Shown in pieces: positions 1-63,092 of a stretch of 63,092 nucleotides of DNA. The notes below the pieces were generated by a model. It had not been told where the DNA came from. It was given only the letters and a program-made list of their open reading frames with translations, and did not search any database. This stretch comes from Clostridiales bacterium (lineage in GTDB: Bacteria; Bacillota; Clostridia; Peptostreptococcales; NVVX01): positions 1 through 63,092 of the forward strand of contig JAJOKP010000043.1 of NCBI GenBank assembly GCA_021129775.1, read 5' to 3'. Position 1 is the first letter of the stretch. Every line of letters starts with the position of its first letter. The translations under genes were made by a program, and so were the position numbers.

Positions 1-401
1 CCTTCTGTAGTTACTAAATTCCCTTGTTCATCTAATGCAAAATTACCTGCTCTAGTAAAAGACCTATTAAGAAAATTAGAATCATCTGTTACTATAAAAA
101 ATCCACTACCATTTATCATTAAATCTGTATTATAATCTGTTCTTTCAACAGCTCCTCTTATGTGAAATGTATCCATAGAAGCAACGCTAATCCCAAGTCC
201 TACTTGATGTGGATTAGTTCCACCTCTACCTTCTTGAGGTGATCCTGCTGCTCTTAGAGTTTGATTAAACACTTCTTGAAAAGTTACTCTTCCACCTTTA
301 AAACCTACTGTATTTACATTGGCAATATTATTACCAATAACGTCCATTCGAGTTTGGTGAGCACGAAGTCCTGATACAGCAGAAAACATAGATCTCATCA
401 T
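1..401 (-). CDS. flgE: Flagellar hook protein FlgE/FlgG family, 5' part (runs off window)
   Basis: Reads MMRSMFSAVSGLRAHQTRMDVIGNNIANVNTVGFK...; RBS AGGAGGT at 411-417; follows flgD/TIGR02530. Confidence 0.9.
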   Translation of the reverse strand, partial: MMRSMFSAVSGLRAHQTRMDVIGNNIANVNTVGFKGGRVTFQEVFNQTLRAAGSPQEGRGGTNPHQVGLGISVASMDTFHIRGAVERTDYNTDLMINGSGFFIVTDDSNFLNRSFTRAGNFALDEQGNLVTTE

Positions 402-428
402 TTTATAACAACCTCCTATTTTTTTGTT

Positions 429-494
429 CCATTTCGTCAGTCAGTCAGAAATGGTAAGCCTCCATATCGAGTTCTCGATAATAGTTGGTCCGGC
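429..494 (-). ncRNA. Putative structured cis-RNA between TIGR02530 gene and flgE
   Basis: GCC-GGA-CCA...TGG-A-GGC stem enclosing TATCGAG-AA-CTCGATA hairpin, then CCATTTC-(TGAC)3-GAAATGG hairpin just 5' of the flgE RBS. Confidence 0.45.
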
Positions 495-869
495 TTAAAT
501 TATTACTGCTCCATCAATGTTTGTAAATGTACTTTCTTTTAGCTTTCCTTCAACAGTTGCAGTAATAATAGTTCTGTTTCTAACACTTGCAACAAATATT
601 TTGTTGTCCATCATTATTAGTGCCTCTTTTATTCCTTTATTTCCTGCAATATTTAATGCATTTGATATTCGTCCTTTTTCATCTGTCGAAAGTGAAATAT
701 CTCTTTGTTCTAACCTATTCATGGCATGTTTTGAAAATTTAACTTCGTTGGTTCTCTTTATTTGATCATTAAGAATGTTACTAAAATCACCATTACTTCT
801 TTTTTTCTGAATAGTGTTAGTCTTAATTTGCTTTATGGAGTTTGGCTGTATTTTTATATTGTTATACAT
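495..869 (-). CDS. Flagellar operon protein, TIGR02530 (flg_new) family
   Basis: KFSKHAMNRLEQR...RTIITA...FTNIDGAVII motifs; position between flgD and flgE. Confidence 0.85.
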   Translation of the reverse strand: MYNNIKIQPNSIKQIKTNTIQKKRSNGDFSNILNDQIKRTNEVKFSKHAMNRLEQRDISLSTDEKGRISNALNIAGNKGIKEALIMMDNKIFVASVRNRTIITATVEGKLKESTFTNIDGAVII

Positions 870-906
870 ACATGCACCTCCTTAAATATTTGCATCCATA
901 TAGTTA

Positions 907-1263
907 TTACCTGTTGTTGTAGCTGTTAAGAATTTGTTCTACTGTGGTATTTAGTAAAGTTATCTTATCTACGATATTCGTTTGACTAAGTACCATATTA
1001 TTGTTCATATGATGTATTTGCTCCATCACTTCATCTTTAAATGAATCCATACCACTGTTTAAATTCTGCATCTGCTCAAGAGACGAAAATTGCGCCATTT
1101 GAGCAATAAATTCTCTGTCTTCCATTGGGTTTAATGGGTCTTGATTTCTCATTTGAGCAACTAGCAATTCTAAAAACATATCTTTATCCATATTCGATGC
1201 AAAATCATTCTTTTTTTCTACATAATGCTCTCTGTATTGTCCTTGTAATTCTGAAACGTTCAT
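907..1263 (-). CDS. flgD: Flagellar hook capping protein FlgD
   Basis: [18 protein letters not shown]...[14 protein letters not shown] motif. Confidence 0.95.
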
Positions 1264-1277
1264 ATTTACCTCCTTTA

Positions 1278-2723
1278 CTATGCTAACATTTCAAACTGAG
1301 TTGTTTTAATGTAAGGGTTGTTATTAGTCATATTGTCACCATACATTGTAGTTTGCTGTGTAGCATTTGCCTGTAATTTCCCTTCGTTTTGTTTATTGTT
1401 TTGACTATAAGCAGAATGTTTAAATCTATTAAGTTGTTCTTGATACTGTCCTACTGAAACATTAAGACTTTCTACACCAAGACCTTTTTCTATTAGGATG
1501 GTTCTTAGTTGTTCAAGGTTGTTCTCTAACATTTCTTTCACTTGATAGTTTTCGGCATATAATGTGGCATTGACTAAGCCTTTTTCTACAGTAATATTAA
1601 CAGCTACGTTTCCTAATCTTTCAGGTGCAAGCTTAATCAATATTTCATTCTTATTGCTTGCAATGTTAACATGAATTTTTTCAATTACTTGGTTAAAAGC
1701 TTTTTTCATTTCTAGCGTTGATGATTTTTCTTGAACATCGAAATCAACTTTTGAGAAAACATTAGGTTTATTCCTTAAAATAGCTGCGCTATTTTGGGTT
1801 GTTTCCTCTTGACTAATATCATTAAATCTTGGAGTATTCTCTTTTTCTGTATTTGCGCTAACACTATTTTTATCTTTGGTCACGCTAATTTCGATCTTGT
1901 CATCATTATCACCATTCTCCAAAGTCTTTGCCATTTCGTTAATCTCGTGTGTTTCGGAGGTTTCTACAACTTCAGCTTTGAGTGCGCTAGTATTATTAAA
2001 TGACTTGTTAAATTTTTGAATGAAAACATCCAACTCTTCAATAATTTGATTAAATGCCTCTAATTCATTTTTGATGTCGCCACTGAAAACAGCTTTATTC
2101 TCAATTGAAGTGATTTGCTTCTGGATGCTATCCAATACTAGTTTAATCATTTCTTTTAACTGTTTACTTACTGCTTCATCAGTTTCGTTATTCACTCCAA
2201 CCTCACCTAATAGAAGTTCCATCTCAGTTAAAATCTCTTTAATTTTCGCAGGTTCTACATCTAAGCCTAGCATTTCTTCTAATTGTGTTATTATGGTTTG
2301 CAAGTTAGCTACAGTTTGTTGATTTGCACAAATATTAACTTCCTGACAGTTTTCAACATTAGCGTCTTTTGTTTTTTCTGTTTCGTTTGTGTCTTTAGTT
2401 TCTTTTGTGTCTTCTATTTCTTTTGTCTCTTTAGTTTCTTTTACCTCCTGCCCCTCTTCAGAAACACTTTCCGACAAAGCCGTCTGATGATTTTCATCAA
2501 TTTCATTTCTTTTAGATTGTTCACCTGCTGTTTCATTCTGAGCAATGCATCTACTTAAATTCTCTTCTTTTCTGTCTTTGCTCACCTTATAAATCTCTTG
2601 AACTTCTTTCTGCTGTTGTCTAAAGCTACTTGAAAAATCGTTAGTGATATCAAAACCACTCTTACTATTAGGCTTTCTAGCTGCCATTAGGTCTAATGTA
2701 TTCATTTGAATCTGCATATTCAT
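1278..2723 (-). CDS. fliK: Flagellar hook-length control protein FliK
   Basis: Low-complexity N-terminus; C-terminal [13 protein letters not shown]...LENNLEQLR...L domain; context. Confidence 0.85.
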
Positions 2724-2766
2724 TCCACCCCCTTTCCTCTTTTTTTGTAAAATCTATTAGAGCCTG

Positions 2767-4014
2767 CTAGGGCTTAATAATTAATTTCTGAGACAGTTCT
2801 ACTGCTTCTCTAGTGTCTAGCTCTCCTAGAATACTAGCTATCAAATTATGTTTAAAATTATTTAAAATATCTATTACTAGCTGTTCTTCGGTAAAGCTAA
2901 CTCTTTCACCATTTGGCAATTCAACTTGCTTAAATATTTGATTGCGTCTTAACATTCGACTCATTAAATCAGCTACTTCTGCGACTTCCATCTCCTCATA
3001 AATTTGAGAAAGTTCATTTAATCTAATTTCAAAATTCCTAAATGCATCAATTGCTGGTACAAGGCTTTTAGAAAAGCTTTTGCTTTCCTCATCACGCAAA
3101 CTATTTAAAATCTCTCTTTCATTTATCGCTTCCACTAAAGAAAGAATAAACTCGTTATCAGCAGCATGAACGAGTATTTCAGCAGCATCTTTAACGCCCA
3201 TTTGCAAAAAAATTACCGCTAATTCATTTATATTATACTTTTCTATGTTTGTTAAATCATTTACTGCCTCACTAATACTTCCCTTAGCATAAATATCGGC
3301 TATTTCTTGCAAATTCTTATACTTCTTGTCGATACTTGCAATAATTTTCTCAAATTCATTTCTATTAGTTGATGGTAAGTTTCGCATTATGTTAAAAGTA
3401 GTTTTATCATCTAAGTAGATCAAATACTTTGCCGCAACCTGTGAATCTAATGTTCTAAAAAATAAATCCAATTGTTCGTTAGTTAATTTTCCTCCAACAA
3501 CCATTTTTTCTATCTCTGCTACTGCTGCACTAATTGGTAAAGATGTAATATGTTTGATAATTTCGTCGACATACGCTATTTCTTCATTATGAATTTCTTT
3601 CAAAGTCCGCTGTAAAATATTGCCTTCAAGCACTCTGCTTCTTAAAATTTCATTTACTTCCTGCATTTTGCGAGAATTCATTCCATTCATTATCACTAAT
3701 AAATCATTAAATAATTGTTGATCTTCTTTCCTAATAATAGTCAATTTATCTACAATTCTATCAATATCCATTAAAACATAATGCTTAGCAATCTGAAGCT
3801 TGATTTTCTCTTTCTCTTCTCTAGTTGGTAAATTAGCAAAATATCTTCCTACCCCCAAAGGAAACTCTGACATGAATTCGTTGGTTAAGTATTGAAATTC
3901 TTCACTTATAAAATATGTAAATGTAAGTGCAGCTAATGGAGCACCCAAGATAATAACTAAAATTAGCAATATGGCTATAAAGACATTTGTTTTTTTCTTC
4001 TCTTTGTTAGGCAT
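2767..4014 (-). CDS. Membrane-anchored flagellar protein (YlxF/FlbB, MgtE-N-like helical repeats)
   Basis: N-terminal TM helix; IYEEMEVAEVADLM / AAEIL-type repeats; position between fliJ and fliK. Confidence 0.55.
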   Translation of the reverse strand: MPNKEKKKTNVFIAILLILVIILGAPLAALTFTYFISEEFQYLTNEFMSEFPLGVGRYFANLPTREEKEKIKLQIAKHYVLMDIDRIVDKLTIIRKEDQQLFNDLLVIMNGMNSRKMQEVNEILRSRVLEGNILQRTLKEIHNEEIAYVDEIIKHITSLPISAAVAEIEKMVVGGKLTNEQLDLFFRTLDSQVAAKYLIYLDDKTTFNIMRNLPSTNRNEFEKIIASIDKKYKNLQEIADIYAKGSISEAVNDLTNIEKYNINELAVIFLQMGVKDAAEILVHAADNEFILSLVEAINEREILNSLRDEESKSFSKSLVPAIDAFRNFEIRLNELSQIYEEMEVAEVADLMSRMLRRNQIFKQVELPNGERVSFTEEQLVIDILNNFKHNLIASILGELDTREAVELSQKLIIKP

Positions 4015-4023
4015 TTTCCTGTC

Positions 4024-4476
4024 CTATCCTTTGTTATTATTTGCAGTTTTAAAAGTTACAATTTGGTCAACTAACATTTCCTCAGCTTTTAGATAGTCGT
4101 ACTTAAAACTGTCATAATCTTTTTCTTTAAGCTTCTCAAAAATTTTTCTCTGTTTTTTTGCTTCAACTAATAGTTTTATTTCTTGATTAACACGTTCTTC
4201 AGATTTTTTAACTAATATATTTTGATTCTCAATTTTCATCTTAATATGTTCAAATTCGTCAGCGAAACGCCTTAGGTCTTTAATTTTAAGTCTTTTCTTA
4301 GTTTCTTCTCTCCACTTGATAACTATTTTTCCCTTGTTTTTTTCCATGTTTTCAAGTGAATCAGTCTCTTTTTTATGTTTCTTTGTAGCAAAACCCACGT
4401 CATACTTCTTTATATCTTCTTCCTTTTCTTTTACGTTTAAAACTGTTTGAAATCTAAATGTAAATTTCTTGTTCAA
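4024..4476 (-). CDS. fliJ: Flagellar export protein FliJ
   Basis: KFTFRFQTVLNVKE...FEKLKEK...EE..DQI; TTG start after GGAGGG RBS. Confidence 0.9.
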   Translation of the reverse strand: MNKKFTFRFQTVLNVKEKEEDIKKYDVGFATKKHKKETDSLENMEKNKGKIVIKWREETKKRLKIKDLRRFADEFEHIKMKIENQNILVKKSEERVNQEIKLLVEAKKQRKIFEKLKEKDYDSFKYDYLKAEEMLVDQIVTFKTANNNKG

Positions 4477-4535
4477 TGCTCCACCCTCCATTCAAAGCTG
4501 TGTAGACTATATACATTGTTATTCTTTTAAAATTT

Positions 4536-5921
4536 TCACTCATTTATCAGATTTTTCATAATCTCGACTGTTTCATTATATGAATATTTCTCATCGTTAC
4601 CCTGCTTTAATAATTCATTAATCGCATCAATTTTCTCAATTGCATAATCTATTTTAATATTTGACCCTTTTGAATAAGCGCCAATATTTATTAAATCCTC
4701 TGCTTCCTTATATTCGGCAATAACTTCCTTGATCTTATTTGCATTACTCACATGGTCTTTACTTGTAATATTTGGCATTATTCTACTAATGCTTGCTAAA
4801 ATATCTATAGCTGGATAATGATTTTTGTTTGCAAGTTTTCTTGATAATACAATATGTCCATCTAATATCCCTCTAACTGCATCTGCAATTGGATCGTTCA
4901 TGTCGTCCGCATCAATAAGAACTGTATATAATCCAGTTATTGATCCTTTGTCTGATCTACCTGAGCGTTCTAACAATTTAGGCAAAACCGCAAAAACCGA
5001 CGGAGTATATCCCCTTGTCACAGGTGGCTCACCTATTGCTAGTCCAATTTCTCTTAATGCCATAGAAAACCTCGTTAGTGAATCCATTAGCAGAAGTACA
5101 TTTTTACCTTGGTCTCTAAAATATTCTGCAATTGATGTTGCCAAAAGTGCTCCCTTCATGCGCACTAAAGCGGGTTGATCTGAAGTTGCAATAATTACAA
5201 CGGATTTTTTTAACCCTTCTTCTTTTAGCTCATTATCTAGAAACTCGTTAACTTCTCTACCTCTTTCACCAATCAATGCTATTACATTTACATCAGCTTG
5301 TGTATTTCTGGCTATTGCTCCTAAAAGAGTGCTTTTTCCAACTCCACTTCCTGAAAATATCCCAAGTCTTTGCCCATTCCCACATGTAAGTAGTCCATCA
5401 ATTGCTTTTATTCCAAGTGACAGTGGTTCTGATATTTTACTACGTTGCAAAGGATTAGGTGGTGCGGCATTCACTGGGTATGTTATAGTAGTAGATAAAT
5501 GACCTTTGTCATCTATTGTGTTCCCGAGTCCGTCCAATACTCTTCCTAGCAAACAATCTCCTACTTTGACTTGGAGTTGAAATCCCGTTGCTTCTACTTT
5601 GCTCCCAGGTCCGATACCTTCCATTTCTCCTAGTGGCATCAATAATACTCTTTTCTCTTTAAAACCGACTACCTCTGCTAATACAAATTGTTTTTGGTTG
5701 CTTGTTCTTTCATATTTCCTTTTCTCTTCAAAAGCAACTCCATCTGCTAATATAGTTTTCTTGCTTTTTAACGTATATACCATACATACTTCACCAATTT
5801 TAATTGCAGGTCCTATTGATTCAATAGTTAGTCCAATAATCTGCGAAACTCGTCCTGTATACTTTATTAACTCTAAATCATTCAGGGCATTTTTAAATGA
5901 ATCCAAAGATAAACGTTCCAT
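4536..5921 (-). CDS. fliI: Flagellum-specific ATPase FliI
   Basis: Walker A GSGVGKS, IGERGREV, MDSLTRF, GYTPSV. Confidence 0.97.
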   Translation of the reverse strand: MERLSLDSFKNALNDLELIKYTGRVSQIIGLTIESIGPAIKIGEVCMVYTLKSKKTILADGVAFEEKRKYERTSNQKQFVLAEVVGFKEKRVLLMPLGEMEGIGPGSKVEATGFQLQVKVGDCLLGRVLDGLGNTIDDKGHLSTTITYPVNAAPPNPLQRSKISEPLSLGIKAIDGLLTCGNGQRLGIFSGSGVGKSTLLGAIARNTQADVNVIALIGERGREVNEFLDNELKEEGLKKSVVIIATSDQPALVRMKGALLATSIAEYFRDQGKNVLLLMDSLTRFSMALREIGLAIGEPPVTRGYTPSVFAVLPKLLERSGRSDKGSITGLYTVLIDADDMNDPIADAVRGILDGHIVLSRKLANKNHYPAIDILASISRIMPNITSKDHVSNANKIKEVIAEYKEAEDLINIGAYSKGSNIKIDYAIEKIDAINELLKQGNDEKYSYNETVEIMKNLINE

Positions 5922-5925
5922 ATAA

Positions 5926-6711
5926 TCACTCGCTTCTTAGTAATTCATTAAATGTTTTTCTAATTATCTCAATTTGAGTTGTCATGCTTGAATCTACAGT
6001 CCCAGCTGGAGTTTCTATAACTACACTGCCTTGTGGCAAGGATTTGTCAACTTTAATGTCTAATTTTTCTACTCCTTCAGTCATTAAAAACACTTTGTTT
6101 TTGGAGGAACTTACATAGTCCAAATCATGTTCACTTACTCTAATAGTCAATGCTTGCGTAAAAGTGCAATGTTTTATGCCTTTTTCAACTAATTTTAGCA
6201 GCAGTTCGTTGTCTTCGTTCAATTCATGCATTAAAACTTTTTCAATCGTTTCTAATACCAACTGAATCAATTCACTCTTCAAGTTGTGAGCCATTTCCTT
6301 TTTTTCATCTTGCATTTTTTGCTTAATTACAATTGCTTCATTAATGTAATTTTCTACCTCTTCATAACCACGTGTTTCTCCTTCTTTAAACCCAATTCTG
6401 TAAGCTTCTTCTTTAGTCTTTTCGAAAATTAGGCTGCTTTCGTTATAAGATTCCTTTATAATTGCATCTGCTTCTTCGTTTGCCTTTCTTAAAATTTCTT
6501 GATACTGAATTTCTGCACTTGCAAATAAGTTTTCTGGCGTAATTTCAATTTCACTCTTCTCATCAACTGGGAAAAATTCATTTTCATTTTGAACATCTTC
6601 TCTATTTTCTACTTCAAGTAACATTTTCTCTTCATTTTCCGATTTAATATCAATCTCTATTTTACCATCCAAAATAACATTAGTAGCTTTAAGAATTTTA
6701 AAATCAGACAA
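5926..6711 (-). CDS. fliH: Flagellar assembly protein FliH
   Basis: GxxxG repeats (GFKEGETRGYEE); C-terminal GSVVIETPAGTVDS; context. Confidence 0.88.
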   Translation of the reverse strand: MSDFKILKATNVILDGKIEIDIKSENEEKMLLEVENREDVQNENEFFPVDEKSEIEITPENLFASAEIQYQEILRKANEEADAIIKESYNESSLIFEKTKEEAYRIGFKEGETRGYEEVENYINEAIVIKQKMQDEKKEMAHNLKSELIQLVLETIEKVLMHELNEDNELLLKLVEKGIKHCTFTQALTIRVSEHDLDYVSSSKNKVFLMTEGVEKLDIKVDKSLPQGSVVIETPAGTVDSSMTTQIEIIRKTFNELLRSE

Positions 6712-7723
6712 TAATTTCATCTCCCCCGCCACGTGCAATTATTATTTCGCCTGTTTCTTCAAGTGCTCTAATTGTATTTACAATTTTTTGTTGCGCATTT
6801 TCTACATCACTCAATCTTATTGGTCCCATAAACTCCATATCTTCTTTAATCATTTCAGCCATTCGCTTAGACATATTAGAATAAATAATGTCTGCCACTT
6901 CATCTGTAGCACCTTTAAGTGCAATTGCCATTTCTTTATTGTCAATCTCTCTAATAAATCTTTGAATCGACGTACTATCAAGGCTAATAATATCTTCAAA
7001 TACAAACATTTTCTTTCTAATTTCTTCAGCGAGCTCAGCATCTTCGGTATCAAGTGTATCCATAATATTCTTTTCAGTCCCTCGATCTACAGAATTAAGT
7101 ATTCCAACAATAGAATCTAATCCACCCGCTGCTGCAAAGTCTTGACTTGCAACAGACGAAAGTTTTTTCTCTAAAATCGACTCCACTTCTCTTATTATTT
7201 CTGGAGAAGTGCGATCCATAGTTGCAATTCGTTTCGCTACTTCCGCTTGTTTCGCTTGTGGTAATTCAGATAAAATTTTCCCTGACTGTTCTGGCGGCAA
7301 ATAGGCCAAAATTAAGGAAATCGTCTGTGGATGTTCATTTTGTATAAAACTCAACAAATGAGCTGGTTCTGCTTTTCTAGCAAAATCAAAGGGTTTAACT
7401 TGTAAAGAAGCAGTAAGCTTTGTAATGATGTCGACTGCTCTTTGCGAGCCTAGCGCTTTCTCAAGAATTTCTTTGGCATAATTAATACCACCTTCAGAAA
7501 TGTACTCTTGCGCAATACATATCTCATAAAATTCAGCCAATACTTTTTCTTTTTCTTCAGGTGAAACTTTTCTCATGTTAGCAATCTCAAGTGTTAATTC
7601 TTCAATTTCTTCATCATTCAAATGCTTAAATATCTCAGCAGAAGAAGCAGGTCCTAGGCTAATTAACAATATAGCTGCCTTTTCTCTTCCTGTAATTTCA
7701 CCTTTTGCAGTCTTTTTAACCAA
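6704..7723 (-). CDS. fliG: Flagellar motor switch protein FliG
   Basis: KAAILLISLG, EHPQTI, MFVFEDI, GPIRLSDVE motifs. Confidence 0.98.
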   Translation of the reverse strand: MVKKTAKGEITGREKAAILLISLGPASSAEIFKHLNDEEIEELTLEIANMRKVSPEEKEKVLAEFYEICIAQEYISEGGINYAKEILEKALGSQRAVDIITKLTASLQVKPFDFARKAEPAHLLSFIQNEHPQTISLILAYLPPEQSGKILSELPQAKQAEVAKRIATMDRTSPEIIREVESILEKKLSSVASQDFAAAGGLDSIVGILNSVDRGTEKNIMDTLDTEDAELAEEIRKKMFVFEDIISLDSTSIQRFIREIDNKEMAIALKGATDEVADIIYSNMSKRMAEMIKEDMEFMGPIRLSDVENAQQKIVNTIRALEETGEIIIARGGGDEIIV

Positions 7724-7736
7724 AATACCGCCTCCC

Positions 7737-9281
7737 TTATTCCTCGCTTAACCAATTTTTTAATAATTGTGCTGCCATTTCGGGTTGCTTACTAATCATT
7801 TTTTCAATTTGCTTTTTCGATCGAGAACCTGATAAATCCAAGTTTAGTTCGTCATATTCTTCTACGGTTACTGCAGTCGAAAGCGCAGCATCGTCAGCTA
7901 TAGGAACTTTTTTTCTGGATTTTATGATAATAAAGAATGCAAAACCTAAAATAATCGAGCCAATAATTACCATTGCCCAAATTGGAAACCCATCTGCTAC
8001 TGTTCTATCATCGAGCATTCTAGCAAATTGCGTAGCCAACGTTGTGTCAAATTGTCTTACTCCTATCTGAACAACTGTAGTATCTAAACCAGCGGCAGCT
8101 GAGATAATGCTTACTAAATCTCTATTTTCCTCAGCTGTAAATTCGCCTCCAATAACAGCAGCTTCATTAATATATACTGCTACAGAAATATCTTTTACTT
8201 GTCCTCTAGAGCCTACAATTTTTCTTCGTAGTTCGTTTATTTCGTAATTAATGGTCTTGCTTGCTTCGCTATATCTAGCAGTATCTTGCTCGCCCTCTAC
8301 GTATTGTGTAGCCCCATCAATGTTTGAATCAGTGCCAGGGACTCCGCCTAAACCATCTTCGACTACTTTTTTTTGAAATTCTTGCATACTTCTAACAATT
8401 CCTCCAGTTTCCCCTTCGATAGGAGGAGAAAACTCAGTAATTTCAGTGACTTCACTATCAAAGTCAAGTCTTACATTTGACATTACAACAACATTGCCAA
8501 ATCCAAAAACAGTCGATAAAAACTCAGTTAGGGTTTCATCTAGTTCTGCTTCCACTGTTTTTTGTAAATTCATTTGATCATTTTGCGTGTATGCGCTACT
8601 ATCACCTCTGTTATTATTTAATACTCGTCCATCACTTCCATGAATTGTTACATTTTCAGGTTTTAGTCCTTGCACTGCGTTCGCAACAAGAATAGCAATT
8701 CCGTTAATACTTTTTTCCTCTAAAGTAGCACCCATTTCAAAATATAGAAAAACTGAAGCTTTTGCTTCTCTAATTTCATCTTGAAAAACAAAAGCTGAAG
8801 TATCATGCACTGCTAAATTAACGACTGCTTTTCTAATTCCATTGATTTCTTCTATAGTGCTAGCTAAAAAATTTTGTTGTGCTACAATAAATCTTTGCGC
8901 CCTCTCTTCGCTAGTCATCATAAAGGTGTTCCCAGCAAAAGCATTATCAAACGTAAAACGTGCGGTTGGTAATCCTTCGGTAGCTACAATAACTTGTGCT
9001 CTCATTTCGTCTTGTTTTGCAACTTTTACAATCCCACTCGCATCACCGAATTTTGCGTCCAAATTGTTATCTTGTAAAACTCGCATCACTTCTCCAGCTT
9101 CTCTAGGGCTTAGATTGTTATACAAAACAACATATTCCACTCTAGTAACATATAAGATTCCAACCGTAAGTACTGTCAAAATAAGTACAGAAATAACAAT
9201 CATTTGAATTTTTCTATTCTTATCTAAAGTTTGTAAATAGTCGTTTAATTGATTCCTCATTGTGTCTAACGAATCAACCAT
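7737..9281 (-). CDS. fliF: Flagellar M-ring protein FliF
   Basis: Two TM segments, AKASV / LVANAVQGLKPENVTI, GGVPGTDSN, C-terminal AQLLKNWL. Confidence 0.95.
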   Translation of the reverse strand: MVDSLDTMRNQLNDYLQTLDKNRKIQMIVISVLILTVLTVGILYVTRVEYVVLYNNLSPREAGEVMRVLQDNNLDAKFGDASGIVKVAKQDEMRAQVIVATEGLPTARFTFDNAFAGNTFMMTSEERAQRFIVAQQNFLASTIEEINGIRKAVVNLAVHDTSAFVFQDEIREAKASVFLYFEMGATLEEKSINGIAILVANAVQGLKPENVTIHGSDGRVLNNNRGDSSAYTQNDQMNLQKTVEAELDETLTEFLSTVFGFGNVVVMSNVRLDFDSEVTEITEFSPPIEGETGGIVRSMQEFQKKVVEDGLGGVPGTDSNIDGATQYVEGEQDTARYSEASKTINYEINELRRKIVGSRGQVKDISVAVYINEAAVIGGEFTAEENRDLVSIISAAAGLDTTVVQIGVRQFDTTLATQFARMLDDRTVADGFPIWAMVIIGSIILGFAFFIIIKSRKKVPIADDAALSTAVTVEEYDELNLDLSGSRSKKQIEKMISKQPEMAAQLLKNWLSEE

Positions 9282-9303
9282 AAGCGCACCTCATCTCTAT
9301 GTA

Positions 9304-9609
9304 CTAAATCTGCATCCTAGAAATTTCTCTATACGCATCTAGAACTTTGTTTCTTACCTGCAGAACCAATTGCATAGCGATTTCTGCTTTTTGTGTATTA
9401 ATCATTATCTCGTGAATATTATTTAGCTGTCCAGTAGCTAAATCTTCAGCTAAAACTTCTCCCTTTTTTTCCAATAAATTTGCATTGCTAATGGCGTCAG
9501 CAAATAATTCACTAAACGTTGACCCACTCTTCAGTTTTTTGTCTTCAAATAGTCCTAAGTTTTTATTTTTGCCTATTTCAAAAACGTTATTTAGTTCTTG
9601 TATTTTCAT
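9304..9609 (-). CDS. fliE: Hook-basal body protein FliE
   Basis: IHEIMINTQKAEIAMQLVLQVRNKVLDAYREISRMQI. Confidence 0.95.
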   Translation of the reverse strand: MKIQELNNVFEIGKNKNLGLFEDKKLKSGSTFSELFADAISNANLLEKKGEVLAEDLATGQLNNIHEIMINTQKAEIAMQLVLQVRNKVLDAYREISRMQI

Positions 9610-9622
9610 TTAAATACCTCCA

Positions 9623-10066
9623 TTACCTTCCAATTTCTAGTGCTTTCATTGCCATTCCTTTTGCAGAATTTAGTGCTGTAACATTAGCTTCGTATGCCCG
9701 CGAAGCAGAAATCATGTTAGCCATTTCAGTAACAATATCTACGTTAGGCATCAGTACATAGCCTTTCTCGTCAGCATCTGGGTGCCCTGGATTATGAATT
9801 TTTTTAAGTGGTGAATTATCTTCTTTTATCCCTACCACTTCCACTCCAGTAAATCTAAGATTTTTTTTTGTTGCACTATTCAAATATGCAGAAAAAGGTC
9901 TGTTATCATTTTTTGTCTTGAAAACTACTACTTGTCTTCTATAAGGGGTACCACTTGGAGTTCTTGTTGTATTAGCATTTGCAATATTCTTAGAAATTAC
10001 ATCCATCCGCAAACGTTCTGCTGTTAGCCCTGTAGCACTTACATTAATGGAATTAAAAAGACTCAT
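9623..10066 (-). CDS. flgC: Basal-body rod protein FlgC
   Basis: NIANANTT, PGHPDAD..GYVLMPNV, ASRAYEAN. Confidence 0.97.
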   Translation of the reverse strand: MSLFNSINVSATGLTAERLRMDVISKNIANANTTRTPSGTPYRRQVVVFKTKNDNRPFSAYLNSATKKNLRFTGVEVVGIKEDNSPLKKIHNPGHPDADEKGYVLMPNVDIVTEMANMISASRAYEANVTALNSAKGMAMKALEIGR

Positions 10067-10069
10067 TTG

Positions 10070-10468
10070 CTACCTTCCTCCTTCTACAATTACTGTTCTT
10101 AATCTTCGTAAATCAGCATTCATTTTTGCAATAGTAGTGTTATAAGTAATGCTGTTTTTGGCCATTTCTGCCATTTCTACATCAATTTCAACATTGTTTC
10201 CATCTTCTCTAGTACTATAATCATCATGTCTCACTATTTCATATCTGACATTCTCTAATGACTTGCTTCCTATAGGGATATGTCTTCTGTGAGTTATGTT
10301 GCCACTTAATTTCGTGCTATCCAAATAGCTCTGTAATAGTTCTTCGAATTTTAAGCTAGATTTCTTAAAATTAGGAGTGTTTACATTTGCAATGTTATTA
10401 GCAATTACTTCATTTCTTTTCCACGAAGCATTCGCGACTTTTGTTAATAAATTAATATTATTAAACAT
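10070..10468 (-). CDS. flgB: Basal-body rod protein FlgB
   Basis: IANNIANVNTPNFK, REDGNNVEIDVEMA. Confidence 0.97.
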   Translation of the reverse strand: MFNNINLLTKVANASWKRNEVIANNIANVNTPNFKKSSLKFEELLQSYLDSTKLSGNITHRRHIPIGSKSLENVRYEIVRHDDYSTREDGNNVEIDVEMAEMAKNSITYNTTIAKMNADLRRLRTVIVEGGR

Positions 10469-10520
10469 TCAAATCCTCCTTTATACGATAATCGCTCAGT
10501 GTTAAAATGCGTTAATATAT

Positions 10521-10570
10521 AATTAGACAATACTAGATAAAATCCTTCTTTTTTTCTACATTTTTCTACA
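10521..10570 (-). promoter_or_regulatory. Sigma-H-like promoter of flgB operon with two upstream TGTAGAAAAA direct repeats
   Basis: GAAGGATTT-N11-GTCTAATT vs B. subtilis sigmaH consensus RnAGGAwWW-N11/12-RnnGAATww; tttttctaca x2 at 10551-10570. Confidence 0.5.
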
Positions 10571-10611
10571 TTATTTTGTATATAGTACATAAGTACTAAA
10601 CAAAAATATCA

Positions 10612-10690
10612 AATCGAGACAAGGGGACAGGGACTTGTCTGGTTTTCAAAGTAATTTGACAAGACAAGTCCCTGTCCTCTTGTCTCGATT
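10612..10690. repeat. REPIN family A copy 1
   Basis: Inverted pair of AGACAAGGGGACAGGGACTTGTCT around a conserved ~21-nt spacer. Confidence 0.9.
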
Positions 10691-10724
10691 CAACCTAAGG
10701 CTGAGCACCATTGTCTTAATTTTT

Positions 10725-11504
10725 CTATTGTTTACTTTCTCTTAAAGCTTCTAATAAGTAGTTATTTAGAATTTTGATATGCGTTCCTTTCATTCCTAAT
10801 GATCTTGATACGATGACACCAGCACTTTCAAATTTTCTAAGAGCGTTTACAATTACTGATCTCGTAATACCAACTCTATCTGCAACTTTACTTGCAACCA
10901 ACAGACCCTCCATTCCATTAAGTTCATTGAAAATATGTTCTACTGCTTCAAATTCTGAGTATGACAAAGTTCCTATAGCCATTTGTATAACGGCTCTCTT
11001 TCTTGTTTCCTCTTCCTTCTCACCGGTTTTTGCTCTAATTACTTCAAGTCCTATTACAGTTGAACTGTATTCTGCCATTACTAAATCATCTTCAATAAAC
11101 TCATCTTTATGTCGTGCTAGTATCAAAGTTCCTAGACGTTCACCACTTCCATAAATAGGCGTTATTGTAACTAGTTTATCAAAGCTCCCTACATCATCCT
11201 TAAATAGACTTAATAATGCTTCCCCAGTTATATTTGATTCAGTTTCTGAGAATTTTAATAGTTGGTCATTACATTCTTTCGAAAAAGTCTTTTCTCCTGT
11301 TTTTTTGTTCACTAAAATAGGACAATTTGACTCGTCTTTCAAACTAACCCCTAAAACTTTCCCTTTTACACTTGCTACATATACGTTTGCATCAAGTATT
11401 TCACTAAGAATTCTGCTTAATTCATTAAAAGAAATGTGATAATCATTAGTGTTTTGTAGTATTTTGTTAATTCTTCTTATTTTTCCTAGCAATGTAGCCG
11501 ACAT
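10725..11504 (-). CDS. codY: GTP-sensing transcriptional repressor CodY
   Basis: TLSYSE, ASKVADRVGITRSVIVNALRKFESAGVI.SRSLGMKGT. Confidence 0.98.
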   Translation of the reverse strand: MSATLLGKIRRINKILQNTNDYHISFNELSRILSEILDANVYVASVKGKVLGVSLKDESNCPILVNKKTGEKTFSKECNDQLLKFSETESNITGEALLSLFKDDVGSFDKLVTITPIYGSGERLGTLILARHKDEFIEDDLVMAEYSSTVIGLEVIRAKTGEKEEETRKRAVIQMAIGTLSYSEFEAVEHIFNELNGMEGLLVASKVADRVGITRSVIVNALRKFESAGVIVSRSLGMKGTHIKILNNYLLEALRESKQ

Positions 11505-11532
11505 ATAATTCCTCCTATTTAACTCTGGATTA

Positions 11533-11604
11533 GGGGTCAGGCTTGAAAAGTTGACAAAGCCTGAAATTTCATGATTGCTTTGTCAACTTTTCAAGCCTGA
11601 CCCC
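11533..11604. repeat. REP-like perfect 28-bp inverted repeat (family C) in codY leader
   Basis: GGGGTCAGGCTTGAAAAGTTGACAAAGC-N16-GCTTTGTCAACTTTTCAAGCCTGACCCC; partial extra copy at 11631-11650. Confidence 0.85.
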
Positions 11605-11664
11605 ATTCACACATTCACACATCATTACTCTCAAGCCTGACCCCATTCATTACTCCTAATGCTA

Positions 11665-11693
11665 ATACTAACATATTCATTGCTCATTTACAA
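11665..11693 (-). promoter_or_regulatory. SigA promoter of codY
   Basis: TTGTAA-N17-TAGTAT with TG extension. Confidence 0.55.
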
Positions 11694-11713
11694 GATAGTT
11701 AGTGTGATTTTTT

Positions 11714-13792
11714 TTAATTTTCTGTATCTTTGATTTTTTCCTCATGAATACACTCTTTTACACTACAAACTAATTTTTTTTCTTTTTTGGTTTCTTTATA
11801 CACCATCACCTCACCACATATCTTACATTTATAATTGCTTGGTCTATCCCAGGTTACAAATTTGCACTCGGGATACCTTGAACAACCAAAAAATATTCGG
11901 CCTTTTCGCGATTTTCTAACAATCACATCCCCTTTTTCGCATGTTGGACATTTTACTCCAATTTTATTTACTATCGGTTCAGTATACTTACATTCAGGGT
12001 AGTTTGAACAAGCCAAAAATTTTCCATACCTTCCATGTTTAATCAACATAGTAGCTTCGCATTTCTTACATACTTCATCGCTTTCTTCATCTAAATTAAT
12101 TTCTTCAATGTCCTCATCTGCAAATTTCAACATGACTTCAAAAGAAGAATAAAAGCTCTTAATTAGTTCCTTCCACTTCATGCTACCTTCTTCAACGTCA
12201 TCAAGTTTTTTCTCCAGTTCAGCTGTAAAGTGAACATTCAATATCTCCCCAAAATAATTATCAAGCATATTTGTAACAAAAAATCCTAATTCGGTGGGTT
12301 TTAGTTGTTTCACTTCCTTTTCTACATATCCTCTCGCTAAAATAGTAGAAATAGTAGGAGAATAGGTGCTTGGTCTGCCTATACCTAACTCTTCCATCTC
12401 TTTAACTAGTGTAGCCTCAGTAAATCTTGCAGATGGCTGTGTAAAATGTTGTTCCTTAATGGTTTTCAATAATTTAACTTCATCTTTTTCTGACAAATTA
12501 GGAAGTTTCAAATCTTTGCTTTTAGAAGCAAACGAATATATCTTTAAAAATCCGTCAAATTTCATTATTGACCCATGAGCCCTAAAGATTATGCCGTTAA
12601 CCTCTAAGTCGAATGTTACTGCATCAAAAATAGCTGGTGCCATATGACTTGCAACAAATCTTTCCCATATCAATTTATATAATCTTAGTTGATCCATCTT
12701 TAAAGATGTCTTTAAAAAATTAGGATGTCTTTCTGCTAAGGTTGGTCTTACGGCTTCATGTGCATCTTGAACATTTTTCTTGCCTTTTGAACTAACACTA
12801 GCCTTACCTAAATACTCTTTGCCAATTTCGTTATTAATATAGTTTTCTAAATTCGTTCTTACATCATTTGAAATCCTAGTTGAGTCTGTACGCATATAGG
12901 TAATTAGTCCAACTGTCCCCTCGCCTTTAACGTCGATCCCTTCATATAATTGTTGAGCTAATGCCATAGTTTTCTTTGTCGTAAAGCCAAGTTTAGTAGA
13001 TGCTTCCTGTTGCAAGGTGCTCGTTGTAAAAGGTTTGTTTGGGTTTCTCTTTTTAAGACTCTTCTTAATACTCTTTACGGTGATTTTTTTATTTTTAATC
13101 AGAGAAGTAATTCTATCTGCTTCTTCTTTTGTTTCAATTTTTTTATCCCCTTTTTCATCTGAATAAAATTTAGCCATAAATTCTTTATTTTTTTCATCTT
13201 TTACATCAATATTAATACTCCAGTATTCTTTAGGCACAAAACTAGTTATTTCTTTTTCTCTATCTACAATTATCTTAGTCGCTACAGATTGTACTCTGCC
13301 TGCACTCAGACCTTTTCTTAATTTTCTCCATAACAAAGGACTAATTTGGTAACCCACTAGCCTATCTAAAACTCTTCTTGCTTGCTGGGAGTTCACTAAA
13401 TCCATTTTAATTTTCCTTGGATTTTTTACAGCTGTTTTAACTGTTTCTTTTGTTACTTCATTAAATTCAATACGACATTGTTTATCTTCTGGTATATTCA
13501 AAGCATTTGCAATATGCCAAGATATAGCTTCTCCCTCTCTATCAGGATCAGTTGCTAACAAAACTCTATCAACTTTTTTAGCTTCTTTTTTTATGTCTTT
13601 TAATATAGGTCCTTTTCCTCTAATAGTAATATATTGTGGTTCGAAATCATTCTCAACATCTACACCTAATTTACTTTTAGGCAAGTCTATTATATGACCA
13701 ATTGACGGTACTACATTATAGTTTCTTCCTAAATACTTTTTTATAGTTCTTGCTTTAGCAGGTGACTCTACAATTACTAGTGATTTCGCCAA
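11714..13792 (-). CDS. topA: DNA topoisomerase I
   Basis: LVIVESPAKA, ATDPDREGEAI, SAGRVQS, ITYMRTDS, C-terminal Zn ribbons. Confidence 0.98.
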   Translation of the reverse strand: MAKSLVIVESPAKARTIKKYLGRNYNVVPSIGHIIDLPKSKLGVDVENDFEPQYITIRGKGPILKDIKKEAKKVDRVLLATDPDREGEAISWHIANALNIPEDKQCRIEFNEVTKETVKTAVKNPRKIKMDLVNSQQARRVLDRLVGYQISPLLWRKLRKGLSAGRVQSVATKIIVDREKEITSFVPKEYWSINIDVKDEKNKEFMAKFYSDEKGDKKIETKEEADRITSLIKNKKITVKSIKKSLKKRNPNKPFTTSTLQQEASTKLGFTTKKTMALAQQLYEGIDVKGEGTVGLITYMRTDSTRISNDVRTNLENYINNEIGKEYLGKASVSSKGKKNVQDAHEAVRPTLAERHPNFLKTSLKMDQLRLYKLIWERFVASHMAPAIFDAVTFDLEVNGIIFRAHGSIMKFDGFLKIYSFASKSKDLKLPNLSEKDEVKLLKTIKEQHFTQPSARFTEATLVKEMEELGIGRPSTYSPTISTILARGYVEKEVKQLKPTELGFFVTNMLDNYFGEILNVHFTAELEKKLDDVEEGSMKWKELIKSFYSSFEVMLKFADEDIEEINLDEESDEVCKKCEATMLIKHGRYGKFLACSNYPECKYTEPIVNKIGVKCPTCEKGDVIVRKSRKGRIFFGCSRYPECKFVTWDRPSNYKCKICGEVMVYKETKKEKKLVCSVKECIHEEKIKDTEN

Positions 13793-13825
13793 ATAGAACA
13801 CCTCTCAATCTAATTCTTTTTATAT

Positions 13826-14932
13826 TTAACGTTTTTTCTTGTTAATGTTCGCTGCAAAGCACTTCCCTGGGAGTCGAGTTATAAATCCTTTTAACTCAAG
13901 TATAGTTAATATTGGACTTAACCTATTGATTTTATAACTACTTTTATATGCTATCAAATCTATATTAATTCGTTCTAACTTAATTATGTCATATATTTTT
14001 TGCTCTTCAACACTCAAATGGCTATTTTCTATAGCTGTTTCTTCTTTGTTCTCTAAATTGTACTTAAGTTTTAAATCTTCTATAACATCATCGACGTTAA
14101 GCAAGATTTTAGCTCCATCGGAGATAAGTTTATTAGTGCCAGCACTATTAATACTATTAATATTTCCAGGGACTGCATAAATTTCTTTTCCGTGTTCCAA
14201 GGCAAAATCAGCAGTAATTAACGCCCCGCTTTTAAGGGCTGCTTCCACTACTATTAATCCATCTGATAGCGCACTAATTATTCGATTTCTTGCAGGAAAA
14301 TGATATTTTAGCGGTAAAGTTCCAATGTAATATTCCGATAACACACATCCTTTTTCAATAATTTTATTATATATTTTAGTATTATATACAGGATAACATT
14401 CCTCTACTCCACAACCTAATACAGCAGTTGTATGATTATTATTATCTAATGCTGCTTTATGACTTTCTGCATCAACTCCTAAAGCCAATCCACTTACTAT
14501 AGAAACCTTCCATTCGCTCAGTTCAGATGCAAAACGGTAAGCAGCCCATCTTCCATAAGCAGTTGCTTTTCTTGTCCCAACAATAGCAATGCTCGGAATA
14601 TCAAAGTTGCATTTCCCCCTAATATATAAAACTCGCGGTGGGTCGTATATTTGTTTCAGTTTTATAGGAAAGTCGGAATCAAGGATTGTAATTATATTTA
14701 TTCCATGCTTTTTAATATTGTTTTTCACACTTTCATAATAATCGACATTTCTATTACAGATTATACTTTCAGCTATGCTATCATTTTTAAGCATATTCTT
14801 AATAGATTTTTCACTCGCAGTCCAAATTTCATTAATATCCCCATAATATTCTTCAATTCTTCTATAAATAGCATCTCTTGTTATACCAATGCTACTTAAC
14901 CAAATCAAAAGATCCCTATTCATCAATGTCAT
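13826..14932 (-). CDS. dprA: DNA processing protein DprA
   Basis: IAIVGTR, SGLALGVD, FPARNRIIS, SGALITA, AVPGNI. Confidence 0.96.
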   Translation of the reverse strand: MTLMNRDLLIWLSSIGITRDAIYRRIEEYYGDINEIWTASEKSIKNMLKNDSIAESIICNRNVDYYESVKNNIKKHGINIITILDSDFPIKLKQIYDPPRVLYIRGKCNFDIPSIAIVGTRKATAYGRWAAYRFASELSEWKVSIVSGLALGVDAESHKAALDNNNHTTAVLGCGVEECYPVYNTKIYNKIIEKGCVLSEYYIGTLPLKYHFPARNRIISALSDGLIVVEAALKSGALITADFALEHGKEIYAVPGNINSINSAGTNKLISDGAKILLNVDDVIEDLKLKYNLENKEETAIENSHLSVEEQKIYDIIKLERINIDLIAYKSSYKINRLSPILTILELKGFITRLPGKCFAANINKKKR

Positions 14933-15735
14933 TATTTATTCTCCACTCTCCATTTTTTTATGTTCTCCTCAATAAATTCTTTTGTTTTTTTATGTGCTTC
15001 TTTACCATTCCCTTCAATAGTAAGAGGTTCTCCAAATTTTATATGGATTATCTTATCTCTATTTATAGGACCAAGATCTTTAATATACTTACCGTTTTCC
15101 CAGAAATCGGTTTTAATTGCAACAGGCAAAATCTTTACATTTGCTTTTTTAGCTAGTTTAGCCCCCATAGAGTTAAATTCCTCTGGAATAAACTCTATCG
15201 ACCGAGTACTTTGCGGAAAAACTATCAAAGAGCGTCCGTCCTCAAGAATAGATTTGCCTTCAGTTAAAACCTTCAATAAATCTTCTCTTGGATTAACTCG
15301 TCTAAGAATAATAGGTTTCATAGCTTTGATAACCTCACCAAATATTGGGTAATTAGCAAGACTCTCTTTTGCAATAAATGTAACATCCATTGCTGGCGCA
15401 ATAATACAAGGAAAAATAACAGTTTCTAATGTGCTCATATGATTACTAACAAAAACAACAGGTCCGCCGCATCTATCAAGATTGTCTAACCCTTGTATGT
15501 CAAAACGCCCTCCACAACCCTCTATAGTTTTAAAAACACTATATGATACTTTAGCCCATTCCTCTGTCGTATACTTTCCTTTAGTGGTCATAAAATAAGA
15601 TTTTATAATTTGAAAAATAAAAGCAGAAATAAATCGTATTCTAGAACCCAACATAATTCTATCTAATAAAAATCTCGGAATATTATCGGGGGTCACATAT
15701 TTATCCCCTCTAAAAAATTTCTCCACAATTTTCAC
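14932..15735 (-). CDS. Lysophospholipid acyltransferase (PlsC-like)
   Basis: NHMSTLE (HX4D/E) and VFPQSTRS (FPEGTR-like) blocks. Confidence 0.85.
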   Translation of the reverse strand: MKIVEKFFRGDKYVTPDNIPRFLLDRIMLGSRIRFISAFIFQIIKSYFMTTKGKYTTEEWAKVSYSVFKTIEGCGGRFDIQGLDNLDRCGGPVVFVSNHMSTLETVIFPCIIAPAMDVTFIAKESLANYPIFGEVIKAMKPIILRRVNPREDLLKVLTEGKSILEDGRSLIVFPQSTRSIEFIPEEFNSMGAKLAKKANVKILPVAIKTDFWENGKYIKDLGPINRDKIIHIKFGEPLTIEGNGKEAHKKTKEFIEENIKKWRVENK

Positions 15736-15801
15736 ATCCTTTTCATGGCACTATAGTTGGTCGATGGTTAGTGGTCAGTTAGTCAACAAAAGTCATTAGA
15801 A

Positions 15802-15828
15802 AGTCATTAGGGACGGTTCTTTTTGACT
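15802..15828. repeat. Single GGGAC-loop REP-like hairpin
   Basis: AGTCA-TTAGGGACGGTTCTTTT-TGACT, preceded by duplicated AAAGTCATTAG. Confidence 0.55.
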
Positions 15829-16084
15829 CAAGTCTCAATTATAACTGTTTGATAATATACACACAAATATACTTTTCAAATTTGATTATAGCAGTTAATA
15901 GAATCTTGTGCAATATTTTTTTAGGTTTACTGTAATACAGGGTCAAATAAAAATTGATTGCCTAGGAAATTTACCCTTTTTTACAATTTCCGTTTAAATT
16001 CGACTTTTTTCTGCTTCACAAAAATGAAATATCGTGAATGAAATCTTGCATTTTGTATTTTTTTTATTTTATTTGAAATTTTGC

Positions 16085-16112
16085 TTGCATTTTCTTTGAT
16101 AAATGTTATAAT
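16085..16112 (+). promoter_or_regulatory. SigA promoter of eam
   Basis: TTGCAT-N16-TATAAT with TG extended -10. Confidence 0.6.
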
Positions 16113-16248
16113 GTTAGTGTTAAAACATTAACGAAATGACGTTTTAAAATGAATTTTTGAATTTCCCACATAATAATTGAGGCTAAAAAGGTAAATTATA
16201 TAAACTTAATTCTATGATTTTAAGCAAGGTCTAAAAGGAGGCAAACAA

Positions 16249-17526
16249 ATGGAGTGTTTAAAAACAGCAATTACAAGTAGAGAGATTTCGCTAGAGCGCG
16301 CAAAGCAATTAAAGTCTAAAATACAAGACTATCTCGACGTAAAAGATTCCATCCCAAAAGGAATGGCTGAAAAATTCATCGAAAAAAAACAAGATCTAAA
16401 ACAAAAAATGTTGTCCTTATTTAACGCTACTGAAAGTGATTGGGATGACTGGCAATGGCAATTGGAAAACAGAATTGCAGATGTTGATACTTTAACCAAA
16501 ATTATTTCACTCACCGATTCAGAAATTGAAGCAGTCAAAAGTGTAGGAAAAGAGTTTAGATGGGGTGTTTCACCTTACTATCTATCATTAGTTGACGAAA
16601 ATAGCAAATACTGCCCAATAAAACTACTGTCTATTCCAACATCTATTGAATTAGCCCCTTCTGATGGCTTAATTGACCCAATGGCTGAAGAATTCACAAA
16701 TCCTGCTGGCTCAATAACAAGAAGGTACCCTGATAGATTAATAATTAACGTAACTAACGAATGTGCTATGTATTGTAGACATTGTCAAAGAAGAAGAAAT
16801 ATTGGTGGAACTGATAATCATGTTTCAAGAGCTAAGTTGCAAGAGTCTGTTGACTATATCAGAGACAATCCAGAAATTAGAGATGTTCTCATAACAGGGG
16901 GAGACGCTTTCGCTTTGCCTGATTCTACAATTGATTGGTTGTTAGGTGAACTGTATGCAATTGACTCTCTCGAGTATATTCGATTAGGAACAAGAACTTT
17001 AGTGACTATGCCTCAGAGAATTTCAGAAAATTTGTTAAGCATTTTAAAGAAGTACCCACCTATTTATGTAAACACGCATTTCAATCATCCTATTGAAATC
17101 ACAAAGGAATCTAAGGAAGCGTGTGAAAAATTAGCTAACGCTGGGATTTCTATAGGTAATCAAGCAGTTTTGCTAAATGGAATAAACAACGATAAATTTG
17201 TAATGAGACTACTCAACCATGAAATGCTAAAAATTAGAGTGCGCCCTTATTACATTTTCCATGCAAAGAAAATAATTGGCACAACACATTTTAATACTTC
17301 TATTGATGATGGAATTGAAATAATGGAATATTTAAGGGGATATACTTCTGGAATGGCTATACCAACTTACATTGTTAATGCTACGGGCGGAAAAGGTAAA
17401 ACACCTTTATTCCCTAATTACCTTATTTCAAGAGGAAAGAATAATATTAAAATAAGAACATGGGAAGGCGAAGTAATAAATTATCCTAATTATCCGACTG
17501 TACCGATTGAAGAATTTATTGAATAA
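16249..17526 (+). CDS. eam: Glutamate 2,3-aminomutase (radical SAM, KamA superfamily)
   Basis: CAMYCRHC radical-SAM motif; ISLERA..LKSKI.DY N-terminus, TNPAG.ITRRYPDRLIINVTNE, CQRRRNIG and GGKGK PLP-lysine typical of clostridial Eam. Confidence 0.88.
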   Translation: MECLKTAITSREISLERAKQLKSKIQDYLDVKDSIPKGMAEKFIEKKQDLKQKMLSLFNATESDWDDWQWQLENRIADVDTLTKIISLTDSEIEAVKSVGKEFRWGVSPYYLSLVDENSKYCPIKLLSIPTSIELAPSDGLIDPMAEEFTNPAGSITRRYPDRLIINVTNECAMYCRHCQRRRNIGGTDNHVSRAKLQESVDYIRDNPEIRDVLITGGDAFALPDSTIDWLLGELYAIDSLEYIRLGTRTLVTMPQRISENLLSILKKYPPIYVNTHFNHPIEITKESKEACEKLANAGISIGNQAVLLNGINNDKFVMRLLNHEMLKIRVRPYYIFHAKKIIGTTHFNTSIDDGIEIMEYLRGYTSGMAIPTYIVNATGGKGKTPLFPNYLISRGKNNIKIRTWEGEVINYPNYPTVPIEEFIE

Positions 17527-17543
17527 TTATAGTTAGACAAGGA

Positions 17544-17618
17544 TCGAGACAAGGGGACAGGGACTTGTCTGGTCAAATTGTTTTGAAAACCAGACAAGTC
17601 CCTGTCCCCTTGTCTCGA
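17544..17618. repeat. REPIN family A copy 2 (between convergent eam and yraN)
   Basis: Same inverted pair and spacer as copy 1, opposite orientation; partial flanking copies 17535-17542 and 17624-17636. Confidence 0.9.
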
Positions 17619-17647
17619 CCCGACCCTTGTCTCGACACTCGTTTGCT

Positions 17648-17995
17648 TTAAAAAGCATTTTCCAAATGTCTTAAATAGCATTTTTTATATTTTAATACAA
17701 CTTCAATAACATCAAATCTAAAATCAACAGTTTTGTTTGCATAATGTTTTACATATCGACTAGCAACCATTCTATATATTTTTTGTTTCTTATAATTCAC
17801 AGCCTCACAGGGCATTCCAAATTTAGTTGACCTTCTAGTTTTCACTTCAATATAACAAATCACATTGTCTTTCTTAGCTATAATATCAATTTCCCCTATT
17901 TTTGTTTTATAATTCGTATGTAAGATTTTATATCCTTTATCAATTAAAAATTTCTCACTTACTTCTTCTCCATACGCCCCTATTTTTTTATTCAT
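17648..17995 (-). CDS. yraN: YraN family (UPF0102) endonuclease-like protein
   Basis: GAYGE, GEIDIIA, IEVKTR, RFDVI, HLENAF. Confidence 0.93.
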   Translation of the reverse strand: MNKKIGAYGEEVSEKFLIDKGYKILHTNYKTKIGEIDIIAKKDNVICYIEVKTRRSTKFGMPCEAVNYKKQKIYRMVASRYVKHYANKTVDFRFDVIEVVLKYKKCYLRHLENAF

Positions 17996-17999
17996 GCTT

Positions 18000-18620
18000 T
18001 TAACCCTTCCGAAGTATCTTCTTCAAAAAACTCTTTCTATGTAAATTGCTAGCTCCATACATAATTAAAGCTTCCTTATGTATTTTCGTTGCATAACCTT
18101 TATGCTTTTCTAATCCGTAATGCGAGTAATCTTTCGCCCATTCATAGCACATCTTGTCTCTCGTTACTTTAGCAATTATCGAAGCTGCCGCTATCCCATG
18201 AGAAAGCGAATCCCCTTTAATTATAGCTTTTTGTGGAGCATTAATATCGATTGTTTCAGCATCTATCATAATAAAGTCTGGTATAATGCTATTGCCCTTA
18301 ATACTAACTAAATTTTCTATGGCTTTTTTCATTGCAAGTTTGGAAGCGTTCTTTATATTTATTCTATCAATTTCTTCTGCTGATACTCTACCTATTCCAA
18401 TAGCAACCGCTTTTTCTTTAATAGTTTTAAACAAACTTTCCCTCTTTTTAGCAGATAGCTTCTTAGAGTCATTAACTCCTTCTATTCTCAACCCAACAGG
18501 TAGAATAACCGCCGCAGCCACTACATCGCCAAATAAACAACCTCTTCCTACTTCATCAACAAACGCTATATTCTTATAGCCTTGCTCCCAAATTTCTCTT
18601 TCTATACTTAACATGTCCAT
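18000..18620 (-). CDS. rnhB: Ribonuclease HII
   Basis: VDEVGRG, NDSKKLS, IAAASIIAKVTRD, HKGYAT. Confidence 0.97.
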   Translation of the reverse strand: MDMLSIEREIWEQGYKNIAFVDEVGRGCLFGDVVAAAVILPVGLRIEGVNDSKKLSAKKRESLFKTIKEKAVAIGIGRVSAEEIDRINIKNASKLAMKKAIENLVSIKGNSIIPDFIMIDAETIDINAPQKAIIKGDSLSHGIAAASIIAKVTRDKMCYEWAKDYSHYGLEKHKGYATKIHKEALIMYGASNLHRKSFLKKILRKG

Positions 18621-18646
18621 ATTTTCTACCTACAAGCATGAGTAAA

Positions 18647-19498
18647 CTACTCGGTGCTCGGTCTTTCTAAAGTCATTTTGCCTATTGTACTAGACCTAAA
18701 CTCATCTAGCAAAATATTCGCGGTTCTCAAATAATCTGGTTCCCCACCTTTGACTATAAAGCCTCTATTTTTAGCTATTTCATTTAACACATCAAGTGGG
18801 CTACTCATTTTTCCAACTAAGTTATATCTGCTAGCTAAGTTTGATTTATATCCAAGTAGTAAATTCTCAATCAAATATAAAGCTAAGGTTTCAGTATCGA
18901 GCAATTCATCTTTAACTGCTCCAGTAAATGCAAGTTTCTTGCCGACTTCTGGATCTTCAAACTTAGGCCACAGGATTCCTGGAGTGTCCAGTAACTCAAT
19001 ATTGCCTTTTAGTCTTATCCACTGCTTTCCTTTTGTAACTCCGGGTTTGTCACCAGTCTTAGCACTTTTTCTCTTTACAAGTTTATTTATAATTGAGGAT
19101 TTACCTACATTAGGAATACCTACTACCATAACTCTAACAGCTCTTGCTCTTCTTCCTTTTTTAATAAGGGCATCCATTTTTTCTTTAACCTTCATTTCTG
19201 CTGCTTTCATAACATCATGAAGCCCTTTTCCACCTACTGAGTTAACAGGAATTGCAATTATTCCTTTTTTCTTAAAGTATTCTACCCATAACCCAGTAGC
19301 CCACGTGTCAGCTAAATCAGCCTTGTTTAAAATTACTACTTTAGGCTTCCCACCAATCATTGAATCAATATCTGGGTTTTTACTACTCATTGGAATTCTT
19401 GCATCTAAAAGCTCAAATATTACATCAACTAATTTTAGCTGCTCTTTTACCAATTCCTTAGTTTTTTTCATATGCCCTGGGTACCAGTGTATATTCAT
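18647..19498 (-). CDS. rbgA: Ribosome biogenesis GTPase RbgA/YlqF
   Basis: WYPGHM, NKADL, GIPNVGKSS, DTPGILWP. Confidence 0.97.
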   Translation of the reverse strand: MNIHWYPGHMKKTKELVKEQLKLVDVIFELLDARIPMSSKNPDIDSMIGGKPKVVILNKADLADTWATGLWVEYFKKKGIIAIPVNSVGGKGLHDVMKAAEMKVKEKMDALIKKGRRARAVRVMVVGIPNVGKSSIINKLVKRKSAKTGDKPGVTKGKQWIRLKGNIELLDTPGILWPKFEDPEVGKKLAFTGAVKDELLDTETLALYLIENLLLGYKSNLASRYNLVGKMSSPLDVLNEIAKNRGFIVKGGEPDYLRTANILLDEFRSSTIGKMTLERPSTE

Positions 19499-19515
19499 AT
19501 TATCAGCCTTTCTTG

Positions 19516-19590
19516 GTCAGACAAGGGGACAGGGACTAGTCTGGTTTCCAAGACAATGCGACCAGACAAGTCCCTGTCCCCTTGTCTGAC
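19516..19590. repeat. REPIN family A copy 3
   Basis: GTCAGACAAGGGGACAGGGACTAGTCTGG...CCAGACAAGTCCCTGTCCCCTTGTCTGAC. Confidence 0.9.
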
Positions 19591-19595
19591 TTTGT

Positions 19596-19624
19596 AAAAA
19601 AAGGCGAGGAATGACCTCGCCTTT
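19596..19624 (-). terminator. Intrinsic terminator after rplS
   Basis: AAAGGCGAGG-loop-CCTCGCCTTT followed by T run on minus strand. Confidence 0.8.
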
Positions 19625-19632
19625 AGTGATTG

Positions 19633-19983
19633 TTACTTATCTTTTCTCTCTTTAATCTTAAAGGCAGCTTTACCAATTCTGTCTCTTAAGTAAAATAATC
19701 TAGCCCTTCTAACTCTACCTTTTTTAACAACTTCAACTTTTTCGATCTTAGGTGAGTGTAGTGGGAAAGTTCTTTCAACTCCAACACCTGAAGAAATTTT
19801 TCTTACTGTAAAAGTTTCAGCTATGCTTCCACCTTGCTTTTTAATTACGATACCCTCGTACACCTGTACTCTTTCTCTAGTACCCTCTTTAATTTTAACG
19901 TGCACTCTTACAGTGTCTCCAGTAACAAATTTATCAACTTTGTCTTTTAATTGCTCTTTTTCAATTGATCTAATTATATCCAT
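19633..19983 (-). CDS. rplS: 50S ribosomal protein L19
   Basis: [39 protein letters not shown]. Confidence 0.99.
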
Positions 19984-20003
19984 AATTACCCTCCTTCCTT
20001 CCT

Positions 20004-20035
20004 AGACGTTCATATTATCAAACAGAGGACCGCCC
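20004..20035 (-). ncRNA. L19 leader (ribosomal protein autoregulatory RNA)
   Basis: GGGCGGTCCTCTG...ATGAACGTCT stem-loop directly upstream of rplS RBS. Confidence 0.7.
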
Positions 20036-20061
20036 ATTATAACTCTATTATTGTAACATAA

Positions 20062-20227
20062 CTGAAACTCCCCATAGCCGAAGCAAGGGGGTTCTTAGGT
20101 ACTTGCAAACTTCCAAATATACTCGAAAGCATATAAGACTAATCTGTTTCCCTAAGACTTTCACTATCAAAGATACCGATGCATCCATTAACGATAGTTT
20201 AACGCCCATTTCAAGACGTTGATATTA
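20062..20227 (-). ncRNA. Putative TnpB omegaRNA (reRNA) scaffold; guide would be the flank from 20061 downward
   Basis: Stems AACGTC/GGCGTT, CTATC/GATAG, TCTTAGG/CCTAAGA, ATATGCT-TTCG-AGTATAT, RE hairpin; internal TGAAA able to pair with terminal TTTCA; preceded by promoter. Confidence 0.6.
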
Positions 20228-20233
20228 ATTTAT

Positions 20234-20262
20234 ATCATAACGCATATTGCTATATAATACAA
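20234..20262 (-). promoter_or_regulatory. Element-internal SigA promoter
   Basis: TTGTAT-N17-TATGAT pointing through the scaffold into rplS. Confidence 0.6.
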
Positions 20263-20392
20263 GTGTTTTAGCGTTTATTTTGAGCATATTTAAAACCGTG
20301 GCTTATATCCCTATAGCTGAAGCAAGGGGCTTTACGCCACTTGTGGTAAATTACAATAGCAATGTTAGATGTTAATTTTTTTTCCATGGCTA

Positions 20393-21148
20393 CTACACTA
20401 AATCTGGTCTTCTATCTTTTGTTATCTGTAAAGACTTTTTTTTGCGCCAATCTTCTATATTTTTATGATGTCCAGATAATAAAACATCTGGAACTTTTAT
20501 ACCTCTAAATTCTTGTGGTCTGGTATATTGAGGATATTCCAACAAATTATTTGAGTGAGACTCCTCTATTATGGAGTCTTCATTAGATACAACGCCTGGA
20601 ATTAATCTTGTAATCGCGTCTATAACTACCATGGCTGGCAGTTCCCCGCCAGTTAACACATAGTCCCCAATTGAAATTTCATCAGTTACAAGGGTGTCAA
20701 TAACTCTTTGGTCAACTCCCTCGTAATGTCCACAGATAAATATCAAAGAGCTTTCTTTAGACAATTCTTTAGCCATCTCTTGATTAAAAACTTTGCCCTT
20801 AGGTGTCATATATATTGTTCTAATTTTATTGGTTTTTTTATGTTCACTCGTAATCTTTTCTTTAAATTCATCGTTTTCGTCCTTCTTGCTTTTTTCTTTG
20901 TTCTTCATATTGTTTAACGAACTCAAAGCATACTCATGGGCATCAAATAATGGTTGTGGTGTCATCACCATGCCTGCCCCACCACCAAATGGGTAGTCGT
21001 CAACTTTTTTATGCTTATTCGAAGCAAAGTCTCTTATTTGAATACAATCAATATCTATTTTTGCATCTTCAATCGCTCTTTTAATTATACTCTCACTAAG
21101 CATCCCTACAAACATTTGAGGAAACAACGTTAGTATTTTCACATCCAT
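20393..21148 (-). CDS. trmD: tRNA (guanine37-N1)-methyltransferase
   Basis: [45 protein letters not shown]. Confidence 0.98.
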
Positions 21149-21648
21149 TCTATCATTCCTTCAATTGGGTTTACGATAATTTTCTTTTCTTCTAAATTAA
21201 TTTCTATAATAAATTCCTTTACAGAAGGAATTAAAGTTTCTCGTTTTTTATCATCTTTAATAGCATAAACTTCATTTGAGCCCGACTGTATTATGCTCTC
21301 TACCTTGCCTACATATATGCTGTCAACAGTATATACACTAAGCCCAATTATATCAGTTATATAGTGAGTATCTTTAGGCAGTTTTCTTCTTTGTTTATCT
21401 TCAATTATTAAATAGCTATCTTTAAACTTTACAACTTGGTTAATATCGTCATAGTTCTCTAGTTGTAGAATAACAATGTTAGGTTTATATTTTATGTTGG
21501 TTATTGTTACTTTTTCATTAGTGCCTTCAACGAATACATAATCAAGTTCTTCAAACCTCTCAATATAATCAGTAAGAGGATAGACTTTAACCGCACCTTT
21601 TAGTCCGTGCGTACCAACGATTTGCCCTATTCTTAATTTATTTGACAT
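21139..21648 (-). CDS. rimM: Ribosome maturation factor RimM
   Basis: [16 protein letters not shown]; start re-assigned to ATG 21648 (RBS AGCAGGTG); the longer ORF is a repeat artefact. Confidence 0.95.
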
Positions 21649-21676
21649 ATAACACCTGCTTATTTTAATATAACTC

Positions 21677-21701
21677 ATGTGGCAAGGGGACGTTTTGTTT
21701 G
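21677..21701. repeat. Half copy of REP family B between duplicated rimM start sequences
   Basis: ATGTGGCAAGGGGACGTTTTGTTTG identical to 30471-30495. Confidence 0.85.
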
Positions 21702-21722
21702 ACATATAACACCTGCTTATTA

Positions 21723-21799
21723 AGTCAGACAAGGGGACAGGGACTTGTCTGGTCAAATTGCTCTGAAAACCAGACAAGTCCCTGTCCCCTTGTCTGACT
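21723..21799. repeat. REPIN family A copy 4
   Basis: Same inverted pair and spacer; partial duplicate 21800-21810. Confidence 0.9.
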
Positions 21800-21815
21800 C
21801 TTGTCTGACTATATC

Positions 21816-22046
21816 TTAGTCTACAATTTCAATAACAACTTTTTTATTTTCTCTCATTGCAGCAGATTTCACAACTGTTCTCATTGCTTTAGCAATTCTT
21901 CCTTGTTTTCCTATTACTTTTCCCATATCTTCTTGAGCTACTCTGATTTCAATCGTAATTGACCGATTACCTTCTGTTTCAGTAATCTCAATTTTGTCAG
22001 GATAATCTACTAAAGCTTCCACAATTACTCTTACAAGTTCCTTCAT
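21816..22046 (-). CDS. khpA: KH-domain RNA-binding protein KhpA (YlqC)
   Basis: DMGKVIGKQGRIAKAMR. Confidence 0.95.
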   Translation of the reverse strand: MKELVRVIVEALVDYPDKIEITETEGNRSITIEIRVAQEDMGKVIGKQGRIAKAMRTVVKSAAMRENKKVVIEIVD

Positions 22047-22066
22047 TTGAAAACCTCCAGTGCTTA

Positions 22067-22312
22067 CTACTCAATAATACCAGTTTTTTTCAATAAGTAT
22101 TTCACTGTATCTGTTGGTTGCGCTCCATCTTTAAGCCATTTCAAAGCTCTCTCACTTTTTATCTTAATTTCCTTTGGATCGGAAATTGGATTATAGTATC
22201 CTATTTCTTCAATGAATCTACCATCTCTTGGTGATCTTGAATCAGCAACTACTACTCTGTAGAAAGGTCTTTTTTTAGAACCCATTCTTTTTAATCTTAT
22301 TTTAACAGCCAT
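22067..22312 (-). CDS. rpsP: 30S ribosomal protein S16
   Basis: [31 protein letters not shown]. Confidence 0.99.
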
Positions 22313-22381
22313 TTGTTTCACCTCCTTCAAATATTTGGAATATATAAGTGAATTCACTAAAATTCTACTTTAATATTAGTC

Positions 22382-23719
22382 TTAAGGGAAAGGAAATTTG
22401 AACTTCCCGCCTTTTTTCATAGATTTATCCATGCCAGTAAACTGTTTCATCATTTTTTTTGTCTGTTCAAATTGTTTTATTATTTGATTTACTCTTTGAA
22501 CAGTGGTCCCACTTCCTTTTGCAATTCTTTTTCTACGACTTGCATTCAGAATTTCTGGTTTTTTTCTTTCTTCTTTTGTCATAGATTTAATAATTGCTTC
22601 TGTGTATACTAAATCTTTTTCATTTACTTTCATGTTTTTTAACTGCTTTCCTGCTCCAGGTATCATTTGTAGTATTTGCTCCATAGAACCCATATTTTTC
22701 ATTTGCTCTAATTGATCTAAAAAATCCTCAAAATCAAACTGCTGATTTCGCATTTTTTCTTCTAGCTCTTTTGCTTTTTTCTCGTCAAAATTTGCTTGAG
22801 CCTTTTCAATTAAAGAAAGCATGTCACCCATTCCTAATATTCTTGAAGCTAGTCTATCTGGATGAAATGGTTCTAATTCACTTAATTTTTCGCCCATCCC
22901 TACAAATTTAATTGCTTTTTTAGTTACAGCTCTAACTGAAAGTGCTGCCCCACCACGAGTATCACCGTCTAATTTGGTTAAAATTATGCCATCAATACCT
23001 AGCCTCCCATGGAAGTTTTCTGCTACATTAACAGCATCTTGACCAGTCATAGAATCAATAACTAATAATATTTCATGTGGTTTTACTATCCCCTTAATGT
23101 TTACTAACTCGTCCATTAGCTCATCATCTATATGTAATCTACCAGCTGTATCAATTATTATTAAATCGTTACTATGCTCAACTCCATACTCAATGCCCTC
23201 TTTTGCAATGTCAACAGGGTTTTTACTACTTTCATTTGAGAATACAGAAACTCCCACTTGTTCGCCTACAACATGTAACTGTTTAATAGCAGCAGGTCTA
23301 TATACGTCACATGCAACTAAAAGTGTTTTTTTCCCATCTTTTTTTAAAACCCCTGCAAGTTTCGCTGCAGTAGTTGTTTTTCCCGCCCCTTGTAATCCAA
23401 CTAACATAATAACTGTCGGAGGTTTGGAAGCATAAATAATTTTACTTTGAGTATTTCCCATAAGAGACGTCAGTTCATCATTTACTATCTTAATTACCTG
23501 TTGCCCAGGAGTTAAACTCTCTAGCACATCTTTTCCTAATGCGCGTTCTTTAACATTCTTGATGAATTCTTTTACAACCATAAAATTTACATCAGCTTCT
23601 AACAAGGCAAGTTTTACTTCCCTCATTACAATGGTAATATCTTTTTCTGATACTTTTCCTCTGCTTTTTAATTTCTGCAAAGATTTTTGTAATTTTTCGG
23701 AAAGTCCGCTAAAAATCAA
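22382..23719 (-). CDS. ffh: Signal recognition particle protein Ffh
   Basis: GLQGAGKTT, DTAGR, TKLDGDTRGGAALS, M-domain. Confidence 0.98.
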   Translation of the reverse strand: MIFSGLSEKLQKSLQKLKSRGKVSEKDITIVMREVKLALLEADVNFMVVKEFIKNVKERALGKDVLESLTPGQQVIKIVNDELTSLMGNTQSKIIYASKPPTVIMLVGLQGAGKTTTAAKLAGVLKKDGKKTLLVACDVYRPAAIKQLHVVGEQVGVSVFSNESSKNPVDIAKEGIEYGVEHSNDLIIIDTAGRLHIDDELMDELVNIKGIVKPHEILLVIDSMTGQDAVNVAENFHGRLGIDGIILTKLDGDTRGGAALSVRAVTKKAIKFVGMGEKLSELEPFHPDRLASRILGMGDMLSLIEKAQANFDEKKAKELEEKMRNQQFDFEDFLDQLEQMKNMGSMEQILQMIPGAGKQLKNMKVNEKDLVYTEAIIKSMTKEERKKPEILNASRRKRIAKGSGTTVQRVNQIIKQFEQTKKMMKQFTGMDKSMKKGGKFKFPFP

Positions 23720-23747
23720 TAATTTCACCTCAATTTCAATGCAACAT

Positions 23748-24125
23748 TCAATTCGTTAGAGTAATCACTTGACCAATTAATTTACTTAGTTTTATAAAAC
23801 ACTTATCTTTTTCTTCTTGTTTTACATCTTTGTCTTTCAATATTCCCTCAAATTCTAAACACAAATTTTCAATTTTCCCAAACAATTTAATTTTCTCGCC
23901 TAATCCTGCAACTAAATGGAGTTTATTTTCGTATTCCGATAAAGATTTCTCTGATTTCTTAATAGTATCATGTACTGCTTGACGTGTAACACCAAGATTT
24001 TCAGCAATCTCTGTCAATGATAGGTCTTGATTATAATATAATTCCATTATTTCCAACTGTTTATCAGTTAATAGTTTTCCATAAAAATCAAGCATTATTG
24101 AAACTTCCACTTTTTTTTCAAGCAT
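23748..24125 (-). CDS. ylxM: YlxM family DNA-binding protein
   Basis: DFYGKLLTDKQ...DLSLTEIAE..GVTRQAVHD; upstream of ffh. Confidence 0.93.
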   Translation of the reverse strand: MLEKKVEVSIMLDFYGKLLTDKQLEIMELYYNQDLSLTEIAENLGVTRQAVHDTIKKSEKSLSEYENKLHLVAGLGEKIKLFGKIENLCLEFEGILKDKDVKQEEKDKCFIKLSKLIGQVITLTN

Positions 24126-24157
24126 GTTTACACATCCTATCAACATAGAAAAAATAT

Positions 24158-24216
24158 ATCTGTAAAGCAAATTCACTTTACAGATGTATTCTATATCATA
24201 AATATTATCCTGTCAA
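24158..24216 (-). promoter_or_regulatory. SigA promoter of ylxM-ffh plus downstream palindrome
   Basis: TTGACA-N17-TAGAAT (24188-24216); ATCTGTAAAG-N8-CTTTACAGAT (24158-24185). Confidence 0.75.
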
Positions 24217-24300
24217 ATGTTTTTTCAAAAAAATTTATCTCAGTATGTTGCCAGCTTGTTACTAATAACTTTTCATTCTCCATCATCCATTCTCCATCAT

Positions 24301-24837
24301 CTATTTTCTTTTTTCTTTTTCTAATTTCAGCAAGAATTCTTTTCTCCAAATCCCACCACCATATCCTGTCATACTCCCATCTTTACCTATGACGCGGTGG
24401 CAAGGAATAATGATATTAATTCTATTATTTCTGTTTGCATTAGCAACTGCTCTAACTGCCTTAGGATTTCCCACTGCAACAGCTTGTTCTTGATAAGAAC
24501 GAGTTTCGCCGTATGGAATATCACTCAAAGCACTCCACGTTTTCTTTTGAAAGTCGGTTCCTTGAATTACTAAAGGAATATCAAATTCTTTCCTTTTGCC
24601 ATCAAAATACTCGTTTAATTGCTTAATTAAAGTCTCGAAATGTTTACAAGAGCTAGGTACTAATTTTTTGTTAAATATTTTTTTAAATTTTTCACCTTGA
24701 CTCTCTCTATTGTCTTCATCGATAAATTCAAGAAAAAAAATTCCCTCGTCTGTTCCTCCCACGAAAAATACACCAATTGGTGATAGGATTTCAATTGTTG
24801 CTATGTATTTATTGTTTTTACTAATTGTATTTTTCAT
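24301..24837 (-). CDS. ogt: Methylated-DNA-protein-cysteine methyltransferase
   Basis: GTDFQ, IPYGETRSY, IIPCHRVIG, GYGGG. Confidence 0.95.
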   Translation of the reverse strand: MKNTISKNNKYIATIEILSPIGVFFVGGTDEGIFFLEFIDEDNRESQGEKFKKIFNKKLVPSSCKHFETLIKQLNEYFDGKRKEFDIPLVIQGTDFQKKTWSALSDIPYGETRSYQEQAVAVGNPKAVRAVANANRNNRINIIIPCHRVIGKDGSMTGYGGGIWRKEFLLKLEKEKRK

Positions 24838-24897
24838 TTTTTCTCCACATCTTTATCTGACACAAGATTCGCTCCTTTTTTCTAAAAAAAGAAAACC

Positions 24898-25101
24898 CTA
24901 TCTAAAATTTAGCAGGTGCTTTCTCTTTTTTTTCGCCTTATTAAGTGCATACGTCATATGTCCATCATGCGTTATTTCACCACGCAAAACTTTCTTAGCC
25001 ATTTCTTCATCCTCATCATCAATAAATAGTCCATCAATTTCTAAAGTAGCTCTCGAATTTTGTGAAGCCTTTTCAATTTCTTGCTCTGAATATTTTTTCA
25101 C
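24898..25101 (-). CDS. VbhA-like (Fic antitoxin) small protein
   Basis: 67 aa; ASQNSRATLEIDGL...VLRGEIT resembles (S/T)xxxE(G/N) antitoxin fold; RBS AGGAG upstream. Confidence 0.55.
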   Translation of the reverse strand: MKKYSEQEIEKASQNSRATLEIDGLFIDDEDEEMAKKVLRGEITHDGHMTYALNKAKKKRKHLLNFR

Positions 25102-25396
25102 TCCTACTTTCTCCTTTTTTTTTTGACATAATTACAATCGTTGCCAAAAAGTTATTGCACTTTATTAGTTCGTTCGCACCGTTCGCTTCGTTCGTTCGCT
25201 CACCCTTGTACGTTTACTCTTCTATATCAATTTGTTAATCCCTTTCTTAACACAAAAAAGCACTCGAAATTTAAAAAGAAGTGATTAGAAGCACGAAGGG
25301 GTCAATGGCTGATATGTTTTTTTATTGTCCGTATATTCTATCTTATTATACCATGAAACTATTGTATTTCAAACTAACCAACCCCAAAAAAGATAA

Positions 25397-25453
25397 GGAT
25401 CAAGCCAACAGTCTAGTGTATAATTTTAATCACCCAGACAGTTGGTTTGACCC
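25397..25453. repeat. REP-like imperfect inverted repeat (family D)
   Basis: GGATCAAGCCAACAGTCT...AGACAGTTGGTTTGACCC. Confidence 0.6.
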
Positions 25454-25469
25454 TCTGTATTTTTTGTGC

Positions 25470-27659
25470 CTAAGAGTTAATGCATTCAATAAACTTTTGC
25501 ACTAAATACGAATCGAACTGCGTTCCACTATTATTAATTAATTCCTCTATGGCTTCTTCTTTCGTTAATGCATGGCGGTACGGTCTCTCGGAAGTCATCG
25601 CATCATAAGCATCTGCAATTGCGGCTATTCTTGCTAGTAGTGGAATATCATCTCCTATTAAATTATCTGGATAACCTTTGCCATCTATTCTTTCATGATG
25701 ATGCCTTATAATCGGTAGAGTCTCTTCTAAAAACTCTAAACTGCTAATGAAGGATTCTCCGTTTGCTGGGTGAGTTTTGATTATTTCATATTCTTTTTGT
25801 GTTAAGGTACCATTTTTCAAAAGTATTTCATCTGGAATCCCTATTTTACCAATATCATGTAATATGCTCCCATGTTGGAGAATTTTAATATCCTGCGTAG
25901 AAAGACCAATTTCTTCACCTAGCGCAATACTATACTCCATCACGCGTTCGCTATGCCCCTTGGTATATTTATCTTTTAACTCTAGTCCTTTTATTAGAGC
26001 AATTAAAACGTCCATATACGTTGCTTCAATTTTAGCTAATAACTCATTATTTGCAATTGCACCGGAAATCATTTTAGAGAGTTGTTTAAAATACTGAGTT
26101 TGTTTCATGTTTAAATCGTCAGAGATATAACTCATTAGCCCTATTAACTCGTTGTCTTCACTTAAAATAGGAAGCTCATAACACATTCTTCCTTTCTTGC
26201 TCAAAGTTTTCGGGATAAATCTATCATCGTCGTATGCATTCTTACTATATAATTCACTTTTATTCTTACTTAGCCAAGCGAAAGTTCCTTCGTTACTACT
26301 TATTTTTAATTCTTTCACTTCTTTTTCGCTATAATTTACTGACTCTCTAATTGTAAATTTATTTATATCGGAATCAAATACATATATGGCAGATTTCGTA
26401 GCGTTAATTGTTTCATGAGTATAGGATAAAACCTCATTTAGTATAGCACTAAAATCAGAAACTGCGTAAAGTTTCTCACTTAACTTATTAATAAGTTTAG
26501 CATTCCATAAATTTTTGGTGATTTCATCATATGCTAACATAAGTTTTTCATTCATTTTATTTACTTCATTATTAGAATTGCAAAGTTCTAAATAATTAGC
26601 CTCTAATTCTTCATTTAAAGCTCTTAATTCTTCATCTCTTGCATATATATCTGCCATAGTTTTATTAAATTGAATAGCTATTTCAGATATTTCATCTTTT
26701 CTTACTATATCAGTTTGTGCACTTAAATCTCCTTCTTCAGCTTTTTTCATTTCGATAATTAAGTTATCCATTGGTTTAAATAATTTATGAGTACTAAAGT
26801 AAACCAAAGCAATAAGAAAAATAAAGCCGATAATTAAGATTAATGAAAATCTGTTAATAATACTGTTTGAAACATGATAAACTGCATCAGCAGGAACGTC
26901 AATACCCGCTAGCCAACCAGTACTAGATAATGGTGTATAGAATATATATCTATCCGCTCCTTTTTTATCAATATATTTAAAATAACAACCACTTTCGTCA
27001 CAGAGTTGCGTTTCTCCGTTAACCAGTTCAAATATATTTGAATATCCAAGTTTATCTAAATGTGGATGCATGAATATGTTACCATCAGCATCACTTAAAA
27101 AACCGTGTCCTGCATTATTAATGGATAAGTTGAAAATAATTTCTTTAATATCTTTAGCAGGCATAGCTCCAATTAATGCTCCTACAGTTTGATTATTATC
27201 TTTAATTGGCATAGTAATAACTACGATGTAGCTGTCATCGAAAACAGAGTAAACTGGCGGACTTATTATAGGTCCTTTACTGAAGATATCTTTATAACTC
27301 TCTCTATCTGGAAGCTGAGCATTCACTAAACCAGAAGTGTCAGTAATTGTTCTGTCTAGATAAACTAAGCCTATTTTATGAAAATGCCCTCCTGATACAG
27401 TCAAATCTAAGAATGGTTCTAATTTTACCCAGTCCATCTCTTTAGCAACATCTAATTCTGTTCTAATGCGTATTCTTTCTATCCCCAAAGTAATTAAGGT
27501 ATTCAACGGTTCAATTTTTGCGTTAATTTTGTCAATAGCATTTGAGCGCATGTGTGGCAATGTCACATTTTTGTTAAAATCTAATATCATTACCCAAGTA
27601 AATAGGTAAGTAATTATTGAGATAATTGTTATTAGTGGTATTTTGTATTTAAGCTTCAT
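25470..27659 (-). CDS. Membrane Cache-HAMP-GAF-HD-GYP c-di-GMP phosphodiesterase
   Basis: Two TM helices, Cache-like region, HAMP (DEISEIA..FN), HDIGKIG, HHERIDGKGYP, GTQFD. Confidence 0.9.
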   Translation of the reverse strand: MKLKYKIPLITIISIITYLFTWVMILDFNKNVTLPHMRSNAIDKINAKIEPLNTLITLGIERIRIRTELDVAKEMDWVKLEPFLDLTVSGGHFHKIGLVYLDRTITDTSGLVNAQLPDRESYKDIFSKGPIISPPVYSVFDDSYIVVITMPIKDNNQTVGALIGAMPAKDIKEIIFNLSINNAGHGFLSDADGNIFMHPHLDKLGYSNIFELVNGETQLCDESGCYFKYIDKKGADRYIFYTPLSSTGWLAGIDVPADAVYHVSNSIINRFSLILIIGFIFLIALVYFSTHKLFKPMDNLIIEMKKAEEGDLSAQTDIVRKDEISEIAIQFNKTMADIYARDEELRALNEELEANYLELCNSNNEVNKMNEKLMLAYDEITKNLWNAKLINKLSEKLYAVSDFSAILNEVLSYTHETINATKSAIYVFDSDINKFTIRESVNYSEKEVKELKISSNEGTFAWLSKNKSELYSKNAYDDDRFIPKTLSKKGRMCYELPILSEDNELIGLMSYISDDLNMKQTQYFKQLSKMISGAIANNELLAKIEATYMDVLIALIKGLELKDKYTKGHSERVMEYSIALGEEIGLSTQDIKILQHGSILHDIGKIGIPDEILLKNGTLTQKEYEIIKTHPANGESFISSLEFLEETLPIIRHHHERIDGKGYPDNLIGDDIPLLARIAAIADAYDAMTSERPYRHALTKEEAIEELINNSGTQFDSYLVQKFIECINS

Positions 27660-27722
27660 ATAATACTCCAATCTTAAATAATTAACTTAGATCTTAAATA
27701 AGTGAGACCCACCTGCTTGCGA

Positions 27723-27816
27723 GTCGAACGAGCTCAGGGTTTAAATCAAACGAAATTGCCTGTAATCAATCCTTCCCCATTTCCTTGGTCGAACGAGCTC
27801 AGGGTTTCAATCAAAC
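27723..27816. repeat. Two 29-bp direct repeats separated by 36 bp
   Basis: GTCGAACGAGCTCAGGGTTT(A/C)AATCAAAC at 27723-27751 and 27788-27816. Confidence 0.85.
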
Positions 27817-29888
27817 TAAATATTAAATTCTTTAATCAATTTCAACACATCTTCTGCCGAGGCAGATAAACTCTCACTTATAGATGCTATCTCTTCCATA
27901 GAAGCAGACTGTTCTTCAACTGCTGCTGAAATAGACTGTACTTCTTCAGTGGTTTGTTTACTTGACTCGCTAATATCACTGAATGTCTGAGCCATTTGAT
28001 GACTAGCACTTGATACTTCTTGTGTTGAAGCTGAAATGTCTTGTATTTGCATAGCTGTTTGGTTTGCTAATTCTCTTATTTCTTCAAACTTATTATCAAC
28101 TTCGTTAATTGTTTTTGATCCCTCTTCAACCGCTTCAATTGTCACGTCCAGTGAAGAATTTGCATCATCAATTACTTTTTGGTTGTCACTTATTAATTTT
28201 GAAATCCGATCTGTTGATTCTATTGATTGCTCTGCTAATTTCCGTATTTCTTCAGCTACAACCGCAAATCCTCTACCTGCTTCCCCAGCTCTTGCAGCTT
28301 CAATTGCCGCATTAAGTGAAAGTAAATTAGTGCGATCAGAAATCTCATTTATTACATTTAATATATTACCCATATCTTTAGAACTTTCATCAACTTTTTT
28401 CATGGCTACACCGACTTGCTTTGATTCCATATCTATTTTATTCATTTTCTCCGTTGCTACATTAACTGTTTCTTTTCCTATCTCAATCGTACTTATCATT
28501 TCTTCGCCCATCGCAGCCATGTCGTTTGAACTTGCAGCGATATTTTGCATTGTAGCTGATATTTCTTCGACTGCTGCTGCTGTTTCCCCAACTGCACCTA
28601 ATTGCTTGCCAGTATTTGCTGCAACTTCTTGTGCAGAATTCGCTGTGTAATCGGACGCTTTTGCCATTTCTTCGGTAATTACAGATAATTCTTTAGATGA
28701 ATCCACTGCGTTTTTAGTATTATTGTCCGCAGTTTCAATAAACTCCTTAAGATTTATAGTCATTTTTTCAAAAGACCTTGCTAAATTTCCAATTTCATCT
28801 TTCCGCTTTAATAGTGAATCTTCTATTTTTTGTTTCAAATCTTTATCTGCTATCTTTAGTGAAATGTCGCTTATTTTTTTAATTGGCTTAGTTATACTAA
28901 TCGCTACGAAGTATCCTATTATTCCGACTAAAATAACAATCACTAATGTCGATAACAAAATCCTATTTATTAGTGCTCTGAGTCCAGCTAAAGCTTCGCT
29001 TTCATCAATTTCAACTATTAATCCTACTGGAGTATCTCCTAACATGCTAACTTCAAGAGAACCAAATATACGAACACCTCTATAGTCTACATAATCATAC
29101 ATGACTTCATGAAAATCAAAATTTTCGTTTTCGATATGTTCTCTCAAAACATCAACAGCTTTAGTGTTAATAGTCACATTTAATGCTGCACCTTCTGTGT
29201 AATCTCCTAATAATGTGTTCGTAAGTAGAAGACCATCAGCATTAATTAAGTAAGCATTGGCAGATTCTCCAAGTTTATCAAGACCCGAATGCACAAAACC
29301 ATCAAAGACTTTTTGTGGAACTACCATATTTAGAGTTCCTATAATCAGACCAGATGAGCCATATTCTCTTATTGGTGTTGATACAACCATAATATTGTCT
29401 CCGACAAATTCCAAATAGAACAAATCTGAGAAATTCGTTTCTCCCCCTAGAGATGTTTGGATATACTCGCGCGTACTAAGATCCACACCCTTAAGAGCAT
29501 CATGGGTAGTAAATAGAACATCTCCTTCTTTTGTAGTAATAAATATTGCACCATATTCAAAGAATTCTTTTTTTAGCCTCGCTGATTCTTCAATGTACTT
29601 CACTTTCTCACGCCAAGCAGAACTACGAGTGTCCCAGTTATTTAATTTTAAGATTTGTAAACTTTTATAAATTTCTTGACTTTTTGCAAAAACTTCCACA
29701 TCGACTTTTATTTCCGCAAAGAATTTACTCTGTTCGCTTTCTTTTAAATTAGAATACATCTCAAGTGTTGTAAAAACCTCTTCTCTAATAGATTGCGAAG
29801 CAGAGTAATGTGACAAAGCACCTACTAATATAACTGGGATAATACTAATTGCAAGAACAATAGTAATTAACTTAGTTTTTAAACTCAT
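27816..29888 (-). CDS. Methyl-accepting chemotaxis protein with Cache sensor
   Basis: [34 protein letters not shown]; HAMP; two TM. Confidence 0.96.
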
Positions 29889-29949
29889 ACCTAAATCCTC
29901 CTTTAACTGTTTGGTCTCGAAATTATCCGAGCGTGTTTTTTCAAAACTT

Positions 29950-30069
29950 CTACTTACACTTCTTACATTCTAACCATAAATCTACTACTGCACCAACGAG
30001 CCGTGGATCGAACTATGTTCCTTTGCAAACTTTAATCTCCACTAAGCAGTCATCCGAACTAAATGCATG
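29950..30069 (-). pseudogene. C-terminal remnant of an HD-GYP gene
   Basis: HAFSSDDCLVEIKVCKGT*FDPRLVGAVVDLW; GT(Q->TAG)FDP motif, compare GTQFDSYLV of neighbouring HD-GYP. Confidence 0.65.
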
Positions 30070-30170
30070 GTTAATTGTCACGTAGAATGTGTGTTTTATG
30101 TAATGTGGCAAGGGACTTTTTGACCCGATTCGTGTCATCGATATTCGCGACACTTTTTGTTTCGTGATCA

Positions 30171-30200
30171 GGTCAGACAAGGGGACAAGGACTTGTCTGA
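30171..30200. repeat. Single REP family A unit
   Basis: GGTCAGACAAGGGGACAAGGACTTGTCTGA. Confidence 0.8.
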
Positions 30201-30216
30201 TAAAATGGTATTAAAA

Positions 30217-30270
30217 GAAAGAAAAACGACACACAAAACTTAACTGCATATGCAGCTAGATTTATGTGCC
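30217..30270 (-). terminator. Terminator/attenuator-like hairpin downstream of sigma54 promoter
   Basis: GGCACATAAATCTAGCTGCA-TA-TGCAGTTAAGTTTTGTGTGTC followed by GTTTTTCTTTC. Confidence 0.55.
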
Positions 30271-30318
30271 ATTTATCTTATTATAGTTATTAAAACCTTT
30301 GCTTTTATGGTTGATTGA

Positions 30319-30334
30319 TGCAATAAACGTGCCA
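30319..30334 (-). promoter_or_regulatory. Sigma54 (SigL) -24/-12 promoter
   Basis: TGGCACGTTTATTGCA, exact TGGCAC-N5-TTGCA consensus. Confidence 0.8.
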
Positions 30335-30410
30335 GTTTCATCGTTAAACTTCTCCTTTTTTGTTTTGCTGCATTTTTTATTAACATAGTAAGAAAATTTA
30401 TACATTCTAT

Positions 30411-30437
30411 TTTCTACACGTTTCTACAATATCCTTT
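30411..30437 (-). promoter_or_regulatory. Sigma-H-like promoter with TGTAGAA repeats
   Basis: AAAGGATATTGTAGAAACGTGTAGAAA. Confidence 0.4.
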
Positions 30438-30470
30438 ATTTTTCTTGAAAAATTCTAAATATTTCTTATC

Positions 30471-30547
30471 ATGTGGCAAGGGGACGTTTTGTTTGCCACA
30501 CTCTTCTTAATAGCAGGCGTGGCAAACAAAACGTCCCCTTGCCACAT
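30471..30547. repeat. REPIN family B full copy
   Basis: ATGTGGCAAGGGGACGTTTTGTTTGCCAC...GTGGCAAACAAAACGTCCCCTTGCCACAT. Confidence 0.9.
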
Positions 30548-30556
30548 TAGATTGAA

Positions 30557-31774
30557 CTAAACATTCACAATCTTATCTGCCATTGGCGCTCTTAATCTAT
30601 GTGCAACAGGGAATCCAGAACCAACCAACGGTCTTAGATAGAACTTAAATGCATTTGTAACGCCATTCCCTTCTTTGTTAATAAAATCATCAGACATAAG
30701 CTTTGTTTTTCCAGCTACTTCACTTAAATTAACTAATTCGTAACCAACTGAATAAAATCCTGTTCTTTTAATAACAATAGAACCGTCAACGTTGTTCCAA
30801 AGCGCATATTGAGCCGCTTTTTCGCCAACTTCTCTTGCTTCTTGTTGGTCTACATCCGATACTACGTCTATAAATGATCTTTGCAAATAACCAAACGTAT
30901 CTGATCTTACTCTCTTTATATTTAAACGCTCTTTAATTGTACTTGACAATAAATCTCCTAGTATTCCAGTTCCTGATAGTTGAACATTGCCATGTTGGTC
31001 AAATTCTTTAACTTTGCTGAGCTCTGCCATAATTGGATTTCCTTTATCATTATGAACTCCTTCAGAAATAGCAATAACACATCTGCCATATCTGTCATAA
31101 ATCTGTTTTACATCTTTCAAAAACTTTTCTATGCAAAAAATTCTTTCTGGTAGGTAAATTAAATGTGGACCATCGTCTGGATATTTCTGAGCTAATACAG
31201 ATGCAGCTGTTAAAAATCCAGCATGTCTTCCCATAACAACCCCTATATAAACACCACCCATAGCTCTATTATCAAGATTCACACCTGTAAATCCTTGTGC
31301 AACAAACCTAGCAGCCGAGCCATAGCCTGGAGTATGGTCATTTAGGACTAAGTCATTATCAACAGTCTTAGGAATATGTATTGCTCTAAACTCATAATTG
31401 GCTTTTTTAGCACTATCGTTGACAATTCTAACTGTATCAGAGGAATCATTGCCTCCTATATAGAAAAAATAACGAATATCATGCGCTTTCATAACTTCAA
31501 ACATTTCCTTGCAATATGCTTCGTCTGGCTTAACTCTAGTTGATAACAACGCTGAAGAGGGAGTCACTGCAACTTTTTCTAGATTATTCGTCGTTTCCAT
31601 TGTTAAGTCCATAAAGTTCTCATTAATAATACCTTCAACACCTTTTATTGCCCCATACACCTTCGTGATTTGGTTGAATTTACGCGACTCCAAAACTGCC
31701 CCAACCATTGACTGATTAATTACTGCAGTTGGACCTCCACCTTGTGCAATTAAAATTTTACCTGTTAACTTCAT
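30557..31774 (-). CDS. pfp: Pyrophosphate-dependent 6-phosphofructokinase
   Basis: QGGGPT, IGGNDS (Asp) and IPKTVDND (Lys) PPi-type signature residues, MGRHAG. Confidence 0.85.
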   Translation of the reverse strand: MKLTGKILIAQGGGPTAVINQSMVGAVLESRKFNQITKVYGAIKGVEGIINENFMDLTMETTNNLEKVAVTPSSALLSTRVKPDEAYCKEMFEVMKAHDIRYFFYIGGNDSSDTVRIVNDSAKKANYEFRAIHIPKTVDNDLVLNDHTPGYGSAARFVAQGFTGVNLDNRAMGGVYIGVVMGRHAGFLTAASVLAQKYPDDGPHLIYLPERIFCIEKFLKDVKQIYDRYGRCVIAISEGVHNDKGNPIMAELSKVKEFDQHGNVQLSGTGILGDLLSSTIKERLNIKRVRSDTFGYLQRSFIDVVSDVDQQEAREVGEKAAQYALWNNVDGSIVIKRTGFYSVGYELVNLSEVAGKTKLMSDDFINKEGNGVTNAFKFYLRPLVGSGFPVAHRLRAPMADKIVNV

Positions 31775-31876
31775 TTCATCACTCCATTTTCTTATATTTT
31801 TTAAAAATTTAGTTCAATTAAATAAACTTTTTCTCAAAATAAAGCGTTCTTTGCGAGACCCATTCGACTTCACTTC

Positions 31877-31967
31877 GTCAGATAAGGAGACAGGGACTTG
31901 TCTGGTTTCTGACTACGCCACGGGGACGGTTCCTATGTCTGGCTACGCCATGGGGACGCCTTGTCTA
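31877..31967. repeat. Cluster of degenerate REP units
   Basis: Degenerate family A unit plus tandem TCTG(A/G)CTACGCCA(C/T)GGGGACG x2. Confidence 0.65.
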
Positions 31968-31973
31968 ACCTCT

Positions 31974-32912
31974 CTAACCAAACAAAACATCTATGAATCT
32001 GTTCGCATCAAACTCCTGTAAATCAACCATTTTCTCACCTACTCCAATTAATTTAACTGGTATTTTTATTTCTCTGCTTATACTAATGACTACTCCACCT
32101 TTTGCAGTTCCATCCAGCTTGGTGAGAACTAGTCCGGAAATATTGGCTGCTTCTTTAAAAACCCTTGCTTGTTGCACCGCATTTTGGCCAGTTGTTGCAT
32201 CTAAGACTAAAAGTACTTCTTTAGTTGCATCTTTATACTCTCTATCAGTAATTCTAAAAGTTTTAGATAGTTCATTCATAAGATTTATTTTGTTATGAAG
32301 CCTCCCTGCAGTATCACATATTAACACATCAATTTCTCTTGCTTTGGCCGCACATATTGCATCATATATGACAGCCGATGAATCAGCACCTTCTTGATGC
32401 TTTATTACGTCAACTCCAACTCTGTCAGCCCAGATTTTAAGCTGTTCTGATGCCGCTGCTCTAAAAGTGTCACCAGCAGCAAGTAATACTTTTTTATCTT
32501 GACCCTTAAGTTTATATGCAATTTTGCCAATGGTTGTAGTCTTTCCTACTCCATTAACTCCCACAACAAGTATGATTGCAGGACTCGGCTCAATATTTAA
32601 CTTGTTATTGTCTGAACACTCGTTTAATATTTCAACTAACTTTTCTTTAAGAATTACTTTAATATCTTCAGGATTTTGCAGTTTGTCAGTTTTAACCCTA
32701 TCTTTCAAATCATCAATTATTTCTAAAGTTGTCTGCACACCTATGTCTGCTGTAATTAGAATCTCTTCCAATTCCTCAAACAAATTTTCATCTATTTTGT
32801 GAAATGATTTCACCAAATTATCTACTTTTTCAGTAATACCTTGCTTAGTTTTAGATAATCCTTCTTTTAATCTCTTGAAAAGCGAAGTTTTTTCTTCATT
32901 TTTGTCAAACAT
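31974..32912 (-). CDS. ftsY: SRP receptor FtsY
   Basis: GVNGVGKTTTIGK, DTFRAAA, DTAGRLH, TKLDGTAKGG. Confidence 0.98.
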   Translation of the reverse strand: MFDKNEEKTSLFKRLKEGLSKTKQGITEKVDNLVKSFHKIDENLFEELEEILITADIGVQTTLEIIDDLKDRVKTDKLQNPEDIKVILKEKLVEILNECSDNNKLNIEPSPAIILVVGVNGVGKTTTIGKIAYKLKGQDKKVLLAAGDTFRAAASEQLKIWADRVGVDVIKHQEGADSSAVIYDAICAAKAREIDVLICDTAGRLHNKINLMNELSKTFRITDREYKDATKEVLLVLDATTGQNAVQQARVFKEAANISGLVLTKLDGTAKGGVVISISREIKIPVKLIGVGEKMVDLQEFDANRFIDVLFG

Positions 32913-32922
32913 TTTCTTCCTC

Positions 32923-35900
32923 CTAGCTTGCAATTTCGTTATCTACATCTGTTAATCTAACAGACACCAGTTTAGATATACCCTGTTCCTGCATAGTCAC
33001 CCCATATAATACATCTGCAATTTCCATTGTCCCTTTTCTATGTGTTACAACAATAAATTGTGTATCTTTTGATAGTTCTTTCAAAAAACTAGCGAAGCGG
33101 GTTACGTTAACATCGTCTAGCGAAGCCTCTATTTCATCTAATACGCAGAATGGACTTGGCTTAACAAGCAATATTGCAAACAGCAGAGCAATTGCTGTTA
33201 GCGCACGTTCTCCCCCTGATAAAAGAAGCAAGTTTTGCAATTTTTTGCCAGGTGGCTGTGCAACTATTTCTACACCAGAAGATAAATTGTTATCTCCTTC
33301 TGTTATAACTAAATCCGCTTTTCCTCCTCCAAATAGTTTTAAAAAAACCTCGTTGAAATTCTTCTTGATTATTTCAAACTGTTCTTTAAACTGCCTCTTC
33401 ATTATTTTTTCCATTTCTTTAATAATATCTTTCAATGATTCTTGCGCCATGCACAAATCTCTCTGTTGAGTATAAAGAAACCCATGTCGCTCTTTAACAC
33501 TCTTATATTCTTCAATCGCCTCTACATTCACATTTCCTAGCTCTCTTAACTCGTTCTTAATAATTTTAATTTCTCTCGTAGTTTTACTTGCGTTAATATT
33601 ACCTTCAATAGAGTCCATCGCTTGTTCGTATGTCAATTCATATTCTTCCCACAATTTCTCAGTGACTGTTTGTTTTTGAATATCAAGTTTAGTTACACTT
33701 AAATTCAGCTTATGTTCGTTGTTTTGTAAATCGAAAATTGTTTTTTCTGCACTTTGAGCTAACTCTCTTGTATTATTTTCTCTAACTATTAATGATGATT
33801 TTTGAGATTTTAGCTCTTCAATTTCCATTTCAAGGGTTCCGGATTTTTTTACTAATATATCAATATCTGATTTGATGATTTCCATTTCCTTTTCCAATTC
33901 AAATCTCTTGCTCTTTGTCAACTTGATTTCTTCTCTCTTAGTATTTAGTAATTCTTCTCTCCCTCTAATAGTTTCTTGTAGATTGTCCACTTCTACCAGT
34001 ATTGACTTCTTATTTTCAATTAGTGAAGCCTTTTCAACTTTTAATTTTGTTATTCCATCTCTTAAAGTATCAATATTTACTTTTTTATTGTTTAGCTCTT
34101 CTTTTACTTTAGAAATATTCTCTTGTATAGAGGATATTTTGCTCTCATATACTAATATTTCTTGATCAATTTTAGCAAGTTTGTATTGCGTTTCCGTTTT
34201 TACACCAGTTAGTTGGAGAATTTCGCTAGCAAGTCTCTCGTATGATTCGTGTACCTGACTTTTTTCTTTAGCACTCTGTTCAACCTTGTTTTTCAATGTA
34301 GCTTCTTTGACTATATATTCTTGCTTTCTTGTTTTTAACTTTTCAATTTTATAGTGCATTAGTTGCCTTCTATCTTTTAGCAAGTGCAGTTCTTTCTGAG
34401 TAGTTCCGATGTTAGAGCTAAGACTAATAATATGTACTCGCAAATCTTCTAATTCTCTTTTTCTGCTTAAAACACCCATTTTCGCTTTTGAATTACTCCC
34501 ACCAGTTAACGAACCACCTATATTGATAACATCTCCATCCATAGTGACAATCTTAAATTTGTATTTAAGCGCTTTAGCTACCTTAGTCCCTTCGTCTAAA
34601 TTAGAAACAATTAGTACTCTTGCTAGTAGGTTTGAAAAGACACTATTATACTTTGCACTAAATTCTACCACATCGTATGCGGTTTTGACACTGTTGAATT
34701 TGTTGATTATTTTTTTTTCATCATTACTAATATATCTGTCCAAAATAGTATTTAATGGCAATACTGTTATTCGTCCCAAATTATTTTTTTTCATATAATA
34801 GATTATTCGTTTTGCATCCTCTTCATTTTCAGAAACTATGTTTTGAATTGCTGCACCTAAAGCAGTTTCAATTGCAATTTCGTACCCTTTAGGAGCCTTC
34901 AGTATGTCAGCTACAACACCATAAATACCTTCTCCGAGATTCTTGTTTCCTCTACATGCTTCAAGAATATTTTTTACTCCTTTATAAAAGCCATCATGCT
35001 CTCTCTCCATAGTTTCTAAAATATTTTTATTAGCGATTTTTTTATTTGCATTTTCTCTAATTCTCACTAGGTTAATCTCTTTACTTCGCAACTCTTTTCC
35101 CAAATTATTATCTTCTCTACACAGATTAGCTAAGTCTAATTCTAGTTTTTCTAAATCTCTTTGAACACATTCTAAATCTCTTGTGAATGTATCTGTATTT
35201 TCACTAATCATCGCTAGTTTGTTTTGTGTCTTTTCACTTTCTTCGTCAATTTGAGCAATTCTTTCATCCATAGTCTTTATCAAAGTTTTATACCCATTTA
35301 ATTCACTTTTCATATCAGCAATCTTGTTCATGTAATCAATTATGTCAGATTTATCATTTTCAATTTCGCCCTCTTTATCTATGTTATAACTAATACTTCT
35401 ATTAAAATCGCTCTCTTCATTTTGTAAGTTTATTTCTAAATTGTCTAGCTGATTACAAACTGATTCAAGTTGGCTTAACTTTTGATTTAAGTTTACGTTA
35501 GCTTCTTGCTCGTTTTGTATTCTCATTTCAATTTCTTTTTCTAATCTCGTCTTTTCATCATCGCAATTAGCGATTTTCTCCTTATGTAAATCAATCTGTC
35601 CTTTGGCTTTGTCAGTTTCGTTTTTTGCTTTGTAGTAGTTATTTTGGCTATTTAAGAATTGTTCTTCATTTTCATTTAATTCCTCTTTCATTTTTTCTAG
35701 CTCATTAAAAAAACGATCCTTGTCTTCAAGAACTTGCTTGCCAGTTTCTCTTAGCTCCTCTATTTGTTCTTGCTTCTTTACTAATCTCTTTTTAAAAACA
35801 CTAATTTCACTCGCGAAATAATTGACTTCAATCTTTCTTAATCCATCTTTAAGTTCAATATATTTGCTCGCCTTACTACTTTGCCTTTTTAGAGGATCAA

Positions 35901-36504
35901 GCTGATTTTCGAGCTCACGCAATATATCTTGTACTCTAAGTAAATTATCTTTTGTTTTCTTTAATTTTTTCTCCGCAACTTCTTTTCTTATCTTGTATTT
36001 AATTATTCCTGCTGCTTCCTCAAATATTTGTATTCTATCTTCTGGCTTGCTGCTTAATATCTCATCAATTTTCCCTTGTCCAATAATCGAATAGCCTTCT
36101 TTACCAATGCCTGTATCCATTAATAGCTCTCTAATGTCCTTTAACCTGCATGTTGACTTATTTAAGTAATATTCGCTTTCTCCAGACCTGTAAACACGTC
36201 TAGTAATAGTAATTTCACCATAATCAAGCGGTAGTACTCCTAAAGAGTTATCTAAAGTTATCGAAACTTCAGCCATTCCTACAGGTTTTCTAGTTGCAGT
36301 CCCTGAAAAAATTACATCTTCCATTTTACTACCTCTTAGTAATTTAGGGCTTTGTTCACCTAGCACCCATCGAATAGAATCAGAAATATTACTTTTTCCG
36401 CTACCATTTGGTCCAACTACGGCAGTAATCCCTTTTTCAAATTGCATTTCGATTCTTTCTGCAAACGATTTAAATCCCTGTATGTCTATTTGTTTCAGAT
36501 ACAT
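32923..36504 (-). CDS. smc: Chromosome segregation protein SMC
   Basis: GPNGSGKSN, coiled coils, hinge, LSGGE, LDEIEASLD. Confidence 0.98.
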   Translation of the reverse strand: MYLKQIDIQGFKSFAERIEMQFEKGITAVVGPNGSGKSNISDSIRWVLGEQSPKLLRGSKMEDVIFSGTATRKPVGMAEVSITLDNSLGVLPLDYGEITITRRVYRSGESEYYLNKSTCRLKDIRELLMDTGIGKEGYSIIGQGKIDEILSSKPEDRIQIFEEAAGIIKYKIRKEVAEKKLKKTKDNLLRVQDILRELENQLDPLKRQSSKASKYIELKDGLRKIEVNYFASEISVFKKRLVKKQEQIEELRETGKQVLEDKDRFFNELEKMKEELNENEEQFLNSQNNYYKAKNETDKAKGQIDLHKEKIANCDDEKTRLEKEIEMRIQNEQEANVNLNQKLSQLESVCNQLDNLEINLQNEESDFNRSISYNIDKEGEIENDKSDIIDYMNKIADMKSELNGYKTLIKTMDERIAQIDEESEKTQNKLAMISENTDTFTRDLECVQRDLEKLELDLANLCREDNNLGKELRSKEINLVRIRENANKKIANKNILETMEREHDGFYKGVKNILEACRGNKNLGEGIYGVVADILKAPKGYEIAIETALGAAIQNIVSENEEDAKRIIYYMKKNNLGRITVLPLNTILDRYISNDEKKIINKFNSVKTAYDVVEFSAKYNSVFSNLLARVLIVSNLDEGTKVAKALKYKFKIVTMDGDVINIGGSLTGGSNSKAKMGVLSRKRELEDLRVHIISLSSNIGTTQKELHLLKDRRQLMHYKIEKLKTRKQEYIVKEATLKNKVEQSAKEKSQVHESYERLASEILQLTGVKTETQYKLAKIDQEILVYESKISSIQENISKVKEELNNKKVNIDTLRDGITKLKVEKASLIENKKSILVEVDNLQETIRGREELLNTKREEIKLTKSKRFELEKEMEIIKSDIDILVKKSGTLEMEIEELKSQKSSLIVRENNTRELAQSAEKTIFDLQNNEHKLNLSVTKLDIQKQTVTEKLWEEYELTYEQAMDSIEGNINASKTTREIKIIKNELRELGNVNVEAIEEYKSVKERHGFLYTQQRDLCMAQESLKDIIKEMEKIMKRQFKEQFEIIKKNFNEVFLKLFGGGKADLVITEGDNNLSSGVEIVAQPPGKKLQNLLLLSGGERALTAIALLFAILLVKPSPFCVLDEIEASLDDVNVTRFASFLKELSKDTQFIVVTHRKGTMEIADVLYGVTMQEQGISKLVSVRLTDVDNEIAS

Positions 36505-36556
36505 GTTTATCACCTCGAATTACTCAATATTCAAGAACCAATGAAGAATAAATTAA

Positions 36557-37264
36557 TCAACGAACAAATTCTCCTAATGCTTTTTTGGCCGCTTGTTGCT
36601 CAGCCTCTTTTTTACTCTTGCCTGCCCCTCTTCCAAGTACCTTTTCACCTAAAAAAATTTTTACTTGAAAAGTTTTATTATGGTCAGGACCTAATTCTCC
36701 GATAACTTTATATGTTATTTTTTCTTTGGATTTGCTCTGGCATAACTCCTGCAAATGAGTTTTATAATCTTTATTTAATTCTCCCTTAACAGCTAGTTCT
36801 ACATTTTCAACAAAAATTGAAAGAACGAATTTTCTAGCTGCATCAACCCCACCATCAATATACATTGCACCTATCACTGCTTCCATTGCATCTGCTAAAA
36901 TAGATACTCTTTTTCTTCCACCAGATGATTCCTCCCCTTTACCTAGCCTTAAATATTTACCTAAATCAATTTTAAAAGCTCTTTCAGCTAATGATGCTTC
37001 GCAAACAACATTTGCTCTAATCTTCGTAAGTTCACCTTCAGGCAGGTTAGTATATTTATTAAATATGTAGTCACTCACTACCAATCCAAAAATCGAATCT
37101 CCTAAAAATTCTAATCTTTCGTTATATGACATTTTTCTATTTTTGCACTCTTTGGCATAAGAACTATGAGTTAGTGCCTCTTGCAAAAGAAAACTATCTT
37201 TAAATTTATAATCAATAACATCTTGAATCTCGTTTAGTTTTTTAGCACTCATTCTGTCAAACAT
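36557..37264 (-). CDS. rnc: Ribonuclease III
   Basis: ALTHSS, NERLEFLGDS, dsRBD GKSKKEAEQQAA. Confidence 0.98.
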   Translation of the reverse strand: MFDRMSAKKLNEIQDVIDYKFKDSFLLQEALTHSSYAKECKNRKMSYNERLEFLGDSIFGLVVSDYIFNKYTNLPEGELTKIRANVVCEASLAERAFKIDLGKYLRLGKGEESSGGRKRVSILADAMEAVIGAMYIDGGVDAARKFVLSIFVENVELAVKGELNKDYKTHLQELCQSKSKEKITYKVIGELGPDHNKTFQVKIFLGEKVLGRGAGKSKKEAEQQAAKKALGEFVR

Positions 37265-37311
37265 AGGTTTCTCTCCCTGACTTAATAATTTAACATGATA
37301 TTCCCATAACT

Positions 37312-37340
37312 ATTCTACTATGTTTGGTGACTAATTGCAA
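37312..37340 (-). promoter_or_regulatory. SigA promoter of rnc
   Basis: TTGCAA-N17-TAGAAT. Confidence 0.6.
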
Positions 37341-37471
37341 AAAAAAAAATAGAGATTTGTTCTCTATGTTTTTTATTTACTAACAACAATTTGTTCACGC
37401 AAGTGTACTCCTCTACATCATCAGTTTTTGTCCCTGTGATTTCTTTCGATGTACAATGGATTCGCTCGAAA

Positions 37472-38383
37472 CTAATTGTCTAACACTTCTACATAAATTC
37501 GTAACACATCCTCATACGGCAAATCTTTTCCTAAAAACACATCACCAAGCCATATTTCAAAATGCAAATGTTGGGCTCCACTACTACTAAGTATTTTACC
37601 CACTACAGAATTTTTTGTACCACTGTTTCCTATGCCACCGACAATAAATCCTTCTTTTATTGTTTGTCCCACTTTAAGATCAGAAGCAACACTATCAAGA
37701 TGTGCATAACGAGTTATTATACCATTCTGATGCTCTATCCATACTTGCATACCACGTAGCTTGTCCAACTTTTTTTCAGGTGTAATGTCTGCCTCGTGTG
37801 AAATTTTGATGACCTCGTTATACTCTTCTAAGGTCATTTCTTTAAAATCATGATCAACACGTATAACAATACCATCTGCGGCAGCGACAACATTCGTCCC
37901 AAAAGCAAAGCCATAATAATCAATTCCCTCATGAATCCCATTTCTATAAGACCTAGAAGCGTTTGGAAGGCGTCCGCTTGCAGTGGTAACAGATGCGTTT
38001 TCTATTGGAGAATTTAAAAAAGCAAACAATTCTATGGTTTCTTCAACTGCCATCTTATAAAGATCATGAACAATCTTAGCACCTTCCTGCTCCGCATCTG
38101 CAACGTCAACATTTGTGGATACACCTTCTTCTGAAGTTAGTATAACTTCATCTTCTTCACTATGGTTAACTCCCTCTTCAACCTTTGGTAAGTCAGCTAC
38201 CACTTCACCAATGCCTTCCGCTTCAGAATTTTCTAAATTGCTTTGCTCCATTGGCTGATTAATTTTTCTATATGGTGCAGCTGTACTCATCTCTAAATCA
38301 AAGATATCATATATTCCCACTAAAATAAACAAAATAATCACCAAAAAAATAACCACTAAATTTTTTTTACGCACTTCATTCAC
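37472..38383 (-). CDS. M23 family metallopeptidase, membrane-anchored
   Basis: HEGIDY, TRYAHLD, HLHFEI motifs; N-terminal TM. Confidence 0.9.
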   Translation of the reverse strand: MNEVRKKNLVVIFLVIILFILVGIYDIFDLEMSTAAPYRKINQPMEQSNLENSEAEGIGEVVADLPKVEEGVNHSEEDEVILTSEEGVSTNVDVADAEQEGAKIVHDLYKMAVEETIELFAFLNSPIENASVTTASGRLPNASRSYRNGIHEGIDYYGFAFGTNVVAAADGIVIRVDHDFKEMTLEEYNEVIKISHEADITPEKKLDKLRGMQVWIEHQNGIITRYAHLDSVASDLKVGQTIKEGFIVGGIGNSGTKNSVVGKILSSSGAQHLHFEIWLGDVFLGKDLPYEDVLRIYVEVLDN

Positions 38384-38598
38384 TCCTTTATCTCTGAAAT
38401 ATATAAAATATGTCGAGTTTAGCTAATTAATTATGGGATCACGTTATTTTTAAGTTCATATCAATAAATGCTATAGTCGTCCGTTGCCAAAGCTTTTCTG
38501 TAATTCAAAATGATTTTATCATTCATTACTTACATTTTAACAATAATGATAAGATTTCGCAAGTGCTATTTATGAATAGTAGAGTAGCAAAATATTTC

Positions 38599-38697
38599 TT
38601 AACAAGCATATTTAACTATTTCCATACGTTTTCTAAGCTTTGTTGGTAAGCATTTTATTTTATTATTCTTTGACATGAATCTACTTATTACATCCAC
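38599..38697 (-). pseudogene. Truncated DUF2087-like gene remnant
   Basis: MDVISRFMSKNNKIKCLPTKLRKRMEIVKYAC* with AGGAG RBS; resembles DUF2087 N-terminal F..G.L..P.K.KKR..IL.Y pattern. Confidence 0.45.
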
Positions 38698-38780
38698 AGT
38701 TACACAACTCCTAGTATTAAATAAATTATAATCCTCTTCATAAGCCAGCCCTATTAGTAGTGTCCCAATCAACGTTATGC

Positions 38781-39235
38781 CTACTTTGTTTTCATCATTA
38801 AATACTCATTAATTCCTTCAACATAAAAATTCGGCAGTTCCCCCACTACCACGTAACCCATTCTTTCATATAGCCTTTTTGCATCGATGTTAAAATCTCC
38901 TACCATCAAGAAACTTTGTTATAATTTTCACATAGTTTACTTTCAAAGAAATTAATTAGCTCTCTACCGTATCCTTTTTCTCTTTGCTTAGGACATACAA
39001 TAATAAGGTGCAAATAAGGATATTTAGAGAAAGTTCCATCCTGTGAATACCAAATAAAACCTACCACTTGATTCTTCTTTAAAGCTAAATATACTCTGTT
39101 TTTCTCTATTGCTTTTTTTAATATCCTCTGCACATCTGTATTAGGAAAGTACAGCTTTACAATTTCTGAATTTCTGATTAATTCGACTATTTCTTCTAAG
39201 TGCATTTCTTGCCCTTTAATTATTTCTATTCTCAT
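38781..39235 (-). pseudogene. GNAT N-acetyltransferase, single -1 frameshift near 38911
   Basis: QREKGYGRELI motif A; second frame continues FLMVGDFNIDAKRLYERMGYVVVGELPNFYVEGINEYLMMKTK*. Confidence 0.8.
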
Positions 39236-39236
39236 T

Positions 39237-39921
39237 TTACATGCTTTCCTTTGTTTTTTCACCTACATAAATAAAATGTTCACACGAAGCCCATGTAATC
39301 GGATTGGTAGACGTTTTGTAAATTATATCAAGCCATTCTTTGTAAGCTTCTTCTGGTAATAGATTTATTTTTTCTTCGCTTTGTGCAACTAATCCTTCAA
39401 CTCCTGTTATTACTTTCTTTTCTAAATCAAACTGGCTCTGGATATTTCTTTATATAGTCAAGCATAGGTGCATATGCAGAAATGAAAGCGACAAAAATTA
39501 AACCACCTGGCTTTAGTTTTTTCATGCATTCTTGTATCACTCTTACTCTATCAGATTCTTCTGTAAAATGATACAGCGGACCCATGCATAAAACAACATC
39601 AAATACTCCCTCCACATCTTCTGAAAGATTTAGCGCATTTCCATGGATAAACTCTTTAATTTCTACACTTGCTTCTTTTGCTTTTTCTTTTCCTAGTTTA
39701 ATATTTTCACTTGATAGATCTAGTAAACTCACTTCATGTCCTTGGTTCGCTAGAAATATTGAATATCTTCCAGGTCCACCTCCAACATCTAAAATTTTAG
39801 ATGAATTATTTATATATTCACTCAAGTACCTCTTTGTAATATGAAACTCTACTTTGTGCCTGTTCAATCTCTCCCACTCATAATTTGCATTCTCATCGTA
39901 AAAATTTTCGACTATGCTCAT
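39237..39921 (-). pseudogene. Class I SAM methyltransferase with frame break near 39430 (likely internal deletion)
   Basis: ILDVGGGPGRY, LCMGPLYH; C-terminal part LEKKVITGVEG...CEHFIYVGEK in another frame. Confidence 0.8.
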
Positions 39922-40240
39922 ATTATCCCAACTTTCTTTTCTGAATATTGCACATTATATATTAGGTATCAGCACTATTATTTCGCTAATTTTCACAATT
40001 TTCTTTCGTTTTTCTATAATGCAATTACCTTTTTTCATAATATACATTCTTTCTACAGACTACATTATTTCTCCTTCAAATTTTTTCAATTGCTTTGTAA
40101 TTGAATTAGCCTTCTATTTTCAAAAAACAGCCATCGTCCCATGTAATTTGGGCTTTTAATTGTTTAGGTTAACAAGGAGATGGGGTTGTTGTCAACTTTA
40201 TGCTTTAAAGACAGCTCCCCTACTAATCCCTACCCCCCAT

Positions 40241-40367
40241 CAGACTGCGTAAAAAGCTAAGCAACGTTAATATTTATGCATAATAACGTCAATATCTCAA
40301 GATAAACATATTAAAAATTCTAAGACATGAATAATAATTCGCAAAAATTTAGTTGTTGCGCAGTCTG
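40241..40367. mobile_element. 127-bp MITE with CAGACTG terminal inverted repeats and 4-bp TSD
   Basis: CCAT|CAGACTGCGTAAAAAGCTAA...TTAGTTGTTGCGCAGTCTG|CCAT. Confidence 0.8.
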
Positions 40368-40436
40368 CCATCCCCATTTGCTTACACTAATAGGTATATT
40401 GACATTGTAGAATAGATAACTGACTCCGAATATTAC

Positions 40437-40961
40437 CTATAATTTTTGATTTCCTTGAAGCGAAGCCTTTATCCTTTCTAATATGTATAGGAGGAGTATA
40501 GTAATAGTAATGAATGTAAATAATAGTATCAAATTAAAATATAAGCCTGCACCACCTCTAGGCTCACAAACTCGAAATATCATTATAATGCAAAAGATTA
40601 CAATTGTTGATGTATATGTAATGCATATTGAATTAAACCTATTCTTCAACACATTTTTATATATATTTTTAAATTTAATATTGGGCAGCCCTTTTAATTT
40701 TTTCATATGCCTTTTTATTTCTGACAATATAGCTTTATAATCCCATATCAGAAAGAATATAAAGATTATTTTTAACCTTATTAATAAATGAGTGTAAGCA
40801 AATCTGCCTACTTTAGGGGTATCCATCCCCGACACCATCATATAACTATTTGCAAAGGTTATCAACGCAAATACACCACATATTTCAGCAAAAACACTTT
40901 CTTCATCAGCAAACCAACGATATATGCTCTTTATTTTTTTGGCAGCATTTTCTATAATCAT
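40437..40961 (-). CDS. Hypothetical 4-TM membrane protein
   Basis: 174-aa ORF, RBS GAGGTG, four hydrophobic segments. Confidence 0.6.
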   Translation of the reverse strand: MIIENAAKKIKSIYRWFADEESVFAEICGVFALITFANSYMMVSGMDTPKVGRFAYTHLLIRLKIIFIFFLIWDYKAILSEIKRHMKKLKGLPNIKFKNIYKNVLKNRFNSICITYTSTIVIFCIIMIFRVCEPRGGAGLYFNLILLFTFITITILLLYILERIKASLQGNQKL

Positions 40962-41017
40962 GTTTTCTTCACCTCTACTAAATTGTTTTCTCGACTAGAG
41001 CTTAAATGATTATGGAA

Positions 41018-41764
41018 CTATTCAACCAGTCCCTCAAGAATTTCTAAACTCTTAAATTTGTACACATTGGTATGTTCTAAAATATATCTTTTTGTTATTT
41101 TACTTAAATCCTCATTTAAAAATTGACTAATTTTAAGTTTTGTGATTTTTTTCATATCTGCATTTAATAAATAGTTTGCTAATCTCATTGTGTGCTTTGA
41201 TACATTCACTGCGCATTTATCTTTACCTACACATTGTTCACAAAGCAAGCCACCTTCTCTATGGCTAAATTTATGGGTAATCATTTCTTCATTTCCGCAT
41301 TCTACGCATGAATTAATATTTGGTTTTAGCCCGGAAAATTCTAAAAACTGTAGTTCAAAGGTTCTAACTATGGTGTTTATCTCAATATTTTTTCTTTTTA
41401 ACATATACAGAGTCTTTCCGAGTAAATTAAACAAACTATTATTTGTTTGGTCTTCTGTTATTACCGCTCCTACTAATTCTAATATATATGATGCATACGA
41501 TAGTTTAAAGATATCTTCTCGCAAAGAATAAAAAATTTCTATTGCATCACACTGATTAACTGTATGCATACTTCTACCTTTGAATATTATAAACTCACTA
41601 TAACTAAAAGGTTGAATTCCTGCTTTAAAAGCGCTCTTAGGTCTTCTTGCTCCCTTTGCTATAGCACTTACTTTTCCAAGTTTTCGCGTAAATATTGTGA
41701 TTATACTATCATACTCTGAGTACTTTATACTCTTTATAACGAAGCCTTCTGTTTTAATTTGCAT
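41018..41764 (-). CDS. recO: DNA repair protein RecO
   Basis: GKVSAIAKGARRPKS, CVECG...GGLLCEQC Zn finger; after era. Confidence 0.95.
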   Translation of the reverse strand: MQIKTEGFVIKSIKYSEYDSIITIFTRKLGKVSAIAKGARRPKSAFKAGIQPFSYSEFIIFKGRSMHTVNQCDAIEIFYSLREDIFKLSYASYILELVGAVITEDQTNNSLFNLLGKTLYMLKRKNIEINTIVRTFELQFLEFSGLKPNINSCVECGNEEMITHKFSHREGGLLCEQCVGKDKCAVNVSKHTMRLANYLLNADMKKITKLKISQFLNEDLSKITKRYILEHTNVYKFKSLEILEGLVE

Positions 41765-41804
41765 ATGTTCTCTCCTGCATTCATCGTATGCTCTTCGTAG
41801 CCAA

Positions 41805-41841
41805 GTGACAGTTGGAGATGGAGACGGAGCATTTTTGTCAC
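41805..41841. repeat. Single REP-like hairpin
   Basis: GTGACA...GGAGACGGAGCATTTT-TGTCAC. Confidence 0.45.
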
Positions 41842-41844
41842 ATG

Positions 41845-42732
41845 TTATTTATATCCAAGTTCTCTCAGTGTAACAGCATTATTCCGCCAATTTTCTTTGA
41901 TTTTCACCCACAGTTCTAGGTATATTTTTGAACCAAGTAAAGATTCAATGTCAATTCTTGCACTTTTACCTATTCCTTTCAGCTTTCTTCCTTCTTTGCC
42001 AATTATAATGCCTTTATGTGATTTTTTTTCGCAAAAAATTGTTGCATGTATATCAATGATCTCTTTGTCTTTTCTTGCTTTCATTAATGTTACTTCAACA
42101 GCAACTCCATGTGGAATTTCTTGTTCTATATAGTTAAGTACTTTTTCTCTTATAATTTCTCCTACTATTACTCTTTCTGGTTGATCTGTTATCATATCTT
42201 CTGGAAAATACTTTGGTCCTTCTTCGAAGTGCATCAATATTTTATCTACAAGTGACGTTAAATTTAAACCTTCCTTAGCCGATATGCCTACGATTTCTGT
42301 AAAAATACCAGAAGCTAAATACTCTTGATACAATATATTAAATCTTTCTTGTGCCATTAAATCGATTTTGTTCATTACTAAAATAATAGGTGTCTTGATA
42401 ACTTCAAGTTGTTGCATAATAAATCTATCGCCTGGTCCTATTTTACTACTATCGTCAACTACAAATAATATAACGTCAACTTCTCTTAAAGTTTGAATAG
42501 CAGTCTTTACCATAAAATCACCTAGTTTGTGCTTAGGTCTGTGTATTCCAGGTGTATCTAAGAAAATTATTTGTGACTTTTCATCAGTGTAAATGCATTG
42601 TATTCTATTTCTTGTAGTCTGCGTTTTGTCAGAGACAATCGCTATTTTTTCACCAATTAATTTATTCATTAATGTAGATTTTCCTACATTAGGTCTTCCT
42701 ATAATTGAAACAAATCCCGATTTGAACTCCAT
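41845..42732 (-). CDS. era: GTPase Era
   Basis: GRPNVGKST, QTTR, DTPG, NKID, KH domain. Confidence 0.98.
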   Translation of the reverse strand: MEFKSGFVSIIGRPNVGKSTLMNKLIGEKIAIVSDKTQTTRNRIQCIYTDEKSQIIFLDTPGIHRPKHKLGDFMVKTAIQTLREVDVILFVVDDSSKIGPGDRFIMQQLEVIKTPIILVMNKIDLMAQERFNILYQEYLASGIFTEIVGISAKEGLNLTSLVDKILMHFEEGPKYFPEDMITDQPERVIVGEIIREKVLNYIEQEIPHGVAVEVTLMKARKDKEIIDIHATIFCEKKSHKGIIIGKEGRKLKGIGKSARIDIESLLGSKIYLELWVKIKENWRNNAVTLRELGYK

Positions 42733-42733
42733 T

Positions 42734-43147
42734 TTACTTCCCTCCATTACTACTATCATTCAAATCACTCGGAGCAAAAGAAAATGGAATGATTTCGTCA
42801 AGCGTATATTCTTTGTAGTTAGTTTCTGATGTTGCAACTATAATTTTCATCTCCCTAGCAAATTCAAGAAACACTTGCCTACAAATTCCGCAGGGGAAAG
42901 TAATGCTATTTAAGTCGCCTACTATTGCTATTGCAAGTATTTTTCTCTCTCCTTCTGAAACTGCCTTAAATATTGCAGTTCGCTCAGCACAATTTGTTGC
43001 ACCATAAGAAGCTGACTCTACATTACAACCTGTATATATTTTTCCTGAATCCATTAATACAGCTGCCCCAACAGGAAAGTTAGAATACGGAACATATGCG
43101 TTTTTTCTAGCTTCTATAGCCATATTTATTAATTCTTTCTTATCCAT
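42734..43147 (-). CDS. cdd: Cytidine deaminase
   Basis: AYVPYSNF.VGAA, CAER, PCGICRQ. Confidence 0.97.
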   Translation of the reverse strand: MDKKELINMAIEARKNAYVPYSNFPVGAAVLMDSGKIYTGCNVESASYGATNCAERTAIFKAVSEGERKILAIAIVGDLNSITFPCGICRQVFLEFAREMKIIVATSETNYKEYTLDEIIPFSFAPSDLNDSSNGGK

Positions 43148-43170
43148 TTTTCGCCTCCAAAATATTTAGT

Positions 43171-44316
43171 CTACTGAAGCTCAATTTCACCATTTCTAGG
43201 GAATACACAAATCCAAGTTTTTCCTCTGTTAATTTCAAGAATCCTTCCATCAATGTCTTTAAATATATACGGAGAGTGATGCGATTTTCTGCTCCATGTT
43301 ATTGGAATTGCTTTTCCATTCGTTATATATTTTCCTGCCCCACTAGTAATTAAGTTCATATCTCTTCTAAACGCCTCATCGCCCCGAATCTCCCATATAT
43401 CCGTATAAAGAATGAAAATATTTTTGACTGCTAGTTGCTTACCATTATACTCATCAATGTGTGGCTTGCCAAATTGATACCTTAAATATAAATTTGTAAC
43501 TGAATCAAAGTGGAATTCTGGAATATATTCTTTTGAAAAACGAATTGTCACTTTTTCGGCTTTGGTCCCAGTTGGAAACCATTCTTCTTTGCTAAAAACA
43601 AACATGGGTGAATAAGTTTCTTTTAACTTTATGCGATATCCAACAGCATCCCACGCTTTTAGTATTCTTCTGGCATTAGTGTATAAACTATGCTCAAACA
43701 TTCCCCTTTGTCTCTTTCTAGTTGAATCTCTCCAAGATAAAGCTTGCTCTAAATGCGACAAAGAGTTTAAGTTAGCTAGTTTTAGATTCTTTATAGCAGA
43801 TGCAGCTAATGGGCTCACTCCATGATGTACAAATACTGCATCATGATTTAATGCAAAGTCAATAAAATAGTGCCTCGCACTACGTAACGGTCCAATTTTT
43901 TCCGCATCAAATTCTTTAAATAGTGCAATCAATCTAGTTATTTCTCCTTCCGCTAAAGTCTCGTAAATAATATCTGCTTGAGATATTCCGCTTTGCGGAA
44001 GTGCTTTTTTAATGTTATTTATTACTACCGCCACTGGTCTTCTAATTGCAATTTCTTCATCTATCCACAAACCAGTTAACGAGTTGATTTCTTTTCCTGC
44101 TAGACTCTCTATTTCTTTTTCGGCTCCCTCTTCGCCGTCTCCATTAGTTGGTACTCCTTCAACATTTTCTGAGCCAATCAAGGCAATGTTGTTTTCAGCT
44201 TCTATTTTTGTCTTTTCACCACTATCATAAAAAAACTCTTCCTGTTTACATCCCATAATACCAAGCAAAAGTGTAAAAAGAAGCAGTACTAGCAAAACTT
44301 TTTTGACGTGTCCCAC
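43171..44316 (-). CDS. DUF3048 family lipoprotein
   Basis: Lipobox IMGC; RPVAVVINN..ALPQSGI..ADIIYE..EG.ITR, GPLRSAR, GKTWI. Confidence 0.85.
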   Translation of the reverse strand: MGHVKKVLLVLLLFTLLLGIMGCKQEEFFYDSGEKTKIEAENNIALIGSENVEGVPTNGDGEEGAEKEIESLAGKEINSLTGLWIDEEIAIRRPVAVVINNIKKALPQSGISQADIIYETLAEGEITRLIALFKEFDAEKIGPLRSARHYFIDFALNHDAVFVHHGVSPLAASAIKNLKLANLNSLSHLEQALSWRDSTRKRQRGMFEHSLYTNARRILKAWDAVGYRIKLKETYSPMFVFSKEEWFPTGTKAEKVTIRFSKEYIPEFHFDSVTNLYLRYQFGKPHIDEYNGKQLAVKNIFILYTDIWEIRGDEAFRRDMNLITSGAGKYITNGKAIPITWSRKSHHSPYIFKDIDGRILEINRGKTWICVFPRNGEIELQ

Positions 44317-44319
44317 TTA

Positions 44320-44943
44320 TTAGCTCTTCCTTTCTGTTTTTTTAACGTTTGTAAAGATTTCTAATGGTTTTACAATTCCACCCGAAACAACCAGTTTAAT
44401 AGCATCTTCAACTGATATCTTTAGAGATATTGTATCCTTTTTAGGTAGCATAATGTATAGTCCCGAAGTAGGATTGGGTGTAGTCGGTATAAATAAACTA
44501 ACTATTTCTTCTCCTAATATTTCCTCAACTTCTAATAGTCCCGCAGAAGTTACAAAAGCTATCATATAAATCCCTTTCGATGGATATTCGACTAAAACGG
44601 CTTCTCTAAAGCTAGTTTTCTTGCTTCCATATATTGTTTCAGTTAATTGCTTTATTGAGTAGTATATTGTTCGAACTAAAGGAATCCTTCCAAATACAAA
44701 CTCAGGTATAGAACTTGCATTTTTCCAGCTTAAGCGTCTTGCAGCAAATCCCGCACCAAAGACTAAGAGCAACGTGATAAATACACCGAGTCCATATATT
44801 TGGAATCCAATTAGCAGTTCTAGTGGTTTTCTAAAAATAACATCAACCCTATTAAGTATCCATATAATTAGGATTAAAGTTAAGGTTGTAGGCAACAACA
44901 CCACTAAGCCAGTCAATAATGTAGTTCTTATATCTTTCCACAT
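44320..44943 (-). CDS. DUF502 membrane protein
   Basis: RIPLVRTIY, VLVEYP, FIPTTPNPTSG. Confidence 0.9.
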   Translation of the reverse strand: MWKDIRTTLLTGLVVLLPTTLTLILIIWILNRVDVIFRKPLELLIGFQIYGLGVFITLLLVFGAGFAARRLSWKNASSIPEFVFGRIPLVRTIYYSIKQLTETIYGSKKTSFREAVLVEYPSKGIYMIAFVTSAGLLEVEEILGEEIVSLFIPTTPNPTSGLYIMLPKKDTISLKISVEDAIKLVVSGGIVKPLEIFTNVKKTERKS

Positions 44944-44962
44944 ACGATCATCCCTCTCTAAG

Positions 44963-44992
44963 GTGACAACAGGGACGAGGTTGTTTTGTCAC
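44963..44992. repeat. Single GGGAC-loop REP-like hairpin
   Basis: GTGACAACAGGGACGAGGTTGTTTTGTCAC. Confidence 0.55.
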
Positions 44993-45073
44993 ACTTGCAT
45001 CCCCAATGTTACCCCTAATTAAATGACATTAGCACTATTTGTGCGGTAACAAGCATTCATTTTTCTTCGTTAA

Positions 45074-45772
45074 TCAAGAAAATAGTCTAAACAAAATTAT
45101 TGTAATTAGTATACCTAAAATCCCACCAACAATAACTTCAAGTAAGCTATGTATCTTAGTTTCTATCCTGCTTTGTGAAACAAGCAATGCCATTAAAACC
45201 GCCATTGTAGTTATGAATGCATCTCCTGAAACAAAAGCAATTGAAGTTGCCAAGGAAAAAGATACCGATGCATGTCCACTTGGCATTCCACCACGAAAAG
45301 CTGTCCCCTCTTTAAACTGCGCTTTTAGTATTATCGTAATAATCACTACAATAATTAATGTTATAAACGAAATATGTGTTGGGACTTGTTTAACATATTC
45401 AAGCACTCTCAAAGCATATGGATTTATTTTTCTGAAAAATAAGAAATAGGCTACAACTATTGCATTTAACGATGAAATTAATACAGCTCCTGCGGCAACA
45501 TTTTTTGCAATTTTTGCAAATTCATGGTAGTCGTCAGTTATTAAGTCTATAGTTTTCTCAATTGCAGTGTTAATCATCTCTGTAATAACAACTAAAGATA
45601 TCGTCAGAAACAATATTATTACTTCGTATTTAGTCAAATCAAAGAAAAGAGTCACAAATAATATTATTGCAGCTATAACGAAGTGAATTTTCATATTCTT
45701 TTGCGTTTTAATAGAATACAATATTCCTTCCACTGCGCAATTAAAGCTATCAATCATTTTTCTTATTCTCAT
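45074..45772 (-). CDS. dgkA: Undecaprenol/diacylglycerol kinase with C-terminal PAP2-like domain
   Basis: EMINTAIE, AKNVAAGAV; GGMPSGH...SRI..KIH. Confidence 0.9.
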   Translation of the reverse strand: MRIRKMIDSFNCAVEGILYSIKTQKNMKIHFVIAAIILFVTLFFDLTKYEVIILFLTISLVVITEMINTAIEKTIDLITDDYHEFAKIAKNVAAGAVLISSLNAIVVAYFLFFRKINPYALRVLEYVKQVPTHISFITLIIVVIITIILKAQFKEGTAFRGGMPSGHASVSFSLATSIAFVSGDAFITTMAVLMALLVSQSRIETKIHSLLEVIVGGILGILITIILFRLFS

Positions 45773-45786
45773 TTATTTTACTCCAT

Positions 45787-46251
45787 TCATTCTCTTTTTA
45801 ACCCTATCAAATTCAAAACCTCTTCCTCTTTAACCCTCATTTCTTTTTTGCAAGCCTTATTTTCATGATTGTAGCCCATTAAATGAAACATACTATGGAC
45901 TGTTAAAAAAGCAATCTCTCTGTGTACACTATGCCCATATTCGTTTGCTTGTTCTATCGCTTTCTCTGTAGAAATTACTATATCACCCAACAATCTCTCT
46001 TCTTGGTACAGAGAACCATTCCCTGTACCATTATTCATTGGGAAAGACAATACATCCGTCGCACCTTGCTTATCTCTATACCTATAGTTTAATTCACTAA
46101 TCTCTATATTATCAACAAATGATAAACTTACTTCATACTTAATATCGCACTTTTCAATATTAAAACATGCAGTCACAGTTTTTTCTAGTATCTCAAGTAA
46201 TTCGTCATCAATAGTTAATGCATCTTGCCTATTATCAACTACTAAGCTCAA
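45787..46251 (-). CDS. ybeY: rRNA maturation endonuclease YbeY
   Basis: ATDVLSF, LGDIVIS, HSMFHLMGYNH; TTG start. Confidence 0.95.
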   Translation of the reverse strand: MSLVVDNRQDALTIDDELLEILEKTVTACFNIEKCDIKYEVSLSFVDNIEISELNYRYRDKQGATDVLSFPMNNGTGNGSLYQEERLLGDIVISTEKAIEQANEYGHSVHREIAFLTVHSMFHLMGYNHENKACKKEMRVKEEEVLNLIGLKRE

Positions 46252-48346
46252 GTGATTTTCTTCCTTTCGATTCAATTTTTTTATTGTCAGGGTACTCGAT
46301 TCTCTCATGGAAAGTGCCCATTATCGTTTTAACAAATATTTTTTTTATTATCTCTAATTCCTTCAAAGTCAGATTACATTCTTCCATCTGGCCATCGTCT
46401 AATTTATCTTTAATTATCTTCGTAATAAACTTCTCTATTTTTTCCTCTGTAGGAGAAGATAAACTTCTTATTGCGGCCTCTACAGAATCTGCAAACATCA
46501 CTATTGCAGTTTCTTTTGTTTGTGGCTTAACACCCCAGTATCTAAAACTTTGTTCATCAATTTCTTCTCCATTAGCCATTTCTTTTGCTCTATGATAGAA
46601 ATAATAAACTAAAGTGGTTCCATGATGTTGAATAATAAAATCTTGAATTTCAACAGGTAGTTTATACTTTTTTGCCATTTCCATTCCATCTTTAACATGT
46701 CCTGTTATTATCAATGTGCTTAATGATGGCGATATTTTCTCATGGGGATTTTCTTTTGTCAATTGATTCTCTTTAAAAAAATATGGTCTACTTGTTTTAC
46801 CGATGTCATGATAAAACGAGCCTACTCTAGCTAACAATGCATTAGCTCCAACAGCGTTAGCTGCTGCTTCACTCAAGTTTCCAACAATAATACTATGGTG
46901 ATATGTGCCTGGTGCTTCAATCATGAGTTTTTTTAGCAAAGGATGGTTCTGACTCGAGAGTTCTAGTAGCTTTATTTGCGTAAGAATACCAAATACGCTC
47001 TCCCACAACGGTAGTGAACCAACTGTCAACACCGAGCAAAATACTCCATTTAAAAACGCGAATAGAGCAATCGTTAGTATGTCATACACGCTGGTCATGT
47101 TAATTAATTCAAAACCAATAATAGTAATACTTTGCACTACACCTACTATGAGACCAGATATAAATATCTTACCTCTTTGGTCAGCATTAATAATACTTAA
47201 CACTCCTGCAGTTCCACCTAGTAACGTCATAAAAATTATAGAAACGTTGATATCAGTAACAATACCTACCAAAATAGTTATGCACAAATTAATAACTAAC
47301 GCTAATCGCGCATCAACCAATAACGCAATTAACATAACTGAAGCAGCAATAGGCACTAAATAGATTGAAATCCCCGAAATAGCTCTTGCCATAAACAAAG
47401 TTATTAGGAAAAGTATTATTAATAAAAGTAGTTGACCTATTTTCTTTAATACTCCCTTATTAAATATTCTCATGTACGACACTAATAAGAGTTGCATTAC
47501 TAACACAATCAATAATATGCCAAAGTAAAGCATAAAATCTGCCGTTTTATCACCTTCTAGCAAGCCCAATTCACTTAGAATCACTAAGTCGTTTGCTGAG
47601 ATAAGTTCACCTTCTTTGACAACTGTATCGCCTTCTCTAATTAGTATATCTTCCACTTCATTTTTTGCTTCAATTCTTTTCTGCTCACTAGAAATAATAT
47701 CTAAAAAGTTATTCGGTCTAATAGTTGCGTTTACAACTGAAATTGCAAGTTCCTTATGCATATCACTAAAACCTTCAAACTCTGATATATACTCTCTAAT
47801 ATTATTTTTTTCCACTTGTAGGTCTTGAGTTTTCAACCCATCTCTCAAAAATAAAGCTACAGTTTCGTATATAAAGTTTTCTAGGTATTTCAATTCATCT
47901 AACGGTGATTGTACCGTCAAAGCCAAGATATGAGATGGAATATTTAGTTTGTTCAGCATGACCACTTCTTTTTTTGCAGGTAAATCTAATCCCTCATCTT
48001 TAATTACACTATTAATGAATTCGAAAAAATTCTCTATATCTTTATTAACTGCTGTAAGTACCATTGGGTCGACTTTAAATACCGATTCTGATTCGCTTGC
48101 TGCTTTTTGTTTCAACTGCTCTGTTTCTCTAGTATCAACAATGTCTCTAGTTGCAAGTATATCAATGGGGGCTGCATTTCCGACCTCAAGATTATGCTTT
48201 TGTGGCATAAGTACTAGTACTAAAAACGAAAAAACGCTTGCAAAAAAGAATAAGGCTAATAAGACATGTACTGCTCTTTTGCTCGTGAATATTCTTAAAA
48301 TTGAATCATTCATTAGCCACTTAAAAAAGCTCTTAATTCTTCCCAT
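46235..48346 (-). CDS. pgpH: 7TM-HD c-di-AMP phosphodiesterase PgpH (YqfF)
   Basis: Extracellular 7TMR-HDED, multiple TM, APGTYHHS, YHDIGK, HHGT, ADSVEAA. Confidence 0.9.
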   Translation of the reverse strand: MGRIKSFFKWLMNDSILRIFTSKRAVHVLLALFFFASVFSFLVLVLMPQKHNLEVGNAAPIDILATRDIVDTRETEQLKQKAASESESVFKVDPMVLTAVNKDIENFFEFINSVIKDEGLDLPAKKEVVMLNKLNIPSHILALTVQSPLDELKYLENFIYETVALFLRDGLKTQDLQVEKNNIREYISEFEGFSDMHKELAISVVNATIRPNNFLDIISSEQKRIEAKNEVEDILIREGDTVVKEGELISANDLVILSELGLLEGDKTADFMLYFGILLIVLVMQLLLVSYMRIFNKGVLKKIGQLLLLIILFLITLFMARAISGISIYLVPIAASVMLIALLVDARLALVINLCITILVGIVTDINVSIIFMTLLGGTAGVLSIINADQRGKIFISGLIVGVVQSITIIGFELINMTSVYDILTIALFAFLNGVFCSVLTVGSLPLWESVFGILTQIKLLELSSQNHPLLKKLMIEAPGTYHHSIIVGNLSEAAANAVGANALLARVGSFYHDIGKTSRPYFFKENQLTKENPHEKISPSLSTLIITGHVKDGMEMAKKYKLPVEIQDFIIQHHGTTLVYYFYHRAKEMANGEEIDEQSFRYWGVKPQTKETAIVMFADSVEAAIRSLSSPTEEKIEKFITKIIKDKLDDGQMEECNLTLKELEIIKKIFVKTIMGTFHERIEYPDNKKIESKGRKSLELSS

Positions 48347-48366
48347 AATAGTCCTCCAATAGATTT

Positions 48367-49332
48367 TTATCTATTATTCTCGTTTTTTTCATATGCTACA
48401 ATAATCTTTTGAACTAACGTATGTCTAACTACGTCTTTTTCCGATAGAAATTGAATTCCCACTTCTTTTATATCCTTTAATACTTTTGTGGCGTGCAGCA
48501 ACCCGCAAGTTTTAGCTTTTGGCAAATCTACTTGTGTAATGTCACCTGTAACTACGATTTTAGAACCTGCTCCTAACCTCGTTAAAAACATCTTCATCTG
48601 CTCTTTGGTAGTGTTTTGTGCTTCATCTAGAATAATAAAAGAATAATTTAGCGTTCTGCCCCTCATAAATGCAAGTGGCGCTACCTCTATTACATCTCTC
48701 TCACTATATTTTTCAAATTTCTCTGCTCCTAATATATCAAACAGGGCATCAAATAAAGGTCTTAAATATGGGTCAACTTTTTCCTTCATATCTCCTGGCA
48801 AAAAGCCTAAGCTCTCTCCTGCTTCAACAGCAGGTCTTGTTAGTATTATTCGATTAACTTGTTTGTTTTTTAAAGCTTTTACTGCCATTGCTACAGCTAG
48901 ATATGTCTTCCCTGTTCCTGCAGGCCCGACAGTTAGTGTTAGGTCTTTTGACTCAATAGTTTTTACATACTCTTTCTGTCCTAAAGTCATTGGCTTTATT
49001 GGTTTTCCTTTTTCTGTCACAAACACAATATCGTTTTTCAGACTGTCTGAGTCTTCCTCACTGCCATTTTTAAGCGAATTTAGTGTGTATTTAATATGTT
49101 GAGTCGTCAAATTATCCCCACTATTGATTACTATTATTAGTCTTAATATTAGCTTTTCACATAATTTTACTTGTATCTCCTCGCCTGTAATAATAATGCC
49201 CTCTTGTCGCAAAGTAATATCTACATTTAACAATTGCTGAATGATTTTAATATTGCTATCGTAATCACCAAACAATTCTCTAATAATTTCTGTGTCGTAT
49301 GCTTTTATTGTTTTTTGAATAGTATCAGCCAA
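48367..49332 (-). CDS. phoH: PhoH family ATPase
   Basis: GPAGTGKT, RPAVEAGESLGFLPGD, MRGRT, DEAQN, GDITQ. Confidence 0.96.
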   Translation of the reverse strand: MADTIQKTIKAYDTEIIRELFGDYDSNIKIIQQLLNVDITLRQEGIIITGEEIQVKLCEKLILRLIIVINSGDNLTTQHIKYTLNSLKNGSEEDSDSLKNDIVFVTEKGKPIKPMTLGQKEYVKTIESKDLTLTVGPAGTGKTYLAVAMAVKALKNKQVNRIILTRPAVEAGESLGFLPGDMKEKVDPYLRPLFDALFDILGAEKFEKYSERDVIEVAPLAFMRGRTLNYSFIILDEAQNTTKEQMKMFLTRLGAGSKIVVTGDITQVDLPKAKTCGLLHATKVLKDIKEVGIQFLSEKDVVRHTLVQKIIVAYEKNENNR

Positions 49333-49393
49333 AAACTACTCCTCCTCTAATTCTGCTTTTAGTTCAATAACTACATAATATCTTCTATGTACT

Positions 49394-49420
49394 ATTTCGA
49401 CAAAAATATCTTTATTCCTT
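49394..49420 (-). promoter_or_regulatory. Sigma-H-like promoter of phoH operon
   Basis: AAGGAATA-AAGATATTTTT-GTCGAAAT. Confidence 0.5.
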
Positions 49421-49546
49421 TAGTTTATTATTTCATAATTACTCTTTTCTGTCCAGAAAGATGTAAAAGATATATCAGAATTTTTACAGAAAAAACCCCA
49501 TCAATCATTTTTGAAGGGGACAAAGTTTCTGAACATAGATTTATCT

Positions 49547-50356
49547 TTATCTTAATAATTCAAATTCATTAATATAATTCGAACCAACAAAACTTTTGTT
49601 TCGCTCACCGTAGCGACCATGATAATCAGAACCTGCTGATAAGAATAAACTATGCTCCATTGCAAGTTCTTTAATTCTCTCTGATTGTTTTGTAGTAACT
49701 GAAGGGTAACTAGCTTCAATACCCATTAACCCGCTACTTACCAGTTCCTTTAAGGCATCAAGATTGTCATACACTGTAGGATGCGCTAATATAGGTATTG
49801 CTCCTGATTCTCTCAGAGCTCTTGTAGCGTCAATATGAGAAGGGTAAGCGATTCTCATCTCCAGAGGTCCACTGTTTTTAAACATTTTGCAGTAGAATTC
49901 TCCATATATATTGCTTGCATATCCTTTTTTAATAAGCACTTCCATAATATGCTGTTTGTAAAAACCGTGAATACCTCTCGTTTCTTTAAAATCTTCAAGT
50001 GAAATATCGTAACCCAAAGCAATAAGCTTTTCAACTTGCTTAACCCCATTACTATGCCTTTGTTTGGTTGTCGAAGCAATCATATCATCTAATGCTCTGA
50101 ATCCGCTTTGCACATACAGCCCAATAATATGACAAGATTTATTCCGCTTGTAGTCATAAGCGCTTATTTCAATCCCTGGTATATATTGCACACCATATTT
50201 CTCGGCTAAAACACGATGTTCTTCTACACCATACATTGTGTCGTGGTCGGTGATAGATATTAATGTAACGCCATTATTTTTAGCCATTCGAAAGACTTCT
50301 TCTGGGGTGTCACTACAGTCTGTATAGCTAGTATGCACGTGTAAATCTGCTTTCAA
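49547..50356 (-). CDS. PHP-family phosphoesterase, probable PhnPP cyclic phosphate hydrolase
   Basis: DLHVHT, ITDHD, LAHP, GSDYHG; last gene of the phn cluster, which has no phnP. Confidence 0.75.
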   Translation of the reverse strand: MKADLHVHTSYTDCSDTPEEVFRMAKNNGVTLISITDHDTMYGVEEHRVLAEKYGVQYIPGIEISAYDYKRNKSCHIIGLYVQSGFRALDDMIASTTKQRHSNGVKQVEKLIALGYDISLEDFKETRGIHGFYKQHIMEVLIKKGYASNIYGEFYCKMFKNSGPLEMRIAYPSHIDATRALRESGAIPILAHPTVYDNLDALKELVSSGLMGIEASYPSVTTKQSERIKELAMEHSLFLSAGSDYHGRYGERNKSFVGSNYINEFELLR

Positions 50357-50446
50357 ACTTTTTCCCCCTTCATATAAAAAAATAAACTTGCTTTGTTAAA
50401 GTTCCTCCGCTTCCAGAGTGTAACACAACTCTAGAAGCAAAAGAAT

Positions 50447-51271
50447 CTAATCAATAATGCTTTTTTGTCTAAAATAATTTATTGACACTTCCATTATAAG
50501 TGCAGTAACGAATATTAGTATAACACCAAAACCTTGTTCTGCATGGTTTCCTGCTCTAGCAGCGTTATTTATCATCGTTCCAATTGTACCGGGTACTCCT
50601 ACTGCTGGCCCAATAACAACCGCAACCGCAAAATTAATTTCACTCCGTATAGCAACCCAAGAAATCATTTTAGTTAATGATGAAGGCAAAACCGCAGCAA
50701 AGACTATCTGCAACCAATTTGAACCAGTTGCCTTTAATGCTTCTATAGTTCCACCATCGATTTCTTCAAATGCTTCAGCAAATGATTTAATGAAGAAAGA
50801 TAATGTGTGAAAAAACATTCCTACCACTGCTGTCGTTGCAGTAAGACCATATCCTGAAACCAGAATGAGAACCCATATAATTGTAGGTACAGCTCGCACA
50901 AAAGATGCAGCCCCACGAATAGCAGATGCTATTTTCCCATTCGTTAGATTTCTCGCAGCGAATAAACCCAAGATCAGTCCTATAAAATAACCAGATAAGG
51001 TTGTTAAAAAAGCTAAAGCAAGTGTATTAAGAAGACTTCGAATCATTTCAATTCTTTTTACGTTTTCCACTAAATCGAATCGAAGAAAATTTCGAGCAAT
51101 GTTCATAGCAGTCTCAGCTTGAAAAAATTCCCATCTAAATTCAATTCTAAAAAAAACCGTGTATATAGTTGTAAGAAAAAAAATAATAATGATACTATAG
51201 ATAGTGTAATCCGTCAAACTCATTATTTTCAGTTTCGGGCGATAGATAGTTAAGTCCCTAGCTCTATTCAT
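50447..51271 (-). CDS. phnE: Phosphonate ABC permease
   Basis: RAVPTIIW, EAFEEID...EALKATG EAA loop. Confidence 0.88.
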   Translation of the reverse strand: MNRARDLTIYRPKLKIMSLTDYTIYSIIIIFFLTTIYTVFFRIEFRWEFFQAETAMNIARNFLRFDLVENVKRIEMIRSLLNTLALAFLTTLSGYFIGLILGLFAARNLTNGKIASAIRGAASFVRAVPTIIWVLILVSGYGLTATTAVVGMFFHTLSFFIKSFAEAFEEIDGGTIEALKATGSNWLQIVFAAVLPSSLTKMISWVAIRSEINFAVAVVIGPAVGVPGTIGTMINNAARAGNHAEQGFGVILIFVTALIMEVSINYFRQKSIID

Positions 51272-52104
51272 GATAATATCCTCTTTCTTATCTGTATTGA
51301 TATTTGGTCAAAAATCAGTATTGTAATTACGACCATTATAACAGCAGCCATTAATTCATCAAATCTTCTAAAGTGCCTGTACACACCAATTAGGCGACCA
51401 ATACCTCCCCCTGCCAACATACCAATGATGGTTGCTGAACGAATATTTGATTCAACTGCATACAATGCCCAAGAGAGTGCAACCGGAAGCGTCTCTGGAT
51501 AAACAGCATGTACAATTATTTGCCAATAATTTGCTCCTGTTGCTTCTAATGCTTCTATACTATGCGAATTAGTTTCATCAATCATATCACTAAATAGTCT
51601 TGCGTTGAAAGCACACGTGCCAAGAGTCATAACAAGAAGTGCTAAAAACTCACCAAACCAGAATGCCATCAAGAGTATTATTGCCCATATCGGAGTCGGT
51701 ACATTTCGCACAAAACCTGCTACTACGCGTAATGAGCCTTTCAAAAATCTGTTTTTCCCTGTTTTGTTTGACATCCCAATGGCTGAAAAATATGCCAAAA
51801 AGCAGCCTATTGTTCCTGCAGATATAGCTAAAATAATTGTAACCCATATCTCTTCTAATAAGATATTTAGCGAGCTAAAATTAGGTGGCAAGTACAATTC
51901 GAAAAAACGTGCAACTACTTTGCCAAAATTCCTGAATATAAGAAAAAAGTCGAATCCTATCAATTCTGCTGCAAGGCAAGCAACAATAAACATGCCAAAT
52001 ATAGTTCCTATCGTTTTTACCAGATTATCATTGAAAAATTTTTTTAGACTTATTTTTTTTCCCTCTTTTTTAGCATGCCAGAATTTCATCAATTTGCGCT
52101 CCAT
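51268..52104 (-). CDS. phnE: Phosphonate ABC permease
   Basis: EALEATGA, ESNIRSATIIGMLAGGGIG. Confidence 0.9.
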   Translation of the reverse strand: MERKLMKFWHAKKEGKKISLKKFFNDNLVKTIGTIFGMFIVACLAAELIGFDFFLIFRNFGKVVARFFELYLPPNFSSLNILLEEIWVTIILAISAGTIGCFLAYFSAIGMSNKTGKNRFLKGSLRVVAGFVRNVPTPIWAIILLMAFWFGEFLALLVMTLGTCAFNARLFSDMIDETNSHSIEALEATGANYWQIIVHAVYPETLPVALSWALYAVESNIRSATIIGMLAGGGIGRLIGVYRHFRRFDELMAAVIMVVITILIFDQISIQIRKRILS

Positions 52105-52843
52105 ATATATATGCTATTTTATCTTTTGTCAATTGAATAGGCGAACCATTAAAAACTACTTCTCCATCTTTCATCCCAATAATTCTATCAGAATAGTTCA
52201 AAGCTACTTCAACTTGGTGCAGGTTCACAAGGCAAGGAATCCCCATAGATTTACTAATGGCTTTTAAATAATCCATAATAACTTTTGAAGCCTGGGGATC
52301 TAAAGATGCAATTGGTTCATCACATAAAATCAATTTCGGATTTTGAATTAATGCCCTTGCTATCCCAACGCGCTGTTTTTGTCCTCCAGATAAATTAGAG
52401 CATTTAAAGAACTTACGCTCAGAGAGTCCAAACATATCTAACAATTCCATTGCTCTTTTTACGTCTTCTTCAGTATACAAAGACAATGCACTACGTAAAG
52501 TGGAATAGTAACCAAGCCGACCGTGTAATACATTTTCTAATGCAGTTAGTCTATATACCAAATTATAGTGTTGAAACACCATTCCAATTTGTTTCCGTAC
52601 GTTGCGAAGTTTCTTTTTGCTAATCCCAATAGTCTCGTTTTGCTCAACCACTATGCTGCTGCCCGCATTTGGCTCTATCATTTGATTAATACAACGAAAA
52701 AGAGTCGATTTTCCAGCTCCACTTTCTCCAATTACTGAAACCAGCTCCCCTCTAGAAACGGAGAATGATACATCCTTAAGTGCCTCTGTTTGCCCTTTAT
52801 ATGTCTTACTTAAATTTTTGATTTCTAATGTGTTTTTTCCCAC
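52070..52843 (-). CDS. phnC: Phosphonate ABC ATPase
   Basis: GESGAGKST, LENVLHGRLG, LSGGQKQRVGIARAL, DEPIASLDP, NLHQV. Confidence 0.93.
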   Translation of the reverse strand: MGKNTLEIKNLSKTYKGQTEALKDVSFSVSRGELVSVIGESGAGKSTLFRCINQMIEPNAGSSIVVEQNETIGISKKKLRNVRKQIGMVFQHYNLVYRLTALENVLHGRLGYYSTLRSALSLYTEEDVKRAMELLDMFGLSERKFFKCSNLSGGQKQRVGIARALIQNPKLILCDEPIASLDPQASKVIMDYLKAISKSMGIPCLVNLHQVEVALNYSDRIIGMKDGEVVFNGSPIQLTKDKIAYIYGAQIDEILAC

Positions 52844-53006
52844 TATTACACCTCCTGATAAATTTTTGTACATATTATAGATTCGCCCACAGAAAGATTG
52901 TACTTTTCAGTATGAAACACTAAATTAATCACTATACACCAATCTATTTCATCCGATTTATATTCCCCTTTGCGTCTCTCTGTAGGCAAATTACTATCTT
53001 TACATA

Positions 53007-53981
53007 CTACTTCTCTTCCTCAAACATTACCTCTAAAAATTCATAAAACTCAGGCTCTACAGCAAGAAATCTATCCTCAATATGCAGAGATTCACCAACT
53101 GGATTCTCTGTAAACATTCCTTCAGAAGCATTTTCTGGTGTCAAATTAACAAAATGTTCAACTATTGCATCAATGTGTTCTTGTTTCATAAATTCTTTGT
53201 TTATCCAAAACGGACCGTTTGGAACTAGTACTGTTGCAATTACATATAAATTATCTCGATGTGGTTCAAGATGCGGAAGATCTTTATCTCTGTCAACTGA
53301 ATCCCATGTTGCGCCAGCGTAAACTTTTTTATTTACAACAAGGTTCACACTTCCAGAATGGCACCCTCCAAATTGAATCTCCGAGAAAACACCACCATCC
53401 TCTGTAGTTAATTCAAACACTTGAGAACGCGAGCTAATTTCGTTTGTTCCATCAGGTCCAAAAAGATTCCAAAATGTAGTGGTTGGCACTAATCTTCCCG
53501 ATGTAGAAGTCGCTGCTACAAACCCAAAAGATTTTCCTTTAAGTGATTTTAATGCTTCTTCTTCGCTCATTCCTTCAAAATCACTCTTGTTATCAATATG
53601 CGTTACAATAAGTGAATAGTAGCCTGAAGCAACGCCTTTAGGTGCTCTAATAAACATAGGATAAATATTATTATTTTCTATACGCGCTTTCGCATATGTT
53701 GCTCCAGATGGTGTTCCTATATGAGCAGTCCCTGATAAAATAGACTCTGCTACCACAGAATAATCATCTGCAACGGTATATTCTACTGTTACATTAAACG
53801 GCTCTAACGCTATGTTCATTTCTTTCATAACAAAGTATAAGTACTCTGTCATCTCTCCTGCATCATTTGGTAATGCGGCAAGAGTATATACGACAGGCTC
53901 TTTCTCACCCATAATCTGACAACCAGTAAATACTGCAGAAATCAAAAGCACTACAACCACTAGCGTAATAATTTTTTTCAT
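53007..53981 (-). CDS. phnD: Phosphonate ABC substrate-binding lipoprotein
   Basis: Lipobox FTGC; YYSLIV, STSGRLVP, GGCH. Confidence 0.88.
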   Translation of the reverse strand: MKKIITLVVVVLLISAVFTGCQIMGEKEPVVYTLAALPNDAGEMTEYLYFVMKEMNIALEPFNVTVEYTVADDYSVVAESILSGTAHIGTPSGATYAKARIENNNIYPMFIRAPKGVASGYYSLIVTHIDNKSDFEGMSEEEALKSLKGKSFGFVAATSTSGRLVPTTTFWNLFGPDGTNEISSRSQVFELTTEDGGVFSEIQFGGCHSGSVNLVVNKKVYAGATWDSVDRDKDLPHLEPHRDNLYVIATVLVPNGPFWINKEFMKQEHIDAIVEHFVNLTPENASEGMFTENPVGESLHIEDRFLAVEPEFYEFLEVMFEEEK

Positions 53982-53998
53982 TTTGAATCCTCCTAGTT

Positions 53999-54760
53999 TT
54001 AAATTGTTTTACGTAAATCCGACAATTGCGAAGCTTCTTTCATTTCAGTAGGAACTAATTTTTTTTCTCGCAGCCTCCTTTCTTCCATATTGTATTGTTT
54101 GTCGCATAATCCATGCATAAATTCTATATCATGAAAAATGCCTAACATCGTTGTCCCATCTCGTTTCAATTTCTCAATTAATGACCTCACTTTTTCTTTT
54201 GAAGCAATGTCTAATGATGCTGTTGGTTCGTCTAGAAGTAATAGTCTTGGCTTCTTAATCATTGCCGCTGCAACATTTAACCTTAATTTTTCACCTCCTG
54301 AAAATATAATAGGATAGCTATCCCATAGTTCTTTATCTAATTGAAAATGAGCTAATATTGCTTCAGCCTCTACTTTTGCATAAATTTCGTCATAGCCCAT
54401 TTCAAGCACAGCATTTTCAACGACTTCTCTAGCTGTTGTTCTAGGCATTATCTTTAAAAATTGAGAGACATATCCTATTTCATATTTACGCAAATATATA
54501 ATTTGTCTCTCAGTTGCTTTGTACAAATTTATGTAGCCAAATTTCTCTGAATCATAGTAGATATCTCCTTTTTCTGGCAGATAACTGCGATAAATACTCT
54601 TTAGAATTGTTGATTTTCCTGAACCACTCTTTCCTGTAATGCCAACGAATTCACCTTTGTTAAGAACTAATGAAACCTCATTGCAAGCTTTGATATATCT
54701 GTTTATGTTGTGGAGAGTAAATGATTTTGAAATGTTTTCAATCTTTAGTAATGGTTTCAT
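53999..54760 (-). CDS. phnL: C-P lyase system ATPase PhnL
   Basis: KSFTLH, GYVSQFL..PR, FSGGEKLRLN, GIFHD. Confidence 0.92.
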   Translation of the reverse strand: MKPLLKIENISKSFTLHNINRYIKACNEVSLVLNKGEFVGITGKSGSGKSTILKSIYRSYLPEKGDIYYDSEKFGYINLYKATERQIIYLRKYEIGYVSQFLKIMPRTTAREVVENAVLEMGYDEIYAKVEAEAILAHFQLDKELWDSYPIIFSGGEKLRLNVAAAMIKKPRLLLLDEPTASLDIASKEKVRSLIEKLKRDGTTMLGIFHDIEFMHGLCDKQYNMEERRLREKKLVPTEMKEASQLSDLRKTI

Positions 54761-55394
54761 TTAATCCCTCTTTCCTGTCATGCTTTATAATAAAACTGCT
54801 AATATCTCCACGAAAATCATAGAGATTTTCTTTTATTTTCTCATGTGGCCAATCCCACCATTTAATTCTCTCAAGTGCTTCGATCATACTTTCTGCAAAT
54901 CTAAATCTAATCACTTTTGCTGGCACGCCTACTGCAATTGCATAAGGAGGTATGTTTTTAGTTACCACCGAACCTTGCCCAATAACTGCTCCATTCCCAA
55001 TTTCAATCTCGGGCTTAGTCAAGACTCCGTGACCAATCCAAGTATCGTGACCAATTGTTGCAATTCTTGCTTTTCTTTTTGCAAAAAAATCTTCATCATC
55101 CTTATTGTCAAGTCCATACATTTTGCTGCGATACGTGAAATGGTGTAATGTAGGTCTTTCTAGTGGATGATCCGTTGCTCCCACGCGAACATATGCAGCG
55201 ATATTAGAAAATTTACCAATGTTTGTATTTTGAAAAATACAATTGCTTCCTGTATAAGAGTAATCACCTAATGTTGTATTTTGAAGCATTGTAAAAGCGC
55301 CAATTTCGCACCATCTTCCTATTTTAGATGAAGTCATTTTCACTGTTTCATGAATAAAACCTTTTTCACTCAGCTTTTTTTCCAAACTCCCCAT
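54738..55394 (-). CDS. Hexapeptide-repeat acetyltransferase of phosphonate clusters
   Basis: GDYSY, IGKFSNIA, HHFTYR, IGHDTWIG, WWDW. Confidence 0.85.
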   Translation of the reverse strand: MGSLEKKLSEKGFIHETVKMTSSKIGRWCEIGAFTMLQNTTLGDYSYTGSNCIFQNTNIGKFSNIAAYVRVGATDHPLERPTLHHFTYRSKMYGLDNKDDEDFFAKRKARIATIGHDTWIGHGVLTKPEIEIGNGAVIGQGSVVTKNIPPYAIAVGVPAKVIRFRFAESMIEALERIKWWDWPHEKIKENLYDFRGDISSFIIKHDRKEGLNETITKD

Positions 55395-55396
55395 AG

Positions 55397-56581
55397 CTAG
55401 CACCTATACCTTACTTGAAACACATGAGCTCCATCTACAAAACATGAGGTAATAGCTGGCAAATCATCTTCACCGATTTCAATAATCAATACATCTGCTC
55501 TTTTGCCTTTTTCAAGGGAACCTAATTCGTTATCTATCTTAACAGCTATTGCAGGATTTATAGTTGCTAGCTTAAACATTTCACTAAGGTCATGTCCATA
55601 CTTTCTATGTAGTTTAAAAATAGAGTGTAAAATTGCTGCTGGATAGTAGTCACTACATAGAATGTCGATAACTCCTGCTTCTATCGCTTCATGTGCGTTT
55701 AAATTTCCTGAGTGAGAACCACCTAATAATACATTAGGAGCCCCTGCTACTGTGTGAAATCCCGTCTCATGTGCCTTCTTAGCAACTTCCACGGTTATAG
55801 GAAACTCTGAAATAGTTACTCCGTACTCTTTCATAATTTTTAACTTTTCAACTGAATCGTCATCGTGAGAGGCTATAGCTACGTTTTTTGCTTTAGCTAA
55901 TTTTGTTATTTCTTTATAATCACTATCTACTAATTTGGGTTGTTTTTCGCGTATTTCAATAAGTGTATCTATTTCTCCTTCTGACATTGTGTTTCCATAC
56001 AAGCGAGTCATTTTCTTAAAACCCTCTATACTTCTGTACTGCCCCTGCCCTGGAGTATGATCCATAAAAGATAGCATATCTACTTTTCCTTCGTTAATAT
56101 AAGTTTTTAACTCGCAGATACTCTCTACATTATCAATTTCGAACCGAGCATGGAATTTATGCCTAATCAAATAATCTTGTAGCTGAGTTTTAGATATCAA
56201 GTCAATTAATTTTTTAACATTTTCTTTTTTTCTTATAGGTTTATTATTATTTCCATTTAGTTTATATAGACTTAAGGAATGGTACATAGTAGTAACTCCA
56301 TGTGTTAAAAGTTCTCTTTCCGCTTCCTTAAGAGCTAGCTTAAAGTCCATTAAGCTTGATGGTCTTGGCGATGCAATATGCTCTATGTAATCTGCATGAA
56401 TGTCAATAAACCCTGGAGATACATATCCTCCTTGCGCGTCAATAACCTCATGTATTCCTTCCAATTTTTCTCTTTCTTCTTTCTTGAGTACTTCAAAAAT
56501 AATTTGCCCTTTTAATAGTAAATCATATCCGCTGATGATACCCTCTGGCGTAACTAATTTTCCATTCGTTATTGCAATCAT
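55397..56581 (-). CDS. phnM: Alpha-D-ribose 1-methylphosphonate 5-triphosphate diphosphatase
   Basis: PGFIDIH, MDHTPGQGQ, ASHDD, GAPNVLLGGSHSGN, SDYYP. Confidence 0.96.
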   Translation of the reverse strand: MIAITNGKLVTPEGIISGYDLLLKGQIIFEVLKKEEREKLEGIHEVIDAQGGYVSPGFIDIHADYIEHIASPRPSSLMDFKLALKEAERELLTHGVTTMYHSLSLYKLNGNNNKPIRKKENVKKLIDLISKTQLQDYLIRHKFHARFEIDNVESICELKTYINEGKVDMLSFMDHTPGQGQYRSIEGFKKMTRLYGNTMSEGEIDTLIEIREKQPKLVDSDYKEITKLAKAKNVAIASHDDDSVEKLKIMKEYGVTISEFPITVEVAKKAHETGFHTVAGAPNVLLGGSHSGNLNAHEAIEAGVIDILCSDYYPAAILHSIFKLHRKYGHDLSEMFKLATINPAIAVKIDNELGSLEKGKRADVLIIEIGEDDLPAITSCFVDGAHVFQVRYRC

Positions 56582-56603
56582 ATTGATTCTCTTTCCTCTC
56601 TTT

Positions 56604-57446
56604 TTAAAGTAGTGAGTGCACAAGTTGTTGCGTATATGGCTGTTGTGGGTCTTCTAATATTTGGTCTGTCAATCCAGATTCAATAACGCATCCTTCAAGC
56701 ATCACCAAAGTACGATTTGCCAGCATTTTTATAACTCCTAAATCATGTGATACGATAATCATACTGATATTAAGATCTCTTTGAATTTTTCTAATTAAAT
56801 CCAAGACATTTGCCTGTACCGAAAGATCAAGCCCTGTTGTAACTTCATCTAAAAATAATACAGGGGGATTATTTGAAAGTGCTTTCGCTATTTGTACACG
56901 CTGCTGCATTCCGCCTGAAAAAGTTGAAGGTGCATCCTTACGTCTAAATTCTTCTATTTTAACTACATCCAATAATTCGTTAGCACAACTAGATATTTGT
57001 CCTACATTTCGTGACCCTGCCGCAATTAATTTTTGCGCAATATTGGATATAGCTGAAAATTTCATTTGCAAGCCTAAATATGGATTTTGATAAACCATTC
57101 CTAATGAATAATCCCTAAGGTATCTTTTTTGTTGTGATGTAGTATTAAAAATGTTCTCTTTCCCTTCCTTATGCGAAAATAAATAAACTTCCCCTTTTGC
57201 AACTTCCTGTTCAAAGTAGAGAGATCTCACAAGAGTAGATTTCCCCGATCCGCTTTCACCAACGATGCCTAGTATTTCTCCCTCATACAAATCAAAAGAC
57301 ACATCTCGACAAGCATAGATTGTATAACAATGTGAACAATAGTTACGGTTTAAATTGCTTTTATCCTCATTACAATACTCACATCCTTCTCCAAATTGTC
57401 TAGTAATGTTTTTAACGCTTAGTACTTTCTTCTCAAAATCTTGCAT
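56604..57446 (-). CDS. phnK: C-P lyase system protein PhnK
   Basis: GESGSGKST, FSGGMQQRVQIAKAL, TGLDLSVQA, GLTDQILEDPQ. Confidence 0.95.
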   Translation of the reverse strand: MQDFEKKVLSVKNITRQFGEGCEYCNEDKSNLNRNYCSHCYTIYACRDVSFDLYEGEILGIVGESGSGKSTLVRSLYFEQEVAKGEVYLFSHKEGKENIFNTTSQQKRYLRDYSLGMVYQNPYLGLQMKFSAISNIAQKLIAAGSRNVGQISSCANELLDVVKIEEFRRKDAPSTFSGGMQQRVQIAKALSNNPPVLFLDEVTTGLDLSVQANVLDLIRKIQRDLNISMIIVSHDLGVIKMLANRTLVMLEGCVIESGLTDQILEDPQQPYTQQLVHSLL

Positions 57447-58291
57447 TATGATTTGCCTCCTTTGTTCAAGCGTTTGAGGCAATCACTTGAATCATTGCAT
57501 TGATAATAAACTTCATCAGTTTCTTCTGTTTTGATTTCGTCCAAAAAAACATTTGCTGCACCACATAAATTGCATTTCAGCCCAGTTTGGTCTTCTAGTT
57601 CAAAAGGATAATCCTCAAATGCCAAAGAAACAACCTTTGTATATGGGGGCACTGCATATATTTTTTTCTCACGTCCAGCTCCAAGCAAAATAAGAGCTTC
57701 GCTTTCGTTTAGTTTTGAATTATCGTATTTTGGAATCGGACTTGGTGTCATGACGTAGCGATTGTGTACGAACACTGGATGCGCAGCACCACCTGTTACC
57801 ATCCCAAATTTAACGATCTTTTCAAAGAGAACTAACCACGCTCCACTATACTCCCCATCGGCGTGCAGCCTTTTTGTTTTATATTCACTTGACTCAACAA
57901 AACGAAGCGGTTCGGGCATTGGAACTTGCAAAACTAAAATTTGTCCTTTTTTTAGTTCTTCCTCTGGTATACGATGTCTAGATTGAATTAATGAAGCTTT
58001 TGATGTATCAACTGTATCTTTTATGCCTGTCGTTTTTCTTACTAAACTTTTAATACTGACTGCATTAACTGATTCATCTGTCCCTTGATCTATAACCTTG
58101 ATAATATCCTTTTTTGTTACAAGTGATAAAGTTAGCTGAAGCCCACCTGTTCCCCACCCTCTTGCTATTGGCATTTCTCTTGAAGCAAAAGGTACTTGAT
58201 ATCCTGGAATAGCAATGGCTTTTAATGTAGCTCTACGTATTTCTCGTTTTGAACCTTCATCAAAGAAAGCAAAATTATATTGGTTTTCCAA
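57446..58291 (-). CDS. phnJ: C-P lyase radical SAM subunit PhnJ
   Basis: AIPGYQVPFASREMP..RGWGTGG; CX2CX21CX5C cluster. Confidence 0.97.
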   Translation of the reverse strand: MENQYNFAFFDEGSKREIRRATLKAIAIPGYQVPFASREMPIARGWGTGGLQLTLSLVTKKDIIKVIDQGTDESVNAVSIKSLVRKTTGIKDTVDTSKASLIQSRHRIPEEELKKGQILVLQVPMPEPLRFVESSEYKTKRLHADGEYSGAWLVLFEKIVKFGMVTGGAAHPVFVHNRYVMTPSPIPKYDNSKLNESEALILLGAGREKKIYAVPPYTKVVSLAFEDYPFELEDQTGLKCNLCGAANVFLDEIKTEETDEVYYQCNDSSDCLKRLNKGGKS

Positions 58292-58294
58292 TTT

Positions 58295-59398
58295 CTACTT
58301 CTCCTTTCTAGTCTTACGCACACTATCTAATTTAGATTGGAATGTTACGTAATGAGGTAATTTTAAATGAGAAATAAAACCGCTGGCTTCTACTGAATCT
58401 ATATGATATAAAACAAATTCTTCATCGTGAGTTGGTGAGTCTTCTTTCATCTCTAAACAGCGATCTAGAATACTCATTGCTATTGCTTTAGATTCATTTT
58501 GTCCATAGCAAATACCATAACCCACTTCAAGTCTCTCTTCTCTTGTTCCATCTTTGTTTTTTATCGTTGTTGGTATAATGGACTCAACTTCTGTCACACG
58601 GATAGATCCAATATAATAACTGTCATCATCCTCTTTTGAACTTTCTATTGGCGAATCAATATAAATCGGTAATAGACCAACACGAAGTTCGCCTACTGTA
58701 GGATGCACAGAACCAAATCCTCTAAGTGAAGCGTATCCAAGAGCTGCAACAGCTCCTGTTTGACCTCTAGTCAAAATTTGAAGGCGTTCGCTACGCTTTG
58801 TTGGAAACTTTAGAGATTCTTTTGTTACGTCTTTTGGTTCGTCATTGTTTATCTCATAGTTAATCATGATGCCTTCTTCTCTTAAATAATCGATAACTTT
58901 TGGAAAACGTATGGATTTAGTGTCATAGTTAATATCAACTGCCACTTTATTATACTTTTCAACCCATTTTTTTATTTTTCGCGAGTCTTTCTCTTCTACC
59001 GCTATGTTAAAATCAATTAGTCTATGAGTATAGTCATAAGAGGTCCCAAGAATTTGCCCCCCAGGGATATCTTTAAAACTTGCTGAAATACGTCTCTCTA
59101 TTTCCATAGTTTCGCTCTCAATGATTCTTGAATAATGCTTTCTAGGTAGAGTTGATCTAAAGGCTCTAAGTAGAAAAACTACTTCTTCTGGATTTCCCTC
59201 TGACTGTTTGACTGCTATAGCAGCAAGTTCTTCATCATATAACGATGCTTCACTCATCACTTGATCAATAAGACCACGCATACCAGACTCAATATTTTTA
59301 AGCTTTAGTATACCACCATTTTTAAATCGTTCATATTTAATGCGCTTAATGGATTCTTGAATCGCTTTTTGTCCTCCCTTTACAGCAACATAAGCCAT
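58295..59398 (-). CDS. phnI: C-P lyase subunit PhnI
   Basis: YVAVKGG, RRISASFKDIPGGQILG, HPTVGELRVG, HLKLPHYVTFQS. Confidence 0.97.
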   Translation of the reverse strand: MAYVAVKGGQKAIQESIKRIKYERFKNGGILKLKNIESGMRGLIDQVMSEASLYDEELAAIAVKQSEGNPEEVVFLLRAFRSTLPRKHYSRIIESETMEIERRISASFKDIPGGQILGTSYDYTHRLIDFNIAVEEKDSRKIKKWVEKYNKVAVDINYDTKSIRFPKVIDYLREEGIMINYEINNDEPKDVTKESLKFPTKRSERLQILTRGQTGAVAALGYASLRGFGSVHPTVGELRVGLLPIYIDSPIESSKEDDDSYYIGSIRVTEVESIIPTTIKNKDGTREERLEVGYGICYGQNESKAIAMSILDRCLEMKEDSPTHDEEFVLYHIDSVEASGFISHLKLPHYVTFQSKLDSVRKTRKEK

Positions 59399-59400
59399 GT

Positions 59401-59988
59401 TTATTCACTCCCTCTCACTGTAGTTGTTCTTGGTAATGCCATTAAATCGGAAGATTTGTCTAGAAAATACATCTCAATACCAAGGGGATATTCGTCGTTT
59501 TTTTTGCTTCTTATATCGATCCATCTATCGAAATAATCCATATAGATAATTTTATGTCCTTTGATACCAGGCCCTGAACTCAAATTTGCCTCTCCTTGAC
59601 TAACACTTTCTACCTCGCAGATTACAGTAGCTGAAAGATGAGGATTAATCAAAGTTCCAATTTTTGCTTCCATCAACGCTTCATCTTTCTCACTATTAGA
59701 AGCTGAAGCCAGAACAAAAATAAAATCTGCTTCGCTAACTGAAACTGATTTAGCGTAGGTCAGTCTAGCTATTAAATCACTCGCTTTTCCTTCAACATCA
59801 CCAGCAACAAAATAACTTACTTCTGCATCAAGTAGCATATAAACCATAATTATTGTGGCTTCATAAAAAGGTAGTATTAATTTATTGTTTTTAATGGATT
59901 TAGTAAGAGAGTAAATATCTCCTGGATAACTATTCGCTTTCACTAATTTGCGGTAACTATAAGCAACATCATGAATCAAATCTATCAT
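59401..59988 (-). CDS. phnH: C-P lyase subunit PhnH
   Basis: GTLINPHLSAT, GPGI, YPLGIE, ALPRTT. Confidence 0.93.
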   Translation of the reverse strand: MIDLIHDVAYSYRKLVKANSYPGDIYSLTKSIKNNKLILPFYEATIIMVYMLLDAEVSYFVAGDVEGKASDLIARLTYAKSVSVSEADFIFVLASASNSEKDEALMEAKIGTLINPHLSATVICEVESVSQGEANLSSGPGIKGHKIIYMDYFDRWIDIRSKKNDEYPLGIEMYFLDKSSDLMALPRTTTVRGSE

Positions 59989-60423
59989 TTAAGCCTTAAC
60001 CTCCTCATCAAGAGTTTCAAAATCAACTTTTGTCTTTAAAATTTGTTTGCAAATCAATGCTTTTTTTTCATCTATTTTCAATTTTTCTTCTTTAATCATA
60101 AGATCCAAATCTTTTGTTTCCCTTACCTTTGCATTATACGCTGCATCAATAATTGCCAAGTAGTTGGCTCTTTTTTTATGTGCCCCTTTTATAATCCCGA
60201 GTCCAATAACCCCATCTAACATAACCTTGCATTCAGTTACAAATACTTCACCTAAATAGAATAAATGTTTTTGGGCGCTTTCTCTCATTTTCACCATAAT
60301 TAGACCACTATTAGGTTCTTCAAGTATCTCAATATTGTGCTTGTTTTCTATGATTTTTGCCATTTCTTCTAGTTTTTCTATATCACAGTCTATTAAAATT
60401 TCCGTTCTTTGTTTTCGTCTCAT
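59989..60423 (-). CDS. phnG: C-P lyase subunit PhnG
   Basis: GLIMVKMRE, FYLGEVFVTEC, AIIDA, TKVDF. Confidence 0.93.
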   Translation of the reverse strand: MRRKQRTEILIDCDIEKLEEMAKIIENKHNIEILEEPNSGLIMVKMRESAQKHLFYLGEVFVTECKVMLDGVIGLGIIKGAHKKRANYLAIIDAAYNAKVRETKDLDLMIKEEKLKIDEKKALICKQILKTKVDFETLDEEVKA

Positions 60424-60518
60424 TATTATCTCTCTTTCTATCTTGATTTTCTATTTATAACTAACAAAAGCAAAATTCTTTCCTTTAAATAAATACTATC
60501 TTGGCGCCAAGTTAGTAA

Positions 60519-60579
60519 TGTTAAGAAGAAGTTAATTCTATTTAAAGCTTGCATTAAGAACGTGTAAATAACTTGTTAA
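60519..60579 (-). promoter_or_regulatory. Six tandem PhoP boxes upstream of phnG
   Basis: TTAACA, TTTACA, TTAATG, TTTAAA, TTAACT, TTAACA at exact 11-bp period; TAGTAT -10 candidate at 60493-60498. Confidence 0.8.
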
Positions 60580-60739
60580 TAAATAATGCGCCTCACTCAC
60601 ATGACTAGAAATCACGTGAACGAGACGCTTTCTTTTAATTAAAACCTGAAACCAATTTCTTCTAATTTATATTTAATTAATTAATACTTAAATCCATTAA
60701 AACTTGATTTTAAGTAGCACTGTTGCGTTAAAAGATTGC

Positions 60740-61454
60740 CTACCACTTTGGCTGTAATCGGTAAACAAAACGATCTCCACGATAAACAATTTTGGTAATT
60801 TCTAATATTTCATTAGTTGCTTTGTCCATACACTGAGATTCAAGAAGAAGAATAGGCACTAAACTCGGACATTTCAGCACTTCTCTTTCATATCTAGACG
60901 GTAATAGCGTTTGAAGATCTGATTGTTTATAATAAAAACTGCTATATCCATGTTCTTTATAATACCTAAACATTGAAGTTATTGTTGGTCCATCTTTTTC
61001 AATCTCCTTGAATAATTTGTTAGATACATAGGAAGTATGTAATGCGACCTCTTCATCATTTATGATACGGAGCCTTGAAATTTTGAATATTCGATCTTCC
61101 ATGCTAATATGCAACTTTTTTCTAATTCTAGAATCATTTTTTAGCTCAGTAAAATCAATATTAATAGTTTCAAGCTTGTGCCTATTTTTTCCCATTTTTT
61201 TCGGTAAAACTAGTGTCACCTTCTAACAATAGCTCTATTCTATCATGCTTTGATTTATAATAATGCCCTTTACCTTGTTTTGAATAAACATAACCCATTT
61301 CTGTTAACCTTTCATATGCTTTTCGCACATCATGTCTAGTAGAGCTGTATATCTTAGTTAGTTTATTTTCACTAGCCAACTGCCCATCAACTGCATATTC
61401 ACCATTTCTAATACTTTCTACAATATCATCAACTATTTTCATCCATACAGCCAT
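60740..61454 (-). pseudogene. phnF: GntR/UTRA regulator PhnF, +1 frameshift in A7 run (61195-61201)
   Basis: HTH (LASENKL...VRKAY..L...G...KQGKG) and UTRA halves join as SFTEKMGKNRH if one A is removed. Confidence 0.8.
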
Positions 61455-61492
61455 AGTATTCTCCTTCCATAACTAAGCCAAATCATCAACGA

Positions 61493-62685
61493 CTACTCAT
61501 TCAATTCGATTTGTTTTTTGATTCCTATGTCTTCGATAACCTCGGCCCATAACTGGGCTTGCATATAATCACCAATCACCTTAAATTCAATCTTTGTATC
61601 TACTATTTCACTTTCTTTCGAAACTTTACTCTCTAGAACTTCTAAAAGTACTTTATGAAGGGCTTCTCTTACATTTTCATGTTCTAGCCTTCTTGTCACT
61701 TCGATTACTTCAAAGTGTTCTATATGTATTGCTTCTACAAAGATTTCTCTATTCCTGCAATTTACTATTTCGTAATTTTTCTTTTCTGTAATGTATTTAT
61801 CAAACTTAACTTCTTCTTTACCAATGTTGTATTCCGTCTCACCTAAAAAAACAATTATTTCACTAAGTCTATTTCCAGTTTTTTTCTGCACTATTTTAAA
61901 CAATGGGTGTGTTTCTTCTAACTCATAATATGTTCTTGCATATACTTCACCAAATGCATGTGTAAGTATCAATTTATAAATATTCTCCCTAAATAAAACG
62001 CCAGATATCAACAAGTCTCCCTCTGCAACAATATCACCTTTTTTAACTACTGCATCTCCACCACGTGCAATTATGCTCTCAATAACGCCATTCTTTCTTG
62101 CCACAACATTAGCTGGAATATTTTTGTCTGCTCTATTAGGCGAAGGAACTTTCTCCGATATTTTAATTTCAGCGTAAACGCCTCTAATTTCAATACCCAC
62201 CCACGCCAATTCTGGAATATGTATCATTAAAAAATTCTCAATTGCCCTCAAGTCAATATTATGATGCCTTACTCCAGTTTTAAACCCCACTTCTTCTAAT
62301 TTCATCAAAACATTTTCTCTGCAAATTATATCATTACCTACTACATCAATCCTAAATATAAATCCGGAAAGGTAAAATAAAACAATAAAAGAAAAAAATG
62401 CCCAACTACTAGCATTTTTCTTTTTAAAAATTTATTTGTCCATTTTTTGTAGCTGTTCTCTTCAATAATACTGACTCGAAATCCATATCTCTTATAGAAT
62501 TCAACTAGCTTTTTATAGTTTTTTAAGTTGATTTTAAATTCTAACAGGGTATATTTTTCACGTTTTACATCCCAAATATCAATTCCCTTACTAATACATA
62601 AATTTAATATCTTCTCTAAAGCTAGTCCTTCTAACCTGACAGTTACAAAATTTTTAAAACATTTTCGAAGTCGCACTGGTAACAC
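61493..62685 (-). pseudogene. yqfD: Sporulation protein YqfD, -1 frameshift near 62392-62403
   Basis: Two ORFs join via GAFFSFIVLFYLSGFIFRIDVVGN; WVGIEIRG, VVARKNGVI, GDLLISG. Confidence 0.8.
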
Positions 62686-62693
62686 TTCCTTTT

Positions 62694-62966
62694 TTAGGTT
62701 GAAAATATCAATCTCTCAATTTTACCGTTGATTGCTATTTCATCTGACGATATGCTCTTTAAATGTAGTTTTTCTCCTTCAATCGCTAATATTCCGTACC
62801 TAGTACTAATACGCATTTTTTTTTCTGTATATTCAATGATTCCCTTATGATTTTCAATGAAAATTTGAAGGTTCCCAATCATAACTACTTTAGATGTATC
62901 TAACATTATATCTTTCGGAAATTCTAAAAGTTCTGCAATAGATTCTTTTGCTTCATAGCTCTTCAT
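62694..62966 (-). CDS. yqfC: Sporulation protein YqfC (YabP family)
   Basis: LEFPKDIM, IFIENHKGIIEY, IEGEKLHL; upstream of yqfD. Confidence 0.9.
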   Translation of the reverse strand: MKSYEAKESIAELLEFPKDIMLDTSKVVMIGNLQIFIENHKGIIEYTEKKMRISTRYGILAIEGEKLHLKSISSDEIAINGKIERLIFST

Positions 62967-62990
62967 TAAAAGACACACCCCCATATACAA

Positions 62991-63018
62991 ATATTATGCC
63001 TTTCAAGTACATATAGAC
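62991..63018 (-). promoter_or_regulatory. Sigma-E-like promoter of yqfCD
   Basis: GTCTATA-N13-CATAATAT; yqfCD is a sigmaE target in B. subtilis. Confidence 0.5.
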
Positions 63019-63092
63019 CTAAAAAAGGACCTACATATTAGGGCTTGTGATAAAATAAGCTGTGCAATGTTGCGAAGGATTTTCGTTCATAA

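What the first reader, a model, noticed from the sequence alone, without database searches (positions are those of the whole stretch)
20062..20345. Protein-free IS200/IS605 mini-element that looks like a self-contained omegaRNA expression cassette
Seen: 284 bp with no ORF, bounded by two near-identical hairpins (CCCCTTGCTTC[A/G]GCTAT[A/G]GGG), an internal TTGTAT-N17-TATGAT promoter, then ~165 nt of nested stems (AACGTC/GGCGTT; CTATC/GATAG; TCTTAGG/CCTAAGA; a UUCG-capped ATATGCT/AGTATAT helix; TGAAA that could pair with terminal TTTCA) ending at the right end. Known: TnpB omegaRNA/reRNA is encoded at the IS200/IS605 right end and takes its guide from flanking DNA. Inference: the element lost tnpA/tnpB but kept a promoter placed right at the scaffold start, so it is a mobile guide-RNA gene that could program a TnpB (or nuclease-dead TldR) in trans, with each new insertion creating a new guide.
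Basis: partly seen in the sequence, partly recalled or inferred. Interest (0 to 1): 0.85.

Follow-up and report, generated by a model that had tools for sequence, protein, structure and literature searches.

The report
Gene-less mini-transposon keeping guide RNA
This 284-base stretch is a stripped-down jumping gene that has lost both of its protein genes but kept its promoter and a complete guide-RNA gene, a kind of element already described in other bacteria.

Summary
Window 20062-20345 (minus strand) is a 284-bp element inserted 3' of TTAC between trmD and rplS. Two sister genomes show the empty site, and there is no target duplication. It is a deletion derivative (PATE type) of an IS200/IS605 tnpA-tnpB element; a full copy lies elsewhere in the same genome (contig C37). 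The deletion runs from the tnpA start codon to the tnpB stop codon. This joins the left end, which carries the tnpA promoter, to the 160-nt right end.

That right end is the omegaRNA of a divergent TnpB clade that lacks zinc-finger cysteines. It follows tnpB in dozens of Bacillota loci. On a model-fitted alignment, 42 of 49 base pairs show compensatory changes.

The same promoter-to-omegaRNA fusion occurs in two other genomes. However, the only cognate tnpB in this 87%-complete assembly is a pseudogene. No RNA data cover the element, and its promoter matches consensus weakly (8 of 12).

PATEs encoding omegaRNAs that TnpB must use in trans were noted by Meers et al. (2023 preprint). This is therefore a new member of a known kind.

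The parts
20346..20349 (-). TTAC target / presumed TAM, flanking DNA just 5' of the left end
   Evidence: All three copies in this genome are preceded by TTAC. The empty sites in G001 and G002 end in T(T/C)AC at the junction. TTAC, then 9-24 nt, then AAAG plus hairpin is found in 22 of 31 tnpA-bearing relatives.
20062..20345 (-). Whole 284-bp non-autonomous IS200/IS605 element (PATE type)
   Evidence: Empty-site comparison. Both ends match the full copy at G000:C37: right end 98% and left end 84% identical.
20309..20345 (-). Left-end recognition part: 16 nt ending in AAAG (20333-20330), then an imperfect hairpin (20329-20309)
   Evidence: Direct repeat of the right-end hairpin. The same layout is seen in relatives. 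The role as a TnpA binding site and DNA guide is inferred from IS608, which I recalled and did not test.
20234..20262 (-). Promoter-like site TTGTAT-N17-TATGAT; predicted transcript start near 20227
   Evidence: Read from the sequence. It was not listed by the scan, at 8 of 12. It aligns with TTGCAT-N17-CATAAT in the C37 copy and with TTGAAT-N17-TAGAAT plus ribosome-binding site and tnpA remnant in G001. In 12 of 31 relatives a TTGNNN-N16-18-TANNNT site ends 6 nt before the tnpA ATG.
20222..20227 (-). Deletion joint: TAATAT, a remnant of the tnpB stop codon region
   Evidence: Alignment with the C37 copy. The left end stops at the position of the tnpA ATG. The right part resumes at TAA-TAC, the tnpB stop.
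20062..20221 (-). omegaRNA-type scaffold, 160 nt. Helices: P1 20220-20214/20207-20201; P2 20198-20192/20169-20163; P2a 20186-20181/20176-20171; P3 20157-20151/20099-20093; P4 20146-20141/20111-20106; P4b 20138-20136/20114-20112; P5 20134-20128/20123-20117
   Evidence: The only hit of model R1 in the window: 150.6 bits, E 1.3e-35. Fold, helix coordinates. Covariation.
20062..20094 (-). Right-end recognition part: GAAC, an imperfect hairpin (20091-20070), then AGTTTCAG ending in the TCAG cleavage site
   Evidence: Helix 10 covaries in 7 of 8 pairs. The last three letters, CAG, are invariant or nearly so: 68-70 of 71 distinct rows at each position. The role in TnpA cleavage is inferred from IS608, which I recalled.
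20042..20061 (-). Flanking DNA that would form the guide part of the RNA (about 16-20 nt; its length is inferred)
   Evidence: Its position directly 3' of the right end. No terminator-like site lies between it and rplS on this strand. The guide function is inferred from published TnpB biology.
20050..20055 (-). TACAAT, the -10 of a putative rplS promoter split by the insertion; its -35, TTGCTA, is at 20362-20357
   Evidence: The empty sites in G001 and G002 read TTGCTA-N17-TACAAT/TATAAT. In the window the element sits 6 nt upstream of the -10. The promoter function itself was not tested.

Best explanation
Window 20062-20345, read on the minus strand, is a non-autonomous IS200/IS605 element of the PATE type.

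Origin. It derives from a tnpA-tnpB element of an IS608-like family, which targets TTAC, has imperfect hairpins near both ends and makes no target duplication. A deletion removed both reading frames, from the tnpA start codon to the tnpB stop codon.

What is left:
- 118 nt of left end, holding the hairpin and the promoter of the leaderless tnpA mRNA;
- a 6-nt remnant at the joint;
- the complete 160-nt right end.

The right end is the omegaRNA scaffold of a divergent TnpB clade (about 480-500 aa, no zinc-finger cysteines). In this clade the scaffold lies wholly downstream of the tnpB stop codon.

Shown: identity, boundaries, ancestry, the conserved RNA structure, and the recurrence of this architecture in other genomes.

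Inferred:
- The intact TnpA of the C37 copy can move the element.
- The former tnpA promoter starts an RNA near 20227 that runs through the scaffold into the flank. That flank begins TTATGTTACAAT.
- Such an RNA, loaded on a cognate TnpB, would cut the empty site (TTAC followed by that flank) and so restore the element after excision.

In this genome the only cognate tnpB is a pseudogene, so the guide RNA gene is most likely an orphan at present.
For: - Copies in the same genome: a full copy at G000:C37 matches the right end at 98% and the left end at 84%. It holds an intact Y1 transposase (Pfam Y1_Tnp, 3.4e-42) and a broken tnpB.
- The empty site in G001 and G002 gives exact boundaries, insertion 3' of TTAC and no duplication.
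- The protein family is found in 161 relatives in species-representative genomes. It matches NCBIfam guided_TnpB over the full length at E 5.5e-25, though 88.4 bits is below the 100-bit cut-off. D238, E346 and D441 are invariant in 32 homologues.
- 53 of 80 loci carry a tnpA-like match (E <= 1e-5; some partial), mostly just upstream of tnpB.
- 69 of 75 3' flanks contain the module within about 25 nt of the stop codon.
- RNAalifold on a plain MAFFT alignment of 61 modules predicts 25 pairs, 19 of them with compensatory changes.
- On the model-fitted alignment (71 distinct rows) 95.3% of cells pair, against 36-46% when partners are slid. 42 of 49 pairs change on both sides. The score is 0.528 against 0.03-0.05, and 0 of 500 shuffles reach it.
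- The window has a single hit, at 150.6 bits.
- The same fusion of left-end promoter to module, without tnpB, is seen at G001:C15 and at G139:C400 with TTGACT-N17-TATAAT. Of 20 module hits examined, 6 have no tnpB within 600 nt or more upstream, 6 have one, and 8 are cut by contig ends.
Against: - There is no evidence of transcription. No run held half of the sampled words. The contigs that did lay on the region came from other copies, one of them continuing into a tnpB 3' end.
- The promoter matches consensus weakly, at 8 of 12. It was not listed by the scan, which itself finds such sites at the chance rate in this A+T-rich DNA.
- No intact cognate TnpB is present in the assembly. The assembly is only 86.76% complete and IS copies often break contigs. 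One unrelated IS607-type tnpB is cut by a contig end.
- The element is single-copy here, so its mobility is not shown.
- The covariation is measured on an alignment fitted to the structure, which favours it.
Confidence: 0.85

Rival explanations
1. In this organism the element is an active, self-contained guide-RNA gene: its own promoter makes an omegaRNA that a TnpB or TldR encoded elsewhere uses in trans.
For: - The promoter-like site ends 12 nt before the scaffold and is homologous to the tnpA promoter of relatives.
- The same fusion occurs in G001 and G139. Both also hold cognate tnpB genes: intact in G001, and long matches partly cut by contig ends in G139.
- The right end is far better conserved than the left end relative to the C37 copy, 98% against 84%.
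- All helices are intact.
Against: - The only cognate tnpB found is a pseudogene. It lacks about residues 26-225 and has a frame break.
- Pfam and NCBIfam searches of the genome find no other member of this clade.
- There are no RNA data.
- The 98% identity could simply reflect a recent origin.
Confidence: 0.2
2. The element matters mainly in cis. It landed in the spacer of the rplS promoter, and it now feeds transcription into rplS from its own promoter or passes operon read-through. It persists for that reason, and the RNA scaffold is a passenger.
For: - The empty sites read TTGCTA-N17-TACAAT/TATAAT just upstream of rplS. The insertion lies 6 nt upstream of the -10.
- The element has the same orientation as trmD and rplS.
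- No terminator-like site lies between the element and rplS on that strand.
- The window keeps TGT before TACAAT, an extended -10 form.
Against: - The rplS promoter is only a consensus match and was not tested.
- trmD-rplS co-transcription could make it dispensable.
- The G001 mini-element sits at another kind of site, between rpsR and its terminator.
- Sharing the orientation of highly expressed genes is expected from the known strand bias of this transposon family (recalled).
Confidence: 0.12
3. The conserved helices are single-stranded DNA structures needed for transposition and do not form an RNA.
For: The terminal hairpin (helix 10) is of the kind that Y1 transposases bind as DNA (recalled). 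It covaries like the other helices.
Against: - In related elements 40-60 bp per end suffice for excision (IS607-type, passage in 10.1101/2023.11.20.567912), whereas the module here is 160 nt.
- The left end has only the one hairpin.
- Many pairs are kept through G-U, which pairs well in RNA and poorly in DNA.
- The module always lies on the tnpB sense strand, directly after the gene.
- TranC-like relatives keep the scaffold without the terminal hairpin, next to a repeat-spacer array.
Confidence: 0.03

Closest known systems
Palindrome-associated transposable elements (PATEs) of IS200/IS605, as noted in Geobacillus stearothermophilus by Meers et al. 2023 (preprint PMC10055086, passages read) and in Clostridioides difficile IStrons (10.1101/2023.11.20.567912, legend passage)
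   Same: There is no protein gene. Left and right ends are shared with full-length copies in the same genome. The right end encodes an omegaRNA that a TnpB from another copy would have to use in trans.
   Different: - It belongs to another TnpB clade and another RNA scaffold.
- The deletion here removes exactly the two reading frames, so the tnpA promoter abuts the scaffold.
- It is single-copy in this assembly, and no intact TnpB partner was found.
- Whether the published PATEs have the same promoter fusion I could not see: figures and supplements are not held.
IS608 of Helicobacter pylori, the type IS200/IS605 element (details recalled, no paper read here)
   Same: It inserts 3' of TTAC. It has imperfect hairpins near both ends in direct orientation and makes no target duplication. 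AAAG lies directly 5' of the left hairpin. The gene order is tnpA then tnpB.
   Different: The right end finishes in TCAG with GAAC 5' of the hairpin; IS608 has TCAA and GAAT as I recall. The TnpB is about 490 aa without zinc-finger cysteines. The copy here is a mini-element with no genes.
TnpB omegaRNA / reRNA (ISDra2 type; general description in passages of PMC10055086)
   Same: It is encoded on the tnpB strand, ends at the right transposon boundary, would take its guide from the flank, and has a multi-stem scaffold.
   Different: The scaffold starts about 10-25 nt after the stop codon and does not overlap the gene. No Rfam 15 family matches it at E up to 10. No pseudoknot could be supported.
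TranC, the transposon-CRISPR intermediates (Jin et al., Cell 2025; seen only as cited and summarised in the review PMC13565253)
   Same: The guide scaffold is expressed as its own unit, apart from the nuclease gene. Two members of this same protein clade (L089 and L098) have a promoter, the scaffold and a repeat-spacer array upstream of the gene.
   Different: The window element has a single flank-derived guide, no array and no adjacent nuclease gene. It still has both transposon ends.
TldR, the nuclease-dead TnpB-like repressors (mentioned in PMC13565253)
   Same: Both would use an omegaRNA-like guide.
   Different: No TldR-like gene was found. The only cognate gene is broken by a deletion and a frame break and has not been remodelled. 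Intact relatives keep the D-E-D catalytic residues.

Membership tests
IS200/IS605 family, non-autonomous (PATE-type) element | Imperfect palindromes near both ends, in direct orientation rather than as inverted terminal repeats | tested here: met
   20069-20093 and 20308-20332, 88% identical direct repeat. Each folds as an imperfect hairpin (for the right end; read from the sequence for the left end).
IS200/IS605 family, non-autonomous (PATE-type) element | Insertion 3' of a specific short target, without target-site duplication | tested here: met
   Empty sites in G001 and G002. TTAC precedes all three copies in G000 and 22 of 31 relatives.
IS200/IS605 family, non-autonomous (PATE-type) element | Ends shared with an autonomous element that encodes a Y1 (HUH) transposase | tested here: met
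   The C37 copy has Y1_Tnp at 3.4e-42 and matching ends.
IS200/IS605 family, non-autonomous (PATE-type) element | No protein-coding gene between the ends | tested here: met
   Only mechanical ORFs of 31-53 aa overlap it. The interior is left end plus RNA module.
IS200/IS605 family, non-autonomous (PATE-type) element | Mobilised in trans by TnpA | not testable with these tools
   It is single-copy in this assembly. An excision assay is needed.
TnpB omegaRNA (reRNA) | Encoded on the tnpB strand at the right end, stopping at the transposon boundary | tested here: met
   All 78 model hits in 83 sources lie on the tnpB strand of their locus. Most lie directly after the stop codon and end in TCAG.
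TnpB omegaRNA (reRNA) | Conserved secondary structure supported by covariation | tested here: met
   19 of 25 pairs on the MAFFT alignment and 42 of 49 pairs on the model-fitted alignment, with slid and shuffled controls far lower.
TnpB omegaRNA (reRNA) | Transcribed, and bound by the cognate TnpB to guide DNA cleavage next to the TAM | not testable with these tools
   No usable RNA data and no biochemical tool.
TnpB omegaRNA (reRNA) | A cognate TnpB is present in the same cell | tested here: not met
   Only a pseudogene was found in the 86.76%-complete assembly. This does not prove absence.
Any curated Rfam 15 family | Match to a covariance model | tested here: not met
   Within 20062-20345 there is only a chance-level SAM-II hit, 17.8 bits, E 4.4.
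TnpB (for the associated protein clade) | RuvC-like D-E-D residues and full-length similarity to TnpB models | tested here: met
   NF040570 matches over positions 1-388 of 389 at E 5.5e-25, though below the curated cut-off. D238, E346 and D441 are invariant in 32 sequences.
TnpB (for the associated protein clade) | Zinc-ribbon (CxxC...CxxC) between RuvC-II and RuvC-III | tested here: not met
   There are no cysteine pairs in that stretch of the alignments. PF07282 finds nothing in the genome.

The most novel reading that the evidence does not exclude
Promoter-fused, protein-free omegaRNA elements may be a selected form rather than accidents of decay. In this TnpB clade, deletions at different joints in three genomes each placed the tnpA promoter directly in front of the scaffold. 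The result is a stand-alone guide-RNA gene that lets a mini-element borrow TnpB-mediated restoration from full-length copies. That would be the first step in separating the guide gene from the nuclease gene. Two members of the same clade (L089 and L098) have taken the separation further, with a promoter, the scaffold and a repeat-spacer array.
Probability: 0.15. Interest if true: 0.7.

Novelty: new member of a known kind. Interest (0 to 1): 0.38.

Why it matters
It is a clean, fully delimited example of a guide-RNA gene that has outlived its nuclease gene. The empty site, the parent copy and the exact deletion joint are all in hand.

It also defines an omegaRNA family that Rfam 15 does not hold. 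The family belongs to a widespread TnpB clade in Bacillota that lacks the zinc finger and sits far from any solved structure.

If the promoter-to-scaffold fusion proves recurrent and active, it bears on how guide RNAs became independent genes on the way from transposons to CRISPR. For this genome alone the element is probably an orphan, and ordinary.

Tried and rejected
- **Rfam 15**, run at a permissive E-value over 19000-21500, found nothing real inside the element.
- **TGAAA/TTTCA pseudoknot:** no covariation; the result equals the shuffles. It is neither shown nor excluded.
- **Expression data.** The look-up of sequencing runs returned 24 runs, none with half of the sampled words; the best share was 0.11. 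I laid four runs:
  - The X1 contig covers 20061-20220 and then continues into a tnpB 3' end, so it comes from a full-length relative elsewhere.
  - X2 gives a 164-nt record with adapter sequence at both ends and a different flank.
  - X23 and X24 laid nothing.
  - None of this bears on the window's element.
- **Promoter homology.** I asked whether the promoter in front of the TranC-like scaffolds is homologous to the left-end tnpA promoter. The best local score for L089 was 37, against a shuffled maximum of 34. For L098 it was 29, within the null. The result is inconclusive and I dropped it.
- **Solved structures.** A 3-sequence profile gave no hit at E <= 0.01. A 32-sequence profile gave only weak hits: 9j09 'Transposase' at E 6e-4 and LaTranC at E 0.18.
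- **Pfam on the TnpB clade** gave only sub-threshold matches.
- **Paper supplements** are closed. The lists of omegaRNA models, PATEs and TranC loci in the cited papers could hold this clade, and I could not check them.
- **Not run:** The search for homologous proteins, structure prediction and complex prediction. The question did not turn on them.

Full report
**Setting.** The region lies between two minus-strand genes. One is ribosomal protein L19 (19633-19983; Pfam Ribosomal_L19, 2.5e-48). The other is TrmD (20393-21148; tRNA_m1G_MT, 3.7e-65). Everything below is read on the minus strand, so the element has the same orientation as these genes.

**The observation.**
- The hexamers TTGTAT (20262-20257) and TATGAT (20239-20234), 17 nt apart, are in the sequence.
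- The named stems appear in the minimum-energy fold of 20221-20062: -44.2 kcal/mol, z = -2.36, with 4 of 200 shuffles folding as well (helix coordinates).
- Only mechanical ORFs of 31-53 aa overlap the element.

**Boundaries.** The L19 gene of two sister genomes (G001 and G002, same genus) led to their trmD-rplS spacers. Aligned with the window, these spacers lack exactly 20062-20345. The junction reads T(T/C)AC followed by TTATGAT. The window has TTAC, then the element, then TTATGTT. The element is therefore 284 bp, inserted 3' of TTAC with no duplication.

**Parent copy.**
- A search of the window's own genome (2.22 Mb, 161 contigs, 86.76% complete) found both halves of the element on contig C37, about 1.4 kb apart. 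The right half (20062-20221) is 98% identical and the left half (20228-20349) is 84% identical.
- Between the two halves lie an intact Y1 transposase gene (Pfam Y1_Tnp, 3.4e-42) and a decayed tnpB. Only an N-terminal 25 codons are readable, roughly residues 26-225 of intact relatives are missing, and there is a frame break later on.
- A third site, C11:817-858, also matched. By my reading it is TTAC followed by a 45-nt micro-element: the left-end leader, one hairpin and the right-end tail.
- All three copies are preceded by TTAC.

**The deletion joint.**
- In the C37 copy, TTGCAT-N17-CATAAT is followed after 6 nt by an ATG that opens MKYKSN.... This corresponds to the start of TnpA in relatives.
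- In the window the left end runs to exactly that point (ATAAAT, 20233-20228). It then continues with TAATAT (20227-20222), which matches the TAA-TAC at the tnpB stop codon of C37, and then with the right end.
- The deletion therefore took out both reading frames and little else.

**The protein family.**
- Intact relatives of the broken tnpB are 476-500 aa.
- They match NCBIfam guided_TnpB over its whole length at E 5.5e-25, but 88.4 bits is below the 100-bit cut-off. Pfam matches are only sub-threshold.
- They have no cysteine pairs where the zinc ribbon of TnpB lies.
- D238, E346 and D441 are invariant in 32 homologues.
- A scan of species-representative genomes found 161 relatives; the best 80 were kept. 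They span Clostridia, Erysipelotrichia and Bacilli.
- 53 of the 80 loci carry a tnpA-like match (E <= 1e-5; some partial), in most cases just upstream of tnpB. This is therefore an IS605-type family.
- No solved structure is detectable by sequence beyond weak hits: 9j09 at E 6e-4 and LaTranC at E 0.18.

**The right end is a conserved structured RNA gene.**
- Flanks: I took the 300 nt after the stop codon from the 75 of 80 loci that had at least 150 nt there. In 69 of 75, a module ending in TCAG begins about 10-25 nt after the stop. The six misses were L089, L098, L105, L108, L128 and L129.
- Rows dropped before alignment: seven identical copies (L075-078, L080, L102, L103) and four truncated or much longer ones (L123, L125, L126, L130).
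- Alignment: I then aligned 58 modules with those of the window, C37 and the G001 mini-element, 61 rows in all. RNAalifold predicted 25 pairs, 19 of them with compensatory changes.
- Model: MAFFT misplaced gaps in the inner helices. I therefore built a covariance model from 20 consistently aligned sequences with a hand-set structure of 49 pairs.
- Search: run over the window and 82 loci, the model gave 78 hits, all on the tnpB strand. The only hit in the window is 20062-20221, at 150.6 bits, E 1.3e-35.
- Covariation on the model-fitted alignment (71 distinct rows):

| Measure | This structure | Controls |
|---|---|---|
| Cells paired | 95.3% | 36-46% with 3' partners slid by 1-3 columns |
| Pairs changed on both sides | 42 of 49 | 16-22 when slid |
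| Covariation score | 0.528 | 0.03-0.05 when slid; 0 of 500 shuffles reach it |

- Caveat: this alignment is fitted to the structure, which favours it. The plain alignment points the same way.
- Rfam 15 has no family for this RNA.

**The left end and the promoter.**
- In 22 of 31 tnpA-bearing relatives the left end reads TTAC, then 9-24 nt, then AAAG, then a hairpin. This is the IS608 layout as I recall it.
- In 19 of 31 a TTGNNN-N16-18-TANNNT site lies in the last 170 nt before tnpA. In 12 of those the -10 ends 6 nt before the ATG, which is the signature of a leaderless mRNA.
- G001 full copies have TTGAAT-N17-TAGAAT, then a ribosome-binding site and a truncated tnpA.
- In the window it is a weak match, 8 of 12. 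The scan did not list it, and the scan finds such sites at the chance rate here.

**Recurrence.**
- Model R1 finds 2 modules in G000 (the mini-element and C37). It finds 5 in G001: three full copies, one mini-element and one piece at a contig end. It finds none in G002 and one each in G011 and G300.
- In a sample of 151 genomes of the order, 9 have a match; G139 has 11.
- Of 20 module hits examined, 6 have tnpB directly upstream. Another 6 have none within 600 nt or more: L131 (the window), L137, L155, L159, L161 and L162. The remaining 8 are cut by contig ends.
- The G001 mini-element lies between rpsR (Ribosomal_S18, 8.1e-25) and a terminator that begins 19 nt after its right end. It has TTGTAT-N17-TAAAAT about 17 nt before the scaffold.
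- The G139:C400 mini-element has TTAC, the left hairpin, TTGACT-N17-TATAAT, a ribosome-binding site, ATG plus four bases, and then the scaffold.
- The joints differ, so at least the G139 deletion is independent of the one in the window.

**What speaks against a working guide gene here.**
- The assembly has no intact cognate tnpB.
- The only other TnpB-like gene is the first 124 codons of an IS607-type gene, next to a serine recombinase (Resolvase 1.5e-18, MerR 9e-12) and cut by a contig end. It belongs to another clade, and the protein search with the cognate TnpB does not find it.
- Public RNA runs gave nothing usable.
- The element is single-copy.

**Comparison with what is known.**
- Meers et al. 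(preprint PMC10055086; passages of the Results, Discussion and Methods read) report PATE-like elements without genes in G. stearothermophilus.
- A PATE with IStron ends is shown for C. difficile (10.1101/2023.11.20.567912, legend passage).
- The term PATE goes back to work on Haloquadratum (PMC3119063, seen in the search listing only).
- What is particular here is the exact removal of both reading frames, which puts the tnpA promoter on the scaffold. Also particular are an omegaRNA lying wholly after the stop codon, a TnpB clade without zinc-finger cysteines, and the insertion site inside a putative promoter.
- I did not search the literature specifically for promoter-fused PATEs.

**Site effect.**
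- The empty sites read TTGCTA-N17-TACAAT (G001) and TTGCTA-N17-TATAAT (G002) just upstream of rplS.
- The element sits 6 nt upstream of that -10 and pushes the -35 284 bp away.
- The window keeps TGT before TACAAT.
- No terminator-like site separates the element from rplS on this strand.
- Transcripts from the operon or from the element's promoter would therefore read into rplS, and the guide part of any omegaRNA would be the rplS promoter region itself. This is inference; nothing was tested.

**Verdict.** The finding is real, precisely delimited and well explained. It is a new member of a known kind, and in this genome its guide RNA gene is probably an orphan.

Paper supplements were closed.

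Noticed in passing
L089 2114-2474 (and L098 1365-1746): Two Ruminococcus MAG loci of the same TnpB clade have no RNA module after the gene. Upstream of it they have a consensus promoter (TTGACA-N18-TATAAT in L089) and the scaffold without its terminal hairpin (R1 hits of 104.6 and 103.8 bits). Then come 3 or 4 direct repeats at a 61-nt period, about 28-nt repeats ending like the transposon right end, separated by unique spacers. This looks like a TranC-type transposon-CRISPR intermediate. I could not check whether these loci are among the published ones.
   Followed up: partly
G000:C11:817-865 (L006 817-865): TTAC is followed by a 45-nt micro-element: the 16-nt left-end leader, one hairpin and the 8-nt right-end tail. 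It looks as if the two hairpin repeats recombined and removed everything between them. It lies inside a mechanical 80-aa ORF.
   Followed up: partly
window 20050-20055 and 20357-20362 (minus strand): The element split a putative rplS promoter between its -35 and -10. The promoter reads TTGCTA-N17-TACAAT/TATAAT in the empty sites of G001 and G002.
   Followed up: partly
window 19511-19594: A long near-perfect palindrome of about 80 nt and 53% G+C lies between the L19 gene and the next gene downstream. It was picked up only as chance-level microRNA-like hits in the Rfam scan (31.7 bits against a gathering score of 95.5). It may be a terminator or a repeat element.
   Followed up: no
G000:C43:1-967 (L144): An IS607-type element: a serine recombinase (MerR plus Resolvase domains, 205 aa) followed by the first 124 codons of a typical TnpB, cut off by the contig end.
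   Followed up: partly
L015 1400-1772 (G001:C15): A second mini-element of the same architecture sits between rpsR and its terminator in the sister species. The terminator stem begins 19 nt after the right end, so a transcript would end just past a guide-length flank.
   Followed up: partly
Left ends of L054, L056, L062, L097, L106 and others: The -35 of the tnpA promoter is bracketed by an inverted repeat (GTGTAT ... ATACAC) in many relatives. This could be an operator.
   Followed up: no
window 20228-20349 versus 20062-20221: The left end is 84% identical to the C37 copy and the right end 98%. The C11 fragment shares the window's left-end type (98%). At least two left-end lineages therefore exist in this genome, and the mini-element is not a direct derivative of the C37 copy.
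   Followed up: no
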